A stretch of 64,000 nt of DNA from Thermoplasmatales archaeon SW_10_69_26. GTDB taxonomy: Archaea > Thermoplasmatota > SW-10-69-26. The notes under the pieces were generated by a model that worked only from the letters and a program-made list of their open reading frames with translations, was not told the DNA's origin and searched no databases. This document shows, piece after piece, positions 1-64,000 of this stretch; position 1 is the stretch's first letter, and the number at the start of each line of letters is the position of its first letter. Position numbers and translations under genes: made by a program. Where the stretch lies: contig PXUB01000029.1 in NCBI GenBank assembly GCA_003009755.1, positions 3,164-67,163 of the forward strand, in the 5' to 3' direction.

Positions 1-952
1 AGTCGCGGATCGAGCCCTCCTCCATCCGGGCTCGGTCGCGGGGCCGGGTCGGCTCGAAGCCCAGCGTGCGCATCAACGACATCTCCCGGGTCGTGCGACC
101 CCAGCCGAGCCCCATCACGCACAGCTGCAGCTTGACGGCGAGGCTGGCGGGGATGCCCAGCCAGGAGAGGAACGTGATGATCGAGCCGGTGAGCACCATC
201 ACGACGATCCAGCCGTGCAGCGGCAGCTGGGTGATCTCGTTGCCGACGGTCTCCATCGTGCGGCCCCCCAGCAGGAACCCGCCGGCGCCTATCGCGAGCC
301 CGCCGATCACGACGGCCGGCACCATCCCGACGGTGCCAGAGCCGACGAGCGGCGCGACGGCGTTGGCGACGTTGGAGGCGCCCGCCGAGAAGGCGACGAA
401 GCAGCCGCCGAGCACGACGATGCCCTGCTGCAGGCGGTGGGCCCGGTCCGTGTCGGCCTGCCAGAACTCCTCGAGGTGGCCGAAGAGGTAGCGGCCGGTG
501 ATCGCCGACAACCAGAACGCGGCCATCCCGGCCACGAACCACCAGGTGACGACCTCGCCGACCGTGCCCCAGTCGAGGACGCCGAGCGCGGCCCCCATGC
601 CGACGACGGCGCCGACCGCAGTATAGCTGGTGCCGGTCGAGACGCCGACGAGGTTCGCCACGAGGATGCTGAGACCGATGAACAGCATGACGGCGGTCGA
701 GGCGGCCAGCGTGAAGTGCTCCTCGGCGACGAACTCGGTGCCCAGCGTGTCGACGACGTTGGGGCCGACCACCAGGCCGCCGACGAGCGCGAACACGGCC
801 ATCAGCGCCATCGCCCAGCGTTTGCCGAGCACGCCGGCACCGGTGGCTGGCCCGAAGGCGACCCCGGTCGAGGATCCGCCGATGTTGACCCCGACGAAGG
901 CGGCGGTGACGACGCCGACGACGCCGAGGAGGCCCAGCCCGGCGATGACCAT
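1..952 (-). CDS. PiT-family inorganic phosphate transporter (partial, runs off the left edge)
   Basis: Translated by hand on the minus strand from ATG 952 (TTG 964 possible): MVIAGLGLLG...FVGVNIGGSSTGVAFGPATGAG, which is the PiT signature. Hydrophobic and open to position 1. Not in the ORF track. Confidence 0.85.
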   Translation of the reverse strand, partial: MVIAGLGLLGVVGVVTAAFVGVNIGGSSTGVAFGPATGAGVLGKRWAMALMAVFALVGGLVVGPNVVDTLGTEFVAEEHFTLAASTAVMLFIGLSILVANLVGVSTGTSYTAVGAVVGMGAALGVLDWGTVGEVVTWWFVAGMAAFWLSAITGRYLFGHLEEFWQADTDRAHRLQQGIVVLGGCFVAFSAGASNVANAVAPLVGSGTVGMVPAVVIGGLAIGAGGFLLGGRTMETVGNEITQLPLHGWIVVMVLTGSIITFLSWLGIPASLAVKLQLCVMGLGWGRTTREMSLMRTLGFEPTRPRDRARMEEGSIRD

Positions 953-1107
953 CGCGCTTGCCAAGCCCTCCGCCTCACAAGAACCTCGCGCTCTCGGCGG
1001 CCGGGGCTCCTCGGCGGCGTGGACCTGCCCTCGCCCGGGGGAACCGGGTCCCTGGCGCCTCTCCCGGCGAAAAGCTCTTGGCGACGTTCGGCCTAGGAGG
1101 GGAGGCG

Positions 1108-1527
1108 ATGACCCGTGCCGAGACGACCCCCCGGCGTTCGCCGTTCGCGATCGACCTCGTCTACGGGCTCGTGTTCATCGCGGGGTTCGCCTACCTCGCC
1201 CTCGTCGAGATGGACGCCCGCGTGGCCGCCTTCGAGGCAGGCATCGTGATCGGGTACTTCCTGCGCGTCTGGGAGAAGATGACCCTCTACGAGCAGGCGC
1301 TGGCCAGCCGGGTGTCCGAGGAGGCCCAGCGCCAGGTCGCCAGTGAGGTCGAGGCCCAGGTCGGCCCGGAGGTCGAAGATCACGTCGACACCGAGATGGG
1401 CGACGTCATCGCCGACGAGGTCGAAGACCAGGTCGCGCCCGAGGTCGAGGATCGGGTCGCCGAGGAGCTCGACGAGCGGCTCGAGGAGGAGGCCCGCGCC
1501 CGCGCCGACGGCTCCGAGGACGGCTGA
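1108..1527 (+). CDS. Membrane protein with two TM helices and an acidic repetitive C-terminal tail
   Basis: GGAGG RBS before ATG 1108; tail of EVEAQV/EVEDHV/EVEDQV/EVEDRV repeats. Confidence 0.8.
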   Translation: MTRAETTPRRSPFAIDLVYGLVFIAGFAYLALVEMDARVAAFEAGIVIGYFLRVWEKMTLYEQALASRVSEEAQRQVASEVEAQVGPEVEDHVDTEMGDVIADEVEDQVAPEVEDRVAEELDERLEEEARARADGSEDG

Positions 1528-1530
1528 AGC

Positions 1531-1989
1531 CTACGCCGAGCCCGTCTCGGGCTCCGCCTCGGGGTCGGGCCCGGTCGTTTCCTGGGCCCGACGCTCGGCG
1601 AACAGCCGGCCCGCCTGCACGAGCACGACGAGGTGCACGATCGCGACGAGCACGAACACCGTCACGTAGGGCCACGTCGTCTCGATCACGGTCTGCAGGT
1701 ACATCGTCAAGACCGTGACGCCGTCCAGCAGCCACAGGACGCCGGTCGCGATCAACGTGGCCTCCAACGCCCACTCGCGACCGTCGCGTAGCACGACGGC
1801 GAGCCCGCCGTGCACGATCGGGCCCACGAGAGCGACGAACAGCAACAACGCCGCGGACGCGATCGCGAACGTCTCCGTCACACCGGCGAGGATCGCCAAC
1901 CCCAGGAGGCCGGCCGCGACGGTGACCAGCATCCTGATGGCGGTGGCGATGGCTTCCAGCTTCACCAGAGAACGCACGTCCACAGTCAC
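1531..1989 (-). CDS. Hypothetical membrane protein (about 4 TM)
   Basis: Hydrophobic ORF with genome-like codon usage; start uncertain. Confidence 0.7.
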   Translation of the reverse strand: MTVDVRSLVKLEAIATAIRMLVTVAAGLLGLAILAGVTETFAIASAALLLFVALVGPIVHGGLAVVLRDGREWALEATLIATGVLWLLDGVTVLTMYLQTVIETTWPYVTVFVLVAIVHLVVLVQAGRLFAERRAQETTGPDPEAEPETGSA

Positions 1990-2112
1990 AGCCCCTCTAG
2001 GTCAGGGGACACCAAGACCCTTACGTTCTCGGCCAACCCCGACGCGAGCCACGGAACGGTGGGCGGCCGTTGGAACCTAGCTTGATAACCCCCAGCAGGG
2101 TTCGCCTCGCCG

Positions 2113-3198
2113 GTGGCGCACGTGAGCGACGAGGACGAGTTCTACACGCGCGAGAACCTGCTGTCGGCCCCTGTCGAACAGCTGGACCCCACGGAGGTCG
2201 ACACCGTGGCGGAGCTGCTGGAGGGCATGGCCGGCATGAGCTTCCAGGCGCGCAGCCTCGGCCAGTGCCTGCGGGTCTGGCAACGCGCCCTCGAGGACGG
2301 CGAGCGGCCCACGGTCATCCTCGGCGTCGCCGGCTCGCTGATCGCCGGCGGCATGCGGCGCGTGATGAGCCGCCTCGTCGAACACGGTCTCGTCGACGTC
2401 GTCGTCAGCGCCGGCTCCCAGCCCTACCAGGACCTCTACCAGGCCCGCGGCGAGGACTACGACCACTGGCGCGCCACCCCCGAGATGGACGACATCGAGC
2501 TGCGCGAGCTCGAGCTGGATCGCCTGTACGACACCCTCGTCGACGAGCGCAGGTTCGCCGACACCGACCAGCTTTTGGGCAGCATCGTCGGCGAGCTCGA
2601 CCCCGGCCGCTACACGACCCGGCAACTGTACGACCACCTCGGCGCCCGCTTCGACGACGACGAGAGCCTCGTCGTGCAAGCCCACCGCACCGGCACGCCG
2701 ATCTTCTGCCCGGCCCTCAACGACTCCAGCCTCGGCATCGGCATGGTGCAGGACCTGCTCGAGGCCCGCGAGGAGGGTCGCGAGGTCCCCACCCTGGACC
2801 CGATCCTCGACCACTACGAGCTGGCGCAGATCACCGGCGCCAGCGAGAAGACGATGGTGATTTACGTCGCCGGCGGCACGCCGAAGAACTACATCCAGCA
2901 GACCCAGCCGATCAACCACTACCTCGGCAACGACGTCGGCGGCCACGACTACGCGATCCAGATCACCGCCGACGCCCCCCACTGGGGCGGCCTGTCGGGC
3001 TGCACGCTCGAGGAGGGCCAATCGTGGGGCAAGATCGCCGCCGAGGCCACGCGCGCCACCGCCTACTGCGATGCGACGATCGGGCTCACGATGCTCGCCA
3101 CCGCGCTCTTCCAACAGCCCGAGCTGTGGGAGGATCGTGGGCGGCTGAGCTTCGACTTCGAGGACAACGAGCTGACGCTCGAACGCGAGGCCGCCTGA
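2113..3198 (+). CDS. dys: Deoxyhypusine synthase
   Basis: Motifs GSLIAGG, FCPALNDSSLG, GGTPKN and GGLSGCTLEEGQSWGK, with the active-site Lys retained. Confidence 0.93.
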   Translation: MAHVSDEDEFYTRENLLSAPVEQLDPTEVDTVAELLEGMAGMSFQARSLGQCLRVWQRALEDGERPTVILGVAGSLIAGGMRRVMSRLVEHGLVDVVVSAGSQPYQDLYQARGEDYDHWRATPEMDDIELRELELDRLYDTLVDERRFADTDQLLGSIVGELDPGRYTTRQLYDHLGARFDDDESLVVQAHRTGTPIFCPALNDSSLGIGMVQDLLEAREEGREVPTLDPILDHYELAQITGASEKTMVIYVAGGTPKNYIQQTQPINHYLGNDVGGHDYAIQITADAPHWGGLSGCTLEEGQSWGKIAAEATRATAYCDATIGLTMLATALFQQPELWEDRGRLSFDFEDNELTLEREAA

Positions 3199-3604
3199 GG
3201 GCACCGATCGAGCCACGGACCGGGGGGCCGAGGACCCACGAGCTGGGGTTCACACCGTCACCCGTTCATCGACAGGGTCCTTCGACGACCTCCCGTTGAC
3301 GACGGGACCCGAGGGAGGCCCCGTCAGGAGGTACCGACAAGCGAAAACTTGCGACGGTTGTGGCGTCCGGCTTCGGGGCGCTTCTCGGTTCCAACGTCGC
3401 AGACCCTGCTCACTTCGCCCACCATCCGAGAGGTGCGACCGAGGTGGACGGACCGAGCTCGGGCTCCCCCTCCGGGGGGTCCGACGGTGGCTACCGAGCG
3501 TCGGAGGCCGAGCGACGGACGTGCACGTCGACTTGATGCCGCACCCCGGTCGATGAGCCTCGTGTTCCTCAGACGTGAGTGGTGGCTGCCACGTCCGAGG
3601 CTAC

Positions 3605-3698
3605 GCACGGCCTCCGCGACGTCTGCGGTCGGCCGTGCTTTCGCCAGAGACCGCGTTCCATGGCCTCGAGGTCCCCGATCGAGAGCGGTCTCTGGCGA
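3605..3698 (+). repeat. 94 bp two-hairpin repeat, family D, copy 1
   Basis: 8 bp stem/18 nt loop, 2 nt spacer, then a 14 bp stem TCGCCAGAGACCGC/GCGGTCTCTGGCGA with a 30 nt loop. Same layout at 11881-11974. Confidence 0.85.
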
Positions 3699-3893
3699 TC
3701 CTCTCTTCGGGGGTCGCTCGGCTCATCGCCGGATCAGGCCGGATCGGAGATCCGGCCGCTTCCGAGACCGCGGGTCTGCCGGTCTCGGGCCGCACACGAG
3801 CGCTCGCTCGTGCTCTCGCGACGTCCGCACTCGCTCGCGCCCGTGGCGCTTCTCAGCCCCTCAGCTGGGCTGTGGACGAGAGGGGCTGAGAAG

Positions 3894-3966
3894 TGGGACC
3901 GCCCGAATTTGAATCGGGGTTAACCCGCCCCCAGCGGGCAAGGATACCAAGCTACCCCACGGTCCC
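3894..3966 (-). tRNA. tRNA-Pro (GGG)
   Basis: GGGACCG acceptor, anticodon arm GCCCG-CTGGGGG-CGGGT, T-arm CCCGA-TTCAAAT-TCGGG, discriminator A; CCA not encoded. Confidence 0.95.
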
Positions 3967-4001
3967 AGTGGAATGCGGGGAATCCCGCCAAACAGGGAAC
4001 C

Positions 4002-4010
4002 CGCTATAAC
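4002..4010 (-). promoter_or_regulatory. Putative TATA box of tRNA-Pro
   Basis: GGTTATAGC on the minus strand about 40 nt upstream of the mature 5' end, in a GC-rich background. Confidence 0.5.
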
Positions 4011-4164
4011 CGTTTCGGGAGCCCCCTCGACCGGCTCGATCCCTCTCGGCCTCTCTCCCTTGGATCTCCGCCTTCGAGAAGGCGTCTGCGCTCCGTCAGC
4101 CGGGGGTGGACAAGTGCCATCTCCGATGGGCTTAAGAGGAGAGAGAACGACTCTCGGCCACCTC

Positions 4165-4620
4165 ATGGACGACGCGGACACCGGAGGCGACACCGCTGAC
4201 GGCTCCGATCTGCGCGAGCGGGTCCGTCGAGCCCTGGCCGCGGAAGGCTTCAGCTGGGAGCTGTGGCAGAAGCCCGAGCGCGGCCAGATCTTCGGGATGA
4301 TCCGCCGAGACGGCGAGATGCAACTGCACGTCCGCTACTACGAGGACGACGTCGTCAAGGCCGAGCGCGAGCTCGCCAACGATTACGTCGAGCACCTGCT
4401 CTCCCCGCGCGTCTCCGCGCACGAGGAGGTCGAGGAGATCCTCGAGGACCACGGGCTCGGCGACGAGGTCGACGTCGAGGAGAAGCGGTTCCCGCCCCGG
4501 CACGACGGCGTGGACATGCCCAGGACCCGCACACGCTGGAAACCGCTCGTGGTGGGCGTGGGTGTCGCGCTCGTCGGCGCGGTCGCCGGCACGGGTCTTC
4601 TCTTCTCCGGCGGCGAGTGA
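4165..4620 (+). CDS. Hypothetical protein with a C-terminal TM anchor
   Basis: ATG 4165 about 30 nt after CTTAAG; acidic globular part and a hydrophobic C-terminus. Confidence 0.8.
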   Translation: MDDADTGGDTADGSDLRERVRRALAAEGFSWELWQKPERGQIFGMIRRDGEMQLHVRYYEDDVVKAERELANDYVEHLLSPRVSAHEEVEEILEDHGLGDEVDVEEKRFPPRHDGVDMPRTRTRWKPLVVGVGVALVGAVAGTGLLFSGGE

Positions 4621-4702
4621 CCGCCGGCGAGCCCCGCTGAACGCTCGTCTCACAGGGAACCGAACAGCGGCGGGTCCACGCTGGGACCCGCCGCCGGACC
4701 CC

Positions 4703-7426
4703 CTAAGCCTCGAGACAACCCTTGGGCGTGTCAGCGCTGGTCTCCGTGGCCGGGATGGTGCACAGGATCTCGTGGTCGCGCGTCTCGTAGAACGGCGTCA
4801 CGCGGGCGTTGCTGGACACCGTGTTGTCACCGGGGAACACCGGCGTGTCCACGACCGGGCCCTGCTTGCCCCAGAAGTTGTGCGTGGCGTTCACGCGGGC
4901 CTCGACGTTGGCGCGCAGGCCGAAGTCCTCGTTGCCCACGATGTCGCACTCGTGCATCCACAGCGGGTCGTCGTCATCGTCGTCGCCCGGCGGCTGGGGG
5001 ACCCCGACGCTGGGCGGCTCCGGGACCGGGACCTGCAGGTCGACGTCGACGTCGCCCGAGACCACGACCACGCCGTCGGCGTTGAAGCTGGCTTCGCAGT
5101 CCTCGACGATGAACAGCGTCCCGCCCAGGCGCATGCCGGCTTCGCCGTTGCCGGAGAAGTTGCCCTCCTCGACGCGGGCTTCGCCGCGCAGGTTGACCCC
5201 GTCCTCGCTGTTGTTGCGCGCGAACACGGTCTCGAGGCGGGTGGTTCCGGTGGCCTGGATGCCGGTCTCGTCGTTGAAGGAGGCTCTCACGTCCTCGGCG
5301 TGCAGCTCGCCGGCGACGTCGACCCCGATCTCGTTGTCGACGACGACGGACTCCTCGAGCGTGAGGGAGCCCTCGGCGTGGATGCCGGTCCCGGCGTTCT
5401 TGCTGGCGTTGACGTTGGTCATCTCGACGCGGCCGTCCACGTCGGCGCCGATCTCGTTGCGCACGAAGACGTCGCTCTCGAAGCTGCCGCCGCCCTTCAA
5501 GTGGACGCCGGCCTCGGCGTTGCCTTCGAAGCGGTTGTCGACGAAGACGCCGGTGGCGCACTGCGTCCGGTAGGTGTGGTGGCAGCCGGAGACGTCAGCG
5601 ATCCCGTCACCACTGTTGTCGACGATCACGTTGCCCTCGAAACGGGCGTCCGTGCGCTTGTCGAGGTGGACCCCCGCCTTGTCGTTCTCGGCGAACGTGT
5701 TCGCCTCGATCGTGCCCTGGAAGTGCACGAGCACCGCGCCGACGAGGTTCGACTCGATGTCGTTGTTCAGCACCTCGACATCGTGGCGCCCCTGATCGAA
5801 GCTGCCCTTCAGCACGAGGCCGGCCTCGGTCGTGCTGCGGATCGAGTTGTCCACGATCACGCCCTCGGCGCCGCCGCGGAACTCCGCGCCGACGGCGACG
5901 TGGGCGAACACGTTGGCGCGCACGGTCACGAACCCGCCATCGGCTTCCACGCACACCGTCTCGGGCGGATCGATCTCGATGTCGCAGATGTTGTCCTTGA
6001 CGAACGTGCGGGAGTCGACCGAGACGACGGCCTCGTTGTTGGAGAGGAACGCGTTGTCGCGGACGCGGACGAAGGCCGATTGCTCGACGTGCACCCCGAC
6101 GTCGTTGTACTGGAAGGTGTTGTTCTCGATCGTGACGTCCTTGCTGTCGTAGACGACGACGCTCCCTTGCAGGAACAGGCTGCCGAAGCCGTCGTCGCGT
6201 TGGCCGGCCACGATCTCCTCGTCGGTAACGTTGACGCCGACCTCCTCGTAGAAGATCCGCTGCTCGTCGGGGTTGACGGTGCCGTCGACGTTCACGCCGT
6301 CGATGAAGTTGCCCTGCATGAGGGGGATCGACCCCTTCGAGTCGTAGGGCACCGACATCCCCCACCGGTTGTCGTTCAAGACGTTGTCCTCGAGCGTGAT
6401 GATCGAGTGCGACAGGCGGATGCCGACGTCGTTGCCGACGAGCGTGTTGTTCACGACGCGGCCCTCGCTGCCCTCCAGCCGCAAGCCCTCGTTGTTGTTG
6501 GGCCCGGCCTCGTCGCCGTTGTCGCGGAACACGTTGTCCTTGATGAGGACCTCCGAGTTCGTCGATCCGAAGGCGCCCCGCCAGTTGTTGGCGATCGTGT
6601 TGCGGAACATCTGGACGGTCGATCGCTCGAACGCGATGGCGTCGCGCTTCTGGTTCGTGACCTCGTTGTCCTGCATGTACAGCTTGGCGCTGTCGACCAC
6701 GATCCCGCCCATGCCCTCCGAGATCGAGTTCGAGATCAGGCGGGCGTGAGCCGAGTCCTCGACGTGGACGCCCCAGCGGTCGGCGAGGCTCACGTTGTTG
6801 TTGACGAGGCGCGCCTGCGTGGCCTCGGACAGGCGGATGCCGTCGTAGACGGCCGTGACGTTGTTGTTCGAGATCTCCGGCGAAGAGGACTGGGCCCAGA
6901 TCCCGTGTTGGGCCAGCGTCACGAAGTTGTCGTCCAGGGTCGGCGAGCCGCCATCGATGCCGATGCCGAGCGTGCCGTCATCGTAGGCGGTGTTCGTGCC
7001 TCGCACGTCGTTGCCGGCGACGAACGGCGAGCTGTTCTCGAGGTCGATCCCCGTGGACGCGAAGTCGATCACGTTGTCCACGACGGTCCCGCGGTCGCCG
7101 GTGTTCGACAGCACGAGACCGGCGTCGCCCTCGAGTTGGTTGTCGCGCACGATGAAGTGCTCGTCGGCGATGTTCTGGATGACCATCGCCGTTCCCGAGG
7201 TTTGGATCCGCCAGTCCTCGATGATGAACGGGTCCGTGGGCGTACCCGAGGCGCCAGGGTTGCGGATGCAGGCGCAGGCGTTCGTTCGCAGCTCACCGTC
7301 ACCGTCGATCGTGATAGGGGCGTGGGGTTCGTCGGCCGTTCCTCTCGTGATCTCGGCCAGACTGCCCAGACCTCCCGTCAGGGCTAACAGCGCCATCGCC
7401 ACCGCTTGACCTCGCACGTCGGACAC
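4703..7426 (-). CDS. Secreted right-handed beta-helix (NosD/pectate-lyase-like) protein
   Basis: Signal-like N-terminus, PHAPITIDG...GT..DPFIIEDW motif, many xxNxxxxN beta-helix repeats; start could be a nearby downstream ATG. Confidence 0.9.
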   Translation of the reverse strand: MSDVRGQAVAMALLALTGGLGSLAEITRGTADEPHAPITIDGDGELRTNACACIRNPGASGTPTDPFIIEDWRIQTSGTAMVIQNIADEHFIVRDNQLEGDAGLVLSNTGDRGTVVDNVIDFASTGIDLENSSPFVAGNDVRGTNTAYDDGTLGIGIDGGSPTLDDNFVTLAQHGIWAQSSSPEISNNNVTAVYDGIRLSEATQARLVNNNVSLADRWGVHVEDSAHARLISNSISEGMGGIVVDSAKLYMQDNEVTNQKRDAIAFERSTVQMFRNTIANNWRGAFGSTNSEVLIKDNVFRDNGDEAGPNNNEGLRLEGSEGRVVNNTLVGNDVGIRLSHSIITLEDNVLNDNRWGMSVPYDSKGSIPLMQGNFIDGVNVDGTVNPDEQRIFYEEVGVNVTDEEIVAGQRDDGFGSLFLQGSVVVYDSKDVTIENNTFQYNDVGVHVEQSAFVRVRDNAFLSNNEAVVSVDSRTFVKDNICDIEIDPPETVCVEADGGFVTVRANVFAHVAVGAEFRGGAEGVIVDNSIRSTTEAGLVLKGSFDQGRHDVEVLNNDIESNLVGAVLVHFQGTIEANTFAENDKAGVHLDKRTDARFEGNVIVDNSGDGIADVSGCHHTYRTQCATGVFVDNRFEGNAEAGVHLKGGGSFESDVFVRNEIGADVDGRVEMTNVNASKNAGTGIHAEGSLTLEESVVVDNEIGVDVAGELHAEDVRASFNDETGIQATGTTRLETVFARNNSEDGVNLRGEARVEEGNFSGNGEAGMRLGGTLFIVEDCEASFNADGVVVVSGDVDVDLQVPVPEPPSVGVPQPPGDDDDDDPLWMHECDIVGNEDFGLRANVEARVNATHNFWGKQGPVVDTPVFPGDNTVSSNARVTPFYETRDHEILCTIPATETSADTPKGCLEA

Positions 7427-7481
7427 CTGCTCGCCCGTTCACGAGCTCACATAAAGGCGTCCGGCTGTATCCGACGGTTCG

Positions 7482-8261
7482 TTACACCCTCGTCGTGTGG
7501 TCGTTGACGACGGCCAGCGAGGCCTGCAGGGCCTCCTCCGCGCGGACCGACCGGGTCTTCTGGTCGGGGATCGTGTTCACGAGCGGGAAGTTCGGCGGCG
7601 TGTCCAGGACCTCCTGGATGCCGCGGTCCGGGGTCCCGAACACGAGGGTGACCTCCTCGTCGTCGGGCAGGTGCTCGTCCGGCTCGAAGCCATCGCCCCG
7701 GCGGCTGGTGCCCAAGATCGGGCCCCGGCCCTCGATCGCGGTCGACAGATCCGGCGTCCGCGTGACCTCGTAGGTGGTGTACTCGTCCGGGTCGGCGGGC
7801 TCGACCAGCACGCGGTCGGCGCGCGTGGCCGTGATCGTCACCGGGAACTGCTGGCCCGGTTCTGGCGGCTCCTCGGCGTCGAGCTCGGCCAGCCCTTCGA
7901 GCCCGATGTCCACGCGCTTGCCCGCCATCGCGCCCATGCGGACCTGGCCCTGCTCGACGAACGTGTCCACGAGGTGGGTGTCCAGGTTCAAGGGCGGCAG
8001 CACGCCGACGTGCTCGAGATCCTCGCTGATCGGGAACAACCGCCGACGCAGGTAGGGCGCCGTCGCCTGGTAGTCGAGGATCTGGGACACCCGACGGCTG
8101 CCCCGTCGCTCGGGATCCTCGTAGACGACGACCTCGTCCACGCCGAAGATCGCCGCCGCTCGCCCGACGGTGCCGACGGCGTGCGTCGCCAGCCGGTCGT
8201 CGTCGATCGTGGCCGTCAACGAACCCGGCACGAGGATCGACGTCACGCCCGCCACGGGCAC
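7482..8261 (-). CDS. SPOUT-family RNA methyltransferase (DUF171/C9orf114-like)
   Basis: SILVPGSL...GRAAAIFGVDE...YQATAPYLRR...GVLPPL...NTIPDQKTRSVRAEEA; GGAGG RBS before GTG 8261. Confidence 0.88.
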   Translation of the reverse strand: MPVAGVTSILVPGSLTATIDDDRLATHAVGTVGRAAAIFGVDEVVVYEDPERRGSRRVSQILDYQATAPYLRRRLFPISEDLEHVGVLPPLNLDTHLVDTFVEQGQVRMGAMAGKRVDIGLEGLAELDAEEPPEPGQQFPVTITATRADRVLVEPADPDEYTTYEVTRTPDLSTAIEGRGPILGTSRRGDGFEPDEHLPDDEEVTLVFGTPDRGIQEVLDTPPNFPLVNTIPDQKTRSVRAEEALQASLAVVNDHTTRV

Positions 8262-8423
8262 CCCTCCTCCGGGCCGACGATCGCGGGCAGTGCCTGGCAG
8301 ACCAGGGAGACGGCAGCGGTCCTCACGTCGGTCGGGACTCGGCCCCGATGCATCAACCCTTCGGCGCCCGGGCCCCGGGCCGCCGACCCCGGAACTGATG
8401 GGAGCCAGCCCGGCTGGACCCTC

Positions 8424-9140
8424 GTGGACGCGAGGCTGGGTTCCGAGCTCGAGCGACCCACCGAGGGCCCCAGCTCCGTGCCCGCGCTGCTCGCCGTCTT
8501 GGCCCCGCTGTCCGTCGTCGTGGCGCTCGAAACGACCGGCAACGTGCTCGTCGCCTTCGCCGCCTACCACCTTGCCTTCTGCCTGATCGTCCCGCTCACC
8601 GTGCTCGGCTTCCGCCACCGCGCCTGGGCGCCGGTCGCCGAGGGCCTGGCGCTGCAGGCCCCCTCGCGGGAGGGCTGGCTGGCCGGCGCCGCGCTGGGGG
8701 TCGGGACCGCGGGCGCGATCCTCGGCGGCTTCGCGCTCGCCGGCGACGGCCTGCTGGGGCCGGTTCCCGTGATCGAGCGGTTGATCCCGTGGGGGATCGG
8801 GCCGGACCTCGAGGTCCCCCTGTTCGTCTACATGCTCGTCTTCAACAGCGGCGCCGAGGAGCTGTTCTGGCGCGGCTACCTGCACACCGAAGCCGCCGCC
8901 CGCCTGGGCTCGATCGTGGCGATCCCGCTCGTGGCGGTGGCGTTCGCCAGCTACCACGTGTACACGCTGGCCGCCCTGCTGCCCGACCCTGGCCTCGTGG
9001 CGTTCGCCGCCGCCGGCATCCTCGCCGGCGCCCTCCTGTGGGCGGGCCTCCGCCAACGCTACGGCTCCGTGTGGCCGGCGGTGCTGGCCCACGTCGGCGC
9101 CACGGCCGGCTACATGACTGTGTTCGCGTGGCTGGTGTGA
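8424..9140 (+). CDS. CPBP (Abi/CAAX type II) intramembrane metalloprotease
   Basis: EELFWRG, FASYH and C-terminal H motifs; multi-TM; start GTG inferred. Confidence 0.88.
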   Translation: MDARLGSELERPTEGPSSVPALLAVLAPLSVVVALETTGNVLVAFAAYHLAFCLIVPLTVLGFRHRAWAPVAEGLALQAPSREGWLAGAALGVGTAGAILGGFALAGDGLLGPVPVIERLIPWGIGPDLEVPLFVYMLVFNSGAEELFWRGYLHTEAAARLGSIVAIPLVAVAFASYHVYTLAALLPDPGLVAFAAAGILAGALLWAGLRQRYGSVWPAVLAHVGATAGYMTVFAWLV

Positions 9141-9223
9141 GCTCGACGGGGCAGTGGTGATTCCTTCCGCAGGCACAGGGTCGGAACACTCAAGGACGCC
9201 GACGGGTAAATTACGTCCGTCAG

Positions 9224-9805
9224 GTGACCCACGTGGACGAAGATCCCCGCGACGACGACCGACGGGACCCGTTCGAGGAGCTCCGCGACCGGTTGGAGGA
9301 GGACCCGTTTCTAGGCCCTTTCTTCGAGGATCTCGACCGCGAGTTCTCCCGTATGCAGGAGTCGCTGGCTCGCATGCTCGAGCAGATGCAGGACGGCGAC
9401 CTCGACCCGGACGCCGACCCGTTCGTGTACGGGTTCTCCGTCCAGATGGGCCCCGACGGTCAGCCCGACTTCAGCGAGTTTGGCAACGTCGAGGGCTCGG
9501 GACCGGCCGACGCCGGCGCCTTCGAGGAAGCTCGCAAGCCGCTCGTCGACGTGCAGGAAGGCCAAGCGACGATCGCGATCACGGCCGAGCTGCCCGGCGT
9601 GGCCAAGGAGGACATCGACCTGCGCGCGCTGGAGGCGCAGATCGTCGTCAGCGTGGACGACCCCGACAACCGCTTCTTCAAGCGCATCGACCTCCCCACC
9701 GAGATCGAACCTCACACGACCGACGCCACGTACAAGAACGGCGTCCTCGACATCGAGGTCGACAAGGCCCCCGACGAGGAGGGCACCCCGATCGACCTCG
9801 AGTGA
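9224..9805 (+). CDS. hsp20: Archaeal Hsp20 small heat-shock protein
   Basis: PFVYGFSVQMGPDG.P...FGN, alpha-crystallin domain (AELPGV.KEDI, YKNGVL). Confidence 0.93.
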   Translation: MTHVDEDPRDDDRRDPFEELRDRLEEDPFLGPFFEDLDREFSRMQESLARMLEQMQDGDLDPDADPFVYGFSVQMGPDGQPDFSEFGNVEGSGPADAGAFEEARKPLVDVQEGQATIAITAELPGVAKEDIDLRALEAQIVVSVDDPDNRFFKRIDLPTEIEPHTTDATYKNGVLDIEVDKAPDEEGTPIDLE

Positions 9806-10078
9806 CCCGCCGACCGCCACGGCTTCGGCCCCGAACCTGAGGAAAGAGCCAAATACGTCCCCTCGGCGAGCCGAAGCCAACCCGGCCCGACCACGACCGA
9901 GCCTGCGCGCCCGGTCCCGCCCCGCCCCCCTCGGGCCGGGTTCCTCTCGGGCACCGTGCCGTGGATCTTCGGACCACACCCCTCCCCGGATGGCACGGTG
10001 CCCTTCACCCCTCCTCTCGACGGAAACGAACAGACCTTCACGACACCGTTGAAGAAGGCCCCGAACCTTCTCCATCCC

Positions 10079-10840
10079 GTGTTGGGGAACAGGCAGGCAA
10101 CGGTTAGCGTCAGCATCGTGTTGATCGTCAGCCTCTTCGCCACCGGCGGGGCCCTCGCCGAGGAGATCGAGGACCCGACGGGGACCGCCTGCGTCGGCGT
10201 GGAGGACGAGGCCGAGTGCGAGCAGCTCGCCGTCGCCAGCGACGGCGACGCGGAGAGCGACGTCCTCGCGGTCAGCGGGACCGGCGACGCCGACGCCGTC
10301 TTCGTCGCCGGCACGGGAACGGGCGACGCCGACGGCAGCGCGGTGGGCCTCAGCGGCACCGGGAACGCCACCGCCGTCTTCCTGGCAGCGAGCGGGACCG
10401 GCGACGCCGAGACCGAACGCCTGCGCATCGCGGCCGTCAGCGGCACCGGCAGCACCTCCGCCGAGGTCGTCGAGGTCAACGGCATGAACGACGCCGACGG
10501 CTGCGTCGCCGTCAGCGGGACCGGCAACGCGGACGCCGACTGCGGGTCCCCGGCTGGCCCGGCCGCCGTCAGCGGCTGCGAGAACGGTCAAGAGATCGAC
10601 CGCTCGGAGGCCTGCCGCGACCCCGACGAGCGCGTCGAGGCCGCGAACGCCGCCGCCTGCGACGCCGAGCTGGCCACCGCCGACGGCGACGGCCACGCCT
10701 GGTGCGGCGTCCAGATCGGCGGCTGCGTGCAGGTCATCTACGGCGCCGCCGCCGGCCCGGTCTTCGTCGGCGGGTACAACGGCTGCCAGGTCGGCGTCTT
10801 CTACGACGACAACGGCCACGACGACGCGCCGCTGCCGTGA
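10079..10840 (+). CDS. Secreted acidic protein with (A/L)VSGTGxA repeats and Cys-rich ends
   Basis: GTG 10079 about 25 nt after GTTGAAGAA; signal peptide ending GGALA; about 8 SGTG repeats. Confidence 0.75.
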   Translation: MLGNRQATVSVSIVLIVSLFATGGALAEEIEDPTGTACVGVEDEAECEQLAVASDGDAESDVLAVSGTGDADAVFVAGTGTGDADGSAVGLSGTGNATAVFLAASGTGDAETERLRIAAVSGTGSTSAEVVEVNGMNDADGCVAVSGTGNADADCGSPAGPAAVSGCENGQEIDRSEACRDPDERVEAANAAACDAELATADGDGHAWCGVQIGGCVQVIYGAAAGPVFVGGYNGCQVGVFYDDNGHDDAPLP

Positions 10841-10893
10841 GGCGGTCACACCGAACCGGTGAGCTTTTAGCCCGCGCAGGGCCTCCCCCGGCC

Positions 10894-11166
10894 ATGGCCA
10901 TGGGACGCCTCCTGCGCGGCCTCACCGGGCTCGTCGCCTCCTCCGTCGTGCTCATCCTGCTCGGTCTCGTCTACTTCATCGTGACCGCCTGGATCGTCTC
11001 CTTCGGCGTCGAGACGGTGATGGGCGCCACGCCCTCGGCCGATTTCGTCGCGCTGTCCGCCGCGCTGTTGTCGCTGGGCAGCCTCGCCGGCTCCAGCTAC
11101 TCGATGGGTGACCTCGGCTCCCAGGAGGCCGAGACGGACCGCTACGGGACCAGCGAGGTCGCCTGA
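10894..11166 (+). CDS. Small membrane protein (2 TM)
   Basis: ATG 10894/10900 after CTTTTAG; two hydrophobic helices. Confidence 0.75.
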   Translation: MAMGRLLRGLTGLVASSVVLILLGLVYFIVTAWIVSFGVETVMGATPSADFVALSAALLSLGSLAGSSYSMGDLGSQEAETDRYGTSEVA

Positions 11167-11307
11167 GGGACAGCCTCGATCTCGGGACCGGCGTGGCCGG
11201 GCCGTGAACCAGGCCAAGCTGGGCCTGATCGTCGCCTTCGTGCTGGCCGCGCCCGTGACCGGGTGCGCCCAGGAGGCCGGCAAACCAGTCCGGCGGCCTC
11301 GGCCCGC

Positions 11308-11667
11308 TCAGAACGTCAGCGTCTCGTCGTTGCGCTTGGCCTGGGAGACGAGGTCGCCGGCGCCGCCGAACTCGGCCCAGTCGACGAGGTCGGCCTCCTC
11401 GATGCCGCGCGCGCCGGCGCACGGCTCGCAGACGATCGCGCTGCGGATCGCATCGTTCTCGCGGAGCGCGTCGAGCACCTCGGCCACCGGGGGCAGGCCG
11501 GGCGCCGTCAGCTCGCCCAGCTCGGCGCGCTCGGTGCCGAGGTAGGTCGCCTCCTGCATGAGGAACAGGTCCACCTGCTCGCCGTGACCCATCGCGCCCT
11601 TCGAGGCCACGAACGGGAGCACCGCTTTCGTCGCGTTGTCGGGACCGATGGTGGAGATGACGTGCAT
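11308..11667 (-). CDS. DsrE/DsrF-like family protein
   Basis: LPF..KGA...GEQVDLFLMQEATYL...VCEPCA.ARG motif. Confidence 0.88.
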   Translation of the reverse strand: MHVISTIGPDNATKAVLPFVASKGAMGHGEQVDLFLMQEATYLGTERAELGELTAPGLPPVAEVLDALRENDAIRSAIVCEPCAGARGIEEADLVDWAEFGGAGDLVSQAKRNDETLTF

Positions 11668-11880
11668 GGGATCGGCGACCGAAGGCGCGGGCGGCCTAAA
11701 CGGTTGAGGGTGGGACCGTCGGTCCCGCGGTCACTGCGATGGGAACATCGAGCCCGGTCGACGGGTATCCAGCTATCGACGCCGGTGATCGCGCATGCAC
11801 GGCCGCATCGCGTTCCCGTCTCACTGCGATGCGAGCATCGAGGCTAGCGGTATCCCCAAGCCTAGCGATGCTCGCAATTC

Positions 11881-11974
11881 GGACGGGCTCGGCGGTTTCT
11901 GTGGTCGCCCGTCCTCTCGCCAGAGACCGCGTTCCCCGTCCCCGAGATCCCCGATGGCGGGCGGTCTCTGGCGA
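11881..11974 (+). repeat. 94 bp two-hairpin repeat, family D, copy 2
   Basis: Same arm and loop lengths as 3605-3698; identical 14 bp arms. Confidence 0.85.
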
Positions 11975-12044
11975 TTCGTACGAACGCCTCGCCTGACGGC
12001 TCGCCGTTCGTACTCTCGGCGTGAAGTACCTCGAACGCTGCGGT

Positions 12045-12347
12045 CTACCCTTCTCGGTACTTCACGCCGAACCCACCACGAGGATGGTTCCAGTCGACGC
12101 TGCCGGGGGTGCACACGATGTCGCAGGTGCCGCACTCCACGCAGTCCTCGTACTGGAACGTCATCTTGCCGTCGACGAGCGTGAAGCAGTTCACCGGGCA
12201 CGAGTACATGCACATCCGGTGGGTGCACGTCTCGCAGATCTCGGGATCGATCGAGATGTGGGCGTGCTCCTCGTCGTCGAAGTTGTAGCTGGTCGCCCCC
12301 AGGCGTGCCTTGATGTCGAACTTCTCGTCGGTTAGTTGCTGGCTCAT
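12045..12347 (-). CDS. fixX: FixX-type ferredoxin
   Basis: CETC...CMYSCPVNCF and YEDCVECGTC...HPRGGFGV.YR.G; overlaps the fixC stop. Confidence 0.9.
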   Translation of the reverse strand: MSQQLTDEKFDIKARLGATSYNFDDEEHAHISIDPEICETCTHRMCMYSCPVNCFTLVDGKMTFQYEDCVECGTCDIVCTPGSVDWNHPRGGFGVKYREG

Positions 12348-13651
12348 AGGTTCTTCCCCGCGTTCAAGGCGTCCTTGATCATCGTGAGCGGGCTCACGCC
12401 CTTCTCCTTCATCTGGTTGCGAACGACGTCCCGGGTCTTCTCCTTCGGCGTCTCATCCTGTGTGAACATTTCGGTGAACACCCCTTCCACTAATTCGGGG
12501 TACAGGTGGTGGATGCGTTGGTTCCAGACGACCTCCTCCATGTCGGAGAACCGCTGGAAGTCCTTCCAGATGTAGGACTGCTGCAGACGCCGCTTGTACT
12601 CCTGCATCGTCTTGCTGGAGAAGTCGCCGCGCTCCTTGGCATCGAGCACCGTCTCGGCGGCCCGGATGCCGGACCCGACGGCGTAGTTCATGCCCTGGAT
12701 GACCATGCCGTTCGAGAAACAGAAGCCGGCCGCGTCGCCGACGAGCATCCAGCCGTCGCCGTGGCGCTTGTCGACGTAGTCGAGCCCGCCCTCGGGGATC
12801 AGGTGGGCCCCGTACTCGATCAGCTCGCCGCCCTCCAACAGCGGCTCGATCGAGGGGTGCAGCCGGAACTCCTCCATGATGTCGTGGCTGACCTTCTCCT
12901 GGTTCCACAGGCTCTCGACGCGGACGACCACGCCCAGGGAGATCGACTCCTTGTTCGTGTACAGGAAGCCGCCGGCCATGACGTCGCCCTCGGTCCAGCC
13001 GCACACGTACTCGTGGGCGACGCCGGAGCTCCCGTCGACGTTGAACCGCTCGTCGATCGTGTCCTCGCCGAGCTCGACGATCTCCTTGATGCCGAGCGCG
13101 GCGTTCTCGATCGGGATCTTGTCGTCGGTCTCCTCGCGGAGCCCCATGTCGATGGACAGACGCGAGTTCGCGCCGTCGGCGATGACGACCGCGTTCGCGC
13201 GGATCGTCTCGCCGGCCTGCTCGACGCCGACCGCCTTGCCGTCCTCGAAGACGACGGACTCGACGTTCACGCCCTCGACGACCATGCCGCCTTGCTCCTC
13301 GACCTTCCCGGCGAACCAGGGATCGGTCTTGGCGCGCAGCACGATCCAGCCGGGGTGCGGGGGTTCACGCCATTCCCCCCGATCGAAGTTCACACCGAAG
13401 TCCGAGCCCTCGGTCAACATGTGCACGCCCTTGCGGGTGACCGGGCGCTCCACGGGTGCCTCCTTGTACCAGTCCTCGCCGACCAGGTCGTCGAGCTCGT
13501 GGCCCCAGATGACCCCTCCGGAGAGGTTCTTGGAGCCGATCGGTTTGCCCCGGTCGACGAGGAGGACGCTGGCCCCCTTCTCGGCCAGCCGGTAGGCGGC
13601 CGCGCAACCGCCCATGCCGGCGCCGACGACGATCGCGTCGAAATCGTCCAT
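12344..13651 (-). CDS. fixC: FixC-like FAD-dependent ETF:quinone oxidoreductase
   Basis: DAIVVGAG..G, GSKNLSGG, EYGAHLIPEGG, GDAAG, QGMNYA; coupled to fixX. Confidence 0.9.
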   Translation of the reverse strand: MDDFDAIVVGAGMGGCAAAYRLAEKGASVLLVDRGKPIGSKNLSGGVIWGHELDDLVGEDWYKEAPVERPVTRKGVHMLTEGSDFGVNFDRGEWREPPHPGWIVLRAKTDPWFAGKVEEQGGMVVEGVNVESVVFEDGKAVGVEQAGETIRANAVVIADGANSRLSIDMGLREETDDKIPIENAALGIKEIVELGEDTIDERFNVDGSSGVAHEYVCGWTEGDVMAGGFLYTNKESISLGVVVRVESLWNQEKVSHDIMEEFRLHPSIEPLLEGGELIEYGAHLIPEGGLDYVDKRHGDGWMLVGDAAGFCFSNGMVIQGMNYAVGSGIRAAETVLDAKERGDFSSKTMQEYKRRLQQSYIWKDFQRFSDMEEVVWNQRIHHLYPELVEGVFTEMFTQDETPKEKTRDVVRNQMKEKGVSPLTMIKDALNAGKNL

Positions 13652-13689
13652 CGTGTGCCTCTACGTGGCTCGGTCATTTCAGTACTGCG

Positions 13690-14034
13690 CTGGGGAGCAC
13701 CTGCGCGGTCCCCGTTCGGCCCAGCCTCTGCCGGGCCGTGCCCCCAACCCGGCTCGGCCGCCGACCTCGAGCAACCGGTCGGTCCGGCCGACCTTGACGC
13801 CCTCCTGCCAGATCGCCTCGACCGCGGCCTCGTGGTGGGCCCGGAACCGGTCTGGACCCCGCCGGCGAGCGTGCTCCCCGCCGACCAGGATGCGGCGCGT
13901 GTTCGGGGACCGGCGGCCCGTAGAAGGTCTCCCCCAGCTCCTCGGCGAGCCGACCGGTTGCCCACCCAGCTCCAGGCACGGTTGTCATCGAAGAAGACGT
14001 ACATCCGAGGCGAGGGGGTCACGGTAACCCACAT
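13690..14034 (-). pseudogene. Frameshifted DsbA/FrnE-family remnant
   Basis: One frame gives YVFFDDNRAWSWVG (degenerate FFD..CPWSW.G). Another gives NTRRILVGGEHARRRGPDRFRAHHEAAVEAIWQEGVKVGRTDRLLEVGGRAGL. Confidence 0.5.
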
Positions 14035-14112
14035 CTGCGCCGAAGGCCTCGAACACCGGGTGAGGTCGCGGCAACCGGGACCCTGAAGTCCCACCCTGCC
14101 TTCGCCGGCACG

Positions 14113-14637
14113 ATGACCTCCCAGGCCTCCGAGGACGGCCGAGCCCTCGCCCTGGCCGTCGTGTTCGGCCTGCTGTCCGTGCCCTGGACGTTCGGTTTCG
14201 AGCTCGTCCCCGGGCTGCCGCTGTGGCCCGCGTTCGTGGCCTCGGCCAGCGTCTTCGCCGCCGGCGGCGGTGCCGACGGGTTCGCCCGCAGCCTCACGAA
14301 CAACGCGCTCGGCGCTGGCTACGCTGCGGCCACGCTGCTCGTCGTCGCTTGGGCCGGTGCCGGCATCGGCGGGCTCAGCCTCGCCGTGGGCGCGTTCATG
14401 TTCCTCGCCAGCCTGCACGCGCTCGTCGACGCGCTGTCGTTCACGCCGGCCGTGTTCCTCGGCTACGCCTCGCTGTTCGGCGTGGACGCCGGGATCTACG
14501 GTCTCGTGTGGGCCGGGCTGGCCGGGACGCTGACGGCCGCCCTGGCTGCGATGGCGATCGGGGCCGGGCTCGGGTGGCTAGCCGAGACGCTCGCTGACCG
14601 GCTGGCCGCCCTTACAACACCAGGTCGTCGAACGTGA
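14113..14637 (+). CDS. DUF1097-like membrane protein
   Basis: WPAFVA.ASVFAAGG, TP..FLGYA..F pattern; multi-TM. Confidence 0.75.
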   Translation: MTSQASEDGRALALAVVFGLLSVPWTFGFELVPGLPLWPAFVASASVFAAGGGADGFARSLTNNALGAGYAAATLLVVAWAGAGIGGLSLAVGAFMFLASLHALVDALSFTPAVFLGYASLFGVDAGIYGLVWAGLAGTLTAALAAMAIGAGLGWLAETLADRLAALTTPGRRT

Positions 14638-15193
14638 GTCCGATCGCGCCCTGCTCGAGCAGGTGCGCGATCGCCTGCTCGCCGTCGTCGGGGTCGACCG
14701 GCTTGAACGCGTCCATCAGCAGGAACACGTCGTAGCCGTGGTCGAGGGCGTCCTGGGCCGTGTTCTTCACGCAGTACTCGGTCGTGAGGCCACCGACGAA
14801 CACGCGCTCGACGTCGTTGTCCTGCAGGAAGGCGTCCAGATCCGGACCGCCCTCGAACGCGCTGTAGTCCTCCTCGTCGGCGTCTCGGCCCTTCTTGACG
14901 TGGTGGGTGTCGGCGGGCAGCTCGAGATCGGGGTGGTACTCGGCTCCCTGGGACCCCTGCAGGCAGTGCGGGGGCCAGGGGCCGCCCTCGCCCTCGAAGG
15001 ACATGTGATCCTCCGGATGCCAGTCCCGGGAGGCGGCGATCGGCAGCTCGGCCCGGTGGAAGTGCGTGATGTACTCGTTCAGCGGCGGAACGACCTTGTC
15101 CCCGTCCGGCGCGGCCAAGGCTCCGCCGGGCGTGAAGTCGCTTTGCACGTCCACGACGATCAGCGCGTCACCGCCGGTGATGGAGGCGCGCAT
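14612..15193 (-). CDS. pncA: Nicotinamidase/pyrazinamidase (isochorismatase family)
   Basis: ALIVVDVQSDF.PGGAL, DWHP..H, WPPHC, GLTTEYCV. Confidence 0.93.
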   Translation of the reverse strand: MRASITGGDALIVVDVQSDFTPGGALAAPDGDKVVPPLNEYITHFHRAELPIAASRDWHPEDHMSFEGEGGPWPPHCLQGSQGAEYHPDLELPADTHHVKKGRDADEEDYSAFEGGPDLDAFLQDNDVERVFVGGLTTEYCVKNTAQDALDHGYDVFLLMDAFKPVDPDDGEQAIAHLLEQGAIGLTFDDLVL

Positions 15194-15228
15194 CGGAGGT
15201 CACCACCCGTGCTAGGGGGGTCGCAGGG

Positions 15229-15465
15229 CTAAATAGCCTGCGCCGACCGCTGGCGACGCCACGCCCGCGCCTCGCGGACCCCGCCACCGAACAGCAGGCT
15301 GAACGCGATCGGCGGGACCAGCGTCGCCGCGGCCAGCTGGCCGCGCAGGAGCCGAGCGACCGCAGCCGGCACCGTCCACACGAGGAACGCCGCGAGGACG
15401 AACAAGCCCCCCGCTGCCAACCCGTGCAGGTGAGCCCGCCGACGGTCGATGGCCGGATCGGTCAC
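15229..15465 (-). CDS. Small membrane protein (2 TM)
   Basis: GTG 15465; two hydrophobic helices and a basic tail. Confidence 0.6.
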   Translation of the reverse strand: MTDPAIDRRRAHLHGLAAGGLFVLAAFLVWTVPAAVARLLRGQLAAATLVPPIAFSLLFGGGVREARAWRRQRSAQAI

Positions 15466-15572
15466 GCTATCCAGATGACCGCGACAGCACTTCAACCCCT
15501 CGCCGTCCCCCCAAGGCCCCACCTGGCCCACGTGGTGAACGCCTCGACCGCGGCTTGGCTCTCCCGGCCCGG

Positions 15573-15736
15573 CTGTCTGGTTAAGCAGGGGCCGCGGAGG
15601 ACACGAGGGATCGCCAAGGCCACGAAGGGCCTGTGCACTCGCCGCCGGGCGGCGTTGTCACGGCAGCTGCTCCCCGTTGTGCCCTGGCGTCCCTTCGCGT
15701 ACTTGGTGGTCCCCCCCCCGTTTCTTATCCTTACAG
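15573..15736 (+). mobile_element. MITE-like element, family B, copy 1
   Basis: About 93% identical (my alignment: 9 substitutions, 3 indel nt) to the reverse complement of 50355-50515; imperfect terminal IR CTGTCTGGTTAAG/CTGTAAGGATAAG (10/13); no ORF. Confidence 0.75.
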
Positions 15737-15798
15737 CGCGGCTCCCCCGGGACCCACACTTGAAGTACGAGGCTGACCCATCCCAGGACGGGCCCGAG

Positions 15799-17055
15799 GT
15801 GGACGACCTGCTCGATGCCGAGCTCGTGGACGCGATCCGCAAGGACTTCCCCATCCTGGATCGGAAGATGAGGGAGGACCAGCGGCTCGTCTACCTCGAC
15901 AACGCAGCGACCTCGCAACGCCCCACGCAGGTCGTCGAGGCGATGCGCCGCTACCAGCAGGAGTCCAACGCCAACGTCCACCGCGGGATCCACCAGCTCG
16001 CCGAGGAGGCCACCGAGACCTACGAGCAGGCCCACGCGGACGTCGCCGCGTTCGTCGGCGCCGAGGGCATGGAGTGCGTGGCGTTCACGAAGAACACGAC
16101 CGAGGCGATCAACCTCGTCGCGCAGGGATGGGGTCTCACCAACCTGGAGCCCGAGGACGCGATCCTCGTCACCGAGCTCGAGCACCACGCCAACCTGGTG
16201 CCCTGGCAACAGGTCGCCGACCGCACCGGCGCCGAGCTGCGCCACGTGGCCCTCACCGACGACGGCCGCTTGGACCGGGCCTCGTTCCACGACCAGCTCG
16301 ACGAGGACGTGGCCCTGCTCGCCGTCAGCCAGGTCAGCAACGTGCTCGGCACCGTGAACCCGGTCGAGGCGATGACCGAGGCCGCCCACGACGTGGACGC
16401 CCGCGTGCTCGTCGACGCCGCCCAATCCGTGCCCCACATGCCCGTCGACGTCGGCGAGATCGGCTGCGATTGGTTGACGTTCTCGGGCCACAAGATGTTG
16501 GGCCCGACCGGCATCGGTGTGCTCGCGGGGCGCCGCGAGGCGCTCGAGGAGACCGAGCCGCTGTTGTTCGGCGGCGAGATGATCCGCCGCGTCACCAAGG
16601 ACGAGGCCGAGTGGGCCGAGATGCCGTGGTGCTTCGAGGCCGGCACGCCCCCGATGACGGAAGCTGTGGGTCTCTCGCAAGCGATCGACTACGTGGAACG
16701 CATCGGCCGCGAGGCGATCCACGAGCACAGCCGCGAGCTGGCGGCCCGCTGCCAGCGACGCCTCGAGGAGGTCGGCTGCGAGGTCTACGGGCCCGCGCCC
16801 GAGCACCGCAGCGCGCTGGTGAGCTTCAACGTGCCCGGCATCCACCCGCACGATCTCGCCAGCATCATCGACGACGACGGGGTCGCGATCCGCGCCGGTC
16901 ACCACTGCGCGATGCCGCTGATGGACCACCTGGGCGTGGCGGCCACCGCCAGGGCCAGCTTCTACATCTATAACACGGAGGAGGACATTGACGTGCTCGT
17001 GAACGGGATCGAACGCGCCGAAGAGGTCATGAGCGTCGAGGAGGACGGCCGGTGA
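15799..17055 (+). CDS. sufS: SufS-type cysteine desulfurase
   Basis: YLDNAATSQRP, ANVHRG, FSGHKM.GPTG.G, RAGHHCA.P; GTG 15799. Confidence 0.96.
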   Translation: MDDLLDAELVDAIRKDFPILDRKMREDQRLVYLDNAATSQRPTQVVEAMRRYQQESNANVHRGIHQLAEEATETYEQAHADVAAFVGAEGMECVAFTKNTTEAINLVAQGWGLTNLEPEDAILVTELEHHANLVPWQQVADRTGAELRHVALTDDGRLDRASFHDQLDEDVALLAVSQVSNVLGTVNPVEAMTEAAHDVDARVLVDAAQSVPHMPVDVGEIGCDWLTFSGHKMLGPTGIGVLAGRREALEETEPLLFGGEMIRRVTKDEAEWAEMPWCFEAGTPPMTEAVGLSQAIDYVERIGREAIHEHSRELAARCQRRLEEVGCEVYGPAPEHRSALVSFNVPGIHPHDLASIIDDDGVAIRAGHHCAMPLMDHLGVAATARASFYIYNTEEDIDVLVNGIERAEEVMSVEEDGR

Positions 17056-17474
17056 GCGACAGCGGCTCTTCGATGTACCGTCAGGACATCCTCGAGCACT
17101 ACAAGAACCCGGACAACTTCGGGACGCTGGAACCTCACACGCTCGCGCACAACGGCGAGAACCCGCTTTGCGGGGACACGCTCGAGATCACGCTGAACCT
17201 CGGCGACGACGGTACGATCGAGGCCGCCCGCTTCGAGGGCCAAGGCTGCGCGATCTCGCAGGCCGCCACCGACATCCTGCTCGGCCGGATCGAGGAGATG
17301 GAGGCCGACGAAGTGCTCTCCATGGACGAGGACCAACTGCTCGACGTCCTCGGCATCGACGTCTCCCCGCTGCGCGTCAAGTGCGCCTGCCTGCCGCTCG
17401 TCACCGTGCAGGACGGCATCGAGATCCACCGCGGCACGATGGACCCGGTGGACGTCACCCGGACCGAGGATTGA
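17052..17474 (+). CDS. sufU: SufU/IscU Fe-S scaffold
   Basis: ILEHYKNP.NFG, NPLCGD, GCAISQA, RVKCA.L; GTGA overlap with sufS. Confidence 0.93.
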   Translation: MSDSGSSMYRQDILEHYKNPDNFGTLEPHTLAHNGENPLCGDTLEITLNLGDDGTIEAARFEGQGCAISQAATDILLGRIEEMEADEVLSMDEDQLLDVLGIDVSPLRVKCACLPLVTVQDGIEIHRGTMDPVDVTRTED

Positions 17475-17489
17475 GCGATCGCGATCGGC

Positions 17490-17529
17490 GCGGACCACAC
17501 AGAGCCACGGAAACACAGAGGCACAGAGG
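17490..17529 (+). repeat. CACAGAG periodic repeat, family C, copy 1
   Basis: GCGGACCACACAGAGCCACGGAAACACAGAGGCACAGAGG; 38/40 identical to the reverse complement of 18949-18988. Confidence 0.85.
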
Positions 17530-17940
17530 GAAACCCGATCGAGTCGTCTAGCTCGCTGGTCGTCCCACCCGTCATGCGGACGAGGGCCGTCATGGCGGCC
17601 AGGTCGGTCACGACCGAGCGGGCGAGCTCGTAGCCGTCGACCAAGTCGTCGGGAAACACGACGCCGACGCGGTCCTCGACGAAGGCCTGCTGGTCGGCGA
17701 TGAACTCCTCGATGCGGTCGTCGGTGAGGTCCTCGGTCGTGAACCCCATCCGGCCGCGCACGCGGTGGACGGTGGTGCGGAGGTCGCTCAGCGCCGGTGC
17801 CTCCCGCGGTGGGCTATCACGGGAGAGGAGTGGGCGGAGAGGGTGAAGAAGGATTCAGAACAGGAGAACCCCCGATTGGGAGCCTCGGCCCGAATTGCTG
17901 GGAAGGGGTTTAGAACGCGGCCGCCGCGTGTACCAAGCTG

Positions 17941-18588
17941 ATGATCAGACGGTTGGCTCTCGTCGCCATGCTCGTTTCGGTAGCGATGGGGGGATGCCTC
18001 ACCGAACCCGGCAACGTCCGCTGGTCCAACCGGATCGTCGATGGGGAGGGGGTATTCTCCCCGGGGGAAACGATGCGGTTCGAGGTGACGAACGACGTAT
18101 CTGGTCCGGGACAGTTCTCGTGGGATTTCGGTGACGGTAACGTTGCCACAGGGAGGACTGTCGAGCATACTTGGTCGAGCCCTGGAAGCTATCTGGTCAC
18201 CGTCGAATCTTGGATGGGCTCGTCCATGGCGAGGATCGGGGTCGCCAATGAGACCGAGATCAGTGGGTTCGCTCCACTATCTGGCGGCCATGCGTCCGGG
18301 ACGGTGAACAATTCATCGTCCCGCACGCTCGAACTGGATGAGCGGAACGAACGAACAGCAGCGAAGCTCGAATTCGATCGAGGTGGACCGACGAACCGCT
18401 ACGAAGGCCGTCTGGTCGCTCCGAACGGTTCGGTCGTCAAGGCGGCCTGCTGTCCTACTTCCGAGTTAACCGTGACTGTCGAACGACCTCTGCCGCCGGG
18501 CGAGTATGTGCTGGAGGTTGGGACCAGAGAGGGGGCCCCAAGTGATTACGCCGGACAGATCGAGATCCTTTACGAAAACCCGCCATGA
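17941..18588 (+). CDS. PKD-domain lipoprotein
   Basis: Lipobox MGGC; FSWDFGDGNVATGRTVEHTW..PGSY.VTV PKD motif; AT-richer codons than neighbours. Confidence 0.88.
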   Translation: MIRRLALVAMLVSVAMGGCLTEPGNVRWSNRIVDGEGVFSPGETMRFEVTNDVSGPGQFSWDFGDGNVATGRTVEHTWSSPGSYLVTVESWMGSSMARIGVANETEISGFAPLSGGHASGTVNNSSSRTLELDERNERTAAKLEFDRGGPTNRYEGRLVAPNGSVVKAACCPTSELTVTVERPLPPGEYVLEVGTREGAPSDYAGQIEILYENPP

Positions 18589-18948
18589 TTTCTTGAATCC
18601 ACGGCCGGCCGGATCAGGGGCTGGAGAAGATAAGAAAGGAAAGGAGGGGGAGGGCCGGCCCCCTCCCCGCGAAGCGTTGCTGCCGGAACGCTATGCGCAC
18701 ATACCGTTCACATCGTGGGCGCAGGGGTATTCTCCCGTGTTCCCGATCTCGTCGAACTCAAGGCCGCTATACTTATCGCCATCGCGCGAAAGGACAGTGT
18801 CGAGGTGGTAGGAGCGGTGATCGGCGTACCAGCCCCAGTCGACGTACCAGACGTCCCCGTCGGGTTTCGGGTCGCTCTCGACCTGAGGACATGCCGGCCG
18901 CCTACGCCTGCACTGAATCATGGATCTCTACGCCTCCCCAGCTCTGTG

Positions 18949-18988
18949 CCTCTGTGCCTCTGTGTCTCTGTGGCTCTGTGTGGTCCGC
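18949..18988 (-). repeat. CACAGAG periodic repeat, family C, copy 2
   Basis: Inverted copy of 17490-17529, with one extra unit upstream (18941-18948). Confidence 0.85.
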
Positions 18989-19016
18989 ACCCACACCGAG
19001 CCGCTCTGAGCCTTCT

Positions 19017-19553
19017 CTACTCGGGCTTGACGGCGCGCAAGCGGACGAGCTCGCTGGCGTCGGGGAAGAACTGCAACCGGCGCTCGGCGGCGTGCTCGAA
19101 CCCGGCCTCCTCCAGCATTGGCACCGCCTGCGGCGGCAGCTGGCGTGGAGCGTCCGGGTTCCGGGAGTTGGGTGCGCGGAACAGGAACATCAAGCGACCC
19201 GCCGGCGCCAGCACGCGGAACCACTCCTCGAGCACCGCGGGCTTCCACGCCCGGATCGGCTCGTCGATCCAGACGCCGACGATCGCCGCCAGCTGGTCGT
19301 CGTCGAACCGGAGGTCGCTGAAGGAGTCGATCGTCACGGTCTCGAGGTTGTCCGGCGCCTCGTCGACCTCGTTGGTGGTGCAGACGGTCCAACTGGGGAC
19401 GTCCTCGGCGATCTCGCGGCCGACGTAACCTCGCGGGGAGCCGAGATCGAAGAGCTCGGTGCCCGGGAACCGGCCGGCCTGCACGCGGATGCGGTCGGCC
19501 AACGGTTCGAGGAACCGCGGGGCGAGCAACTCCTCCTGCGGCAGCATCGTCAC
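19017..19553 (-). CDS. Class I SAM methyltransferase-like protein (degenerate motif I)
   Basis: FDLGSPRG (for DLGxGxG), LRFDDDQL, EWFRVLAPAGRL; start GTG 19553 or ATG 19547. Confidence 0.7.
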   Translation of the reverse strand: MTMLPQEELLAPRFLEPLADRIRVQAGRFPGTELFDLGSPRGYVGREIAEDVPSWTVCTTNEVDEAPDNLETVTIDSFSDLRFDDDQLAAIVGVWIDEPIRAWKPAVLEEWFRVLAPAGRLMFLFRAPNSRNPDAPRQLPPQAVPMLEEAGFEHAAERRLQFFPDASELVRLRAVKPE

Positions 19554-19692
19554 GGGCCACGCGCAGCACAGGGAAAAGCGTTCGCGGTTCACGGCGGCTG
19601 GCCCCCGGCTACACTCGCGCTGTGCGCCGGTTCGACAGTCCCCGAACTGGGCGATCCAGCGGTTGGCCGCCACGGCCGGGCGGCGGATGGCG

Positions 19693-20460
19693 CTACCCGA
19701 TGTACTGCAGGTCGCCTTCCTCGCCGGGGCTGCCGGCTTGGCTCTCGATGTCCCGCAGCTGTTGGGTGAGCTTGTCCATCTGCTGGGCGCGGTCCTCGAG
19801 GTCGGAGAAGTCGATCTCCATCTCGAAGATCTCGGCCAGCACCTCGAGCAGGGCGCGCGCCGACCGGGGGTCGACGAGGTAGCCGCTCGTCTCGCCCATC
19901 AGGCAGATGCCCTCGATGTCGCGCGACTTGCCGAGGCCGAGCAGCAGGCCGGAGGCGCCGACGATGCCGCCGCCGGGCTCGTCCTTGCTGAACACGACGC
20001 CGTGCTCCTTCATCTCCTCGACCAGCGGCTCGTGCGTGGCGGCGCCGAGCACGCGGGCTTCGTCCAGGATCTGCCCGGTGCCGTAGCCGCCCAACGTGTA
20101 GAAGCGACCCACGGAGAGCTCGTCCATGATGTCGAGGATGGCGTTGGCGAGCGCGTACTGGCCCTCGCCGGTCAGGCCCTGGTAGTCGCCGATGAGGATG
20201 ACGAGATCGCGGCCGCCGTCCGGGTTCTCCCAGACGTGCACCTCGTTGTTGACGAGGCGTACGGTCCCGTTCTCGTGCATCAGGACCTGGGGCGGGAAGT
20301 GCGGGGAGTGGATCTCGGCCACCTGTTCGGCGTCCAGCTCCTCGATGAGGTGGTCGGCGGCCAGCTTGCCGACGTTGCCGACCCCCGGCAGGCCCTCGAT
20401 CAGGATCGGATCGTTCAGTTCGCCGGGCTCCTCGAGCCACTTGATGTCGATGTCCTTCAT
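19693..20460 (-). CDS. Proteasome assembly chaperone PAC2 family protein
   Basis: LIEGLPGVGNVGKL, GASGLLLGLG, CLMGETSGY..DP; conserved position after nop10. Confidence 0.92.
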   Translation of the reverse strand: MKDIDIKWLEEPGELNDPILIEGLPGVGNVGKLAADHLIEELDAEQVAEIHSPHFPPQVLMHENGTVRLVNNEVHVWENPDGGRDLVILIGDYQGLTGEGQYALANAILDIMDELSVGRFYTLGGYGTGQILDEARVLGAATHEPLVEEMKEHGVVFSKDEPGGGIVGASGLLLGLGKSRDIEGICLMGETSGYLVDPRSARALLEVLAEIFEMEIDFSDLEDRAQQMDKLTQQLRDIESQAGSPGEEGDLQYIG

Positions 20461-20639
20461 GAGGATGCCTCGTCGTCGCTGTCGTCAGCTTCCTCCATGC
20501 GCTTCAGCTTGCGCCTGTAGGAACCGTACTTGTCCTCCGGCGAGAACTTCGCCGGCTGGGGGTCCTCGGTCTCGGCCCCGCAGCGCGGACACGTTCCCGA
20601 GAAGGTGTAGCGTCCGCACTCGGAGCAGCTGCGCATCAT
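20457..20639 (-). CDS. nop10: H/ACA RNP protein Nop10
   Basis: C..CGRYT....CP.CG...P.PAKFSPEDKYG.YRR. Confidence 0.95.
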   Translation of the reverse strand: MMRSCSECGRYTFSGTCPRCGAETEDPQPAKFSPEDKYGSYRRKLKRMEEADDSDDEASS

Positions 20640-20648
20640 GGACCGAGG

Positions 20649-21440
20649 CTACTCCTCGTCGAGCTCGCGGTGGAAGGAACCTTCGCCGCCGGTGTCGGCG
20701 ATCGTCTCGATCGCTCGATCGGCGGCCTCCTCGAGCTCGTCCTCGGCGATCTTGTAGTCGGGCGCGGTCACGCGGACGCGGTAGCGGGGCGCGCCGACGT
20801 ACTGGACCTCGATGTCGACGTCCTCGTACTCGGTCTCGCCGGCCGCCTCGAGCGCCGCCTGGACCTTGCGGACACCGTCGGAGGCGGGCGAGGTGACGTC
20901 GACGTACCCGGTGATCTGGACGAACGGGATCGAGATGTTCTCCTCGGCGAGCTCGGCGAAGCGGTCGAACCAGGGGCCCTCGAACCCGTCCTCCGCCAGC
21001 AGGGACGGATCGATCGCCGCCGTCTCGAAGGCCGCATACAGGGACCCGTAGGTCTCCTCCAGGTCGTAGCCGAAGTCCTCGTAGAGACCCTCGAGGTCCT
21101 CGTCGCGGTCCTCGGACAGGATCTCCATCAGCTTGCCGGCCTTCTGCTCGTTCTTCCACTCGTTGATCTTCTCGCTCTTCTGGTGGTCGTTGACCTGCTT
21201 GAACGAGAGGTCGACCTGGTCCTTGCCCTCGTTGACCTCGAGGACCTTGCAGACGACCTTCTGTCCTTCCTTGATGTGGTCGCGGACGTACTTCACCCAG
21301 CCCGAGGCGACCTCGGAGATGTGGATGAAGCCCTCCTTGCCATCGAACTCCTCGAGCTCGACGAACGCGCCGAAGTCCTCGACCTCGGTGACCGTGCAGA
21401 CGACGAGCGCTCCGGGATCGGGGTACTCCTGGCGCTTCAT
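20649..21440 (-). CDS. eif2a: Translation initiation factor aIF2 subunit alpha
   Basis: S1 domain with GFIHISEVASGWVK, DLSFKQV, GAPRYRV.V.APDYK.AE. Confidence 0.96.
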   Translation of the reverse strand: MKRQEYPDPGALVVCTVTEVEDFGAFVELEEFDGKEGFIHISEVASGWVKYVRDHIKEGQKVVCKVLEVNEGKDQVDLSFKQVNDHQKSEKINEWKNEQKAGKLMEILSEDRDEDLEGLYEDFGYDLEETYGSLYAAFETAAIDPSLLAEDGFEGPWFDRFAELAEENISIPFVQITGYVDVTSPASDGVRKVQAALEAAGETEYEDVDIEVQYVGAPRYRVRVTAPDYKIAEDELEEAADRAIETIADTGGEGSFHRELDEE

Positions 21441-21446
21441 GGAAGA

Positions 21447-21656
21447 TCAGTCCAGATAGTCGATGAACGTGCTGCCCGTCAGATCGGCCAGGCCGCCTCG
21501 CGGCTGGGCGAGCTCCGAGCCGCAGACCTCGCAGGTGATCGGGTTCGAGGGTCGGGCGAAGATGACCTGCTCGTTGCCGCAGTCCTCGCACTCGACCTCG
21601 GCGAACGTGCCGCGCTCCCGGGTTTCGGGTTTCTCTTGGGTTTGCTCCTCCGGCAT
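21447..21656 (-). CDS. rps27e: 30S ribosomal protein S27e
   Basis: F..V.C.DCGNEQVIF......C..CG..LA.P.GG. Confidence 0.96.
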   Translation of the reverse strand: MPEEQTQEKPETRERGTFAEVECEDCGNEQVIFARPSNPITCEVCGSELAQPRGGLADLTGSTFIDYLD

Positions 21657-21658
21657 GG

Positions 21659-21943
21659 TCAGGACTCCGTGAGCTCGAACTTACCGGCGCGGAAGCACTC
21701 GGATGGCTGGTGCGCCTTGCGGCATTCCTGGCACCGGTAGCGCAGCTTGACTCGCTGCGTGGGCTTGCGGAGGCCCTCCGGCTTCGGCCGCGGGAAGCCC
21801 CGGTAGCCTCGCATGACGCGACGGAAGCGACGCTGGCCCTTCTTCATCTCGGAGGCAGGCTTGGTTCGGACTCGCTCCACGTCGTGATCGTGGTGCGCGT
21901 TGCAGAACGGGCAGTGTCGCTTAACGACCCTCGGCATCTTCAT
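21659..21943 (-). CDS. rpl44e: 50S ribosomal protein L44e
   Basis: MKMPR..K..CPFC..H..H.V...KPT....LRYRC..C.KAH; ATG 21943. Confidence 0.96.
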
Positions 21944-22073
21944 TGGATGACCACCTGCGGGAACGGTTCGGGCGGTGGTAGGGCCGTCCTTCATTTAAGC
22001 ATTACGCGGCGTCGCGGGAGCCAGCTGCCGGAGACCGGAACGTTTACCGCCCCGTCGGCGTTCGCCACCGGTT

Positions 22074-22577
22074 GTGGCTGATCCCAGCGCGCCCGAGCCC
22101 GGCGAGGAAGCCACGCCGGACTCGCTGTCCACCTTCGAGACCGGGACCGAGCCCGAGGAGCCCTCGCCCGACCCGGAGCCGGCGGAGGACGAGACGGACG
22201 ACCGCGGCCGTCGGACCCTGATCGCGATCGGGTTGGCCCTCGCGGTGAGCCTGGGGACGGTGATCGCCGCCCGTTCGTTGTTGATCGACACCGGCGTCGA
22301 GGTCGGCCTCGGCGAAACCGCCTCCGTCGGTCTCGTCGCCACGATCGTCGGCTTGGCGGCCTTCCTCCCGCTTCGGTGGGGGTTCTGGGTCGCCCCGCTC
22401 GTCGCGGGCGCCCACTACGCGCTGAACTTCTACAACATGCTGTTCACCGACGAGTCTGTGTACCAGTTCGTCGAAGGGTCGGCCATGGGTTACGCCGTGC
22501 TCACCCCCGCGATCGGCGTCGTCCTCGGGTTCGTGCTCGAGGGGGTCTACCGGTTGATCGTCCCGAGTGACGGGTAG
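22074..22577 (+). CDS. Hypothetical membrane protein (4 TM, acidic N-terminus)
   Basis: ORF with genome-like codon usage and 4 hydrophobic helices. Confidence 0.75.
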   Translation: MADPSAPEPGEEATPDSLSTFETGTEPEEPSPDPEPAEDETDDRGRRTLIAIGLALAVSLGTVIAARSLLIDTGVEVGLGETASVGLVATIVGLAAFLPLRWGFWVAPLVAGAHYALNFYNMLFTDESVYQFVEGSAMGYAVLTPAIGVVLGFVLEGVYRLIVPSDG

Positions 22578-22640
22578 CGGAGGTTCCAACGACCCGGCCG
22601 CAAAATTAAACCGTTACGGAGGGTCATTCGGGAACGCTGC

Positions 22641-23024
22641 ATGGATCCCCTCCCCTGGGTCATCGACTGGAACCCTGATTTCGAGGACGATCCCCGGATG
22701 AAGCGAGCCGTGCTGACCGCGCTCCGCAAGGACGGGGTCGCCGATGCGATCCGGCGGCTGGCTCGCCGCGCTATCGAGGAGGTCGTCGAGAACGGGTTCG
22801 AGACCGAGCACCTGCTCTGGCTCGAGACGCGCGACCGGTTCGCGCTCTTCGTGCGCGTCTGGTACGAGCAGACCCAGGACAAGGTGTTCGCGGTCGTCGA
22901 GGAGAACGACCTCGGCGACGTCTGCTTCCTGATCCTCGAGGACTACGACTGCGCCAGCTACGAAGGCGAGGACGTCCTCAAGGTCGAGTTCGAGGATCCG
23001 GAGACGCTGGGCGTCGAGCCCTGA
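22641..23024 (+). CDS. Hypothetical acidic protein (127 aa)
   Basis: ATG about 30 nt after AAAATTAAAC; coding-like composition; no recognised motif. Confidence 0.75.
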   Translation: MDPLPWVIDWNPDFEDDPRMKRAVLTALRKDGVADAIRRLARRAIEEVVENGFETEHLLWLETRDRFALFVRVWYEQTQDKVFAVVEENDLGDVCFLILEDYDCASYEGEDVLKVEFEDPETLGVEP

Positions 23025-23150
23025 CGCGCGCGGACCCCGGCGGCCGCCGAGGCCCGCTTGGCAGCGTTCACCTCTTCGCCGGCAACGACAGCTGCCGCTG
23101 CGAGGCAGGCGGCGGTCGGCGGGCCGGCGGCGGCCGATCCGCGCGTCCGA

Positions 23151-23555
23151 TCAGGAGACCTCGCGCGAGATCTCGACGATCGCGGCCGTGGCCTCGACGG
23201 CGTCGGCGCCCGCGAGCTCGGGGCCCAGCAGCTCGGCGCCGGCCTCGGCCCAGGCGCTCAGCGCCTCGGTGAGCGGCTCGTCGTCGGCGAGCACCTCGAC
23301 GATCGCCAGCTGCTCGCGGTCCTCGGCCTGGCTGTCGTCCACCGGGCCGAGCTCGGCGGTGGGTTCGCCGCGCTCGTCGGCCCCCAGCGGCTCCTCGTCG
23401 TGGGCGACGGCGAGCCCGACGAGGAAGAGCCCGGCGTCCACGCGGGTCTCCCACAGATCCAACCCTAGCATACGGTCGACGACCTCTTCGGTGGCCTCGC
23501 TGACGGCGAGGACCGGCTCCTCGTCGGCCTCGATCGGGGCGGCGGTCTGCGTCAT
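23151..23555 (-). CDS. DndE-like small protein
   Basis: ATGA overlap with the ATPase stop; MTQTAAP...LAVSEATEEVVDRML...EALSAWAEAGAELL resembles the DndE pattern; position fits. Confidence 0.6.
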   Translation of the reverse strand: MTQTAAPIEADEEPVLAVSEATEEVVDRMLGLDLWETRVDAGLFLVGLAVAHDEEPLGADERGEPTAELGPVDDSQAEDREQLAIVEVLADDEPLTEALSAWAEAGAELLGPELAGADAVEATAAIVEISREVS

Positions 23556-25549
23556 GCCGATCCCCCCTGCAGGCGGAGGGCCTCGACCTTGCCGGGCCGG
23601 ATCCGCGTGTAGCCCTCGCGGTCGCCGCCCTTCTCCTGCATCCAGTCCATGCGGTAGACGTCGGGGTCGGCGGCCTCGACGGCGTCGTACCACTTGCCGT
23701 CGGGGAAGGCGTCCTTCGTGAACACGACGACCTGGCCCTCGTGGTCGCCGATGAGCTCGAGCAGGCGGTGGACGCCCTCGTCGTCGAGGGTGCTGAACGG
23801 CGCGTCGAGCAGCAGGAACGGGTGCTCGGCGGCGACCTCGCGCAGGGCGAACAAAAGCGCCAGGCCCAGCCGGGTCTTCTCGCCCTCGGAGAGAGGCACG
23901 ATCTCCTCCTCGTCGCCGACGTCGCGGACGACGCGCGGCACCATCGAGGAGCCGCTGAGCGTGATCCGGTAGTCGGCGTCCTTCTGGAAGAGATGGTCGA
24001 AGATGCCCTGCGTGCGGTCGAGCAGGTCCTGGCGAAGCTTCGGGAGCGCGGCGTCGATCGTGCCGCGGATCGCATCTCGGTACTTGCGGGCCCGTGAGAG
24101 CAGGGTGCTGTCGACGGAGACGTCGTCCATGTCGGCCAGTTTGGATTTGATCTCGTTGAGCCGCTCCTGGGCGTCGAGGTGCTTGCGGACGACCTTGGAC
24201 TTCTCGTCCTGGATCGAGTTGACCTTCATCTTCTTGGCCTTGATGCGGCGCTGGATGAGGTCGCGCTTCTCCTCGACGTCCGTCTCGAGCTCGGCGTCGA
24301 GCTCCTCGAGCCGCTCGCGCTTGGCGCGCAGGTCCTCGGTGACCTCGGCCAGCCGTTGGCGCTGGGTCTCGATCGTCTCCGCCAGCTCGTCGGTGCCGTC
24401 CCCGCTGGCCCACTCCTGGAGCCGCCACTCGGAGACCGGCAGCTCGGGGACCTCGGGCTCGCCGGCGGTGAGGGCGTCGATCGTGCCGCGGATCTCCTCG
24501 CGGTGGTCGGCGTCCATCTCGGTCCCGCACCAGCACGTGTCCGCCTCGAGCCGATCCTCGAGGAGCTGGGCCTTCGTGACGTCCTCCTCCCACGCCTCGT
24601 GGGCTTCGACGGCTTCCTCGTGCTCGGCCAGCAGGGCTTCGACGGCGTCCTCGCAGCCGGCTTCGAGAAGCGTGGGCCAGCTGGGGGTCAGCTCGGCCCG
24701 GATGGAGGCCAGCTCGCGCTCGCGGCGCTCCTCGAGGTTGCGGACCTCCTCGCGCAGCTCTTCGCGCTCGGCCTCGCGCTCCTCGGCCTGGTCGAGCTTG
24801 GCTTGCTCTTGCTTGAGCTCCTCGACGTCGTCCTGCAGCTGGTGCTCCTCGATCTCCTTCTCGCGCTTCGTCTCGCGGAAGTTCTCCTCCCGCTCCTTGA
24901 GGTCGGCGCGCTTGTCCCGCAGCTTGCGGCGGCGCCGGTCGGCGCGTTCCTCGGCCTCGGCTTGCTTGTCGAGGTCGTCGACGATGGCCTCCAGGGACTC
25001 GTCGAGGCTGACGATCTCGGGGTTCTGCAGCTGGCGCTCGACGCTCTCCTTCACGACGGGTCCGCTGAGTTCGGCGACGAAGTCGCGCACGTGCTCGCCC
25101 GTGAGCAGGTTGAAGCCCAACCGCTCGTGGGGGAGCAGCTCGGCGAGGAAGCCCTCGGGGTCGTCGATCGGGGCCCAGTCGCCGTCCTCGTCCCTCTCGA
25201 CGACGAGGTCCGAGCTGGGCGAGGTGCCCCACTCGATCGATCGCTCGACGCGGTAGAGCCCGTCGTCGCCGACCTCCAGAATCGCCTCCACGCGGCCGCC
25301 CTCCATGTTGCGGAACCGGTGGTGGTTGATGACGTTCTTCTCCTGCTTTTGCTTCAAGGAGCGGAACTCGTCGGCGTCGACGGCGGCCTTGCCGCGGATC
25401 AGCCAGCGGACCAGATCGATCGACGAGGTCTTGCCGTGACCGTTGGGAGCGTAGACGTAGGTGACGCCCTCGGTCGTCAGGTCGAAGACCTCCTCCTCGC
25501 GGAACGGGCCGACGCCATCGAACGTCAGCTTGCGGAGCAGGATGTCCAT
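23552..25549 (-). CDS. DndD/SbcC(Rad50)-like coiled-coil ABC ATPase with a CxC hook (665 aa)
   Basis: Walker A APNGHGKTS, Q-loop-like FNLLTGE, long coiled coils, TCWCG hook, signature LSEGE, Walker B LLLDAPFSTLD. Confidence 0.9.
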   Translation of the reverse strand: MDILLRKLTFDGVGPFREEEVFDLTTEGVTYVYAPNGHGKTSSIDLVRWLIRGKAAVDADEFRSLKQKQEKNVINHHRFRNMEGGRVEAILEVGDDGLYRVERSIEWGTSPSSDLVVERDEDGDWAPIDDPEGFLAELLPHERLGFNLLTGEHVRDFVAELSGPVVKESVERQLQNPEIVSLDESLEAIVDDLDKQAEAEERADRRRRKLRDKRADLKEREENFRETKREKEIEEHQLQDDVEELKQEQAKLDQAEEREAEREELREEVRNLEERRERELASIRAELTPSWPTLLEAGCEDAVEALLAEHEEAVEAHEAWEEDVTKAQLLEDRLEADTCWCGTEMDADHREEIRGTIDALTAGEPEVPELPVSEWRLQEWASGDGTDELAETIETQRQRLAEVTEDLRAKRERLEELDAELETDVEEKRDLIQRRIKAKKMKVNSIQDEKSKVVRKHLDAQERLNEIKSKLADMDDVSVDSTLLSRARKYRDAIRGTIDAALPKLRQDLLDRTQGIFDHLFQKDADYRITLSGSSMVPRVVRDVGDEEEIVPLSEGEKTRLGLALLFALREVAAEHPFLLLDAPFSTLDDEGVHRLLELIGDHEGQVVVFTKDAFPDGKWYDAVEAADPDVYRMDWMQEKGGDREGYTRIRPGKVEALRLQGGSA

Positions 25550-25551
25550 CG

Positions 25552-25719
25552 TCAAGCCTCCTCCTGCAGGATCTCGCGGACGGTATCCTCGAGCTCTTCG
25601 CCTTCCACACGCTGCGCGGCTTGCAGCATGGATTCGACGACGTCCATCTCGAGGTCGCGCTCCTCGAGCTGATCCTCCAGGAGCGAGCGCACGCGCGGAT
25701 CGAGTGTCGGTTCGGTCAC
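25552..25719 (-). CDS. Small acidic protein at the head of the ATPase operon (55 aa; alternative GTG 25752)
   Basis: Stops 2 nt before the ATPase ATG, and its GGAGG tail acts as RBS; helical acidic sequence. Confidence 0.7.
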   Translation of the reverse strand: MTEPTLDPRVRSLLEDQLEERDLEMDVVESMLQAAQRVEGEELEDTVREILQEEA

Positions 25720-25788
25720 GATCGATCGGGCCTCTGGCTCCACCGGGCCCACAGGGGTCCGATGGGACCCCCGCCAAGCCCCAAGGGG

Positions 25789-25796
25789 TATAAAAA
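25789..25796 (-). promoter_or_regulatory. Putative TATA box (TTTTTATA) for the small protein-ATPase-DndE-like operon
   Basis: Strongest AT run in the intergenic gap; fits the archaeal TTTATA consensus. Confidence 0.5.
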
Positions 25797-25918
25797 CAGC
25801 GGGGAGTCACCCCTCGTGGTCGGGCGGCCAACGTGCCACGCCCTGCCGTGAAGTGCCGGGGGGCTGGCGCGTGCCCCGACGCAACGTATTTCTATCGGTC
25901 CCCGCTCATCGCTCGGGT

Positions 25919-26899
25919 GTGACCGTCCGCGACGTCGTCATCGTCGGTTCCGGCCCCGCCGGCCTCACGGCCGCGCTGTACAACGCTCGCGCCAACCTGG
26001 ACGTCCTCTGCATCGCCGGCTACGAAGCCGGCGGCCAGCTCATGCTCACCACGGACGTCGAGAACTACCCCGGCTTCCCCGAGGGCATCCAGGGTCCAGA
26101 CCTCATGCAGAAGTTCCGCGACCAGGCCGCCCGGTTCGGGACCGACTTCATCGACCGCGACGCCACGGACGCCGACCTCTCTAGCCGTCCGTTCACGATC
26201 GAGGTCGAGGACGAGACGGTGAAGGCCCGCTCGGTCATCATCGCCACCGGCGCCAGCGCCCGCTGGCTGGGCCTCCCCGACGAGGAATCCTACCGCGGCA
26301 AGGGCATCTCGACGTGTGCCACCTGCGACGGCGCGTTCTTCAAGGACAAGGAGGTCGTCGTCGTGGGCGGCGGCGACTCCGCGATGGAGGAGGCGCTGTT
26401 CCTCACGAAGTTCGCCGACCAGGTCACGATCGTCCACCGCCGCGACGAGTTCCGCGCCTCGCAGATCATGGCCGACCGCGCCCTCGAGCACGAGGACATC
26501 GAGGTGCTGTGGAACACCGAGGCGATCGCGTACCTCGGCGACCCGACGATCGAGGGCCTCCGCCTCATCAAGCACCCCGACGGCCGGCCGAAGAAGCGCA
26601 TCCCCGACGACGAGTGGGCCAACGCCGACGAGCACGGCGGCAAGGTGTACGACTTCGCCACCGACGGCGTGTTCATCGCGATCGGCCACGACCCGAACAC
26701 GCCGTTCCTCGAGGGCGAGATCGAGCTCGACGAGAAGGGCTACGTCGAGGTCGAGGGTCACACGCGCACGGACGTGGACGGTGTCTTCGCCGCCGGCGAC
26801 GTCCACGACAAGCACTACCGGCAAGCCGTCACCGCGGCCGGGCTGGGCTGCCGGGCCGCGATGGACACCGAGCAGTGGCTGGAAGCCCAGGACGACTGA
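25919..26899 (+). CDS. trxB: Thioredoxin-disulfide reductase
   Basis: IVGSGPAG, GGQL..T..VENYPG, CATCDG, GGGDSAMEEA, FAAGDV. Confidence 0.97.
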   Translation: MTVRDVVIVGSGPAGLTAALYNARANLDVLCIAGYEAGGQLMLTTDVENYPGFPEGIQGPDLMQKFRDQAARFGTDFIDRDATDADLSSRPFTIEVEDETVKARSVIIATGASARWLGLPDEESYRGKGISTCATCDGAFFKDKEVVVVGGGDSAMEEALFLTKFADQVTIVHRRDEFRASQIMADRALEHEDIEVLWNTEAIAYLGDPTIEGLRLIKHPDGRPKKRIPDDEWANADEHGGKVYDFATDGVFIAIGHDPNTPFLEGEIELDEKGYVEVEGHTRTDVDGVFAAGDVHDKHYRQAVTAAGLGCRAAMDTEQWLEAQDD

Positions 26900-26909
26900 C
26901 CTGGGCTGG

Positions 26910-27240
26910 CTCCTCGGGGGTTGGACGTCGATCTCGCCGCCATGAGGTTCGACGATCTTGCGGCAGATCGCCGAGCCGACGCCGTGATTGGCGGACTCCT
27001 CCTCGGTGCCGCGGGCGAGCATCTCGAAGATGCTCTCGGGATCATCGAGACCGAGGCTCTGCCCGTTGTCGCGGACGGCGAAGGTGTGCTTCTGGTCGCC
27101 GGCTTCGTCGAAGATCTCGACACGGGGCGGCTCATCGTCCCGTCGGAACGTGATCGCGTTCTGGATGAGGTTCTGTGGCTGGCTCGCCTGGCCGTGCAGA
27201 GCACGATCAGGCTCCTGTCCTAACCTGCCAGGGAATCCGT
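26910..27240 (-). pseudogene. Histidine kinase HATPase_c remnant
   Basis: QNLIQNAITF (N box), FAVRDNG (G1), IFE (F), GVGSAICRKIVEPHGGEI (G2); no HisKA domain, no G3 box, no proper start or stop. Confidence 0.75.
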
Positions 27241-27353
27241 CAGCCTTGGCGGATGGTCCGGTCCCTTCCGCAGATCGAAGCTCCCGACCGGTCGGCGGAG
27301 GCGTGGTTGCGGCGGTAAGCTTTCAACCTTGACGCTACTGGACCGCTGATACC

Positions 27354-28241
27354 ATGACGAAGCTCGGCTTCGTGGGCGCCGGCCAGGTCGGCGCCACCGC
27401 TGCGTTCTCGTGCCTGCACCAGCTCGACGTCGACGAGATCGCCATCGTCGACATCCAGGAGGATCTGGCCGAAGGCCAAAGCCTGGATCTGGCCGCCGCC
27501 GCGGCCGGCCTGGGCGAGGTCCCCGAGGTCAACGCCGGCGGCGACTACGAGCTGCTCGACGGCGCCGACGTCGTCGTCTCCACCGCCGGCTCCCCGCGCA
27601 AGCCCGGCATGGACCGGCTCGACCTCCTCGAGAAGAACGTCGGTATCACGCGCAACGTCGTGGAGGACACGTTCGCGCACGCGCCCGGCGCGCATCTGCT
27701 CATGGTGGCCAACCCGGTCGACGTGCTCACCTACGCGGCCTGGACGATCTCGGACCTGCCGCGCAACCGCGTGTTCGGCATGGGCAGCTGGCACGACAGC
27801 CTGCGCCTGCGCTTCGTCCTCTCCGACGAGGGCTACGGCACCGACGCCTTCATGCTCGGCGAGCACGGCGAATCGATGCTCGTCGCCAAGTCCGCCGCCG
27901 ACGTCGGCGACACCGAGCCCGACTGGGCCGACATCCAGGACAAGATCTGCGGCCTGGCGATGAACATCATCGAGAAGAAGGACTACACGAACTGGGCGCC
28001 CGGCGTCGCCACCGCCAACATGGTGAAGGCGATCGTCGAGAACGAGAAACGCGTCCTCCCGACCAGCACCGTGCTCCAGGGCGAGTACGGCATCGAGGGC
28101 GCCAGCCTCGGCGTCCCCGCCGTCCTCGGCCAGAACGGGCTCGAGCGCGTCCTCGAGTACGACCTCGCCGACGAGGACCGCCAACAGCTGCAGGACAGCG
28201 CGGACAAGCTCAAGAAGCAGATCGGCGAGCTGGACTTGTGA
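27354..28241 (+). CDS. mdh: LDH-like malate dehydrogenase
   Basis: GAGQVG, AGSPRKPGMDRLDL (Arg at the substrate-specificity site), ANPVD, GEHG. Confidence 0.93.
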   Translation: MTKLGFVGAGQVGATAAFSCLHQLDVDEIAIVDIQEDLAEGQSLDLAAAAAGLGEVPEVNAGGDYELLDGADVVVSTAGSPRKPGMDRLDLLEKNVGITRNVVEDTFAHAPGAHLLMVANPVDVLTYAAWTISDLPRNRVFGMGSWHDSLRLRFVLSDEGYGTDAFMLGEHGESMLVAKSAADVGDTEPDWADIQDKICGLAMNIIEKKDYTNWAPGVATANMVKAIVENEKRVLPTSTVLQGEYGIEGASLGVPAVLGQNGLERVLEYDLADEDRQQLQDSADKLKKQIGELDL

Positions 28242-28446
28242 CGGTCGCGGTCGGCTCCCGTCGCCGGTTGTTTCACTGACCCCCCGCAGCGACGTTGATA
28301 CCTGTCGCCCACCTCTCCGGAGTTGCCTCGCTTGGAGGGATGGAGGCACCATGGGAGGTGCCCTTCGAGCACGGCGCGTCTCGACCGGGAACGGTTCGAG
28401 CCTGTGGGCCCCGGAGGCCACGCCCCCGGGGCCCCACTTCTCCCCC

Positions 28447-28667
28447 TGAAGATCCTCTTTTCGACGGGGCCTAGCCGCCTCTCGACCGGGGAAAAGGAAA
28501 ATCGCTGTTAAGGAAAACCCCGGTCGGCAGCGTCCGGAGGCGCCGGTGCCGACCGTCTGGCGCCTCCGGAGAAGACGGATCTTCGATCCGTCCGAAACGC
28601 AGGCCCCAGCGCCGCTGACCTTGGGCGCTGTTGGATCCTCGCGCAGGGCTATGTCCGCCTGACGGGC
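28447..28667 (+). repeat. Multi-hairpin dispersed element, family A, copy 1
   Basis: About 90% identical to the reverse complement of 43812-44129 outside a 95 bp insert; diverged copy at 52944-53102. Confidence 0.88.
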
Positions 28668-28913
28668 AACGACACCATCGCTCGTCGTGGGTCCCCGACG
28701 ACCGCCGCCGTGCCTCCGCGACGAAGGACGAGAACCCACAGGCGCAGGGCAACGCTGACGCCGGAGCCCTCAGGCGTGCTGTCTGCCCCGCCGGCTTCGG
28801 CGCGCCGCCGGCGAGGACCTCCAACATCTCCTACCGCCGTCACGTCGTCGCGGATCAGGGGTGTGAACCCGTTCGCGTCGATGGCCGCACCAGCCGTGGT
28901 ACCGTCCGGTCCG

Positions 28914-30071
28914 TCAACCTCTGTCGACCACGAGCAGGTGGATCGTCAACCGGCCGTGCTTGACGGTCTCGTCCTCGGCGACCGTCAACCCGCGCTCGTC
29001 GGCGATGCGGTGGACGAGGTCGGCTTTCGGCGTTAACAGGCCGATCCTGCCGTCGTCGGCGAGGCTGGCGAGGCCGGCATCGATGAGGTCCCGGTAGGTG
29101 TCCGCGAGCGGGGCCTCGCCCGAGCGGATGCCGTAGGGTGGGTTGGTGGCGACGAGCTCGGCGTCGTCGACGTGGTCGGGAAGTTGGCGGGCGTCGCCGG
29201 CGTAGGTGTCCACGAGGTCCGCGACGCCGGCGGCCTCGAGGTTGCGTTGGGCGCCCTCGACGTGGTTGGGGGCGTGGTCGCCGAGCACGAAGGCGGGCGC
29301 TTGCTCGCGGTCGACGAAGGCCTCCGGCGCGCCCAGGTTGGCCTGGTGCTCGGCGAGCGCGGGGGCGTGCCAGGCGAGCAGCTCGTCGCCGCGCAACCGC
29401 ATCGGGGACAGGCCCAGCGCCCGGCCGACGGCCTCGGTGACGAGCGTGCCGCCGCCGGCCATCGGGTCGGCGAACGGGCCCCTCGCGCGGTGGTCGGCCA
29501 GCTCGAGCAACGCGGCGGCCAGGGAGGCTTTCATGCCGGCGGGGTGGTCGTAGTCGCGGTAGCTGCGTCGGTGCAGGCCGGCTTGGCCGGCCAGGTCAAG
29601 CCACAGGCGGGTGTGGCCGGCGTCGTCCACGTGCACGCGGACGATCGCGTCGGGGGCCTCGAGGTCGACGGGAGGTCGGGTGCCGAGCTCGGTCGCGAGG
29701 TGGTCGTGCAGGCGGTCGCCGACGCGGGCGGCCAGCTCCATGCTGGTGAACTCGTGGTCGCCGGTGCGGTGGCCGCGCACGGCGAAGGGGCCCTCGGCGA
29801 ACCACGGGTCGACGTCGATCTCGTCCACGAGCGCGTCGAGCCCGTCCCAGGGGTCGTCGGGATCGAGCGAGCCGGCGGCCAGGACGAGACCGAGCCGGTG
29901 CAAGGTGCGCAGGCGGCCGATCGCGTCGGCGAGGTCGAGGGGTCCGTCGACGGTGAAGGTGGTCCAGCCGGCGTTGTCGAGCGCGTCGTCGACGGGGGTG
30001 AAGCCGTTGCGCTCGAGCTCGCGGTGGACGACGGGCCGGAGGCCGGGCGCGATCGTGGCGCAGGCGCGCAC
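28914..30071 (-). CDS. THUMP-domain RNA methyltransferase (Trm14/RlmL-like)
   Basis: ATIAPGL...REL, THUMP (FAVRGHR.GDHEFTS), DPMAGGGT, NPPYG; GTG 30071. Confidence 0.88.
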   Translation of the reverse strand: MRACATIAPGLRPVVHRELERNGFTPVDDALDNAGWTTFTVDGPLDLADAIGRLRTLHRLGLVLAAGSLDPDDPWDGLDALVDEIDVDPWFAEGPFAVRGHRTGDHEFTSMELAARVGDRLHDHLATELGTRPPVDLEAPDAIVRVHVDDAGHTRLWLDLAGQAGLHRRSYRDYDHPAGMKASLAAALLELADHRARGPFADPMAGGGTLVTEAVGRALGLSPMRLRGDELLAWHAPALAEHQANLGAPEAFVDREQAPAFVLGDHAPNHVEGAQRNLEAAGVADLVDTYAGDARQLPDHVDDAELVATNPPYGIRSGEAPLADTYRDLIDAGLASLADDGRIGLLTPKADLVHRIADERGLTVAEDETVKHGRLTIHLLVVDRG

Positions 30072-30419
30072 AGCGCGGGCAACGGGGGCCCCGGCAAGAA
30101 GGCCTCGGTTGCGGGGCCCACGATCGTCCGCCTGCACCGCCAAGCGTGCCTGAACCGCCTTGTGCGGGTCCTCGGGGGAGGCGGCTCGGGAGGGCCGAGG
30201 TGACGGCGATCCCGGTCTTCGGTCACCCGACCCTCGTCGGGCTCGCCGCGTTCGCCGGCGTGGGCGTCGTGGCCCTCGTCGGTCGGCAGCGCTGAGGGGA
30301 CCGACCCTCCGCGTAGCCGCGGGCTCGGCCCACGGCCTCCCACCGTCTGCCGTCCTCTCGCGACCTCGTCGCCGGCCAGGACCCGGTGGCTCTTAGGAGG
30401 CGAGGGGATTGGGCCCACG

Positions 30420-30962
30420 ATGCGCGTCGTCGCGACGACGGGGATGCCCGGTTCCGGCAAGTCGTTGGCCGTGGACGTGGCCGAGGAGCTGGGCTTCGAG
30501 ATCGTCGCCATGGGTGATCTCGTCCGGGAGGAGACCTGCAAGCGGGGGCTGCCGGCCGACCCGGAGAGCTTCGGCCAGGTCGCCAGCGAGGTCCGCGAGG
30601 ACGAGGGCCCGGGAGCCTGGGCCAAGCCGACGGCCGACCGCGTGGCCTCGCTCGAGGCCGAGGGCGCGCTCGTCGACGGGCTGCGCAACCTCGAAGAGTT
30701 GGAGATTCTGCGCGAGGAGCTGGGTCGGCACGTGCCCGTGATCGCGGTGCTGGCCTCGCCGGAGACCCGCTACCGGCGCATGCTGGCGCGGGGCCGTGCC
30801 GAGGACGCCGAGAGCGAGGACGAGCTGCACGAGCGCGACCTGCGCGAGCTGGGCTACGGGCTCGGCGACGTGATCGCGATGGCCGACGTCTACGTCGACA
30901 ACGAGGGCGATCCCGCCCAGACGAAGGCCACGCTGCGCGGCGTGCTGGGCGACGAAGGCTAG
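30420..30962 (+). CDS. UPF0200 nucleotide kinase (archaeal dephospho-CoA kinase-like)
   Basis: TGMPGSGKS, MGDLVREE, VDGLR, R.RAED, RD.REL.YG. Confidence 0.85.
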   Translation: MRVVATTGMPGSGKSLAVDVAEELGFEIVAMGDLVREETCKRGLPADPESFGQVASEVREDEGPGAWAKPTADRVASLEAEGALVDGLRNLEELEILREELGRHVPVIAVLASPETRYRRMLARGRAEDAESEDELHERDLRELGYGLGDVIAMADVYVDNEGDPAQTKATLRGVLGDEG

Positions 30963-30980
30963 ATCGAACCCATGGCGTTG

Positions 30981-31253
30981 GGTCTCCCGGAAATCCCGCA
31001 ACGTTTCCATGAACCGTTTGGCATCGTGGTAGGGATTGGTCCCGGGGCCGATATCCGCGACGACCGCCCGTGCAGGCGGCTCGGTCTCTTCGTTCGTCGC
31101 CCCCTCGCTCTGGGGCGACTCCGTCGCCGCTGGGGGTCCCTCCTCTCCGCCGATGCATCCCGCGAGGCCAGCCACCGCGAAAGCGGCGACCAGCATCGAG
31201 AGGCGAAGCGTAGAGAGGGGCCCGCGAGGGCCTCTCGGCCGACCCGTTAACAC
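30981..31253 (-). pseudogene. Internally deleted mini-paralog of the neighbouring S8 lipoprotein
   Basis: LAGC lipobox + RAVVADIGPGTNPYH joined in frame to DAKRFMETLRDFRET; no stop codon of its own. Confidence 0.8.
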
Positions 31254-31347
31254 ATCGTTGCAGAACCGCGCAGCCTCGGACTTGCGTATTCACTGGTCGG
31301 TAGAAGAACGCTGCCCACCTGTCCTACAAAAAGGGACAAGACTCCCC

Positions 31348-32721
31348 TCACGACTCGGATTCATTCGGCCACGGGTACAGTGTCTCGCGGAAATCCCGGA
31401 AAGCCTGCATGAACCGCTTGGCATTCTCGGACTTCTCCGGCAGCTCGCCGTTCCCCAAGACCACGTTCAACGCCCTCTCGGTCTCGTTGTCTCCCACGTA
31501 TCCCCAACCCATCTGCACGTAGGGGCCCGGACCAGCGGGGGTTCTGAGCTGGGTTCCACACTCGTGCCTGTAGTCGCCCGTTTCGAAGTACGTTGCGGAG
31601 TGGTGGATCGCGGTTCGTAGCTCGGGCAACTGCAGGCGTCCGTCTGCCAAGGGCGAGTCCGGGACCGGGCTCCCCTTCCACATCGTGGCGTTCTCCGAGT
31701 TCGAAGGCGGACCAGGGCCCTGAGACCGACGGAGCTCGAGGAGCAGCTCGCCGAGCTCGCCGGCGATCTGAGGGGCCGCGAACGAGGTTCCGGATATGTT
31801 GGATCTTGCGGTCACGTGCGCGGGCTCGGGCAAGCGCTGGGTGAAATCGCCGACCACCTCCGGCGGTTTACCCGCCAGGCTCTCACTGCTATCGCATTCG
31901 GGGTGGGCTCCCCCAGCCAGATAGACCCAGGGTGGGAACTGGACCTCGGCAAGCGGGAACGGGTTCACATTCGGTCGGAACCCGGTCACGACCTGGTTGC
32001 CGGAGAAGGCCACGAACGGGGTCCCTGACTCCCAAACTTCGTACGTCGCCTCTGCGAACTCGCGATCCCCCTGGAAGGCGGTCTCGCTCCGATCCCCGAG
32101 AAGGAAGCTCGAGGTGGCGACGTCCACGTAGGTGAGGTTTCGAGCCATTTCCCGGACTGATCCGCCATCGAGACTGTTGCCATCTTGGACAGCCAGGACG
32201 TAGCAGCGCTGGCAGGCATCGTTCACCGCCCCCGCCGTTGCCGCCCCGTGGGAACCCGTGCCGTCGTCCGAAGCTCGGCCGGTCGGTTGTTCCGAACACC
32301 TTACACCCTGGTCCTCACAGTCCCACGGCCGCGCCGTCCACAGGAGAAGGTTGGTTTGCTCGACCCAGTAGACCTGCCCGCGTTCGTAGGCCTCCCAGAC
32401 CTTCTCGTCGGCTCGGAGGTTCTCGGTGTAGTCCCCCGAGAACGTCAGGTTCAACGTCGGGATCGAGCACGGCAGACCCGGCACGCTGTGACAGGGATGC
32501 GCCGTCCAGTTCGGGCGGCGGAACGCCTCGTGGTAGGGATTCGTGCCCGGCCCGATGTCCGCGACGACCGCGCGCTCGGGCGCATCCGGTGCGGCTTGCG
32601 TATCGTTGGTGGAGGGCTCGACGGGTGTTGTCGAATTGGTCTCCGTGCCGACGCAGCCGCTCAGCGCGGACCCGACAAGCAACGCCGCGATCAGCACAGG
32701 CACCCAGCTCTCGGAGGCCAC
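31348..32721 (-). CDS. S8 subtilase-like lipoprotein
   Basis: LSGC lipobox; VVADIGPGTNPYH, SHGAATAG, FSGN, SGTSFAAP; GTG 32721 inferred. Confidence 0.85.
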   Translation of the reverse strand: MASESWVPVLIAALLVGSALSGCVGTETNSTTPVEPSTNDTQAAPDAPERAVVADIGPGTNPYHEAFRRPNWTAHPCHSVPGLPCSIPTLNLTFSGDYTENLRADEKVWEAYERGQVYWVEQTNLLLWTARPWDCEDQGVRCSEQPTGRASDDGTGSHGAATAGAVNDACQRCYVLAVQDGNSLDGGSVREMARNLTYVDVATSSFLLGDRSETAFQGDREFAEATYEVWESGTPFVAFSGNQVVTGFRPNVNPFPLAEVQFPPWVYLAGGAHPECDSSESLAGKPPEVVGDFTQRLPEPAHVTARSNISGTSFAAPQIAGELGELLLELRRSQGPGPPSNSENATMWKGSPVPDSPLADGRLQLPELRTAIHHSATYFETGDYRHECGTQLRTPAGPGPYVQMGWGYVGDNETERALNVVLGNGELPEKSENAKRFMQAFRDFRETLYPWPNESES

Positions 32722-32895
32722 TGTAGCTCTCAAATAGTTCAAAGAACCGTATGAACTTTCCGTACGACCTCTTGTCGGACGGGATACCCGCCGGGGAGGA
32801 CTGTCCCCGGCGGACCCGTCTCCACGCCTCTGTAGCCCGAACTCCCGGAAGTTGCCCGACGTGGAAGCCATCCACCAGTGAGCCTCGGCCGCCGG

Positions 32896-33711
32896 TCACA
32901 CGGGGTCCGGCACCGGTCGGGCCGCCCGCGCCGTCGACAGCGCCCACGCGACCCCACCCCAGGCGAGGTAGGCCAGCAGGCCGGCGGCCACGAGCGGCAG
33001 GTGGGGCAACGACAGGTGCAGGCCGAGCAGGAACGCGCCGGCGGCGGCCACGCCGTCGGGCACGCTGGCGGCCTGGTCGAAGGCGTCCTGCGGGTCGAGC
33101 ACGAGCGCCCCGCCGACGACGATCGTCGTCACGTTGGCGGGGAACACGGACGCGATCCCGCCCCACACCGGGCCCAGCAGGTCGGCCGCCAGCGTCGCCG
33201 CCAGCACGAGCAAGCCCCCGACGAGCGCCGGCACCCCGTAGCGGAGCACCGCGCCCCCGGCGACCCCCGGCGACCGGGAGGACAGTCCCGGCTGGGCGGC
33301 CCGGGCCCGGCGGACGGCGAGCACCGAGAACGCGTAGGCGAGCCCGACGAGGCCCAGGTTCAGGCCCAAGGCCAACCCGGCCCCGGCCCACAGGTAGGGC
33401 CCCACGATGGCCGCGTAGACCGCCAGGCCGCCGGCCAGCGCCCCCCAGGGGTGATCGGGGCCGCGAGCGAGCAGCAGGGCCAGCGCGGTCGCGTAAACGA
33501 TCACGGCCGCGATCCCGAACAGGGACGAGACCGCCGTCTCGGCCGCGAAGGCGCCGCCGTGCTCGTAGGCGATGACGAACAGGCTGACGGCCGAGGTCTT
33601 CGGCACGGCGCTGACGACCCCGCCGACGCGAGCGTCCACGTTGTCGCTGATCCAGAGGGCGAGCCCGACGACGGTCGCGCCGAGGGCGAAGCGGACGAGC
33701 AGGGCGAGCAC
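32896..33711 (-). CDS. DUF3147-like multi-TM membrane protein
   Basis: Two similar halves (GGVVSAVP / GGIASVFP); hydrophobic. Confidence 0.75.
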   Translation of the reverse strand: MLALLVRFALGATVVGLALWISDNVDARVGGVVSAVPKTSAVSLFVIAYEHGGAFAAETAVSSLFGIAAVIVYATALALLLARGPDHPWGALAGGLAVYAAIVGPYLWAGAGLALGLNLGLVGLAYAFSVLAVRRARAAQPGLSSRSPGVAGGAVLRYGVPALVGGLLVLAATLAADLLGPVWGGIASVFPANVTTIVVGGALVLDPQDAFDQAASVPDGVAAAGAFLLGLHLSLPHLPLVAAGLLAYLAWGGVAWALSTARAARPVPDPV

Positions 33712-33738
33712 GTGGCAGCCGCCTTCAACCAGCCCAGC

Positions 33739-34890
33739 CTAAAGCCTTGGGTCTCGTGCAGTCGAGGGCCGATCGCGGCTCGGGGCGCCGGTCGAGAGCG
33801 CAACGTTTCCCAGCCCACGGCGAGCTCCGAACCCGTGCGAGGCCTGGGCCCGAGTGGGGCTGGCGAGAGACGCGAGGGACCCCCGACCCGTGAGGAGGGA
33901 CCGGCGGGCGAGGAGCCCCCGGGCGCTCACCCCGGCGCCGGTCTGCAGGGCCGTCTCCATGAGCTCGTCGATCTCGGGGTCCTTGGCGAGCTCGTCGGCG
34001 ACGAGCAGCGTCTCGACGGCGCCGAGGTCGAGCGCGTGCTCGACCTGGTCGGGGCCGTAGGTGGCCAGGCCGTCGGTGCCGATGCGTTCGAGCAGCTCCT
34101 CGACGGCTTGGGTCTCCTCGCTGATGCGCGAGGACTCGGCGACCTGTTCGACGAGGCCGCGGTTCATCGCCTCGTGCACGCCCCGCATGCCGGGGTGGGC
34201 GGCGGCCTCGGTCACGATCTGCTCGACGCCCTCGACGGGGTCGTCCTCGAGGTAGGTGACGAAGTGCTCGCGCGCGAACCCGGGCCCGACGATGATCAGC
34301 GGGCAGTCGTCGGGGGCGGTCGTGGCCAGCACGTTGCGGATCGCCTCGTGGTAGGCCTTGTCGTCGCGCTCGGCGTCGTACATCTTGCCGCCGCCGTGCC
34401 GGGTCTGGGTGGCGATCTCGCGGGGCCCGAACTGGTGGAGCACGGCCACGGTGGCCTCCTCGTCGTCCATGGCGACGATCACGACCGTGGGCTCGGTGGT
34501 GGCTTCGACGGCCTCGTCGACGCGTTCGAGCTGGTGCTGGGGCCAGCCCTCGGGTTTGAAGATCTCGACCCAGTCGTGCTCCTCGAGGCTGATCGTGTGG
34601 TGGGTGCCGCGGGCGACCTCCTCGGGGCCTTCCTCGATGACGCCGAGCACGCGCAGGCGCTGGGTGGCCTCGTGGAACTCGACGCTTTCGACGTCGATGC
34701 CGAGGGTGACGGTGACGCGCTGGGATTCCTTGTCGCGCACCATGTCGCGGTCGTCCTCCAGGCGGCGGTCGGTGACACCGCGCACGCGGTCGCCGGGGCG
34801 GATGATGTGGGACAGGTGCCACAGGTCGTCCATCCGGTCGACGCGCAGCTTGATGCGCCCGGTGTCCTTGTCCTGCTCGAGGACCTTCAC
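33739..34890 (-). CDS. pelA: Pelota/Dom34 ribosome-rescue factor with an aberrant C-terminus
   Basis: DDLWHLSHIIRPGD.V.G.T.R, RLRVLG.I, G.HHTI, GPGF.R, ATYG...V..A...GAVE.LLV; homology ends at about residue 321. Confidence 0.9.
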   Translation of the reverse strand: MKVLEQDKDTGRIKLRVDRMDDLWHLSHIIRPGDRVRGVTDRRLEDDRDMVRDKESQRVTVTLGIDVESVEFHEATQRLRVLGVIEEGPEEVARGTHHTISLEEHDWVEIFKPEGWPQHQLERVDEAVEATTEPTVVIVAMDDEEATVAVLHQFGPREIATQTRHGGGKMYDAERDDKAYHEAIRNVLATTAPDDCPLIIVGPGFAREHFVTYLEDDPVEGVEQIVTEAAAHPGMRGVHEAMNRGLVEQVAESSRISEETQAVEELLERIGTDGLATYGPDQVEHALDLGAVETLLVADELAKDPEIDELMETALQTGAGVSARGLLARRSLLTGRGSLASLASPTRAQASHGFGARRGLGNVALSTGAPSRDRPSTARDPRL

Positions 34891-36890
34891 TGGTCCACCT
34901 CGGACAGCGCCTGCTCGTTGATGCCTTTCGAGCGGACGATGCGCAGGTCGCCGGGCGGGAGCACGCGTTGGATCTCCTCGACGGGGACGTCGAACAGCTC
35001 GGAGAGGATCGAGGCGAGCTTGCCGGGGCGGGTGTTGCCGGGCTCGAGCACGAGGTAGCTCTCGGAGTGGTGCTCGACGCTGGCGACGGGGCCGCCCATG
35101 ATCTTGAGGTGGCCATCGTGGCGGACGCGGCCGACCCCGATCTGGACCGGGGCGCGGATGTGGTTGCGGGTGCCGCGGATCATGAACGAGCCGGTGGGCA
35201 GGTACTCGCCGGACTCGGGCGTCTTCGAGACCTGGGGTGGGGTGACCCAGTAGGCGGTGCCGCGGCCGACCTTGTTCGTCCAGGCCTTCGAGTAGGAGAC
35301 GGCGAACTGGGCGGCCTCGGTCAGGGCTTCCTCGGGCACGTCCCCGTCCTCGGCTTTGATGACGACGCTGGGGGCGCCGGGTTCGCTGCTGTGGACGTAG
35401 CGGTCGTCGTTCTCGAGGTGCTTTTTGACGACCTTCTCGTTGCTCTTGGCGTCGCGGCCGCCGACCACGAGGTGGCCGGTGGAGGCCTTGGTCCAGCGGA
35501 ACTTGTCGAACCAGAACTGCTGGGTGGGTTCGGGCTCGGCGCGCTTGGCCTCGAGCTCCTCGACGATCTCCTCACCGCGCTCCTCGACCTCCGTCAGGCG
35601 TTGCTTGGTCTCGGCCAGCGCCTTGCGAGCGCCGTCCTGCTTCTCGCGCAGCTCCTTGGCTTCCTCGTAGAGGCGCTCGGCGTTGCGGCCGACGTTGTCC
35701 TGGAAGTCGACCTCGATCTCGTGCATGGTACCCTCCCGGTCGGGCATGGCGAGCACGATGGCTCCGTTCTCGGGCTTGGGCTGGCTAAGACGGACGTTGC
35801 CGGATTCGATGTCCTCCTCGAACACCGGGCCCCAGCCCTCCTCGTCGTGCAGCTCGCGCGTGTGCTCGAGCACGGCCTCGACGTCCTGGAAGTGGGCGTA
35901 CAGCAGGTCGCCGTGGTCTTGGCTGATCTCCTCCTGCTCGGCGAACCCGCGGATCCGGTCGCCGATGTCCTCGATCTGACGCTCGAGGCGCTGTTTCATC
36001 TCCTCGACCTCGTCGAGGCGCTGGTCGCCGATGCCCTCCTCGACGTGGGGGCCGAACAGCTCGTCGTGGGCGGCCGAGAGGGTCTCGACGCGCTCCTGCT
36101 CGAGGTGGCTGTGGATCTCCAGGGGCAGCGGGGTGGCGGTCAACGGCTCGCCGTCCTCGTCGCGCACGAGCACGGGCTCGGGGTCTTCGACGACCTGATC
36201 GATCATGTCCATGACCTCGCGCGTCACGGTGGCCAGATCGTCGCTGGACAGCTCGTCGGGTTCGGCGGTCTTGGGCACGCCGGTCCGCTCGCAGACCTCC
36301 TCGGCGTAGACGGGGCCGAGGTTGCCGAGGCTGGACAGGGTGCGCACCATGTCGCTGTCGGAGTCGCGCAGCACCTCGATGTACTGGGGCTCGGTCGCGG
36401 TGCGCGGGTTGATCTCGCTGGGCGGGTAGCGCCACTCGGCGTTGGGCCGGATCTCGCGCTCGGCCCACTCGGTGTGGATCAACGGCAGCACGATCTCGTC
36501 GTCCTTGGCGAGGATCACGTTGCCGTCGTGGAAGCTCTGGACGATGATCTTGTACTCGCCGTCGCGCTTGCCGACGGTGAACTCGAGGATGCGGTCGAAC
36601 TCGTGTTGTTGGACGTCGAGCACGCGGCCGCCGGCGATGAACTCGCGGACCTGCTTGCTGAACTCGGGCGGTTGCTTGGGGTTGTCGCGGGAGCGGGTGG
36701 TGTGCGTGATGTAGCGGCCGAGGCCGATGGCGACGTCGTAGCGGCCCTCGCCGGGGGCGCGGAACGACAACAGGACCTCGTCGCGGCTGGGTTGGTAGCA
36801 CTTGTCGAAGTTGCCGTCCACGAGCGTCTGGAACTCCCGTTCCAGGCACAGCAGGTCGAAGCCGGACATCTCGCGCTTGCGGTTGGTCAC
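34887..36890 (-). CDS. rqcH: Archaeal Rqc2/NFACT ribosome quality-control factor
   Basis: MSGFD...L..E, HDGNVIL, WFDKFRW......LVVGGRDAKSNE.VVKK, VSKTPESGEYLPTGSFMIRG. Confidence 0.93.
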   Translation of the reverse strand: MTNRKREMSGFDLLCLEREFQTLVDGNFDKCYQPSRDEVLLSFRAPGEGRYDVAIGLGRYITHTTRSRDNPKQPPEFSKQVREFIAGGRVLDVQQHEFDRILEFTVGKRDGEYKIIVQSFHDGNVILAKDDEIVLPLIHTEWAEREIRPNAEWRYPPSEINPRTATEPQYIEVLRDSDSDMVRTLSSLGNLGPVYAEEVCERTGVPKTAEPDELSSDDLATVTREVMDMIDQVVEDPEPVLVRDEDGEPLTATPLPLEIHSHLEQERVETLSAAHDELFGPHVEEGIGDQRLDEVEEMKQRLERQIEDIGDRIRGFAEQEEISQDHGDLLYAHFQDVEAVLEHTRELHDEEGWGPVFEEDIESGNVRLSQPKPENGAIVLAMPDREGTMHEIEVDFQDNVGRNAERLYEEAKELREKQDGARKALAETKQRLTEVEERGEEIVEELEAKRAEPEPTQQFWFDKFRWTKASTGHLVVGGRDAKSNEKVVKKHLENDDRYVHSSEPGAPSVVIKAEDGDVPEEALTEAAQFAVSYSKAWTNKVGRGTAYWVTPPQVSKTPESGEYLPTGSFMIRGTRNHIRAPVQIGVGRVRHDGHLKIMGGPVASVEHHSESYLVLEPGNTRPGKLASILSELFDVPVEEIQRVLPPGDLRIVRSKGINEQALSEVDQ

Positions 36891-36942
36891 GGACGGCACC
36901 TCCGGTGGAGGGCCCAGGCGGGCCGACGGGCGGTTGAGAGGG

Positions 36943-37146
36943 TCACTGGAAGACCATCGGGCCGACGACGAGCAGCAGGAAGCCGAGCGCGAGCAGGCCG
37001 TAGGTGATGTACATCATGCGCTTGCGCTTGTTCTCCTGCTCGGCGACCTCGTCGGCGCATTCGTCGCTGCAGGTCTCCTCGCCGAAGGGGATGGCCTTGT
37101 CGCACGTGACGCAATGGGAGTGGTTGGCTACCTTGGGGACCGCCAT
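36943..37146 (-). CDS. DUF2116-family Zn-ribbon membrane protein
   Basis: H.HC..C.KAIP..E..CS.EC followed by a TM helix. Confidence 0.88.
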   Translation of the reverse strand: MAVPKVANHSHCVTCDKAIPFGEETCSDECADEVAEQENKRKRMMYITYGLLALGFLLLVVGPMVFQ

Positions 37147-37193
37147 CGATGGCAGTGAGCCCGCGGTCTGCCAAAAAGGCTGGGTTGGCGTAC

Positions 37194-37880
37194 TCAGGGT
37201 GCTTCGACGACCGTCGTGCCCTCGAACGCGACCCCGTCGACGGCGCTGGCGACGTTGGCTTGGTCGTCGCCGTCGACGACGCGGGTCTCGATGCCGGAGC
37301 GTTGGATGATCTGGGCGGCCAAGGGGTCGACGACGGCGGAGTGCCCGGCCTCGCGGCCGGCGCCGGTGATGCCGACGAGGTCGCTGAACGAGATCTCGTC
37401 CAGGCGGTCGGCGTCGGGATCGCGCTTGGGGTCGCTCGTGTAGACGCCGTCGACGTTCGTGACGACGACGAGGCGCTGGGCGCCCAGGCGTTCGGCGGTC
37501 ATCGCGGCGACGGCGTCGGTCGTGTGCCCAGGGTGGGTGCCGCCCATGCACACGCGGTCGTAACTGCGGAGGGCGGTGGCCGCCTCGTCGAAGTCCTCGG
37601 CCGGTTTCGGATAGGCTTGGTCGCCGAAGGCGGCGACGAGCAGGCGAGCGTTGGCGCGCGTGAGCTGGATGCCCAGCTCGTCGAGGCCGGATTCGTCGAG
37701 CCCGAGCTCGCGGGCGGCCGAGATGTAGGTGCGGGCGGCCGCGCCGCCGCCGACGACGATCGCCAGCGGTGCCTCGATCCGCTCGAGCGTGGAGGCGAAG
37801 GCCTCGATCGGTGGGGCCTTCACCTGCTCGCCGGCGAGCACGCTTCCCCCGACGGAGACGACGACCGGTGGCTGGGACAC
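37194..37880 (-). CDS. pyrH: UMP kinase
   Basis: VVSVGGSV, VVGGG..AR.YI, GGT.PGHTTDAVAA, NVDGVYTSDP; GTG 37880. Confidence 0.96.
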   Translation of the reverse strand: MSQPPVVVSVGGSVLAGEQVKAPPIEAFASTLERIEAPLAIVVGGGAAARTYISAARELGLDESGLDELGIQLTRANARLLVAAFGDQAYPKPAEDFDEAATALRSYDRVCMGGTHPGHTTDAVAAMTAERLGAQRLVVVTNVDGVYTSDPKRDPDADRLDEISFSDLVGITGAGREAGHSAVVDPLAAQIIQRSGIETRVVDGDDQANVASAVDGVAFEGTTVVEAP

Positions 37881-38395
37881 GCGTGGTCGTATCGGCCGGG
37901 CCAAGAAAAGACTGCCGGCCTCGCGCCGCTCGTCGTGGTATCCGGTCGAGATCTCCTCGCACGCTCCACCCCCTCCTCCACCCACCGCGCAAACGATGCA
38001 ACAAGGGACGGCTGGGCAAGCCGACCGAACGCCTCAGCCGGCGTCTGGAACGCCTCCCGGGCGAATCCAGGACGAGCCGTTCCTGGCTCATTCTCCGAGA
38101 ACAACTACAACAGAGCCGGCGACCACCCGGGAAGCCAATTGCCGGGGGACCTCCATTGACTCCGGTCACCTCGCAACGCCAGGACCCGCCAGCCGTTCAC
38201 CGAGGAGCTCAGAGGCCCACGCGCGATCCACCGGACGATGCTTCTCAATCGCTATCCAGGGGACATGACCTATCCGATGCGGGTCCGCCAGAGAGATCGT
38301 TTCGGGAGCGACCTAACGAGTCCCTGGTCTTTATTCGGCTGAGTCCGGTGGCTGGAATGTGAGGGGTCGTACCCATTCGCTATATCGTTCTCATC

Positions 38396-39391
38396 TTGGT
38401 CACGATTGCATTCATTCCGGGGCTCGCCTCGGCGGCCAATCACAGCGACGAGCTCGGGACCTTCGAAAGGGAGGGGGATCGGTTCGTCGGAGAGGAGACT
38501 GCGTTCGCTCTCGACGAGGACCTTCCCGGGATACGGAACCTGACGGACCAGACCACGGGCGAGGTCGTCTTCGACGAGGTTCGTCTGGCGGAGCCGGGGG
38601 CGATGGACTGGACGATCGGCTTCGATACTTTCACGCTCTCGGCTCAAGACCGCCCGGGCCTGCTCATGGTCCAGGACGACGCCCCGCCCACCTTCCGCGC
38701 CTGGTTCCCGGGAGACCAGCAGGGAGTCTGGAACCTTTCCCTCGCGCCCGGGATCTCGGTCCAGCCAGTGGACGAGAGCAACCAGAAGACGCTGATGTCC
38801 ACCCACGACACATCCTACGAGCTGGACTTGACTAGCAGCAGGATCACCTACCTCGTCGGACAGGGGATCGAGTACGACCCCCCAAAGCGGGTCTTCACCG
38901 TTCGCGACCTCTCGCTCGTATACCAGGCAGACCGCGTCACCGTCGAGGGCGACGACGAGGGCTGTCGGGAGGGGCCGGTATGCATGCGGTTCCAGGGGTT
39001 CCCAAAGAACCCGGCGCCCGGGGATTCGGTTCAGCTCCGCTTCGAGAACGAGGGAACCGACACGCATGGCCTCTGGGTGGCCGCCAGCGAACCCCTCGAC
39101 GGGACGAACGCGTCCCCAGAGGAGGCGATCGCAAGCATCGAGGAGGTACCTCCCGGCCAGACAGCATCCGTCAACTTCACCGTTCCCGACGGCGCCGAGA
39201 GACTGTACCTGTGGGACGACCGAGACGACCACGAACAGCGGGGGGAATCTCTGCGGTGGGAGCTCGAGAGCGCCTCGCCCGGCGGAAACTCCGGAGAGGT
39301 GGAGGATCGGACGAGTACCCCTTCGGCGGGCTGGCTTGCGTTCGCTGTCTCCTCGATCTCGGCCGCGATCCTCCGGACCCGATGGACGTAG
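38396..39391 (+). CDS. Secreted/cell-surface protein with a cupredoxin-like domain and a C-terminal sorting-type TM
   Basis: VQLRFENEG...H...PPGQTASVNFTVP motif; C-terminal TP..G + hydrophobic + basic tail. Start uncertain: TTG 38396, while the signal peptide seems to extend upstream without an in-frame ATG/GTG. Confidence 0.75.
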   Translation: MVTIAFIPGLASAANHSDELGTFEREGDRFVGEETAFALDEDLPGIRNLTDQTTGEVVFDEVRLAEPGAMDWTIGFDTFTLSAQDRPGLLMVQDDAPPTFRAWFPGDQQGVWNLSLAPGISVQPVDESNQKTLMSTHDTSYELDLTSSRITYLVGQGIEYDPPKRVFTVRDLSLVYQADRVTVEGDDEGCREGPVCMRFQGFPKNPAPGDSVQLRFENEGTDTHGLWVAASEPLDGTNASPEEAIASIEEVPPGQTASVNFTVPDGAERLYLWDDRDDHEQRGESLRWELESASPGGNSGEVEDRTSTPSAGWLAFAVSSISAAILRTRWT

Positions 39392-39881
39392 GTCTGGTCC
39401 CGACAGGATCCCCCAGCATAACCGCCATACCCAGTGGCCTCGATTCCAGATGCAGGGGACTTGGGTGGTGAGAGCGAGCCGGGTCCGACGCGTGGCGCAA
39501 GGAGTGGGAGATCCACGCAGGTGCCTACAATCGTTACATCAACTGGTCCCTCCAAGCGGTCGGAGGTTCCCCCTCGGGCGCCACCCTCATCGGAGTCTAT
39601 CTATTCCTCCGGGGCGGCGCCACCACAGCGTCACGGACACCGGTGGCCCCGTTCGTGGCTGGCCCTGCTGGCGTCGGGGTTTACTTCTATAGCCACGATA
39701 TCGGTTACGAGGCTGGTGTGAATCTCGCCGAATGCGGGGTTATCATCAATATCCCTGCTGATTTCGTCGAAATCGGGGGCTAGGCTGGCGAGACTCCGCT
39801 GAAGTAGCCGGGCAGGCGGCTGGGTGGCTCCTGCCATCTTCCCCAGTTTTCATCTTTTTTCCATTCTCGTTACTCGTGTGA

Positions 39882-40415
39882 ATGGTTCGGCCTGAATTGA
39901 TCCTCGCTGTCGCAACCATCCTGGCCTCAGCCGGATGCATCGGCACCCCGGGCCAGGATACGCCAGCGGAAGCCGAACCCGCGGACGTCAACCAGGATCG
40001 AACCACGAACGCGAGTCGGCCCTCGAACACGACGATCGCCAAGCAGACGACGATCCTCGTCGGCTTCGAGGCGACCACCTGCGCCGACCAGGTTCCGCGG
40101 TGTGGCGGCGCGTTCTGGTCTTCCCAGACGCGCCCCTTCACCGTGTTCGGCATAACCGGCGAGAACGCGACCGTGAACGTCACCGCGAACTGGACCCCGA
40201 GCACACCGCTCTCGGAGACGCTGCGCCTCACCGTCACGAACGCCGAAAACGAGATTCTGGTCGACGAGGCGGGACCCAGCCCGCTCGCCGCGACGTTCCA
40301 GGCCTCGGCCGGCGAGTGTACGGCCTCCGTCGGAACCGATCCCCAACCCCTGGCCAGCGCGACCGTGGACCAGGAGATCGCCTACGCGATCCGCGGCCCC
40401 GTCGACGAACGCTGA
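39882..40415 (+). CDS. Hypothetical lipoprotein
   Basis: Signal peptide with SAGC lipobox; beta-rich body. Confidence 0.8.
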   Translation: MVRPELILAVATILASAGCIGTPGQDTPAEAEPADVNQDRTTNASRPSNTTIAKQTTILVGFEATTCADQVPRCGGAFWSSQTRPFTVFGITGENATVNVTANWTPSTPLSETLRLTVTNAENEILVDEAGPSPLAATFQASAGECTASVGTDPQPLASATVDQEIAYAIRGPVDER

Positions 40416-40549
40416 CCACCACGCACCCCGGTCGCTAGCCCTCCCCCGTGAGGGGTCGAGCAGGCCTCCGCGCCGGCTCCGGCGAGCCCGTCCCCGACTT
40501 GCGCATAGAGGCAAGCGCCTGCTCGGGAAAGCCGACGGGGCCTTCCCCT

Positions 40550-40800
40550 AACTATACGAATACGAGGCTCGTCGCCGCCCCCGTGGACGCGCCCCTGGCC
40601 GCCGAGCGCACGATCGTCGACGACCGGCAAAAGCTCGCCATCTGGGCCAACGGTGAGCGCCACGTCGTCGAACCGCCGATCCTGCCCTACTGCTGCGCGA
40701 AGACGCCGTTCGACGAGGGCCCGGTGCGGGAACGCCAGCTGACGCGCAAGGCCCTGTCCACGCCCGAACCCGCCGAGTGGACGAAGGCCATGACCCGATC
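40550..40800 (+). pseudogene. Coding-like remnant, possibly the N-terminus of a family-B polymerase-like protein
   Basis: KLAIWANGERHVVEPPILPYCCAK in genome-like codon usage; no credible start or end. Confidence 0.3.
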
Positions 40801-40920
40801 ATCTAGTCGCGGCACTACGTCCTCCGAGTCTGTGGAACGGCGCTCGCCGAAGCGCATATTGGCGGACAGCATAGCTCTTAGCCATGGGCGAGGCTCACGG
40901 GCTCGCGACGGCTCTGGAGG

Positions 40921-41430
40921 TCAGTGGTCGGCGCGGATCCGAGCGCCCACCTCGATCAGGCGCGGGGCGGGCTCGGTCTCCAACAACTCGGCCAGCCGGT
41001 CCCACGTCCACGCCAGCGTGCGTTCCTCGACGCTGGGATCGTCGACGACGAGTTCGTCGTCGTCCTGGCGGAGGACGAGCAGGAACGGCGGTCCATCGCC
41101 CGGGCCCGACACGATGACGGGGCGGCGAGCCGCGAGCGCGGTCTCGACGGTGACCGTGTCGGCGGCCTCGTGGACCTGGAGCCCGGCCGAGCGCGCCTCG
41201 TCCGGGACCTCGTCGGGCTCGGGCGTGTGCAGATGGACGTGGTAGCCCAGCCCCAGGGCACGGTGAGCCAGCGCGGCGGCCGTCCGCGTGGCCTCGATCC
41301 GCTCGACGAGCTGGGCGGCCTCCCGCCCGTCGAGCGCGGCGGCCGCCATCGCGAGCGTCGCCGGGCCGGTCTCCTCCTCGGCTGCCCCGATCGGCGACGG
41401 CACCGTCAGGTTCGCGAGCGCGGGCTGCAC
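40921..41430 (-). CDS. Peptidase C39-like fold protein, probably inactive
   Basis: ETGPATLAM, RPVIV, FLLVL...VVDDP; catalytic Cys and His replaced. Confidence 0.65.
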   Translation of the reverse strand: MQPALANLTVPSPIGAAEEETGPATLAMAAAALDGREAAQLVERIEATRTAAALAHRALGLGYHVHLHTPEPDEVPDEARSAGLQVHEAADTVTVETALAARRPVIVSGPGDGPPFLLVLRQDDDELVVDDPSVEERTLAWTWDRLAELLETEPAPRLIEVGARIRADH

Positions 41431-41556
41431 GGACCGGGGAACCCGCGGGAGCGGCTTGAGGCTTTCCCACGGCCAGCGCAGACCGGATGCGCCGGCCGGT
41501 TGTAACTCGATGCGAACCGTCGATGGTCTTTTCATCGACTCGGTGGATACGGAGCC

Positions 41557-41967
41557 GTGTCGAGGAACCGTTCGGGAGGCTCGGCCGGAGGAGCTCGTCG
41601 ATCGATCGTCCCTCTCGTGCTGGCGATCGGTCTCGTCGCGATGACGATGGCGCCCGTCGCGGCCGCCGACCACCAGGACATCGTGATCAGCATCTCCGTC
41701 CCGGGGGGAATAGTATGCGTCGGGACGATCGAGGACGATCAGACGGTCGGTCAGGCGGACCGCCCCGGCCCGAACGCGACCGTGACGGTCCAGGGCGAAC
41801 CCGTGGTCGCCTCCGAGGGCCCCGAGGGAAGCACGGTCTGGGTGAGCACGCCTTCGTTCGGCCTCGCCGTCGACGGGTCGGTCACCGCGGAGGCGACGAC
41901 CCCGAGTGAGACGGTGTCGTCGACCACGGTCGTCGACCCCGTCTCCGTCGGTGTCTGCATCCGATAG
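41557..41967 (+). CDS. Small secreted protein
   Basis: RR + hydrophobic + AAA signal peptide; two Cys. Confidence 0.7.
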   Translation: MSRNRSGGSAGGARRSIVPLVLAIGLVAMTMAPVAAADHQDIVISISVPGGIVCVGTIEDDQTVGQADRPGPNATVTVQGEPVVASEGPEGSTVWVSTPSFGLAVDGSVTAEATTPSETVSSTTVVDPVSVGVCIR

Positions 41968-42018
41968 CGACCGTCGCCCGAACAACCTTGAAGCCCCCGA
42001 CCCCATGCCCGGCCACGG

Positions 42019-43233
42019 ATGTCCTCGACCGTGGCCTGGACGCGGAAGCTGCTGCGCCACTACTACCGGCGCAACCCCGTCTACCTGCCGCCGCGGTTCG
42101 GCCGGCGGGAGTACGGGTTCCTGTTCGTGGGCCAGGACGGCATGAAGCGGCACACGACGTTCGCCACGCGAGAGGACATCGGCGAGTTCCTCGCCGAGCG
42201 CGGTCCCGCCCACGCCTACTACTCGGCCGCCTACTACGAGCAGCCCGAGGCCTCCCGCATGGACGACAAGGGCTGGCTGGGGGCGGATCTCATCTTCGAC
42301 CTCGACGCCGACCACATGCCCGGGCACGAGGAGATGACGAAGGCCGAGATGCTCGAGCAGGTGCGCGTCGAGGCCCTCAAGGTCGCCGAGGAGTTCCTCG
42401 TCGGCCACTTCGGGTTCGATCCCGAGGACATGAAGATCGCGTTCAGCGGGGGACGAGGCTACCACATCCACGTCACCGACCCCGTCGTGCACGAGCTCGG
42501 CAGCGCCGAACGGCGCGAGATCGTGGACTACGTGACCGGGAACGGGATCGCCATCAGCCGGCTCGTGCGCCGGGAGACGTTCAGCACCGAGGAGGTGGCC
42601 GGCCACGTCGACGAGAAGCAGCGCTGGCGGTTGCCGGCGGTCGGCGACCCCGGGTGGGAGGGGCTGTTCGCCCGCGAACTCGTCGACCTGTTGGACGAGT
42701 GGCGGCAGCTGCCGCGCGAGGAGGCCCTCGAGGCGTTCGGCGACCTGCACGGCGTCGGCGACAAGCGGGCCGAGAGCCTGGTCGACCAGCTCGACGAGGA
42801 CGCGATGGCGGCCGTGCGCGAGGGGCGGGTCGACAGCGTGCCGGCGCTGGCGAACAAGACCGTGATCGAGGCGGTGACCGACCGCGTCCGGCGGGCGGCG
42901 ATCGGGGAAGCCGACGAGCCCGTGACCGCCGACGTGCACCGGCTGATCCGGTTGCCGGGCAGCCTTCACGGGCGCACGGGGCTGCGCGTGACGCCGTTGA
43001 CGCTGGAAGGACTCAAGGACTTCGACCCGCTGGTGGACGCGATCGCGTTGCCCGCGAAACCCGTCACGCTGGAGCTCGAGGAGCCCGAGACCGGTCAGAT
43101 CGGTGGCGAAAGCTACGATCTCCAGCCTGGCACGCACGAGGTGCCCGGCTACCTGGCCGCCTTCGTCGCCTGGCCCAGCGTAGGGACCACCAAGCCCGAC
43201 CGACCCGTCGTCCGGGAGGGAGCCCCAGCGTGA
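42019..43233 (+). CDS. priS: DNA primase small (catalytic) subunit
   Basis: REYGF, YYSAAYY..P, LIFDLDADH, FSGGRGYH.H, D..VT.DVHRLIRLPGSLHG. Confidence 0.96.
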   Translation: MSSTVAWTRKLLRHYYRRNPVYLPPRFGRREYGFLFVGQDGMKRHTTFATREDIGEFLAERGPAHAYYSAAYYEQPEASRMDDKGWLGADLIFDLDADHMPGHEEMTKAEMLEQVRVEALKVAEEFLVGHFGFDPEDMKIAFSGGRGYHIHVTDPVVHELGSAERREIVDYVTGNGIAISRLVRRETFSTEEVAGHVDEKQRWRLPAVGDPGWEGLFARELVDLLDEWRQLPREEALEAFGDLHGVGDKRAESLVDQLDEDAMAAVREGRVDSVPALANKTVIEAVTDRVRRAAIGEADEPVTADVHRLIRLPGSLHGRTGLRVTPLTLEGLKDFDPLVDAIALPAKPVTLELEEPETGQIGGESYDLQPGTHEVPGYLAAFVAWPSVGTTKPDRPVVREGAPA

Positions 43234-43778
43234 GCGACGACGAGGACGGCGTCAGCTACGAGACGATCAAAAGCCACCTCGACCAGCAGAAGCGCTCCAA
43301 CAAGCCGATCGAGGTCGCGGCGACGTTCTACGAGGAAGCCCAGGCCTACCTCGACCAGCTGCGGGAGGAGTACGAGGACGTGCACGCCCGCGATCCGGCC
43401 AGCAAGGAGGTGCAGATCCTGCGCGACGAGCTGTTCCGGGCCCGCGAGGCGCTCAACGACCTGTTCGACCTGCGCGCCAAGCGCATCCTCTCCCACACCT
43501 TGTCCGAGGACACCGAGATCGACGAGGCGGACCTGACGGCCGAGGAGCGGCTGCTGTTCGACAACGTGCAAGAGCAGGTGAGCAGGACCCGCGAGCAGGC
43601 GCTCGAGCGCGCCAAGCGCAGCAGCGAGCTCCGGGTCGTGCGCGTGCTCGAGGACATGCCCTCCTTCACCGGCGCCGATTTGCGCATCTACGACCTGGAC
43701 GCGGAGGACATCGTGTCCCTGCCGGGCGAGACGGCCGAGCTGCTGATCGGCGAGGGCAAGGCCGCCGAGCTCGGCTAG
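43230..43778 (+). CDS. GINS subunit (Gins51-type)
   Basis: GTGA overlap with priS; R..RI, L..EE...F, C-terminal B-domain VRVLED.P.F.G.D...Y.L..EDIVSLP...A.LLI. Confidence 0.85.
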   Translation: MSDDEDGVSYETIKSHLDQQKRSNKPIEVAATFYEEAQAYLDQLREEYEDVHARDPASKEVQILRDELFRAREALNDLFDLRAKRILSHTLSEDTEIDEADLTAEERLLFDNVQEQVSRTREQALERAKRSSELRVVRVLEDMPSFTGADLRIYDLDAEDIVSLPGETAELLIGEGKAAELG

Positions 43779-43811
43779 GGCGCGGGACCCACGCGGGTCC
43801 GCTCGCGTCGA

Positions 43812-44129
43812 AGCTCGTCAGGCGGACATAGCCCTGCGCGAGGATCCAACAGCGTCTAAGGTCAGCAACGCTGGGGTCTGCGTTTCGGACGGATCGAAGA
43901 TCCGTTCTCTCCCGAGGCGCCAGACGGTCGGCACCGGCGCCTCCGGACGCTGGCGACCCCAGTTTTCTTCCGGAGATCGGCGACACCGTTCGGTCTCCGG
44001 AGAGGCCGAAGCTCCGCTTCGGCCGGATTGCGAGGGTTCCTGCCGCCAGGCGAACCCTCCATCTTAACAGCGAAGATTTCTTTTCCCCGGTCGAGAGGCG
44101 GCTGGGCCCCGTCGAAAAGAAGATCTTCT
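43812..44129 (-). repeat. Multi-hairpin dispersed element, family A, copy 2 (with a ~95 bp hairpin insert)
   Basis: Reverse complement matches 28447-28667; begins at the ybaK stop codon. Confidence 0.88.
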
Positions 44130-44604
44130 ATTCGACGAAGTCGCCCTTCGAGACGTCGGGCAGCTTGCGGAGGTCGGCGGCCTTGATCTCGAGCATGACG
44201 TCCTCGCTGCCGCCGCCGACGTACACCATGTCCTGGTCGAGCACGCGCTGGTCGATGAGCGTGCGGAGCGGGCGTTCGTGCCCGATGGGCGGTACGGCGC
44301 CGACGGGGTAGCCGGTGAAGGACTGGATCTCGTCGGGTTCGGCCAGGCGCACGTTCTCCTCGGCGTCGACGCTGACGTGGTCGGCGACCTTCTCGAGCGA
44401 GACGACGTCGGGGCCGCGCACCAGCACGACCACGGGCTCCTCGTCGGCGACCATGAGCACGATGCTCTTCCCGATCTGGTCGGCCTCCACATCGAGGGCG
44501 TCGGCTGCGGCTTGCACCGTGCTGGCATCCTGGAGCTGCGCGTGGAGGTCCGCCTGGATGCGGAGCTCCTCCGCTGTCCGTTCGACGTCCGAGGAGTCTC
44601 GCAT
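44128..44604 (-). CDS. ybaK: YbaK/EbsC aminoacyl-tRNA deacylase family protein
   Basis: TV..AA.AL.V...QIGKSIV, TGYPVGAVPP.GH, YVGGG. Confidence 0.9.
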   Translation of the reverse strand: MRDSSDVERTAEELRIQADLHAQLQDASTVQAAADALDVEADQIGKSIVLMVADEEPVVVLVRGPDVVSLEKVADHVSVDAEENVRLAEPDEIQSFTGYPVGAVPPIGHERPLRTLIDQRVLDQDMVYVGGGSEDVMLEIKAADLRKLPDVSKGDFVE

Positions 44605-44677
44605 CGCAGCAGCCGTACTCGTCGATGCGAGAAGAGGTCTTCGGTTGCCGCCCTCGCAGGCGGCTGGCGCTGGGCCC

Positions 44678-46069
44678 TCACTCCTCGACGAGCTCGGCTT
44701 CACGCTCGGCCAGCGACAGGCGGACGGATTCGAGATCGAGCACGGTCGGGTCGGCGTCGGGATCGACGATGACGAGCGGGACCTCGAGCTGGGATCGCAG
44801 CCGGCCGACGATGTCGTGCTCGCGCCAGGTCATCACGGTGTGCTTGCGTGGCGGCCCGAGCGCGACGGCGCCGCACGCGTGGCGGTCGACGAGCTCGGGG
44901 ATCCGCTCGACGAAGTTGCCCGACTCCATGACGAGATCGATCCCGACGTCGCGACCGGCGGCGGTCGCTTGGAAGACCTCGGCGGCGCGCTCGCCCGCCC
45001 GTCGATCGTGGAGGGATGGGCGGGTGGGGATGTGGGCGAGCACGATGTTGGCGTCGAGGTGCTCGGCGAGGTCGATGATCGCGTCCGCCTTGCGGCGGGC
45101 CGGGCTGGGCCCGGACGTGGCCACGAGCAAGCGCCGAGGGCCCAACGTGGGTTGGCCCAGGTCCTGGGGGATCCCGGCCGCCGGCTCGTCCTGATCGGCC
45201 TTGTCGACCAGCGTGCGGTGGGGGTAGGGTACGGCGACACCGTTCTCCTCGAAGGCCTGCAGCGTGGCCTTGCGGAGGTCGGAGGCGATCTGGTAGCGGT
45301 TGCGTGTCTCCGAGGTGTGGCACCAAAGCTCCAGCTCGACGCCGCTGTCGCCGGCCTGCTGGACGAGGACGCGGGGTTCGGGGAACTCGAGCACGTGGTC
45401 GTGCTCGCGGGCGCCCTGCAGCATCAGGCGCTCGGCGAGGTCGACGTTGCTCTCGTAGCTGATCTCGACGGCGACCTCGATCCGCAGCTCGGGGTAGCCC
45501 TTGGTGAAGTTCCAGATCTCGCGCTCGTCCATCAGGCGGTTGGGGACGATCACGTACTCGCGGCGAGCGGTGAGTATGCGCGTCGAGCGCAGCCCGATCT
45601 CCTCGACGTCCCCCCAGTAGTCGCCGATCTGGATCCGGTCGCCGACCTCGAAGGGGCGGTCGGTGGCGAGCGCGATGCCGCCCATGATGTTGGCGACCGA
45701 TTCGCGTAGGCCCAACGCCAGCCCGGCGCCGACGAGGCCGAGTGTGACGGCCAGGTCGAGGATGTTGATGCCGACGTAGGTCAACGAGAGGCCGATCCCC
45801 ACGAACATCGTGAGCCCGAAGATCAGCCGGTCGGCGATCGAGGCGACCATCGGCCGCACCCGCTCCTCGGTCAAAAGGGTCCGGTCGAGGATCCAGACGA
45901 TCCCTCGTGAGAGCAGGTAGAAGAGGACGAGGACGGCGACCAAGCGGGGGAACCGGTCGACGAACCAGGAGATCTCGCCCGGCGTCACCTCCAGCGGGCC
46001 GAAGAAGTACCGCTGGAGCCCCGTCACGAACCGGTCCCACAGGGAGCCCAGCGACACGGCGCCGTCCAC
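44678..46069 (-). CDS. MscS mechanosensitive channel fused to a C-terminal USP domain
   Basis: GLALGL...N..GG...DRPFEVGD.I, G.VEEIGLRST, VPYPHRT; USP-like RLLVATSG...A...A...ALG; GTG 46069 inferred. Confidence 0.88.
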   Translation of the reverse strand: MDGAVSLGSLWDRFVTGLQRYFFGPLEVTPGEISWFVDRFPRLVAVLVLFYLLSRGIVWILDRTLLTEERVRPMVASIADRLIFGLTMFVGIGLSLTYVGINILDLAVTLGLVGAGLALGLRESVANIMGGIALATDRPFEVGDRIQIGDYWGDVEEIGLRSTRILTARREYVIVPNRLMDEREIWNFTKGYPELRIEVAVEISYESNVDLAERLMLQGAREHDHVLEFPEPRVLVQQAGDSGVELELWCHTSETRNRYQIASDLRKATLQAFEENGVAVPYPHRTLVDKADQDEPAAGIPQDLGQPTLGPRRLLVATSGPSPARRKADAIIDLAEHLDANIVLAHIPTRPSLHDRRAGERAAEVFQATAAGRDVGIDLVMESGNFVERIPELVDRHACGAVALGPPRKHTVMTWREHDIVGRLRSQLEVPLVIVDPDADPTVLDLESVRLSLAEREAELVEE

Positions 46070-46139
46070 CGTGCGGGGTCGGCAAAGACCTTCCGGGTTC
46101 GCCCCGCCCCGTCGGGTAGCGAGGGTCAGCTCGGAGACG

Positions 46140-47234
46140 TCACCGGGGGACCGACGCGCACAGCTTCTCCAGGGTCTCGAGGTTCTCCTTCTCGCCCAGT
46201 GCGACGAGCTGGTCACCGTGGCGCAGAGGCTCGCCGGGATCGGGGTTGAACGTCATCTCGCCTTCGGAGCCCTTGATCGCGACGACGATCACGCCGGTGC
46301 GGTTGTTGATGTCGCCCTCCTGCAGCGTCAGCCCGTCGAGCGGGCTGCCGTTCTCGACCTGGATCTCTTCCAGGCTGAGCTGTAGGTGGTCGCGGGGCGT
46401 GGCGAGCTCGGTGAACTCGACGACGCTGGGCTTGATGGCGACCTGCACGATGCGGTTGCCGGCCGCCTCGAAGGCGGAGACGACCTCGTCGGCTCCGCCG
46501 CGGCGCAGGTTCATCGCGGCCTTCTGATCGCTGGCCTGGGCGATCACCCGGATGTCCGGGTTGCTGTTCTTGGCGCTCATCGTGACGTACAGGTTGTCGG
46601 CGTCGGAGGGCAGCATCGCCAACAGCGAGTCGGCCCGGCGCACGCCGGCCCCCTCGAGCACGTCCTCCTCGGTGGCGTCCCCGATCAGGTAGGGGTGGCC
46701 GTCCTCCCGGAGCTCGGTCTCCCGGGCGGTGTCGGCCTCCACGATGCAGAAGTCCTCGCCGGCCTCCATGAGGCCGCGGACGACCGGTTGGGCCGTCTTG
46801 CCGTAGCCGCACACGATGTAGTGATCCTCGAGTTCCTCGAGCTCTCGTCGCATCCTTCGTCGCCCCAGCATGTCCGCGAGCTCGCCCTCGACCACCATCT
46901 GGCCGATGCTCGTGAACGCGTAGAACACGGTCCCGATGCCGGCGAGGATGAGGAAGCTCGCGAAGAAGCGCGCTTCGCCGGTCAAGGGCGGGTTCACCTC
47001 GCCGTAGCCGACCGTCGAGAGGGTGATGACGGTCATGAACGCGGCGTCGGAGAAGCTCCAACCCATCGCCATGAAGCCGCCCGTCCCGACGACGACCCAG
47101 AGCAACAGCAGGAGCGTGGGTGGCCACAGCCCGCCGCCGCGCACGGACGCCAGGTCGGCGATCTTCTCGCCGAGCCACGAGCCGTTGCCGGGCCGGTGAT
47201 CGTCGCGATCGGGGTCGGCGATGGCGTCGTCCAT
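46140..47234 (-). CDS. 2-TM potassium channel with TrkA-N/TrkA-C (RCK) domains
   Basis: TLSTVGYGE filter, HYIVCGYG, GDAT...L..AG, FNP. Confidence 0.93.
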   Translation of the reverse strand: MDDAIADPDRDDHRPGNGSWLGEKIADLASVRGGGLWPPTLLLLLWVVVGTGGFMAMGWSFSDAAFMTVITLSTVGYGEVNPPLTGEARFFASFLILAGIGTVFYAFTSIGQMVVEGELADMLGRRRMRRELEELEDHYIVCGYGKTAQPVVRGLMEAGEDFCIVEADTARETELREDGHPYLIGDATEEDVLEGAGVRRADSLLAMLPSDADNLYVTMSAKNSNPDIRVIAQASDQKAAMNLRRGGADEVVSAFEAAGNRIVQVAIKPSVVEFTELATPRDHLQLSLEEIQVENGSPLDGLTLQEGDINNRTGVIVVAIKGSEGEMTFNPDPGEPLRHGDQLVALGEKENLETLEKLCASVPR

Positions 47235-47407
47235 GAGCGGTCTCCGTCGGCGGTCGGAACCGTCAGCGGCTCAGGCCGAGGTGCTGGGAAAAGCGTTCCG
47301 TCTCGTCCCCGGCCCGGGGGTCGGCGTCCTGCAGACGAACCCTGGTACGAAGCCTTATGCCGACCCGGCTCCTTGGATTGCCACCCTGGCTTCCAGGGGT
47401 GGCCTCC

Positions 47408-48139
47408 ATGGTGGACGTGCGCCTGCTCGCGATGACCGACGACCCCGAAGAGCTCGTTTGCCGTTGCGCTCGCAACGACTACTACGACGGCAAGATCCCC
47501 GACGACGATTTCCCGACCGTCATGAACGGCGTCGGCGGGGACACGGTCGACGAGAAGCAGGCCACGCTCGTCAAGAAGCTCATGCTGCGGGGTCACTGGG
47601 GCGTCTTCGAGCACCCGCAGATGACGCTGTGGTTCCGCGTCTCTCGCTCGTGCATGGCGCAGATCACCCGCCACCGCCACGTCAGCTTCGACATCCAGTC
47701 GATGCGCTACGTCGACTTCTCCGAGGTCGACCCGACGAGCGAAGAGGACATCAAGCGCCCGCGGACCTGGGATCAGGAGAAGGTGTCCACGCGGGAGGGC
47801 ACGCGAGCGATCGAGGGGCCGGTCGAGGAGCGCCGCGAGCTCATCGACGAGACCTACGAGCGGTGCGTGGAGGCCTACAACCAGCTCGTCGACGCCGGCA
47901 TGCCGAAAGAGGACGCCCGCATGCTGTTGCCGATCGGGACGAAGGTCAACATCACGGCCAGCATGAACGTGCGCGCGGCCCTGCACATCATCAGCATGCG
48001 GGGGGCCGGCGACGCGCAGGCCGAGATCCAGGAGCTGGCCGACGGGGTCCGCGACGTGCTCGAGGAGCACATGCCGACGACGATGCGCATCTGGAACGAG
48101 AACCAGAAGGCGATCGAGCGGCAGCGCTTGTCGCCATAA
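47408..48139 (+). CDS. thyX: Flavin-dependent thymidylate synthase
   Basis: GH..VFEH, QITRHRH.SF..QSMRY, KEDAR.LLP, AQAEI. Confidence 0.96.
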   Translation: MVDVRLLAMTDDPEELVCRCARNDYYDGKIPDDDFPTVMNGVGGDTVDEKQATLVKKLMLRGHWGVFEHPQMTLWFRVSRSCMAQITRHRHVSFDIQSMRYVDFSEVDPTSEEDIKRPRTWDQEKVSTREGTRAIEGPVEERRELIDETYERCVEAYNQLVDAGMPKEDARMLLPIGTKVNITASMNVRAALHIISMRGAGDAQAEIQELADGVRDVLEEHMPTTMRIWNENQKAIERQRLSP

Positions 48140-48195
48140 GGGCAGAGAGCGGCGGGCCCGAGCCCTCAGATAGGAGCGAACAGACACCCAGGATG

Positions 48196-48245
48196 CACAC
48201 GGCCAGGAAGCCTCGGACACAGAGGGGCCAGAGGACGACAGAGGT
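48196..48245 (+). repeat. Degenerate CACAGAG-type periodic repeat after thyX
   Basis: GACACAGAGGGGCCAGAGGACGACAGAGG, 9 nt periodicity like family C. Confidence 0.45.
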
Positions 48246-48306
48246 CGGCGACGGTGACTGGGGCCGTCGTTAAGTAGGAGGGGTTGGCAAGCCTTGCTCG
48301 TGGCTT

Positions 48307-48594
48307 ATGTCCTCACCTGTTTCCTCCCTCAGCTCCAAGCCCGTGCGCGATGCCCGTGACCGTCCCTTCGGCCGCGTCGCCGGGTCCCAGGTCCAGCCCG
48401 ACACGCGCGGGCCCTCCTGGCTCCTCGTCGAGCTCGCTCCGGAGGCCGCCGGGGAGCTGAACGGCGAGGGCCGGTTCTGCTGGCTCCCCTATGCGGCGGT
48501 GGGCGGCATCCGCCGGGATGCGGTCAGGTTGGCCGAAAGCGCCGGCCTGGTGCTCGAGGAGGTCGACGGACCGGTCTCGCGGCCGCAGCCCTAA
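48307..48594 (+). CDS. PRC-barrel-like protein
   Basis: K.VRD..D..FGRV......LLV...LPYAAV..I..DAVRL; TTAAG upstream. Confidence 0.55.
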
Positions 48595-49796
48595 CCCTGA
48601 TCGGTCGGCTCGACGGCGTCGGCGGACCGCCGGGCGCGCTCGCGAGCTTCGTCGGTGGAGTCGCCGCGAGCCACGGCCACACCCATCCGCCGGCCGGGGT
48701 AGGCTTCCGGCTTGCCGAACAGTCGCAGCTCGCTGGTGGGCACCGACAGCGCCTCGGCCACGCCGTCGTAGGCGGGCATCGCCAGCTCCTCGTCGGCGAG
48801 CACGACGGCGCTGGCCGCCGGCGAGGTCGCCTCGATCTCGGGGATCGGCAGGCCGAGGATCGCGCGGGCGTGCAGCTCGAACTGGCTGGCGGGCTGGGAG
48901 GCCAGCGTCACGAGCCCGGTGTCGTGCGGGCGCGGCGAGAGCTCGCTGAACAGGACCTCGCCGTCGTCGACGAAGAACTCGACGCCGAAGATGCCCCATC
49001 CGCCCAGGCCCTCGGTGACCTCCCGCGCCATCTCTTGGGCGTCGGCCAGGGCCTGATCGGGCAGATCCGCCGGCTGCCAGGATTCGCGGTAGTCGCCGTC
49101 GCCCTGCGTGTGGGCGACCGGCGGGCAAAAGCTCGTCCCGTCGGCGTGCTGCACGGTCAGCAGGGTGATCTCCCGATCGAAGTCGACCAGGTCCTCGACG
49201 ATGACGCGCCCCGTGTCCGACCGGGTGCCTTCGACCGCCGTCGTCCACCCGTCCTCGATCTCGTCCTCGGTCTCGACCACGCTTTGGCCCTTGCCCGACG
49301 AGGACATCGTCGGTTTCACGACGACCGGCAGGCCGATCTCCTCGACGGCCTCGCTGTAGGCTTCGGGACCGTCGGCGAAGGCGTAGTCGCTCGTCGGCAG
49401 GCCCAGGTCGTCGGCGGCGAACTCGCGGATCCACTGGCGGTCCATCGTCAAACGGGTCGCTTTCGCGGTCGGGATGACGTTGTGGCCCTCGTCCTCGAGG
49501 GCCTGGAGCTCGTCGGTCGCGATCGCCTCGATCTCGGGCACGATCAGGTCCGGGTCCTCGCCTTCGACGATCTTGCGGACCTGGCCGGCGTCGGTCATGT
49601 CGATGACGTGCGATCGGTGGGCGACTTGCATCGCGGGCGCATTCTCGTAGCGGTCGACCGCGACGGTCTCGACGCCCAGCCGCTGGGCCTCGATCAACAG
49701 CTCCTTGCCCAGCTCCCCGGAGCCCAGCAGGAGCAGCTTCGTGGCGTTCCCGGCGCGCGGCGTTCCGAGCTGGTCGAGGTCCGAGGTGGGCATCAC
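48591..49796 (-). CDS. purT: Formate-dependent phosphoribosylglycinamide formyltransferase
   Basis: [51 protein letters not shown]...RRMGVA. Confidence 0.97.
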
Positions 49797-49847
49797 CGCC
49801 GCGACAGGGGTGGACGGTCAAAAGCCTGCCGGCAGCGGCGAACCGGA

Positions 49848-50231
49848 CTAGGCGGGGGCGTGGCGCTCCTCCTCGAGCTCCTCGAACAGCGCCTCGACCT
49901 CGCGCTGGCGGATCGGCTTCTCCAGCACGTCGAAGGCGCCCAGGGCGACGAGCTGCCGCACGCGGCCATCCTGGGGGTCCAGCGCGGTCATCGGGACCAG
50001 ACGCAGGTCGGGAGCCTCCTCCATGAGCACGGCGCCGATCTCCTCGCCGGGGATGTCGGGCAACACGAGGTCCAACAGCACCAGGTCGGGCGATCGAAGA
50101 TCGCAGAACGTCAACGCGTCGCGAGCCGCGTCGACCTCGTGGATGTGGTCGGCGGGCACACCGATCTCCTCCAGGATGGCTCGGACCGTGTTCCGGACGC
50201 TCTCGGCGTCGTCGACGACGAGCACGTCCAT
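49848..50231 (-). CDS. Stand-alone response regulator receiver
   Basis: VLVVDD, PDLVLLD..LPD, MTA, KPI. Confidence 0.92.
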   Translation of the reverse strand: MDVLVVDDAESVRNTVRAILEEIGVPADHIHEVDAARDALTFCDLRSPDLVLLDLVLPDIPGEEIGAVLMEEAPDLRLVPMTALDPQDGRVRQLVALGAFDVLEKPIRQREVEALFEELEEERHAPA

Positions 50232-50354
50232 CGCGACCGGTCGATCCCAACCCTGGCTCGGCATAAGCGAAGGTTGTCAGGTCCCCCTACATGCGGGCCT
50301 GTGTGCCCGAACATGTTCGGGACCAGCGCGGCCGAGCGGGCCTGCAGACGGGGG

Positions 50355-50515
50355 CTGTAAGGATAAGAAATGGGGGGGACCACCATGTACGCGAAGGGAC
50401 GCCAGGGCACAAAGGCGAGCAGCTGCCGTGACAAAGCCGCCCGGCGGCGAGTACACAGGCCCTTCGTGGCCTTGGCGATCCTTCGTGTCCTTCGCGGCCC
50501 TGCTTAACGAGACAG
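50355..50515 (-). mobile_element. MITE-like element, family B, copy 2
   Basis: Reverse complement of 15573-15736; lies at the 5' end of the FKBP-like gene. Confidence 0.75.
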
Positions 50516-51729
50516 TCCTCGCCATCTCCCTGGTCACGGTCGGATGCGCCGGCCCGGCCGGGGAGCAGGTCGAGGACGCCGAGGCGATGACGCTATCGCC
50601 CGGCACCGACGCCGGCATGCCGCTCGTCCTGAACGAGACCAACAACACCGAGGACGTCACCGTCTCGACGAGCGAGGCGGGCGTCGAGGCCTCCCTGTCC
50701 GAGCCCGGCGAGGACGCTCCCGAGGGCTTTGCCGGCTGGCTCACCGTGTCCGCCAGCAAGGATGCCGAGGACGGGCAGCGGATCATCGAGGTCAGCGTCG
50801 ACGACGAGGAGCGCGAGCTCCCCGTCACCGTCGACGAGGCCGACGAGCCGGTCGAGATGGGCCAGACCGCCAACCTCACCTTCTCGGCTCGCACGCTCGA
50901 GGGCGAGCTCGTGCTGACGAACGACGCCAACGCGACCTCGGCCCCGATCCCGCAGGCGGCCTCCTTCCAGGAGCCCCGCAGCTTCGGTCCGACGTCGGTG
51001 CAGATCTCCCAGCGCAGCCAGCTTCCCACCGAGCTCGTGCAGGCGATCAACGGCTCCGAGGTCGGGCACAGCCTCACCGTCGAGGTGCCCGAGGTCTTCG
51101 GTCCCGAGAAGGTCGAGGATCAGACCGCCCGCGAGGAGACGATCGAGCGCGAGACGGAGATCCCCAACCAGCTCGACCTCCCCCGCCGCCAGGCCCAACA
51201 GCTGATCCCCCAGGACGCTCAGGAGGGCGACGAGGTCGACGTGCCCGTCACCCGGGACGGCCAAGGCGTCCCCTACGTGATCGAGAGTCTCGGTGAGCGC
51301 CAGGTGAGCCTCGCCATGGCCCTCGACGAGGGCGCCAACGTGACCCTCTACGAGGCCTGGCCCGACCAGGCTCAGGTGACCAACACCACCGGCGAGAACG
51401 CCACGATCCAGCTCTCGCCCGACGTTAAGGAAGGCCACACGCTCACCTGGAACGAGAACTGGGGCAACGTGACCGAGGTCACCTCCTACACGAACGAGAC
51501 GATCGTCCTCCGCCACACCCCGGAGATCGGCACCACCTACGAGACGACCGACCGCCGCTCGCAGCAGGCGATCGAGACGGAGGTCGTCGACCTGACCGAG
51601 GATCAGGTCATCCTCGAGCAGACGAACCCGCACCCGCTCGCCGGGCAGACGATCGTCTTCGACGTCACGATCGAGAGCGCCCAGGACGCGCCTCAACAGC
51701 CCCGCCCCCCGCAACGACCGCAGCGCTGA
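50485..51729 (+). CDS. FKBP/SlyD-like PPIase-domain lipoprotein (5' end interrupted by element B)
   Basis: VTVGC lipobox, HPLAGQTIVFDVTIE FKBP C-terminal motif, long insert-in-flap. The only in-frame start near the lipobox is a GTG inside the MITE. Confidence 0.75.
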   Translation: MSFAALLNETVLAISLVTVGCAGPAGEQVEDAEAMTLSPGTDAGMPLVLNETNNTEDVTVSTSEAGVEASLSEPGEDAPEGFAGWLTVSASKDAEDGQRIIEVSVDDEERELPVTVDEADEPVEMGQTANLTFSARTLEGELVLTNDANATSAPIPQAASFQEPRSFGPTSVQISQRSQLPTELVQAINGSEVGHSLTVEVPEVFGPEKVEDQTAREETIERETEIPNQLDLPRRQAQQLIPQDAQEGDEVDVPVTRDGQGVPYVIESLGERQVSLAMALDEGANVTLYEAWPDQAQVTNTTGENATIQLSPDVKEGHTLTWNENWGNVTEVTSYTNETIVLRHTPEIGTTYETTDRRSQQAIETEVVDLTEDQVILEQTNPHPLAGQTIVFDVTIESAQDAPQQPRPPQRPQR

Positions 51730-51964
51730 TGCCTCACCCGGGTGAGGCCGGCCGCTCGCGGGTGGCCCCAGCGGCCGCCTGCAGGCTCGGCCACGCGCTC
51801 GACGGGATCGAACCCGTGCTCGGCCGCCACCGGCCGGCGGGGGTCGAGGTCGCCTTGACGTCGTAGAGGACCCGCCGGCCCTCGGGCGTCTGGAGGGACT
51901 CGACGGCGACCACGTCGGTCCCGGCCGCCTCCACGATCCGCCGGCCAGTCTCGACGGCTTCCTC

Positions 51965-52276
51965 GGGCTGGGCGTCCTTGTCGCAGTGGGACCCTGGTCT
52001 GGGCAACGGGGCTGGCCTGGACAGCCGGTGGCGTCCCGAGACGCGGGGAAGATCGTTCGCGTCTCGGCAAAGGACGACCGCCGAGCGGTCGTCCGGACAG
52101 GCCTCCGCAGGTTCGATCACGAGAGCCGAAGGGGGGTGGCCCGGCTCTCGTGAGAGCCCGAGGGCGGCGAGGTCGCTCGCCTTCGGGCGGATCGCCAGGG
52201 CGCGGCGGCCACGGTTCGGGCCTTGGCGAGAGCAGGTCCGGCCGGAGGGAGGACGTGCGGAATCCTGCCCCCTGCA
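51965..52276 (+). pseudogene. tRNA-Leu pseudogene split into three pieces by two hairpin inserts
   Basis: 51965-52033 (leader + nt 1-51), 52098-52116 and 52260-52276 match consecutive parts of 52300-52402. Confidence 0.9.
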
Positions 52277-52317
52277 TCGCAGGGTTCTTCCAACGCGCTG
52301 GGCTGGGCGTGCTTGTC

Positions 52318-52402
52318 GCAGGGGTACCCTAGTCTGGGCAACGGGGCTGGCCTTAAGAGCCGGTGGCGCAGGCCTCCGCAGGTTCGAATCCTGCCCCCTG
52401 CA
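52318..52402 (+). tRNA. tRNA-Leu (TAA)
   Basis: GCAGGGG/CCCCTGC-A acceptor, CTGGC-CTTAAGA-GCCGG anticodon arm, long variable arm, GCAGG-TTCGAAT-CCTGC T-arm; CCA not encoded. Confidence 0.95.
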
Positions 52403-52520
52403 CTGACGGACTCGAGCCAAGGATGGCGGGGCAGGATGAGAACCCTGGTTCGATCCGGAGATTCGGCGGAGAAGGGGATGAATCTGCGGAGCGGCCGAAC
52501 GAGCACCGCGAGTTCGGCCA

Positions 52521-52550
52521 GAATCCTGCCCCCTGCACTGACGAACTCGA
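52521..52550 (+). repeat. Direct repeat of the tRNA-Leu 3' end plus trailer (att-like)
   Basis: GAATCCTGCCCCCTGCACTGACGAACTCGA, 29/30 identical to 52386-52415. Confidence 0.9.
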
Positions 52551-52683
52551 CGAGGGCCCGCACCCCCTTCCGAGGCCGTTTCGACGAGAGCATCGCCTCC
52601 CGAGGCGGTCTTCTCGGCTGAGACGAGCTGTGGGACAGGACCGAGAAGCGAAGGCTTATGAACGGAGCGCGCGTGGCCCTCGC

Positions 52684-52878
52684 ATGGCCACCGGCAAGGT
52701 CGCGTTCTTCCACGATCGGAAGGGCTACGGTTTCATCGAGACGAGCAGTGCCGACGACGACGTTTTCTTCCACGCGGAGGACTTCGACGGCCCCGACCCC
52801 GAAGAAGGACAAGAGGTCGAGTTCGAGATCGAGCAAGCGGACCGCGGTCCCCGGGCAGTGAACCTCGAGTTCGCGTAG
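52684..52878 (+). CDS. csp: Cold-shock domain protein
   Basis: MATGKV.FF...KGYGFI...DVFFH....GPRAVNL. Confidence 0.95.
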   Translation: MATGKVAFFHDRKGYGFIETSSADDDVFFHAEDFDGPDPEEGQEVEFEIEQADRGPRAVNLEFA

Positions 52879-52943
52879 CGGCTCCTTCCGTCCGTCTCGG
52901 CCTTCCCGCCGGCCCCTCCCGGGTGCCCGGTGCGGCTCCCATC

Positions 52944-53102
52944 GAACATTTTTCGTTCCGAGGGCCTTGGCGTCTCTCGACAGGGTGAAAAAGACGGATC
53001 TTCGGCAACGAGGAAACCTCCTCGGGAGCGACCCAGCCGCCAGCGTCGCTGGTCTCGGGCGCGGTTGGATCCTCGCGCAAGGCTCCCTCGGCTTGACGGG
53101 CA
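52944..53102 (+). repeat. Multi-hairpin dispersed element, family A, copy 3 (diverged, internally deleted)
   Basis: Shares CTCTCGAC.GGG.GAAAA, GACGGATCTTCG, CCAGCG.CGCTG, GTTGGATCCTCGCGCA and TGACGGGCA with 28447-28667. Confidence 0.75.
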
Positions 53103-53285
53103 GTGGTGTAAGTCCTGGCGTGGGGGGTCCGACGCCGGGAAACGAGATCCTCGGCGAGGAGGGGAACGGGGGTCCGGCGTCCGTCGGCCGGCGCCTTGGA
53201 CTTCGTGGAGGACCATCCCCCCGGGCGACCGTCCGCGGCTTCGAGACCCCTCAGGCTTTCATAGCTCGGTTGCGGTGGCTCGCTC

Positions 53286-54314
53286 ATGCGCGCGTTCGGC
53301 TTCGAACAGCACGGCGGTCCCGAGGTCCTCGAGCACTTCGAGGTCGACCGGCCCGAGCCTGGCCCTGGCGAGGTCCGGGTCAAGACGGAGGCGGTGGCTC
53401 TCAACCACCTGGACATCTGGGTGCGCGAGGGCTGGCCGGGTCTGGATCTCGAGCTCCCCCACGTCCTCGGCACGGACACGGCCGGCGTCGTCGCCGAGAC
53501 CGGTCCCAACGTGCAGGGCCTCGACCGTGGCGACCCGGTCGTCGTCAACCCGGCCCTGTGGTGCGGGTTCTGCCGCGCTTGCGAGCGCGGCGAGCAGTCG
53601 CTTTGCGAGAACTTCACGATCCTCGGCGAGCACGTGCGCGGCAGCCTCTGTGAGGAGGTCGTGGTGCCGGCCCGCAACGTGCTCGTCCGACCGGGGCGCC
53701 TGGAGACCCACGAGGCGGCGGCCGTTCCGCTCGTGTTCCAGACCGCTTGGCGGATGGCCAACCGCGGCGACATCCGGCCCGACAACATCGTGTTCGTGCC
53801 GGGCGCCGGCGGCGGCGTCGCCACCGCCTCGATCCAGATCGCCAAGCACCTGGGCGCGCAGGTCATCGCTTCCACCAGCAGCGAGGAGAAGGCCGCCAAG
53901 GCCGAGAAGATCGGTGCCGACGACGTCGTCGACTACACCGAGGACGACTGGGGCGAGCAGGTGTACGACCTAACGCAGGGTGAAGGCGTCGACGTCGTGC
54001 TCGACAGCGTCGGCGAGGAGGTCTGGGCCGAAGCCCAGCGCTTCCTCACGGACGGCGGCGACCTCGTCTGCTGCGGCGCCACCAGCGGCCCCCAAGCGCA
54101 GCTGGATCTGCGCTACGTGTTCTACAACCAGCTGAGCTTCGTCGGATCCACGATGGCGTCCGCCAGCGAGTTCGACGAGATCATGAGCCTGGTCTTCAAC
54201 GGCTGGATGGAGCCGATCGTCGACTCGACGTTCAGCTTCGAGGAGGCGAACAAAGCCTTCGAGTACCTGGAGGACGGCCGCCAGTTCGGCAAGGTCGTCG
54301 TCGAGACGGCCTGA
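53286..54314 (+). CDS. Zn-binding MDR-family oxidoreductase (alcohol dehydrogenase/quinone reductase-like)
   Basis: ALNHLD.WVR.G.PG, structural-Zn CGFCRAC..G..SLC, GAGGGVA, QFGKVV. Confidence 0.92.
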   Translation: MRAFGFEQHGGPEVLEHFEVDRPEPGPGEVRVKTEAVALNHLDIWVREGWPGLDLELPHVLGTDTAGVVAETGPNVQGLDRGDPVVVNPALWCGFCRACERGEQSLCENFTILGEHVRGSLCEEVVVPARNVLVRPGRLETHEAAAVPLVFQTAWRMANRGDIRPDNIVFVPGAGGGVATASIQIAKHLGAQVIASTSSEEKAAKAEKIGADDVVDYTEDDWGEQVYDLTQGEGVDVVLDSVGEEVWAEAQRFLTDGGDLVCCGATSGPQAQLDLRYVFYNQLSFVGSTMASASEFDEIMSLVFNGWMEPIVDSTFSFEEANKAFEYLEDGRQFGKVVVETA

Positions 54315-54326
54315 CGGATCGCGCCG

Positions 54327-55856
54327 TCACGGGACCTGGGTTCCGTCCTCCGCCCTCGGGGGATCGAACGTGGGCCAGGTGGCGATCTCGACCTGGCGCC
54401 CGGTGGTTTCCTCGAGGTTCGCCATCGAGAGGGCGAGGTTCGAGATCCCGACCGCACCCGGCGGGACCACGTGCAGCGTGACGATCGTCCCGACGGCGTC
54501 GCCCTCGGCGTCGATCACCGGGCTGCCCGAATCGCCGCCGGTCGGGGGCATGCCGAAGTGCGCCATGGTCGAGTCCTCGTTCTGCTGCAGCACGACGCCG
54601 GTCCGCGAGTCGCCGACGTTGGCGTCCTCGCCGGCGTCGCGGACGGGCGAGTTCGCGTACGGGTAGATCTGGGACCCCACGCTCGGCGGTTCGGCGATCC
54701 CCGTCGGTCCACCCCAGACGCGCAGCGCGGGATGCCCCTCGTCTCGGGCCTGATCGGGGATCTCGAGGAGGGCGAAGTCGTCCCAGTAGCCGGGATCGGA
54801 GGGCCGCGTCGTCGGGCACGTGAGCAGATCGAGGAGGGCGGCGTGGCTGCAGTGGGCCAGCCCGGCCTGGATCTGCCCGTCCGCGATGCCAACGGGATCG
54901 CCGAGGTCGAGGCCGCGCACGCAGTGGGCGGCGGTGCCGACGTAAAGCGTCCGATCGTCGGGGGTCGAGAAGACGAAGTTGCCGGTACAGATCGGCAGGC
55001 CCTGGACGTCGCGCTCGCCGAGCGTGACTCCGGGGCGGAACGTGGCCTCGTCGAGGTTGGGCCAGCCGGGGTCGACGGTGTCGTTGCCGGCCTCGGGGAC
55101 GAGCGTGGGGACATCGGGGGCCTCGGGGTTGGCTTGCACGGTCAACGTGGCCGTGAAGGCGACCGGCTCGGCGGCCGCCTCAGGTGTGCGTGGTCCCCCG
55201 TCGTGAACGCAGGGGTCGCCTCCGGTCGGCGCTTGCTGTTGGGGGCACCGCGTGACGTGGACGCTCCAGTTCGTCGGCTCCTCCCGAGCGAGCGCGGAGA
55301 CTCCACAGCTCGCCTGTTCCTCGCCGGCGTCCTGGCAGAGGAACGTCGTGTCGGGGGCGTCCAACTGCGTGGCCAGCGCCGCCGGGCTCTCCAAGGCCAG
55401 CTCGGCCTCGACGGTGTAGGCGGTCGTCGTGGGGACCTCGATGGCCGCCTGCTTGCCCAGCGAGGTGTTCGCGGAGGCGAGGCGCTCGTTGGCGGCGGGC
55501 AGCTCGTCCTCCCAGGTGAACACGATCGTCGAGTCGTTCACGCGCTCGCGATCGGCGCCCTCCATCGAGAGGTTGCCCAGCCGGGGCTCGTCCTCGTCCG
55601 TGTCGTTCCCGGCGTCGCCGTCGTCGGCTGATTCGTTCGCCGTAGCGTTGTGATCGGTGGGGGCGGGCTCGGGATCGGCCTCCCCAGTTCTGTTGGACCC
55701 AGCGTACCTCTCCCCGTCGGCGTTGGCGTCCTCCTGGTCTGTCGTCTCCTCGGACGCGAGGGGATTGACAGGAGCACGAACGTCCAGAGGAGGGCCCCCG
55801 GCGCCTCCGGCAACGATCAGGACAGCCAGGCCCAGGGCCAGCAGGCGTCGGTACAT
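54327..55856 (-). CDS. Secreted trypsin-like (PA clan) serine protease
   Basis: Signal peptide; CTGNF, TAAHC, DFALL, GDSGSPV with the triad intact. Confidence 0.88.
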   Translation of the reverse strand: MYRRLLALGLAVLIVAGGAGGPPLDVRAPVNPLASEETTDQEDANADGERYAGSNRTGEADPEPAPTDHNATANESADDGDAGNDTDEDEPRLGNLSMEGADRERVNDSTIVFTWEDELPAANERLASANTSLGKQAAIEVPTTTAYTVEAELALESPAALATQLDAPDTTFLCQDAGEEQASCGVSALAREEPTNWSVHVTRCPQQQAPTGGDPCVHDGGPRTPEAAAEPVAFTATLTVQANPEAPDVPTLVPEAGNDTVDPGWPNLDEATFRPGVTLGERDVQGLPICTGNFVFSTPDDRTLYVGTAAHCVRGLDLGDPVGIADGQIQAGLAHCSHAALLDLLTCPTTRPSDPGYWDDFALLEIPDQARDEGHPALRVWGGPTGIAEPPSVGSQIYPYANSPVRDAGEDANVGDSRTGVVLQQNEDSTMAHFGMPPTGGDSGSPVIDAEGDAVGTIVTLHVVPPGAVGISNLALSMANLEETTGRQVEIATWPTFDPPRAEDGTQVP

Positions 55857-55909
55857 GCCCTGGGGTGGGTGTGTGGGCTGTTGAGTCGTGAGGCCACGGG
55901 GTTAAAATT

Positions 55910-56206
55910 TCACGATCCGCCGTTGCGTTTCGAGGTTCGACGCGTCCGATCGCTGATGGTCGGCGCCTCGCCCAGTCGCGCCTCGATCTCGGCTTGCCGG
56001 TCCTCGTGGCTGCGCTTCTTCTTCAGCAGCCGCTCGGCCTGCGGGTTCAGGGACGTCGGGCAGCGTTGGCAGTTGACGGTGCCCAGCTCGCCCTCGATCC
56101 GCTGGATCTTCTCCTCGAGGCGCCGGTACTCGCGCTCGAGGGTTTCGCGCTCGTACTCGTCGGGCTCGTCCAGGCCGAGCCACCGCTTGACCGTCGCGAA
56201 CACCAC
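55910..56206 (-). CDS. Small helical-hairpin/coiled-coil protein, paralog 1
   Basis: VKRWLGL..YERE.L.REY.RLE.KIQR; paralogous to 56250-56531. Confidence 0.85.
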   Translation of the reverse strand: MVFATVKRWLGLDEPDEYERETLEREYRRLEEKIQRIEGELGTVNCQRCPTSLNPQAERLLKKKRSHEDRQAEIEARLGEAPTISDRTRRTSKRNGGS

Positions 56207-56249
56207 GTCGTGGTCCTCCTAAGGCCTCTTCAACTCTCGCTTGAACGGC

Positions 56250-56531
56250 TCAGTCCCGGCGCCGGGCCTGCCCGCCGGTCTTCGGGGGCCCGCCGAGCTT
56301 GGTCTCGACCTCGTCCTGGCGCTTGCGGAGCTTGCGCATCTCGTCGATCAAGCGCCGCGCCTTCGGGTTCTGCTTCTTCTTGCTCTTGGCGGTGGGCGTG
56401 TCCTCGAGCTCGCGCTCGCGGCGCTGGATCTTGCGTTCCAGGCGTTTGTACTCGCGCTTCAGGGCCTCGCGCTCGTAGCCTTCGGCTTCGTCCACGAGCC
56501 CGAGCCACTGCTTGAGCTTCCCGAGCACCAC
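56250..56531 (-). CDS. Small helical-hairpin/coiled-coil protein, paralog 2
   Basis: GTG 56531: VVLGKLKQWLGLVDEAEGYEREALKREYKRLERKIQRRE...; highly basic. Confidence 0.85.
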   Translation of the reverse strand: MVLGKLKQWLGLVDEAEGYEREALKREYKRLERKIQRRERELEDTPTAKSKKKQNPKARRLIDEMRKLRKRQDEVETKLGGPPKTGGQARRRD

Positions 56532-56638
56532 CCCAAGCAGGCCGGCGGATGCGCCTTGAAGGTTGCGCCTTGCACCCGCCCACCCCCGGCTGGGCCGCTC
56601 GGGGCTGGCGGCGTGGGGAGCCAGGGCCTCGTCTTCCC

Positions 56639-57106
56639 CTAACCTCCCGAGGCCCTCATCCGAGCGGCGATGACGCCGTTGATCACGAGCTCGACGCCGC
56701 CCTCGGCGCCCTCGACCTCGACGTGTTCCTGGGGGGCCGCCGCCGGCAGCACGGCCTGGCCCTCGGTCGCGTTGAGGTAGGCGTCCGGCGTCTCGAAGTC
56801 CAGCGGGATCAGCCGGTAGGCCTGGCGCTTGACGTAGGGGATGGGCTGACCTTCGGCTCGCGTCGTGATCGTGACGCGGTCCCCCGGCTCGAGGTCCGTG
56901 TTCTCCTGCAGCGCCTGGCGGTGGAGGCCGAGCGCGTCCTCCGGCAGCTCCTCGGAGAACCCACCGAGCACCGTCAGGTAGGCGTGCCGCGTGGTCTCGA
57001 CGGGCCAAGGCAGGCCGCCGAACTGGTAACCGTCGATCTGGTCGGGGTCCGAACACCAGGCCCCACTCGTTCGACGCTCGCCGTCGGGGTTCCGGGGCAG
57101 CTCCAT
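56639..57106 (-). CDS. Hypothetical protein (155 aa)
   Basis: ATG about 27 nt after CCTTAAC; genome-like codon usage; no motif recognised. Confidence 0.7.
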   Translation of the reverse strand: MELPRNPDGERRTSGAWCSDPDQIDGYQFGGLPWPVETTRHAYLTVLGGFSEELPEDALGLHRQALQENTDLEPGDRVTITTRAEGQPIPYVKRQAYRLIPLDFETPDAYLNATEGQAVLPAAAPQEHVEVEGAEGGVELVINGVIAARMRASGG

Positions 57107-57207
57107 CGCGTGGTATTGTCTTGCACGGACGGGTTAAGGGTTTCGAAAAGCCTCCGAGTTCTTTCCGCACGAACGCCACATCGGGCTGATAGCACGATGT
57201 TGGTTCG

Positions 57208-57978
57208 TCATACGTCCGAAACGGGGGGCCGAGCCGGCCGACGGCGGTGGCCGGAGGTGCGCTGGCAGTCCGGGCACCAGAACGTGATCCGATCCCACTC
57301 GCCGACCCGAGCGCGTTCGACGTCGGCCCCGCAACCGGGGCACTCGCTGGCCCGGTAGATCCGACGACCCCCCTGGTTCGGGTAGGGACCGCCGCGCTCG
57401 TACCAGGCCTCGGTCACGGAGATCGCCTCCTCCAAGACCCGCTGGCGATCGCGCTCGGGGATCTCGCAGGCGGGCGTCCTCGGGTGGACGCATGCGTTGT
57501 ACAGCGCCTCGTTCTTGATGATGTTGCCCACGCCGCCGAACACCGACTGGTCCAACAGCACGCTGGCGACCACGTCCTCTCGGGCCGCCAGCGCCTGCAG
57601 CGCCCGCGCCTGATCGAAACAGGGCTTGAGCACGTCGCCGGTGGGATCGAGCTCGTTCGCGAGCTGGTCGGGCTCCCAGACCTTCGCCGAGCAGTTGTAG
57701 GTGGAGAACTCGTCCTCCTCGCAACGCAAGGAGAGGCGCGGCGGCTGGTCCTCGCGCCGCTCGTTGACCCGGTAGGTCCCGTACATGTAGAAGTGGAACA
57801 CGACCGCGGGCCCGTCGGTCTCGATCACCAGCCGCTTCTTGACGGGACGGACGGTCTCGATCGCGCGGCCGGCGAGCTGTTCGATCGGCTGGCGGGCGTT
57901 GCCGGCGACCTCCTGGATGCGCTGGCCCTCCAACGGCGACAGCCGGTCGGCCAGCGCGTGGATCGGGGGTCCCTCCAT
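57208..57978 (-). CDS. Fpg/Nei-family DNA glycosylase/AP lyase
   Basis: MEGP N-terminus, K.L, H..MYG, H2TH LLDQ.VFGGVGNI.K.EAL, zinc finger CPGC...CPDC. Confidence 0.9.
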   Translation of the reverse strand: MEGPPIHALADRLSPLEGQRIQEVAGNARQPIEQLAGRAIETVRPVKKRLVIETDGPAVVFHFYMYGTYRVNERREDQPPRLSLRCEEDEFSTYNCSAKVWEPDQLANELDPTGDVLKPCFDQARALQALAAREDVVASVLLDQSVFGGVGNIIKNEALYNACVHPRTPACEIPERDRQRVLEEAISVTEAWYERGGPYPNQGGRRIYRASECPGCGADVERARVGEWDRITFWCPDCQRTSGHRRRPARPPVSDV

Positions 57979-58113
57979 CGGGGATCGACTCCCGGCAGGC
58001 TCTCCTCCCTGTTAACCCGTGTGGGAACGGCCTTCCCCGCCGCCTGGGCCAGCCCAGGTCTCGCGGCCGAGCCACTTATCACGGGCCCACGGCCTCCCCT
58101 CGTCGAAGCCCGC

Positions 58114-59466
58114 ATGCCCGTGCACGACAGCATCCTCGACACCGTCGGCCGGACGCCGCTGGTCCGCCTGGACGAGGTCGTGGCCGAGGGGCCCGAGGTC
58201 CTGGCCAAGGTCGAGAGCTTCAACCCTGGCGGCAGCGTGAAGGACCGGATCGGTCGCTCGATGATCGAGGCCGCCGAGGAGGCCGGCGATCTCGAGCCCG
58301 GCGGCACGATCGTCGAGAGCACCAGCGGCAACACCGGGATCGGGCTCGCCATCGCGGCCACGCAGATGGGCTATGATGTCGTGTTCACGATGCCGGACAA
58401 GATGGCGGTCGAGAAGGAGCGCATGCTGCGCGCCTACGGCGCCGACGTCATCCGCTGCCCGACCGGCGTCGAGGCCGAGGACCCCCGCTCGTACTACTCC
58501 GTCGCCGAACGGATGGCCGAGGACCTGGACAACGCCATCTACGTCAACCAGTACTACAACGAGGCCAACCCCGAGGCCCACGTCCGCTCGACGGGGCCGG
58601 AGATCTGGGAGGCCACCGACGGCGAGGTCACCCACTTCGTCGCGGGCGTCGGCACCGGCGGCACGATCTCGGGCACCTCGCGGTTCCTGAAGGATCAGGA
58701 CCCCAGCCTGACGACGATCGGGGTCGACCCCGAGGGCTCGATCCTCGCCCACAAGCACGAGACCGGCGAGACCGAGCCCGATCTGGCCGAACCCTACCTC
58801 ACCGAGGGCATCGGCGAGGACCTGGTCCCCTCGACGGTCTGGTTCGAGGAGATCGACGAGTTCGTGCGCACCGACGACGAGGAGAGCTTCGCCATGGCTC
58901 GCCGCCTGGCCAAAGAGGAAGGCATCCTCAACGGCTCCTCGTGCGGGTCCGCCGTCGTCGGCGTCAACCGCGCGATCGAGCAGGGCCTCATCGACGACGA
59001 CGCCACGGTCGTCGTCATCCTGCCGGACACCGGCGAACGCTACCTCTCCACCGCCTACGACGAAGCCTGGCTGCGCGGCAAGGGCCTCATCGAACCGGCC
59101 GAGACCGTCGGCGAGGCGGCCGCGACCCCGATCCCGAAGGTCACCCCCGACGACGGGCTCGAGGCGATCTTGCGCGTGGCTCAAGCCCGCGAGGTCCCCA
59201 GCGTGCCCGTCGTCGAGGACGACGAGGTGCTGGGCCTGGTCGTGCTCGACGAGGTGTACGGCGAGCTGCTGCAGTCCACCCGACCGCGCGAGCGCAACGC
59301 CCACCAGCTGGCCAGCCAGACGCCGCCCAGCGTCGACGCCGACACCCCGCTGGGCTCGGCCGTCGCCACGCTGTCCAAGGAGCACACGCTCGTCGTGACC
59401 GACGAGGGCACCCCCCACGGCCTCCTGACGCGCGAGGCCGCGCTCCGCCACATGGGCCGCCTGTAA
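58114..59466 (+). CDS. cbs: Cystathionine beta-synthase-type PLP enzyme with C-terminal CBS domains
   Basis: KVESFNPGGSVKDR, ESTSGNTG, GVGTGGT, EGIGED, DTGERYLS plus a CBS pair. Confidence 0.92.
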   Translation: MPVHDSILDTVGRTPLVRLDEVVAEGPEVLAKVESFNPGGSVKDRIGRSMIEAAEEAGDLEPGGTIVESTSGNTGIGLAIAATQMGYDVVFTMPDKMAVEKERMLRAYGADVIRCPTGVEAEDPRSYYSVAERMAEDLDNAIYVNQYYNEANPEAHVRSTGPEIWEATDGEVTHFVAGVGTGGTISGTSRFLKDQDPSLTTIGVDPEGSILAHKHETGETEPDLAEPYLTEGIGEDLVPSTVWFEEIDEFVRTDDEESFAMARRLAKEEGILNGSSCGSAVVGVNRAIEQGLIDDDATVVVILPDTGERYLSTAYDEAWLRGKGLIEPAETVGEAAATPIPKVTPDDGLEAILRVAQAREVPSVPVVEDDEVLGLVVLDEVYGELLQSTRPRERNAHQLASQTPPSVDADTPLGSAVATLSKEHTLVVTDEGTPHGLLTREAALRHMGRL

Positions 59467-59480
59467 GCCGAGGTGGTCGC

Positions 59481-60551
59481 CTGGCCCTCAAGGACCGCGT
59501 CCTGGCTGAGATCGACCGCGAGGGCCCGATGACGTGCGCCCGGTTCATGGAGCTGGCCCTCTACGACGACGAGACGGGCTACTACATGGTCGACGAGGTG
59601 CGAGCCGGGCGCGAGTGGGTGACCGCGCCCACGCTGTCGCCGATCTTCGGCCGCGTGCTCGCCCGGCTCGTCGAACCCGGGCTGACCGGCCGCCAGGCAC
59701 CGATGCTCGTCGAAGCCGGCACCGGCGGCGGCGAGCTCGTCCGCGACCTCGCCTACGGCCTCCACGACGAGGCCCCCGACGTGTTCGGCGACCTCGAGCT
59801 GGTACCCGTCGACCGCAGCCCGAGCGCCCGCCAACGCTGCCGGGACACGCTCGAGGAGGCCGGCATCGACCTCGCCGACGTCGACCTGCGGGACACGCTG
59901 CCGGAACGGGTCGAGGGCGTGCTCGTCACGAACGAGCTGCTGGATGCCCTCCCCACGCACGTCTGCCAGCACACCGAGCAGGGCCTGGCCGAGATCCACC
60001 TCGAACCCGGCGACCCCACGCTGGCCCCCACGCTGCGCGGCCCCTCCCAAGAGGCGATCATGGAGCTGGCGAGCCGCTTCCAGACCCAGCTCGAGCCCGG
60101 GTTGCGCTTCGAAGCGCCGCTGGCCGCCTACGACTGGTACCGGGAAGCCGCCTCGCGCCTCGACGAGGGCCTCATCGTCACCGTCGACTACGGCGCCCGG
60201 CGCCGCAAGCTGCTCGAAGACCACCCCAAGGGCACGATCCACGCCTACCGGCAGGGCCAACGCGTCGAGGAGTTCTGGTACGACCCTGGCCGCATGGACC
60301 TCACCTACCGCGTCCCGTTCGACGAGATCGCCCGGGTCGGCGAGGAGGAAGGCCTCCAGACGCTCGTCTACGGCTCCCAAGGTCGCGTGTTGACCGATCT
60401 GGGCATCCGCGAGATGGCCAGCGAGGTCGGTGCCGGCGCCCCGCTGGCCGCCAAGAAGCTCGTCGACCCCGACGGCGCCGGCGGCACGTTCCGCGTGCTC
60501 GTGCAAGGCCGCGGCGTCGATCCCGACCGGCTGCCTCTCGCCTCACGATAG
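59481..60551 (+). CDS. MidA/NDUFAF7-family SAM methyltransferase
   Basis: GP....FME.ALY....GYY, TAP.LSP.FG, EAG.G.G, NELLDALP, DYG, DLT..V.F; start is CTG 59481 or ATG 59529. Confidence 0.9.
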   Translation: MALKDRVLAEIDREGPMTCARFMELALYDDETGYYMVDEVRAGREWVTAPTLSPIFGRVLARLVEPGLTGRQAPMLVEAGTGGGELVRDLAYGLHDEAPDVFGDLELVPVDRSPSARQRCRDTLEEAGIDLADVDLRDTLPERVEGVLVTNELLDALPTHVCQHTEQGLAEIHLEPGDPTLAPTLRGPSQEAIMELASRFQTQLEPGLRFEAPLAAYDWYREAASRLDEGLIVTVDYGARRRKLLEDHPKGTIHAYRQGQRVEEFWYDPGRMDLTYRVPFDEIARVGEEEGLQTLVYGSQGRVLTDLGIREMASEVGAGAPLAAKKLVDPDGAGGTFRVLVQGRGVDPDRLPLASR

Positions 60552-60634
60552 GGGCTCGAGGGAGGGCTTGGCCGGCCCAGGAGAGGCTTGTCTGTTCATC
60601 GTGAACAACCGACGAACCATCCTCCCGGACGTGG

Positions 60635-60841
60635 TTGGTCAAGGTGGAGTGGAGCCCCGTGTACATCGAACCCGACGATTCGGACGAGGAGACCAAGACC
60701 GTGAAGGTGAAGCTGCCCGCCGACCTCTACCTCAAGCTGCACAGCTTGAAGGTCCTCGAGGGCGGCACGATCAGCGAGCGCGTCGAGACGGCTCTCGACT
60801 CGCACTTCGAGGGCACGCCCTTCGCGGATCTGGAAGGCTAG
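60635..60841 (+). CDS. Ribbon-helix-helix-like small DNA-binding protein
   Basis: KTVKVKLPADLYLKL.......TISE.VE.AL pattern. Confidence 0.7.
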   Translation: MVKVEWSPVYIEPDDSDEETKTVKVKLPADLYLKLHSLKVLEGGTISERVETALDSHFEGTPFADLEG

Positions 60842-61160
60842 ACTGCCGGCCGTGCTTGGGTTAAGCTCTCGCTCGGCCTCAGGTGCGTGAAGGCAAGGAG
60901 CCGAGATGAGGGAGGGGCCGCAGGCCCTTTCGAATCGCAGGCGACACCGCCTGAGGGACGGAAGCCTCGCTTCGTCCAGGCAGTCACCTCCCGAGGGCGA
61001 CCCCCTGGGCGTCGGCCCGAGCCCCTCCGTCCATCGAGCTTCCATCGAAGAGCGGAGAGAGCCGAGAGCGTGCTCCTTCTGGCCGACAGGCCTTCCACTG
61101 GCTCAGGCCGACGCCAGAGGCGGGTAACCCTTTTGCCCGCTGGTGGCCATCCCCACCCCG

Positions 61161-61700
61161 ATGCCCCGACTGTTCGTCGGCGTACCCGCCCCCGGCTCGC
61201 TGGATCTCTCCGGCGTCCGGGGCAGCCTCGAGGACGAGGGTGGCGTCAAGCTCGTCGACCCCGCCAACTACCACGTCACGCTGGCCTTCCTCGGGGATAC
61301 CCCCGAGGGCCGGGTCGACGCCGCGCTGCAAGCGATCCGCGAGGTCGTCGAAGGCACCGGCGCCCACGAGGGCCGCGCTCGCGGCCTCGGGGCCTTCCCG
61401 AGCGAGGAGAACGCCAGCGTCGTCTGGACCGGCATCGAGGAGACCGAGCTGGACCCGCTGGCCAACGGCATCCGCGAGAGGCTGCGCTCGCGCTCGATCG
61501 ACGTCGACGACCGCAACGACTTCCACCCCCACCTCACCCTCGGGCGGCTGCGCGACAAGCGCGACATGACCCACCTGCTCGAACCGCACGCCTCCACCGA
61601 CTTCGGCGGCTTCCCCGTCGAGCAGGTCCACCTCTACGAATCCACCCTCACGCCTGAAGGCCCGGAGTACGAGATCCGCGGCACCGCCGAGCTGGGGTGA
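61161..61700 (+). CDS. thpR: RNA 2',3'-cyclic phosphodiesterase (2'-5' RNA ligase family)
   Basis: MPRLFV, HVTL.FLG, FHPHLTLGR, S.L...GP.Y. Confidence 0.95.
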   Translation: MPRLFVGVPAPGSLDLSGVRGSLEDEGGVKLVDPANYHVTLAFLGDTPEGRVDAALQAIREVVEGTGAHEGRARGLGAFPSEENASVVWTGIEETELDPLANGIRERLRSRSIDVDDRNDFHPHLTLGRLRDKRDMTHLLEPHASTDFGGFPVEQVHLYESTLTPEGPEYEIRGTAELG

Positions 61701-61704
61701 CCCG

Positions 61705-63090
61705 ATGGGCGAGGACTGGCGAGCGCGCGTCCTCTACGAGATCGAGCCGACACCAGCGGAGGATCAGGCCGTCCAAGAGGACGCCCGTGCCCTGGAGAAC
61801 GCCGTCGAGGCGTTCCTCGAGGAGAAGGGCTGGACGGGCGAGGCCCGCGTCGAGGGATCGCTGGCCAAGGGCACCTACCTCGCCGGCGACGCCGACATGG
61901 ACTGCTTCGTCGCCTTCCCCCCCGACGTCGACCGCGCCGAGCTCGAGCGCCGAGCCCGCGCCATGGGTGGGATCCTGCCCGACGCCGTCGTCGCCTACGC
62001 TGAACACCCCTACGCCGAGGGCACCTGGCGCGGCCAGGACACCGAGATCGTCCCCTGCTACGACCTCGACGACGCCAGCCAGCTCAAGTCCGCCGTCGAC
62101 CGCACCCGGTTCCACACCAACTACGTCAACGAACGCCTCGACGACGGGACCCGCCGCGAGACCCGGCTGTCGAAGGCCTTCCTCCGCGGCGTCGAGGTCT
62201 ACGGCGCCGAGGAGAGCGTGCTCGGCTTCTCCGGGTACCTCGCCGAGCTGCTCGTGCTCGGCCTCGGCGGGTTCGAGGACGTGCTCGCCTGGGCCCGCGA
62301 GGGCTTCCCCCACCCGCTGGAACCCGGCCCCGAGGCCCAGCGCCGCTTCGAGGAGGACCCCCTGGTCGTCGTCGACCCCGTCGACCCGACCCGGAACGCG
62401 GCCGCCGCCGTGGCCCGCTCGTCGCTGGTCCGCCTGCGCGAGGCCGCGGCCGCCTTCTGGGCCGATCCCGGCCCCCGGTTCTTCGGCGACCCCCCCCAGC
62501 CTCGCCTCGAGCCCGAGGAGGCCCACGATCGCTGCCAGGCCCGGGGGACCCGACCGCTGGCGGTCGAGATCCCGACCCCCGACGAGGAGCTGGCCGACCC
62601 CGTGCACGCCCAGCTGCGCCGGGCGTTGACCTTGGCCGTCGAGGAGATCGAACGCAAACAGGTCCCCGTCGCCGCCAGCGCCCTCCACGTCGAGACCGAC
62701 GACGAGGGCCGCCCCGAAACCGGCTGGCTGCTCGTCGAGGCCGAGGAGCAACCGCTCCAGGAACCGCTGCTCCACGAGGGCCCGCCGGTCCACGTCGGCG
62801 ACCACGCCGACAGCTTCCGCGAATCCTGGGAGGACGAGCCCCGTGCCGCCGGGCCCGTGTTCGAGGAGGACGGCCACCTGTTCGTCCGCATCGAACGCGA
62901 GGCCGTCAGCCTGATGACGATCGTCGAGCCCCACTTGCGCGGCGCGAAGGCGGGCAAGGTCGTCGACCGAGCGATCGAGGACGACGCCGTGCTGGCCCTC
63001 GAGGGACCCCAGGCCGTCGCTCGCGCTCCCGAGGAGCCGCTGGGGCGGCTGCTGGACCGTCGCCCTCCGTGGGAACGAGCCTCACAGTAG
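61705..63090 (+). CDS. cca: Archaeal class I CCA-adding enzyme
   Basis: GSLAKGTYL....D.DCF, AEHPY, VPCY, SAVDRTRFH, GFSGYL.ELL, DPVDP.RN.AAAV. Confidence 0.96.
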   Translation: MGEDWRARVLYEIEPTPAEDQAVQEDARALENAVEAFLEEKGWTGEARVEGSLAKGTYLAGDADMDCFVAFPPDVDRAELERRARAMGGILPDAVVAYAEHPYAEGTWRGQDTEIVPCYDLDDASQLKSAVDRTRFHTNYVNERLDDGTRRETRLSKAFLRGVEVYGAEESVLGFSGYLAELLVLGLGGFEDVLAWAREGFPHPLEPGPEAQRRFEEDPLVVVDPVDPTRNAAAAVARSSLVRLREAAAAFWADPGPRFFGDPPQPRLEPEEAHDRCQARGTRPLAVEIPTPDEELADPVHAQLRRALTLAVEEIERKQVPVAASALHVETDDEGRPETGWLLVEAEEQPLQEPLLHEGPPVHVGDHADSFRESWEDEPRAAGPVFEEDGHLFVRIEREAVSLMTIVEPHLRGAKAGKVVDRAIEDDAVLALEGPQAVARAPEEPLGRLLDRRPPWERASQ

Positions 63091-63216
63091 GCCGACGCCG
63101 GCCGCCAGGTAGGCGCCCGCGCCGGCGACGACCAGCAGGACGAGCAAGGCCGCCAACGCCCGCAGCGTCGGCCGGACCCTGGAGCCCGCGCCCGCATGAC
63201 CCGTGTTGCGTGACAT
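63082..63216 (-). CDS. Putative small single-TM protein (44 aa)
   Basis: MSRNTGHAGAGSRVRPTLRALAALLVLLVVAGAGAYLAAGVGLL; below the ORF-track cutoff; overlaps the cca end by 9 nt. Confidence 0.45.
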   Translation of the reverse strand: MSRNTGHAGAGSRVRPTLRALAALLVLLVVAGAGAYLAAGVGLL

Positions 63217-63423
63217 GGACGGAACTGGACGCCCGTGGTACAAGGGACCGCCGCAAGCGTTCCCTCGCCCCCGAACAGATGCGGTCCCGCGCTGGCTGGG
63301 CCTCGGACCGAAGGGCCGCTTGGCCGCTGGTGCCCTCCGGCCCAGAACGATCCGAGTCCGTCACCGGCCCGCCCGGCCTCGGCCGGAGGCTTTACAACCC
63401 CCAGTCGCTTGCGCGAGCCGCGC

Positions 63424-63801
63424 ATGGCCATGGCCGAGGCCGCCGAGAACGAGGAAGTGGACCCGGAAGGCGAAGAGGAGGTCCAGCTTCCCGAGCCCGA
63501 CTTCGACGATGTCGACCACATGCAGGAGGAGGTCGAGAAGGGCAAGCTGGCGGTCATGAACACCGGCTACGGCATCTTCCTCGCCGCGATCACGGTCGTC
63601 GTCCAGTCCCTGTACACCGTCGACTGGAAGGTCGGCTGGATCGTGCTCGCGGCCGGCGTCAGCCTGCTGAGCTACGTCTACCGGCTCGGCGGTGTGCGCT
63701 CCCACGAGTGGGGCGCCAAGGAGTGGCTGGCCCGCTACGTCACCCTGTTCTTCACGTACCTGGCGTTCTGGTACATCTTCTCGAACCCGCCGTTCGTGTA
63801 G
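63424..63801 (+). CDS. Conserved-type archaeal membrane protein (3 TM, NPPF C-terminus)
   Basis: ATG about 30 nt after CTTTACAA; acidic N-terminus; KEW...Y..LFF.YLAFW..FSNPPF. Confidence 0.82.
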   Translation: MAMAEAAENEEVDPEGEEEVQLPEPDFDDVDHMQEEVEKGKLAVMNTGYGIFLAAITVVVQSLYTVDWKVGWIVLAAGVSLLSYVYRLGGVRSHEWGAKEWLARYVTLFFTYLAFWYIFSNPPFV

Positions 63802-64000
63802 GCGAGAGGGCCCGGCGAGAGCCTTGGATCCGCCTCGACCCGGTGAAAGCGCCCGATGGAGGGAGGTCGAGCCGCCCGAGACGTGGAGCGGCCGCTGGCC
63901 GACCGTCGTGGGTCTGTCCGTGATCTCGGTCCCTCCCCGCGGTGCCGAGGCGCTGATCTGCTCCTTCGGCTTCCCCCCTTCGTGGCCCACGTCGAGGTCA

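Follow-up and report, generated by a model that had tools for sequence, protein, structure and literature searches.

The closest known analogues of the hairpin cassettes described here are PATE/REP-like elements. Haloarchaeal PATEs, the terminal-only derivatives of IS200/IS605 elements found in Haloquadratum, are non-coding, have near-terminal palindromes, generate no target duplication and may be as short as 52 bp (PMC3119063). The REP, BIME and REPIN sequences mobilised by RAYTs in bacteria are short GC-rich extragenic palindromes forming intergenic arrays, often 3' of genes. In archaea, integrating mobile genetic elements also leave tRNA fragments and disrupt tRNA genes (PMC3293823). The locus considered here lies in a 64-kb window, by which we mean the whole stretch of 64,000 nucleotides analysed. 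In this locus, hairpin-only DNA separates the pieces of an upstream copy (U1) of a tRNA-Leu(UAA) gene (U2), and a further module (U3) lies downstream. Its features are as follows:

51965–51982, plus strand: leader copy, 18 nt with one mismatch (repeat search)
51983–52033, plus strand: nt 1–51 of pseudo-tRNA U1, spanning the acceptor 5' strand through the variable arm's 5' side (repeat search, ARAGORN)
52034–52097, plus strand: insert 1, exactly one two-hairpin cassette, in the variable-arm loop (comparison of U1 with U2, nhmmer family match)
52098–52116, plus strand: the variable arm's 3' side, the 5' strand of the T-stem and TTCGA of the T-loop, matching the real tRNA at 19/19 positions (repeat search)
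52117–52191, plus strand: cassette 1 of insert 2, two hairpins followed by GGA (stems, strain alignment, ssDNA fold)
52192–52261, plus strand: cassette 2 of insert 2, "family D" (alignment, nhmmer)
52260–52276, plus strand: tRNA 3'-end copy comprising the 3' part of the T-loop, the T-stem and acceptor 3' strands and the discriminator A, 17/17 identical (repeat search)
52285–52291, plus strand: TTCTTCC at −33 to −27 of the real tRNA, candidate weak TATA element (read from the sequences)
52318–52403, plus strand: functional-looking tRNA-Leu(UAA), U2 (ARAGORN; Rfam, 50 bits)
52404–52427, plus strand: tRNA 3' trailer, homologous to the trailer in the relative L137 (blastn)
52428–52444, plus strand: T-arm/acceptor 3' strand of the tRNA, copied in inverted orientation (GGGGCAGGATGAGAACC) and forming the 5' arm of U3 (repeat search)
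52447–52520, plus strand: module U3, GGTTCGA (5' half of the T-arm) plus one cassette (strain alignment, ssDNA fold, nhmmer)
52521–52550, plus strand: third tRNA 3'-end copy with 13 nt of trailer, 30 nt, 97% identity, an att-like direct repeat (repeat search)

We consider it fairly probable that the region 51965–52290 is a dead tandem paralogue of tRNA-Leu(UAA), situated in a recombination-prone locus and colonised by lineage-specific miniature palindromic repeats. A preliminary description of this DNA had proposed a full tandem copy of the tRNA split by hairpin-only DNA, and the repeat search within the window recovered this arrangement as three collinear pieces: 51965–52033 versus 52300–52368 (69 nt, 90% identity, covering the 18-nt leader and tRNA nt 1–51), 52098–52116 versus 52369–52387 (19/19 identical) and 52260–52276 versus 52386–52402 (17/17 identical). 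U1 (51965–52276) is therefore a collinear duplicate of the leader and of the whole gene at 52318–52403, interrupted by blocks of 64 nt and about 143 nt that consist of hairpins throughout. The 17-mer at the tRNA 3' end (GAATCCTGCCCCCTGCA) is present three times in the window, versus 0.2 expected. After subtraction of the inserts the U1 unit measures 126–128 nt and the leader is copied with it, as expected of a tRNA pseudogene arising by tandem duplication. Tandem duplication of this type of tRNA is common in the phylum, as indicated by the Poseidoniales (MGII), in which, among the matches listed in a scan of the genome collection, two intact head-to-tail tRNA-Leu genes lie about 135 nt apart with the identical 3' end; unlike U1 and U2, these are UAG and CAG isoacceptors and contain no inserts. 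The scan, based on the 17-mer, was unspecific (Chloroflexota, Acidobacteriota and MGII were among the matches listed), and its useful yield among those matches was the MGII tandem tRNAs and the modules of a Thermoplasmata MAG (L007) discussed below. A metagenome scan with the shared 22-mer from the D/anticodon arms returned two unrelated contigs.

The 69-nt block of U1 carries seven substitutions, namely G5T, U8G, A14G, three of the seven anticodon-loop bases (CTTAAGA to CTGGACA, leaving a C at position 37) and one in the leader. The loss of tRNA invariants reported earlier was thus seen at every site, including the acceptor mismatch, at which the G5:C68 pair is lost. ARAGORN and Rfam detected a single real tRNA-Leu(UAA), at 52318–52403; in unspliced U1, ARAGORN called no tRNA and Rfam gave no match even at E<=1. 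U1 also has no TATA-like element at −33 to −27, the position used in the real gene and its orthologues, the duplication covering the leader and stopping short of the promoter. The real tRNA had been described as having no obvious TATA box, and this view has to be softened, since the candidate TTCTTCC shares its position with TTTATCC in L131 and TTCTTCT in L130. The codon read by this tRNA, UUA, is rare, as stated previously (5 of 1355 leucine codons in 45 predicted genes). We conclude that the locus is a genuine, if odd, hotspot of repeat DNA, and that U1 is most likely a tRNA pseudogene, as opposed to a functioning tRNA or a novel type of RNA gene.

The inserts are built from cassettes of about 60–95 nt, each comprising a long hairpin that starts with TC and ends with GA, a spacer of 2–4 nt, a shorter hairpin and a terminal (G/A)GA. 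Insert 1 reads TCC, hairpin CGAGACGCG..CGCGTCTCG, GCAAA, hairpin GGACGACCGC CGA GCGGTCGTCC and GGA (ssDNA fold z −5.5); its stems (52036–52067 and 52072–52094) are the two perfect 10-bp hairpins noted in the preliminary description. Likewise, insert 2 has the features attributed to it, opening with a perfect 12-bp hairpin (TCACGAGAGCCG..CGGCTCTCGTGA, 52117–52153), carrying TCGCCA/TGGCGA arms further on and having a GA duplication at its boundary, which is ambiguous by that dinucleotide. The second hairpin of its first cassette is GCCCGAGGGCG..CCTTCGGGC (52156–52188), and its second cassette consists of hairpin TCGCCAGGGC..GCCTTGGCGA (52192–52229, with the TCGCCA/TGGCGA arms), a weak second hairpin and GGA. 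The resemblance of these arms to family D reflects dispersed homologous copies, found by alignment and nhmmer (E 1e-13 to 5e-11) at 3605–3698 and 11881–11974, both on the minus strand, and in L131, L133 and L002. Homologues of the insert cassettes are located in ordinary intergenic DNA, near 3.6, 11.9, 28.5 and 43.9 kb of the window:

3605–3698, minus strand: dispersed family-D cassette in the same orientation as tRNA-Pro, which ends 195 nt upstream (alignment, nhmmer)
11881–12070, minus strand: dispersed family-D cassette (11881–11974) and further hairpins, intergenic (alignment, nhmmer, self-blast)
28533–28592, plus strand: cassette TCCGGAGGCGCC..GGCGCCTCCGGA, GAA, GACGGATC TTC GATCCGTC (nhmmer, ssDNA fold)
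43784–44128, minus strand: second copy of a repeat of about 250 nt, with an extra 95-nt hairpin-only insert at 43968–44062 (self-blast, alignment)

Hairpins of the same grammar continue past the first of these cassettes up to 3892, and the cassette at 28533–28592 is itself contained in the other copy of the dispersed repeat of about 250 nt (28448–28695). The type represented by insert 1 and U3 also matches 28532–28596 and 43885–43948 (nhmmer). The cassette grammar was detected 10 times in the window, versus 0–2 times in 20 Markov simulations, and in all seven cassettes tested the ssDNA fold consists of a pair of neighbouring hairpins (z −2.5 to −6). Copies are few per family (2–3 in 64 kb) and heterogeneous, with TCCCGAGACG-, TCGCCAGAGACC-, TCCGGAG- and GGCCGAAC-type hairpins. 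The orientation of most cassette clusters is that of the gene upstream of them, an arrangement that could reflect a role at the transcript level.

Two clean pairs of filled and empty sites were found. Insert 1 separates GGCG from CAGG, which adjoin in U2 and lie 64 nt apart in U1, and the 43968–44062 insert, the hairpins of which resemble those of U3, separates TTAAG from GAAAAC, which adjoin in the 28-kb repeat copy and lie 95 nt apart in the 44-kb copy. In both cases the ends are precise and there is no target duplication. The left flanks of the cassettes differ (GGCG, TTCGA and TTTTC) and include no conserved target oligonucleotide. The cassettes are thus a dispersed family entering DNA as discrete, exact-ended units without target-site duplication. 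The process inserting hairpin cassettes that had been suspected from U1 is therefore real, but structured-RNA genes are not its target, given the presence of cassettes in ordinary intergenic DNA.

These cassettes resemble PATEs (PMC3119063) in being non-coding, tens of bp to about 100 bp long and composed of two palindromes, in having neither target duplication nor a long terminal inverted repeat in common with a transposon, and in forming heterogeneous dispersed families with strain-specific insertions and frequent nesting in other repeats. However, cassette hairpins reach the ends of the unit, whereas those of IS200/IS605 ends lie 10–20 nt further in, and each cassette combines two dissimilar hairpins, class I and class II stems being unrelated, so the geometry is not that of a PATE. 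The cassettes also lack a conserved terminal or target oligonucleotide, their left flanks being variable, and the 64-kb window and the short contigs of the lineage yielded no IS200/IS605 transposon whose ends match, neither a tnpA or tnpB gene of this type nor a corresponding transposon end being known for the lineage. With REP, BIME and REPIN sequences they share, besides short GC-rich extragenic palindromes, arrays and location, stems that evolve yet stay complementary. They differ from these sequences in having no GTAG-type head, few copies in 64 kb and an archaeal host, in that no RAYT gene was seen here, and in that the unit is a pair of different hairpins rather than an inverted REP doublet. 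Each cassette hairpin is an inverted repeat but, unlike in MITEs, no unit is flanked by a target-site duplication. The preliminary description had allowed for the inserts being ends of a known IS or integrative element; no transposase, integrase or IS200/IS605 genes were found in the window or related loci, and the enzyme driving the cassettes is therefore hypothetical.

Module U3 contains a single cassette, consisting of hairpin TCCGGAGATTC..GAATCTGCGGA (52454–52490), GC and hairpin GGCCGAAC..GTTCGGCC (52493–52519), and is closed by the third 3'-end copy (52521–52550), which had previously been missed. U3 and U1 are split at the identical point of the T-loop, between TTCGA and GAATCC. The modules share a design, in which an inverted tRNA 3' end is followed by GGTTCGA, cassettes and a direct 3'-end copy, and a similarly designed module (inverted 3' end, hairpins, direct 3' end) is located 3' of tRNA-Leu(UAG) in the distinct MAG L007. 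Comparison of the locus across strains, as proposed in the preliminary description, revealed the same modules beside tRNA-Leu(UAA), with cassettes of varying number and kind that have been swapped, added or shuffled, and with inversion of the whole block. Where U3 has one 37-nt hairpin, the 98%-identical strain L002 has 112 nt, corresponding to the first 112 nt of insert 2 of the window, with boundaries exactly at the hairpin feet; cassette 1 of insert 2 recurs in L002 inside the module downstream of the tRNA. In L131 and L133, which have an identical ADH protein, the modules are recombined, although their order could be partly mis-assembled, since the comparators are all short-read metagenome contigs, several of which break inside repeats. 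The tRNA is plain, with no modules, in the relatives L130 and L137. Lineages differ in the orientation of the tRNA block, which is inverted with respect to csp, a 4.4-kb ORFan island separates tRNA-Leu from csp in L137, and synteny with L124 ends about 80 nt upstream of U1, homology stopping at about 51886. The upstream FKBP-like gene proved unsuitable as an anchor for comparing the tRNA locus, as relatives have no tRNA there. The interval 51734–52006 on the minus strand, called as a 90-aa gene in L001, has no Pfam match and is a frameshifted remnant of an L124 ORF.

The dead-paralogue reading would involve a tandem duplication of tRNA-Leu(UAA) with its leader, giving rise to U1, now degenerate and split apart by three members of a family of small, ORF-less palindromic repeats. 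The variable-loop insert was probably an independent insertion into the pseudogene. The break in the T-loop, being common to the family of tRNA-3'-end modules, need not be an independent hit, and may instead have been inherited or copied from the 3'-end modules following the tRNA, through unequal recombination or gene conversion at GGTTCGA. Gene conversion may also be what keeps stretches of U1 at 100% identity to the real tRNA. The cassettes would have spread at the DNA level, either in trans, by a putative PATE-like enzyme recognising ssDNA hairpins, or by hairpin-promoted template switching.

A different origin, which we regard as unlikely, is that the locus is a stack of att remnants: elements with tyrosine integrases would repeatedly have entered the T-loop/3' end of tRNA-Leu(UAA) and later been deleted, leaving 3'-end direct repeats and hairpin-rich attP arms, so that the inserts would be residual element ends. 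The 30-nt direct repeat, which extends from the T-loop to a point 13 nt beyond the tRNA (52386–52415 versus 52521–52550, 29/30), is a classic sign of integration at a tRNA 3' end, and in L131 and L133 a degenerate 3'-end copy (GACCCTGCCCCCTAC) closes the terminal module. The inversion relative to csp, the L137 island and the synteny break upstream of U1 are also consistent with such a history, as is the known effect of integration on archaeal tRNA genes (PMC3293823). The locus thus resembles the attL/attR repeats of archaeal tRNA 3' ends, as described in PMC3293823 and in the review PMC8371274, in its T-loop-to-trailer repeat downstream of the tRNA, its tRNA fragments beside an intact gene, its strain heterogeneity and its local inversion; it differs from them in that there is no integrase or element body, the upstream copy includes the leader and 5' half, which integration does not duplicate, and the intervening DNA consists of dispersed hairpin repeats. 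Moreover, just 105 nt (window) to 190 nt (L002) separate the repeats, the gene-poor gaps of the window and the L137 island encode no integrase or transposase domains, the same cassettes occur far from any tRNA, and the longer, ancestral-looking trailer adjoins the tRNA rather than the distal copy. The att-like sequence had no match in 2.9 million viral contigs, a collection that may lack this lineage. BLAST searches of phages and plasmids, from which the lineage may be absent, with the locus and the family-D cassette gave either tRNA-level matches in haloarchaeal plasmids or none, and scans of viral contigs with three hairpin patterns gave nothing, or chance terminator-like palindromes without flanking homology.

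We would give similarly little weight to an organised system, in which undescribed cassettes use tRNA-Leu 3'-end modules as a preferred landing pad or exchange site, or in which the modules yield hairpin RNAs. The T-loop split in every module, together with the L007 module, hints at organisation beyond random colonisation. The cassettes may then be non-autonomous mobile or recombinase-driven units of Thermoplasmatota, that is, hairpin pairs bounded by TC and GA, inserting precisely and without target duplication, with modules split between GA and TC in the T-loop; alternatively, the modules may be processed through mimicry of a tRNA minihelix.

It is also rather doubtful that U1 and the modules downstream are co-transcribed with the tRNA and act as structured RNAs, with a closing helix that mimics the acceptor/T minihelix, such that RNase P or tRNase Z could free hairpin RNAs, or with hairpins that stabilise or terminate transcripts. 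tRNA-like processing elements do exist in archaea, such as the t-element upstream of 5S rRNA in Haloferax, and in the fold of U1 (z −5.2) the acceptor stem is intact and four hairpins are enclosed by an extended T-stem. The module 5' arm and the whole 3' end pair as a 12-bp minihelix in L131, L133 and L007, pairing is kept through double changes (CACGAG/CTCGTG versus CGCGAG/CTCGCG, and TCGCCAG/CTGGCGA versus TCGCCAA/TTGGCGA), and the shared orientation of most clusters with the upstream gene would fit. However, an inverted DNA duplication yields such a minihelix automatically, and the minihelix is disrupted in U3 of the window itself (only 4 of 7 acceptor pairs). Neither the loops nor the order of the hairpins is conserved, content varies between 98%-identical strains, the close relatives L130 and L137 have no modules, there is no Rfam match and no promoter-like element precedes U1. 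GU pairs are equally frequent in sense and antisense stems (22/449 versus 21/451) and folding-energy asymmetry is inconsistent. The hairpins therefore pair equally on either strand. This favours DNA palindromes over RNA and leaves an RNA function, including the tRNA-scaffolded ncRNA suggested earlier, without positive evidence. Readings of the modules as C/D-box RNAs or retroelement primer-binding sites were examined by eye and revealed no conserved motifs. The same was true of integron attC sites, in which case GCCGAAC..GTTCGGC is similar to R''/R' but forms too short a hairpin.

It is highly improbable that the arrangement is a short-read assembly artefact across tRNA-derived repeats. The L002, L132 and L134 contigs do end inside repeats, but the independently recorded metagenome contig L001 has the same arrangement, at 99.99% identity, and differs from the window elsewhere (an 84-nt indel and SNPs) while sharing an identical U1-U2-U3, which is therefore no one-off assembly accident. 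Furthermore, the repeats are <=69 nt, below the k=119 in the name of contig L001, and analogous modules occur in separate samples (L131, L133 and L007).

Some archaea have multi-intron tRNAs with structured inserts at non-canonical positions, including the variable arm and T-loop interrupted here, and hand-spliced U1, with both inserts cut out in silico, is called by ARAGORN (default settings) as a class II tRNA-Ser(GGA), but the idea that U1 functions as a tRNA gene from which the archaeal splicing endonuclease cuts two non-canonical introns, already judged unlikely in the preliminary description, is close to refuted, because a script run over every register of both inserts found, as that description had it, no bulge-helix-bulge at either junction (1–2 of 4 central pairs, flanking helices of 0–1 bp), the tRNA body is degenerate (U8, A14 and the G5:C68 pair lost, C at position 37), combining a Ser anticodon with a Leu-type body would lead to miscoding, the promoter element is absent and the inserts are copies of repeats occurring outside tRNAs.

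With U1 read as a dead tandem paralogue, the "exploded" tRNA can be accounted for without new RNA biology. The locus documents miniature hairpin-pair repeats with clean insertion footprints in an uncultured, scarcely sampled lineage of Thermoplasmatota, and a fast-rearranging tRNA-Leu locus at which modules are added, swapped and inverted between strains. It also calls for caution in tRNA and ncRNA annotation in high-GC archaeal MAGs, in which ORFs have been called over such repeats (90 aa in L001 and 147 aa in L133). Should an enzyme that recognises hairpins prove to mobilise the cassettes, the two filled/empty junctions would define the element ends with which that enzyme could be found.

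The window is a segment of an archaeal chromosome with a G+C content of 69% and an acidic encoded proteome, including deoxyhypusine synthase, aIF2-alpha, Pelota, the primase small subunit and a class I CCA-adding enzyme. For aIF2-alpha and the neighbouring dehydrogenase, every named homologue came from Thermoplasmatota (59–65% identity), and nearer relatives were found only among metagenome contigs. Self-BLAST also revealed two further internal repeats, one (56085-56206 and 56407-56531, 76% over 125 nt) close to a pair of small neighbouring genes on the minus strand, the other (10243-10554, tandem-like) within ORF 9956-10840.

ARAGORN and Rfam identified a single tRNA-Leu(UAA) at 52318-52403 (U2), which reads UUA, a codon described as rare and indeed accounting for 5 of the 1355 leucine codons in 45 predicted genes. 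The tandem copy upstream (U1, 51965-52276), reported in the preliminary description as split by two hairpin-only inserts, was recovered as described: 51965-52033 corresponds to the 18-nt leader and tRNA nt 1–51 (90%), 52098-52116 to the following 19 nt (exact) and 52260-52276 to the final 17 nt (exact). This terminal 17-mer occurs three times in the window, versus 0.2 expected. Without its inserts the U1 unit measures 126–128 nt. Perfect stems were found at 52036-52067, 52072-52094 and 52117-52153, and the invariants said to be lost are indeed substituted (G5T, U8G and A14G, with three further changes in the anticodon loop). The feature is real and its structural description correct, but the functional roles proposed for it were mostly unsupported.

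The possibility that U1 is an intron-containing tRNA was rejected. A script based on canonical BHB geometry, applied to insert 1 and to all three possible registers of insert 2, found that 1–2 of the 4 central pairs could form, without helices on either side, in agreement with the absence of BHB motifs initially noted; the native sequence gave no tRNA with ARAGORN and no Rfam match at E<=1, a "tRNA-Ser(GGA)" being called by ARAGORN only once both inserts had been deleted by hand. The real tRNA is preceded by TTCTTCC at -33..-27 (TTTATCC and TTCTTCT at the same position in the L131 and L130 orthologues, respectively), an element with no counterpart in U1 because the duplication ends at the 18-nt leader. 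The best reading of U1 is that of a defunct tandem paralogue.

A third unit, U3, overlooked in the preliminary description, follows the intact gene and consists of:
Directly downstream of the tRNA, 24 nt: tRNA trailer, homologous to that of contig L137
52428-52444: inverted copy of the T-arm/acceptor 3' strand
After the inverted copy and before the hairpins: GGTTCGA
52454-52490 and 52493-52519: two hairpins
52521-52550: GAATCCTGCCCCCTGCA plus 13 nt of trailer (30 nt, 97%), closing the unit

U3 and U1 share the exact split point in the T-loop, TTCGA/TC...GA/(A)TCC. The arrangement of U1, U2 and U3 was identical in a second contig, L001, which itself differs from the window at other places.

When all copies were lined up, the recurring unit was a two-hairpin cassette, in which a class I hairpin is followed by 2–4 nt, a class II hairpin and (G/A)GA. 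Class I hairpins start with TC and end with GA, with a stem of 9–15 bp and a loop of 12–30 nt (families TCCCGAGACG.., TC(A/G)CGAGAGCC.., TCGCCAGAGACCGCG.. and TCCGGAG..), and class II hairpins have stems of 8–10 bp (types GGCCGAAC.., GGACGNCC.. and ACGTGCCC..). A single cassette makes up the whole of insert 1 and a pair makes up insert 2; U3 has one in the window and two in L002, and the first module of L133 also has two. A detector based on this grammar gave 10 detections in the 64 kb of the focal genome covered, versus 0–2 in simulations, and 7/7 cassettes tested folded as two adjacent single-stranded DNA hairpins (z -2.5 to -6).

The suggestion that hairpin cassettes are aimed at structured-RNA genes did not hold, as they form a dispersed family, not specific to tRNAs, with copies at 3.6, 11.9, 28.5 and 43.9 kb. 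Both hairpins of the second cassette of insert 2 (family D) could be aligned with 3605-3698(-), 11881-11974(-) and copies from L131, L133 and L002 (nhmmer, E 4e-13 to 8e-11). Upstream of the copy at 3605-3698(-), at a distance of 195 nt, lies tRNA-Pro(GGG). The 290 nt that follow this tRNA, window 3600-3892(-), are nearly all hairpins, with a 14-bp stem (3849-3893) immediately past the tRNA end and cassettes sharing the tRNA-Leu grammar; no copy of the tRNA-Pro 3' end was found in 3600-3892. The cassette type of insert 1 and U3 matched 28532-28596(+) and 43885-43948(-) (nhmmer), both within a dispersed intergenic repeat of ~250 nt, about 90% identical between 28448-28695(+) and 43784-44128(-), with a third, partial copy at 53031-53102(+) between csp and ADH. 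This repeat opens with a T-tract (CTCTTTTCGACGGGG), and each copy lies just downstream of, and co-oriented with, a gene; candidates for its identity are a MITE-like element and a shared 3'-UTR/terminator module. The 44-kb copy holds an extra 95 nt (43968-44062) composed of three hairpins only, two of which resemble U3 hairpins, with exact ends and no duplication (TTAAG/.../GAAAAC). Together with insert 1 (GGCG/64 nt/CAGG), this gives two independent filled/empty pairs.

Although the stems remain paired where double changes distinguish the copies, GU pairs occur at the same frequency on the two strands (22/449 and 21/451), and the folding-energy difference between strands is inconsistent in sign. 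The insert 2 copy in the window is a slightly decayed form of a perfect copy in L002. The cassettes fit symmetric DNA palindromes, with no support for a strand-specific RNA. Cassette clusters are mostly co-oriented with the upstream gene, the 44-kb insert being the exception, and this is suggestive, not significant. Cassette and gene orientation changes from mostly minus to mostly plus around 26–28 kb, where the cumulative GC skew has its minimum (-0.24); this region may be a replication origin or terminus.

The loci syntenic via the upstream FKBP-like gene have no tRNA there, and in the closest, L124 (78% at the nucleotide level), homology stops near 51886. Positions 51734-51960(-) are the remains of a small, frameshifted ORF (..TPEGRRVLYDVKA and DLDPRRPVAAEHGFDPVERVAEP..) without Pfam match, with a homologous ORF downstream of the L124 FKBP-like gene; in L001 this region was called as a 90-aa gene running into the pseudo-tRNA. 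At 50515/50516, the window lacks 84 nt present in the otherwise 99.9% identical L001 (1082-1165), which comprise the ATG, a TATA-like CGCTTATTTGG and the greater part of the lipoprotein signal peptide (complete in L001: MRFERSLLALFLAISLVTVGCA), so the FKBP-like gene has no start in the window. This deletion starts exactly at the end of a 165-nt repeat (50354-50515, equivalent to 15573-15737 inverted, 93%).

The loci syntenic via csp and ADH do carry tRNA-Leu(UAA), plain in L130 and L137. Relative to csp-ADH, the block of pseudo-tRNA, tRNA and modules is inverted in L130 and L131–L134, but not in the window or L137, and the inverted tRNA 3'-end copy in each module could be the substrate for this inversion. 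L131 and L133, with identical ADH proteins, have a degenerate upstream pseudo-tRNA positionally equivalent to U1, in which additional DNA once more separates GGTTCGA from a CCCCTGCA-like end. Their downstream modules, of ~139 nt at simplest (L131) and up to ~218 nt, follow the U3 design: trailer, GCAGGGGCAGGA.. (inverted 3' end), ..GTTCGA, hairpins and AGA(A)TCCTGCCCCCTGCA, the last module terminating in a degenerate 3'-end copy. Module 5' parts are joined to different hairpin sets in L131 and L133; all comparators are short-read metagenome contigs, several ending inside repeats, so module order in these two may be partly mis-assembled. In L002 (98% identical to the window), the 37-nt hairpin of U3 is replaced with 112 nt corresponding to the first 112 nt of insert 2 in the window, with exchange boundaries at hairpin feet. 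In a distinct Thermoplasmata MAG (L007), tRNA-Leu(UAG) is followed by two tandem modules (1000-1460(-)) of the same design and different hairpins, each running from the tRNA 3' end in inverted form (16 nt) through two hairpins to the same end in direct orientation. Among the matches listed, the MGII (Poseidoniales) genomes with two matches (L010, L019, L021, L029, L044, L054 and L086) simply have tRNA-Leu(UAG) and tRNA-Leu(CAG) in tandem, separated by about 135 nt and identical in their 3' halves. In L137, small ORFs without family matches fill about 4.4 kb (266-4640) between tRNA-Leu(UAA) and csp, one with a weak ParE-like match (E 0.03); neither att repeat nor integrase was found in this stretch, which may represent an ancient island located at that tRNA.

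The insert in the variable loop of U1 would simply be an inserted cassette. All downstream modules have the T-loop break too, and it would arise most economically if a tRNA copy and a module had undergone unequal recombination or gene conversion at GGTTCGA, with cassettes turning over afterwards. Patches of 100% identity suggest that U1 is still being converted by the live tRNA gene. The att-like 30-nt repeat, the degenerate terminal 3' end in relatives, the block inversion, the synteny break and the L137 ORFan island make the whole locus look like a hotspot for recombination and integration. Searches of the 64-kb window, the related loci and the L137 island found no integrase, transposase or element body, and none of the viruses and plasmids searched (viral contigs, phage and plasmid collections) carries the locus sequence.

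The nearest described class of elements is that of haloarchaeal PATEs, which are non-coding, heterogeneous, as short as 52 bp, have near-terminal palindromes, generate no target duplication and derive from IS200/IS605 ends (PMC3119063). The cassettes are likewise non-coding, palindrome-built and heterogeneous, without target duplication. However, their hairpins are terminal rather than subterminal, the two hairpins are unlike each other and there is no conserved target. Since these geometric features fail, and a parent transposon could be looked for in only 64 kb of the focal genome, the cassettes appear to work like PATEs but are not called PATEs here; REP/BIME elements resemble them more loosely. 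For tRNA fragments next to an intact gene, a precedent exists in the MGE-driven disruption of archaeal tRNAs (PMC3293823), although the products there are spliceable. The locus is best read as a tRNA pseudogene with att-like repeats, into which miniature palindromic repeats of a PATE/REP-like kind have spread.
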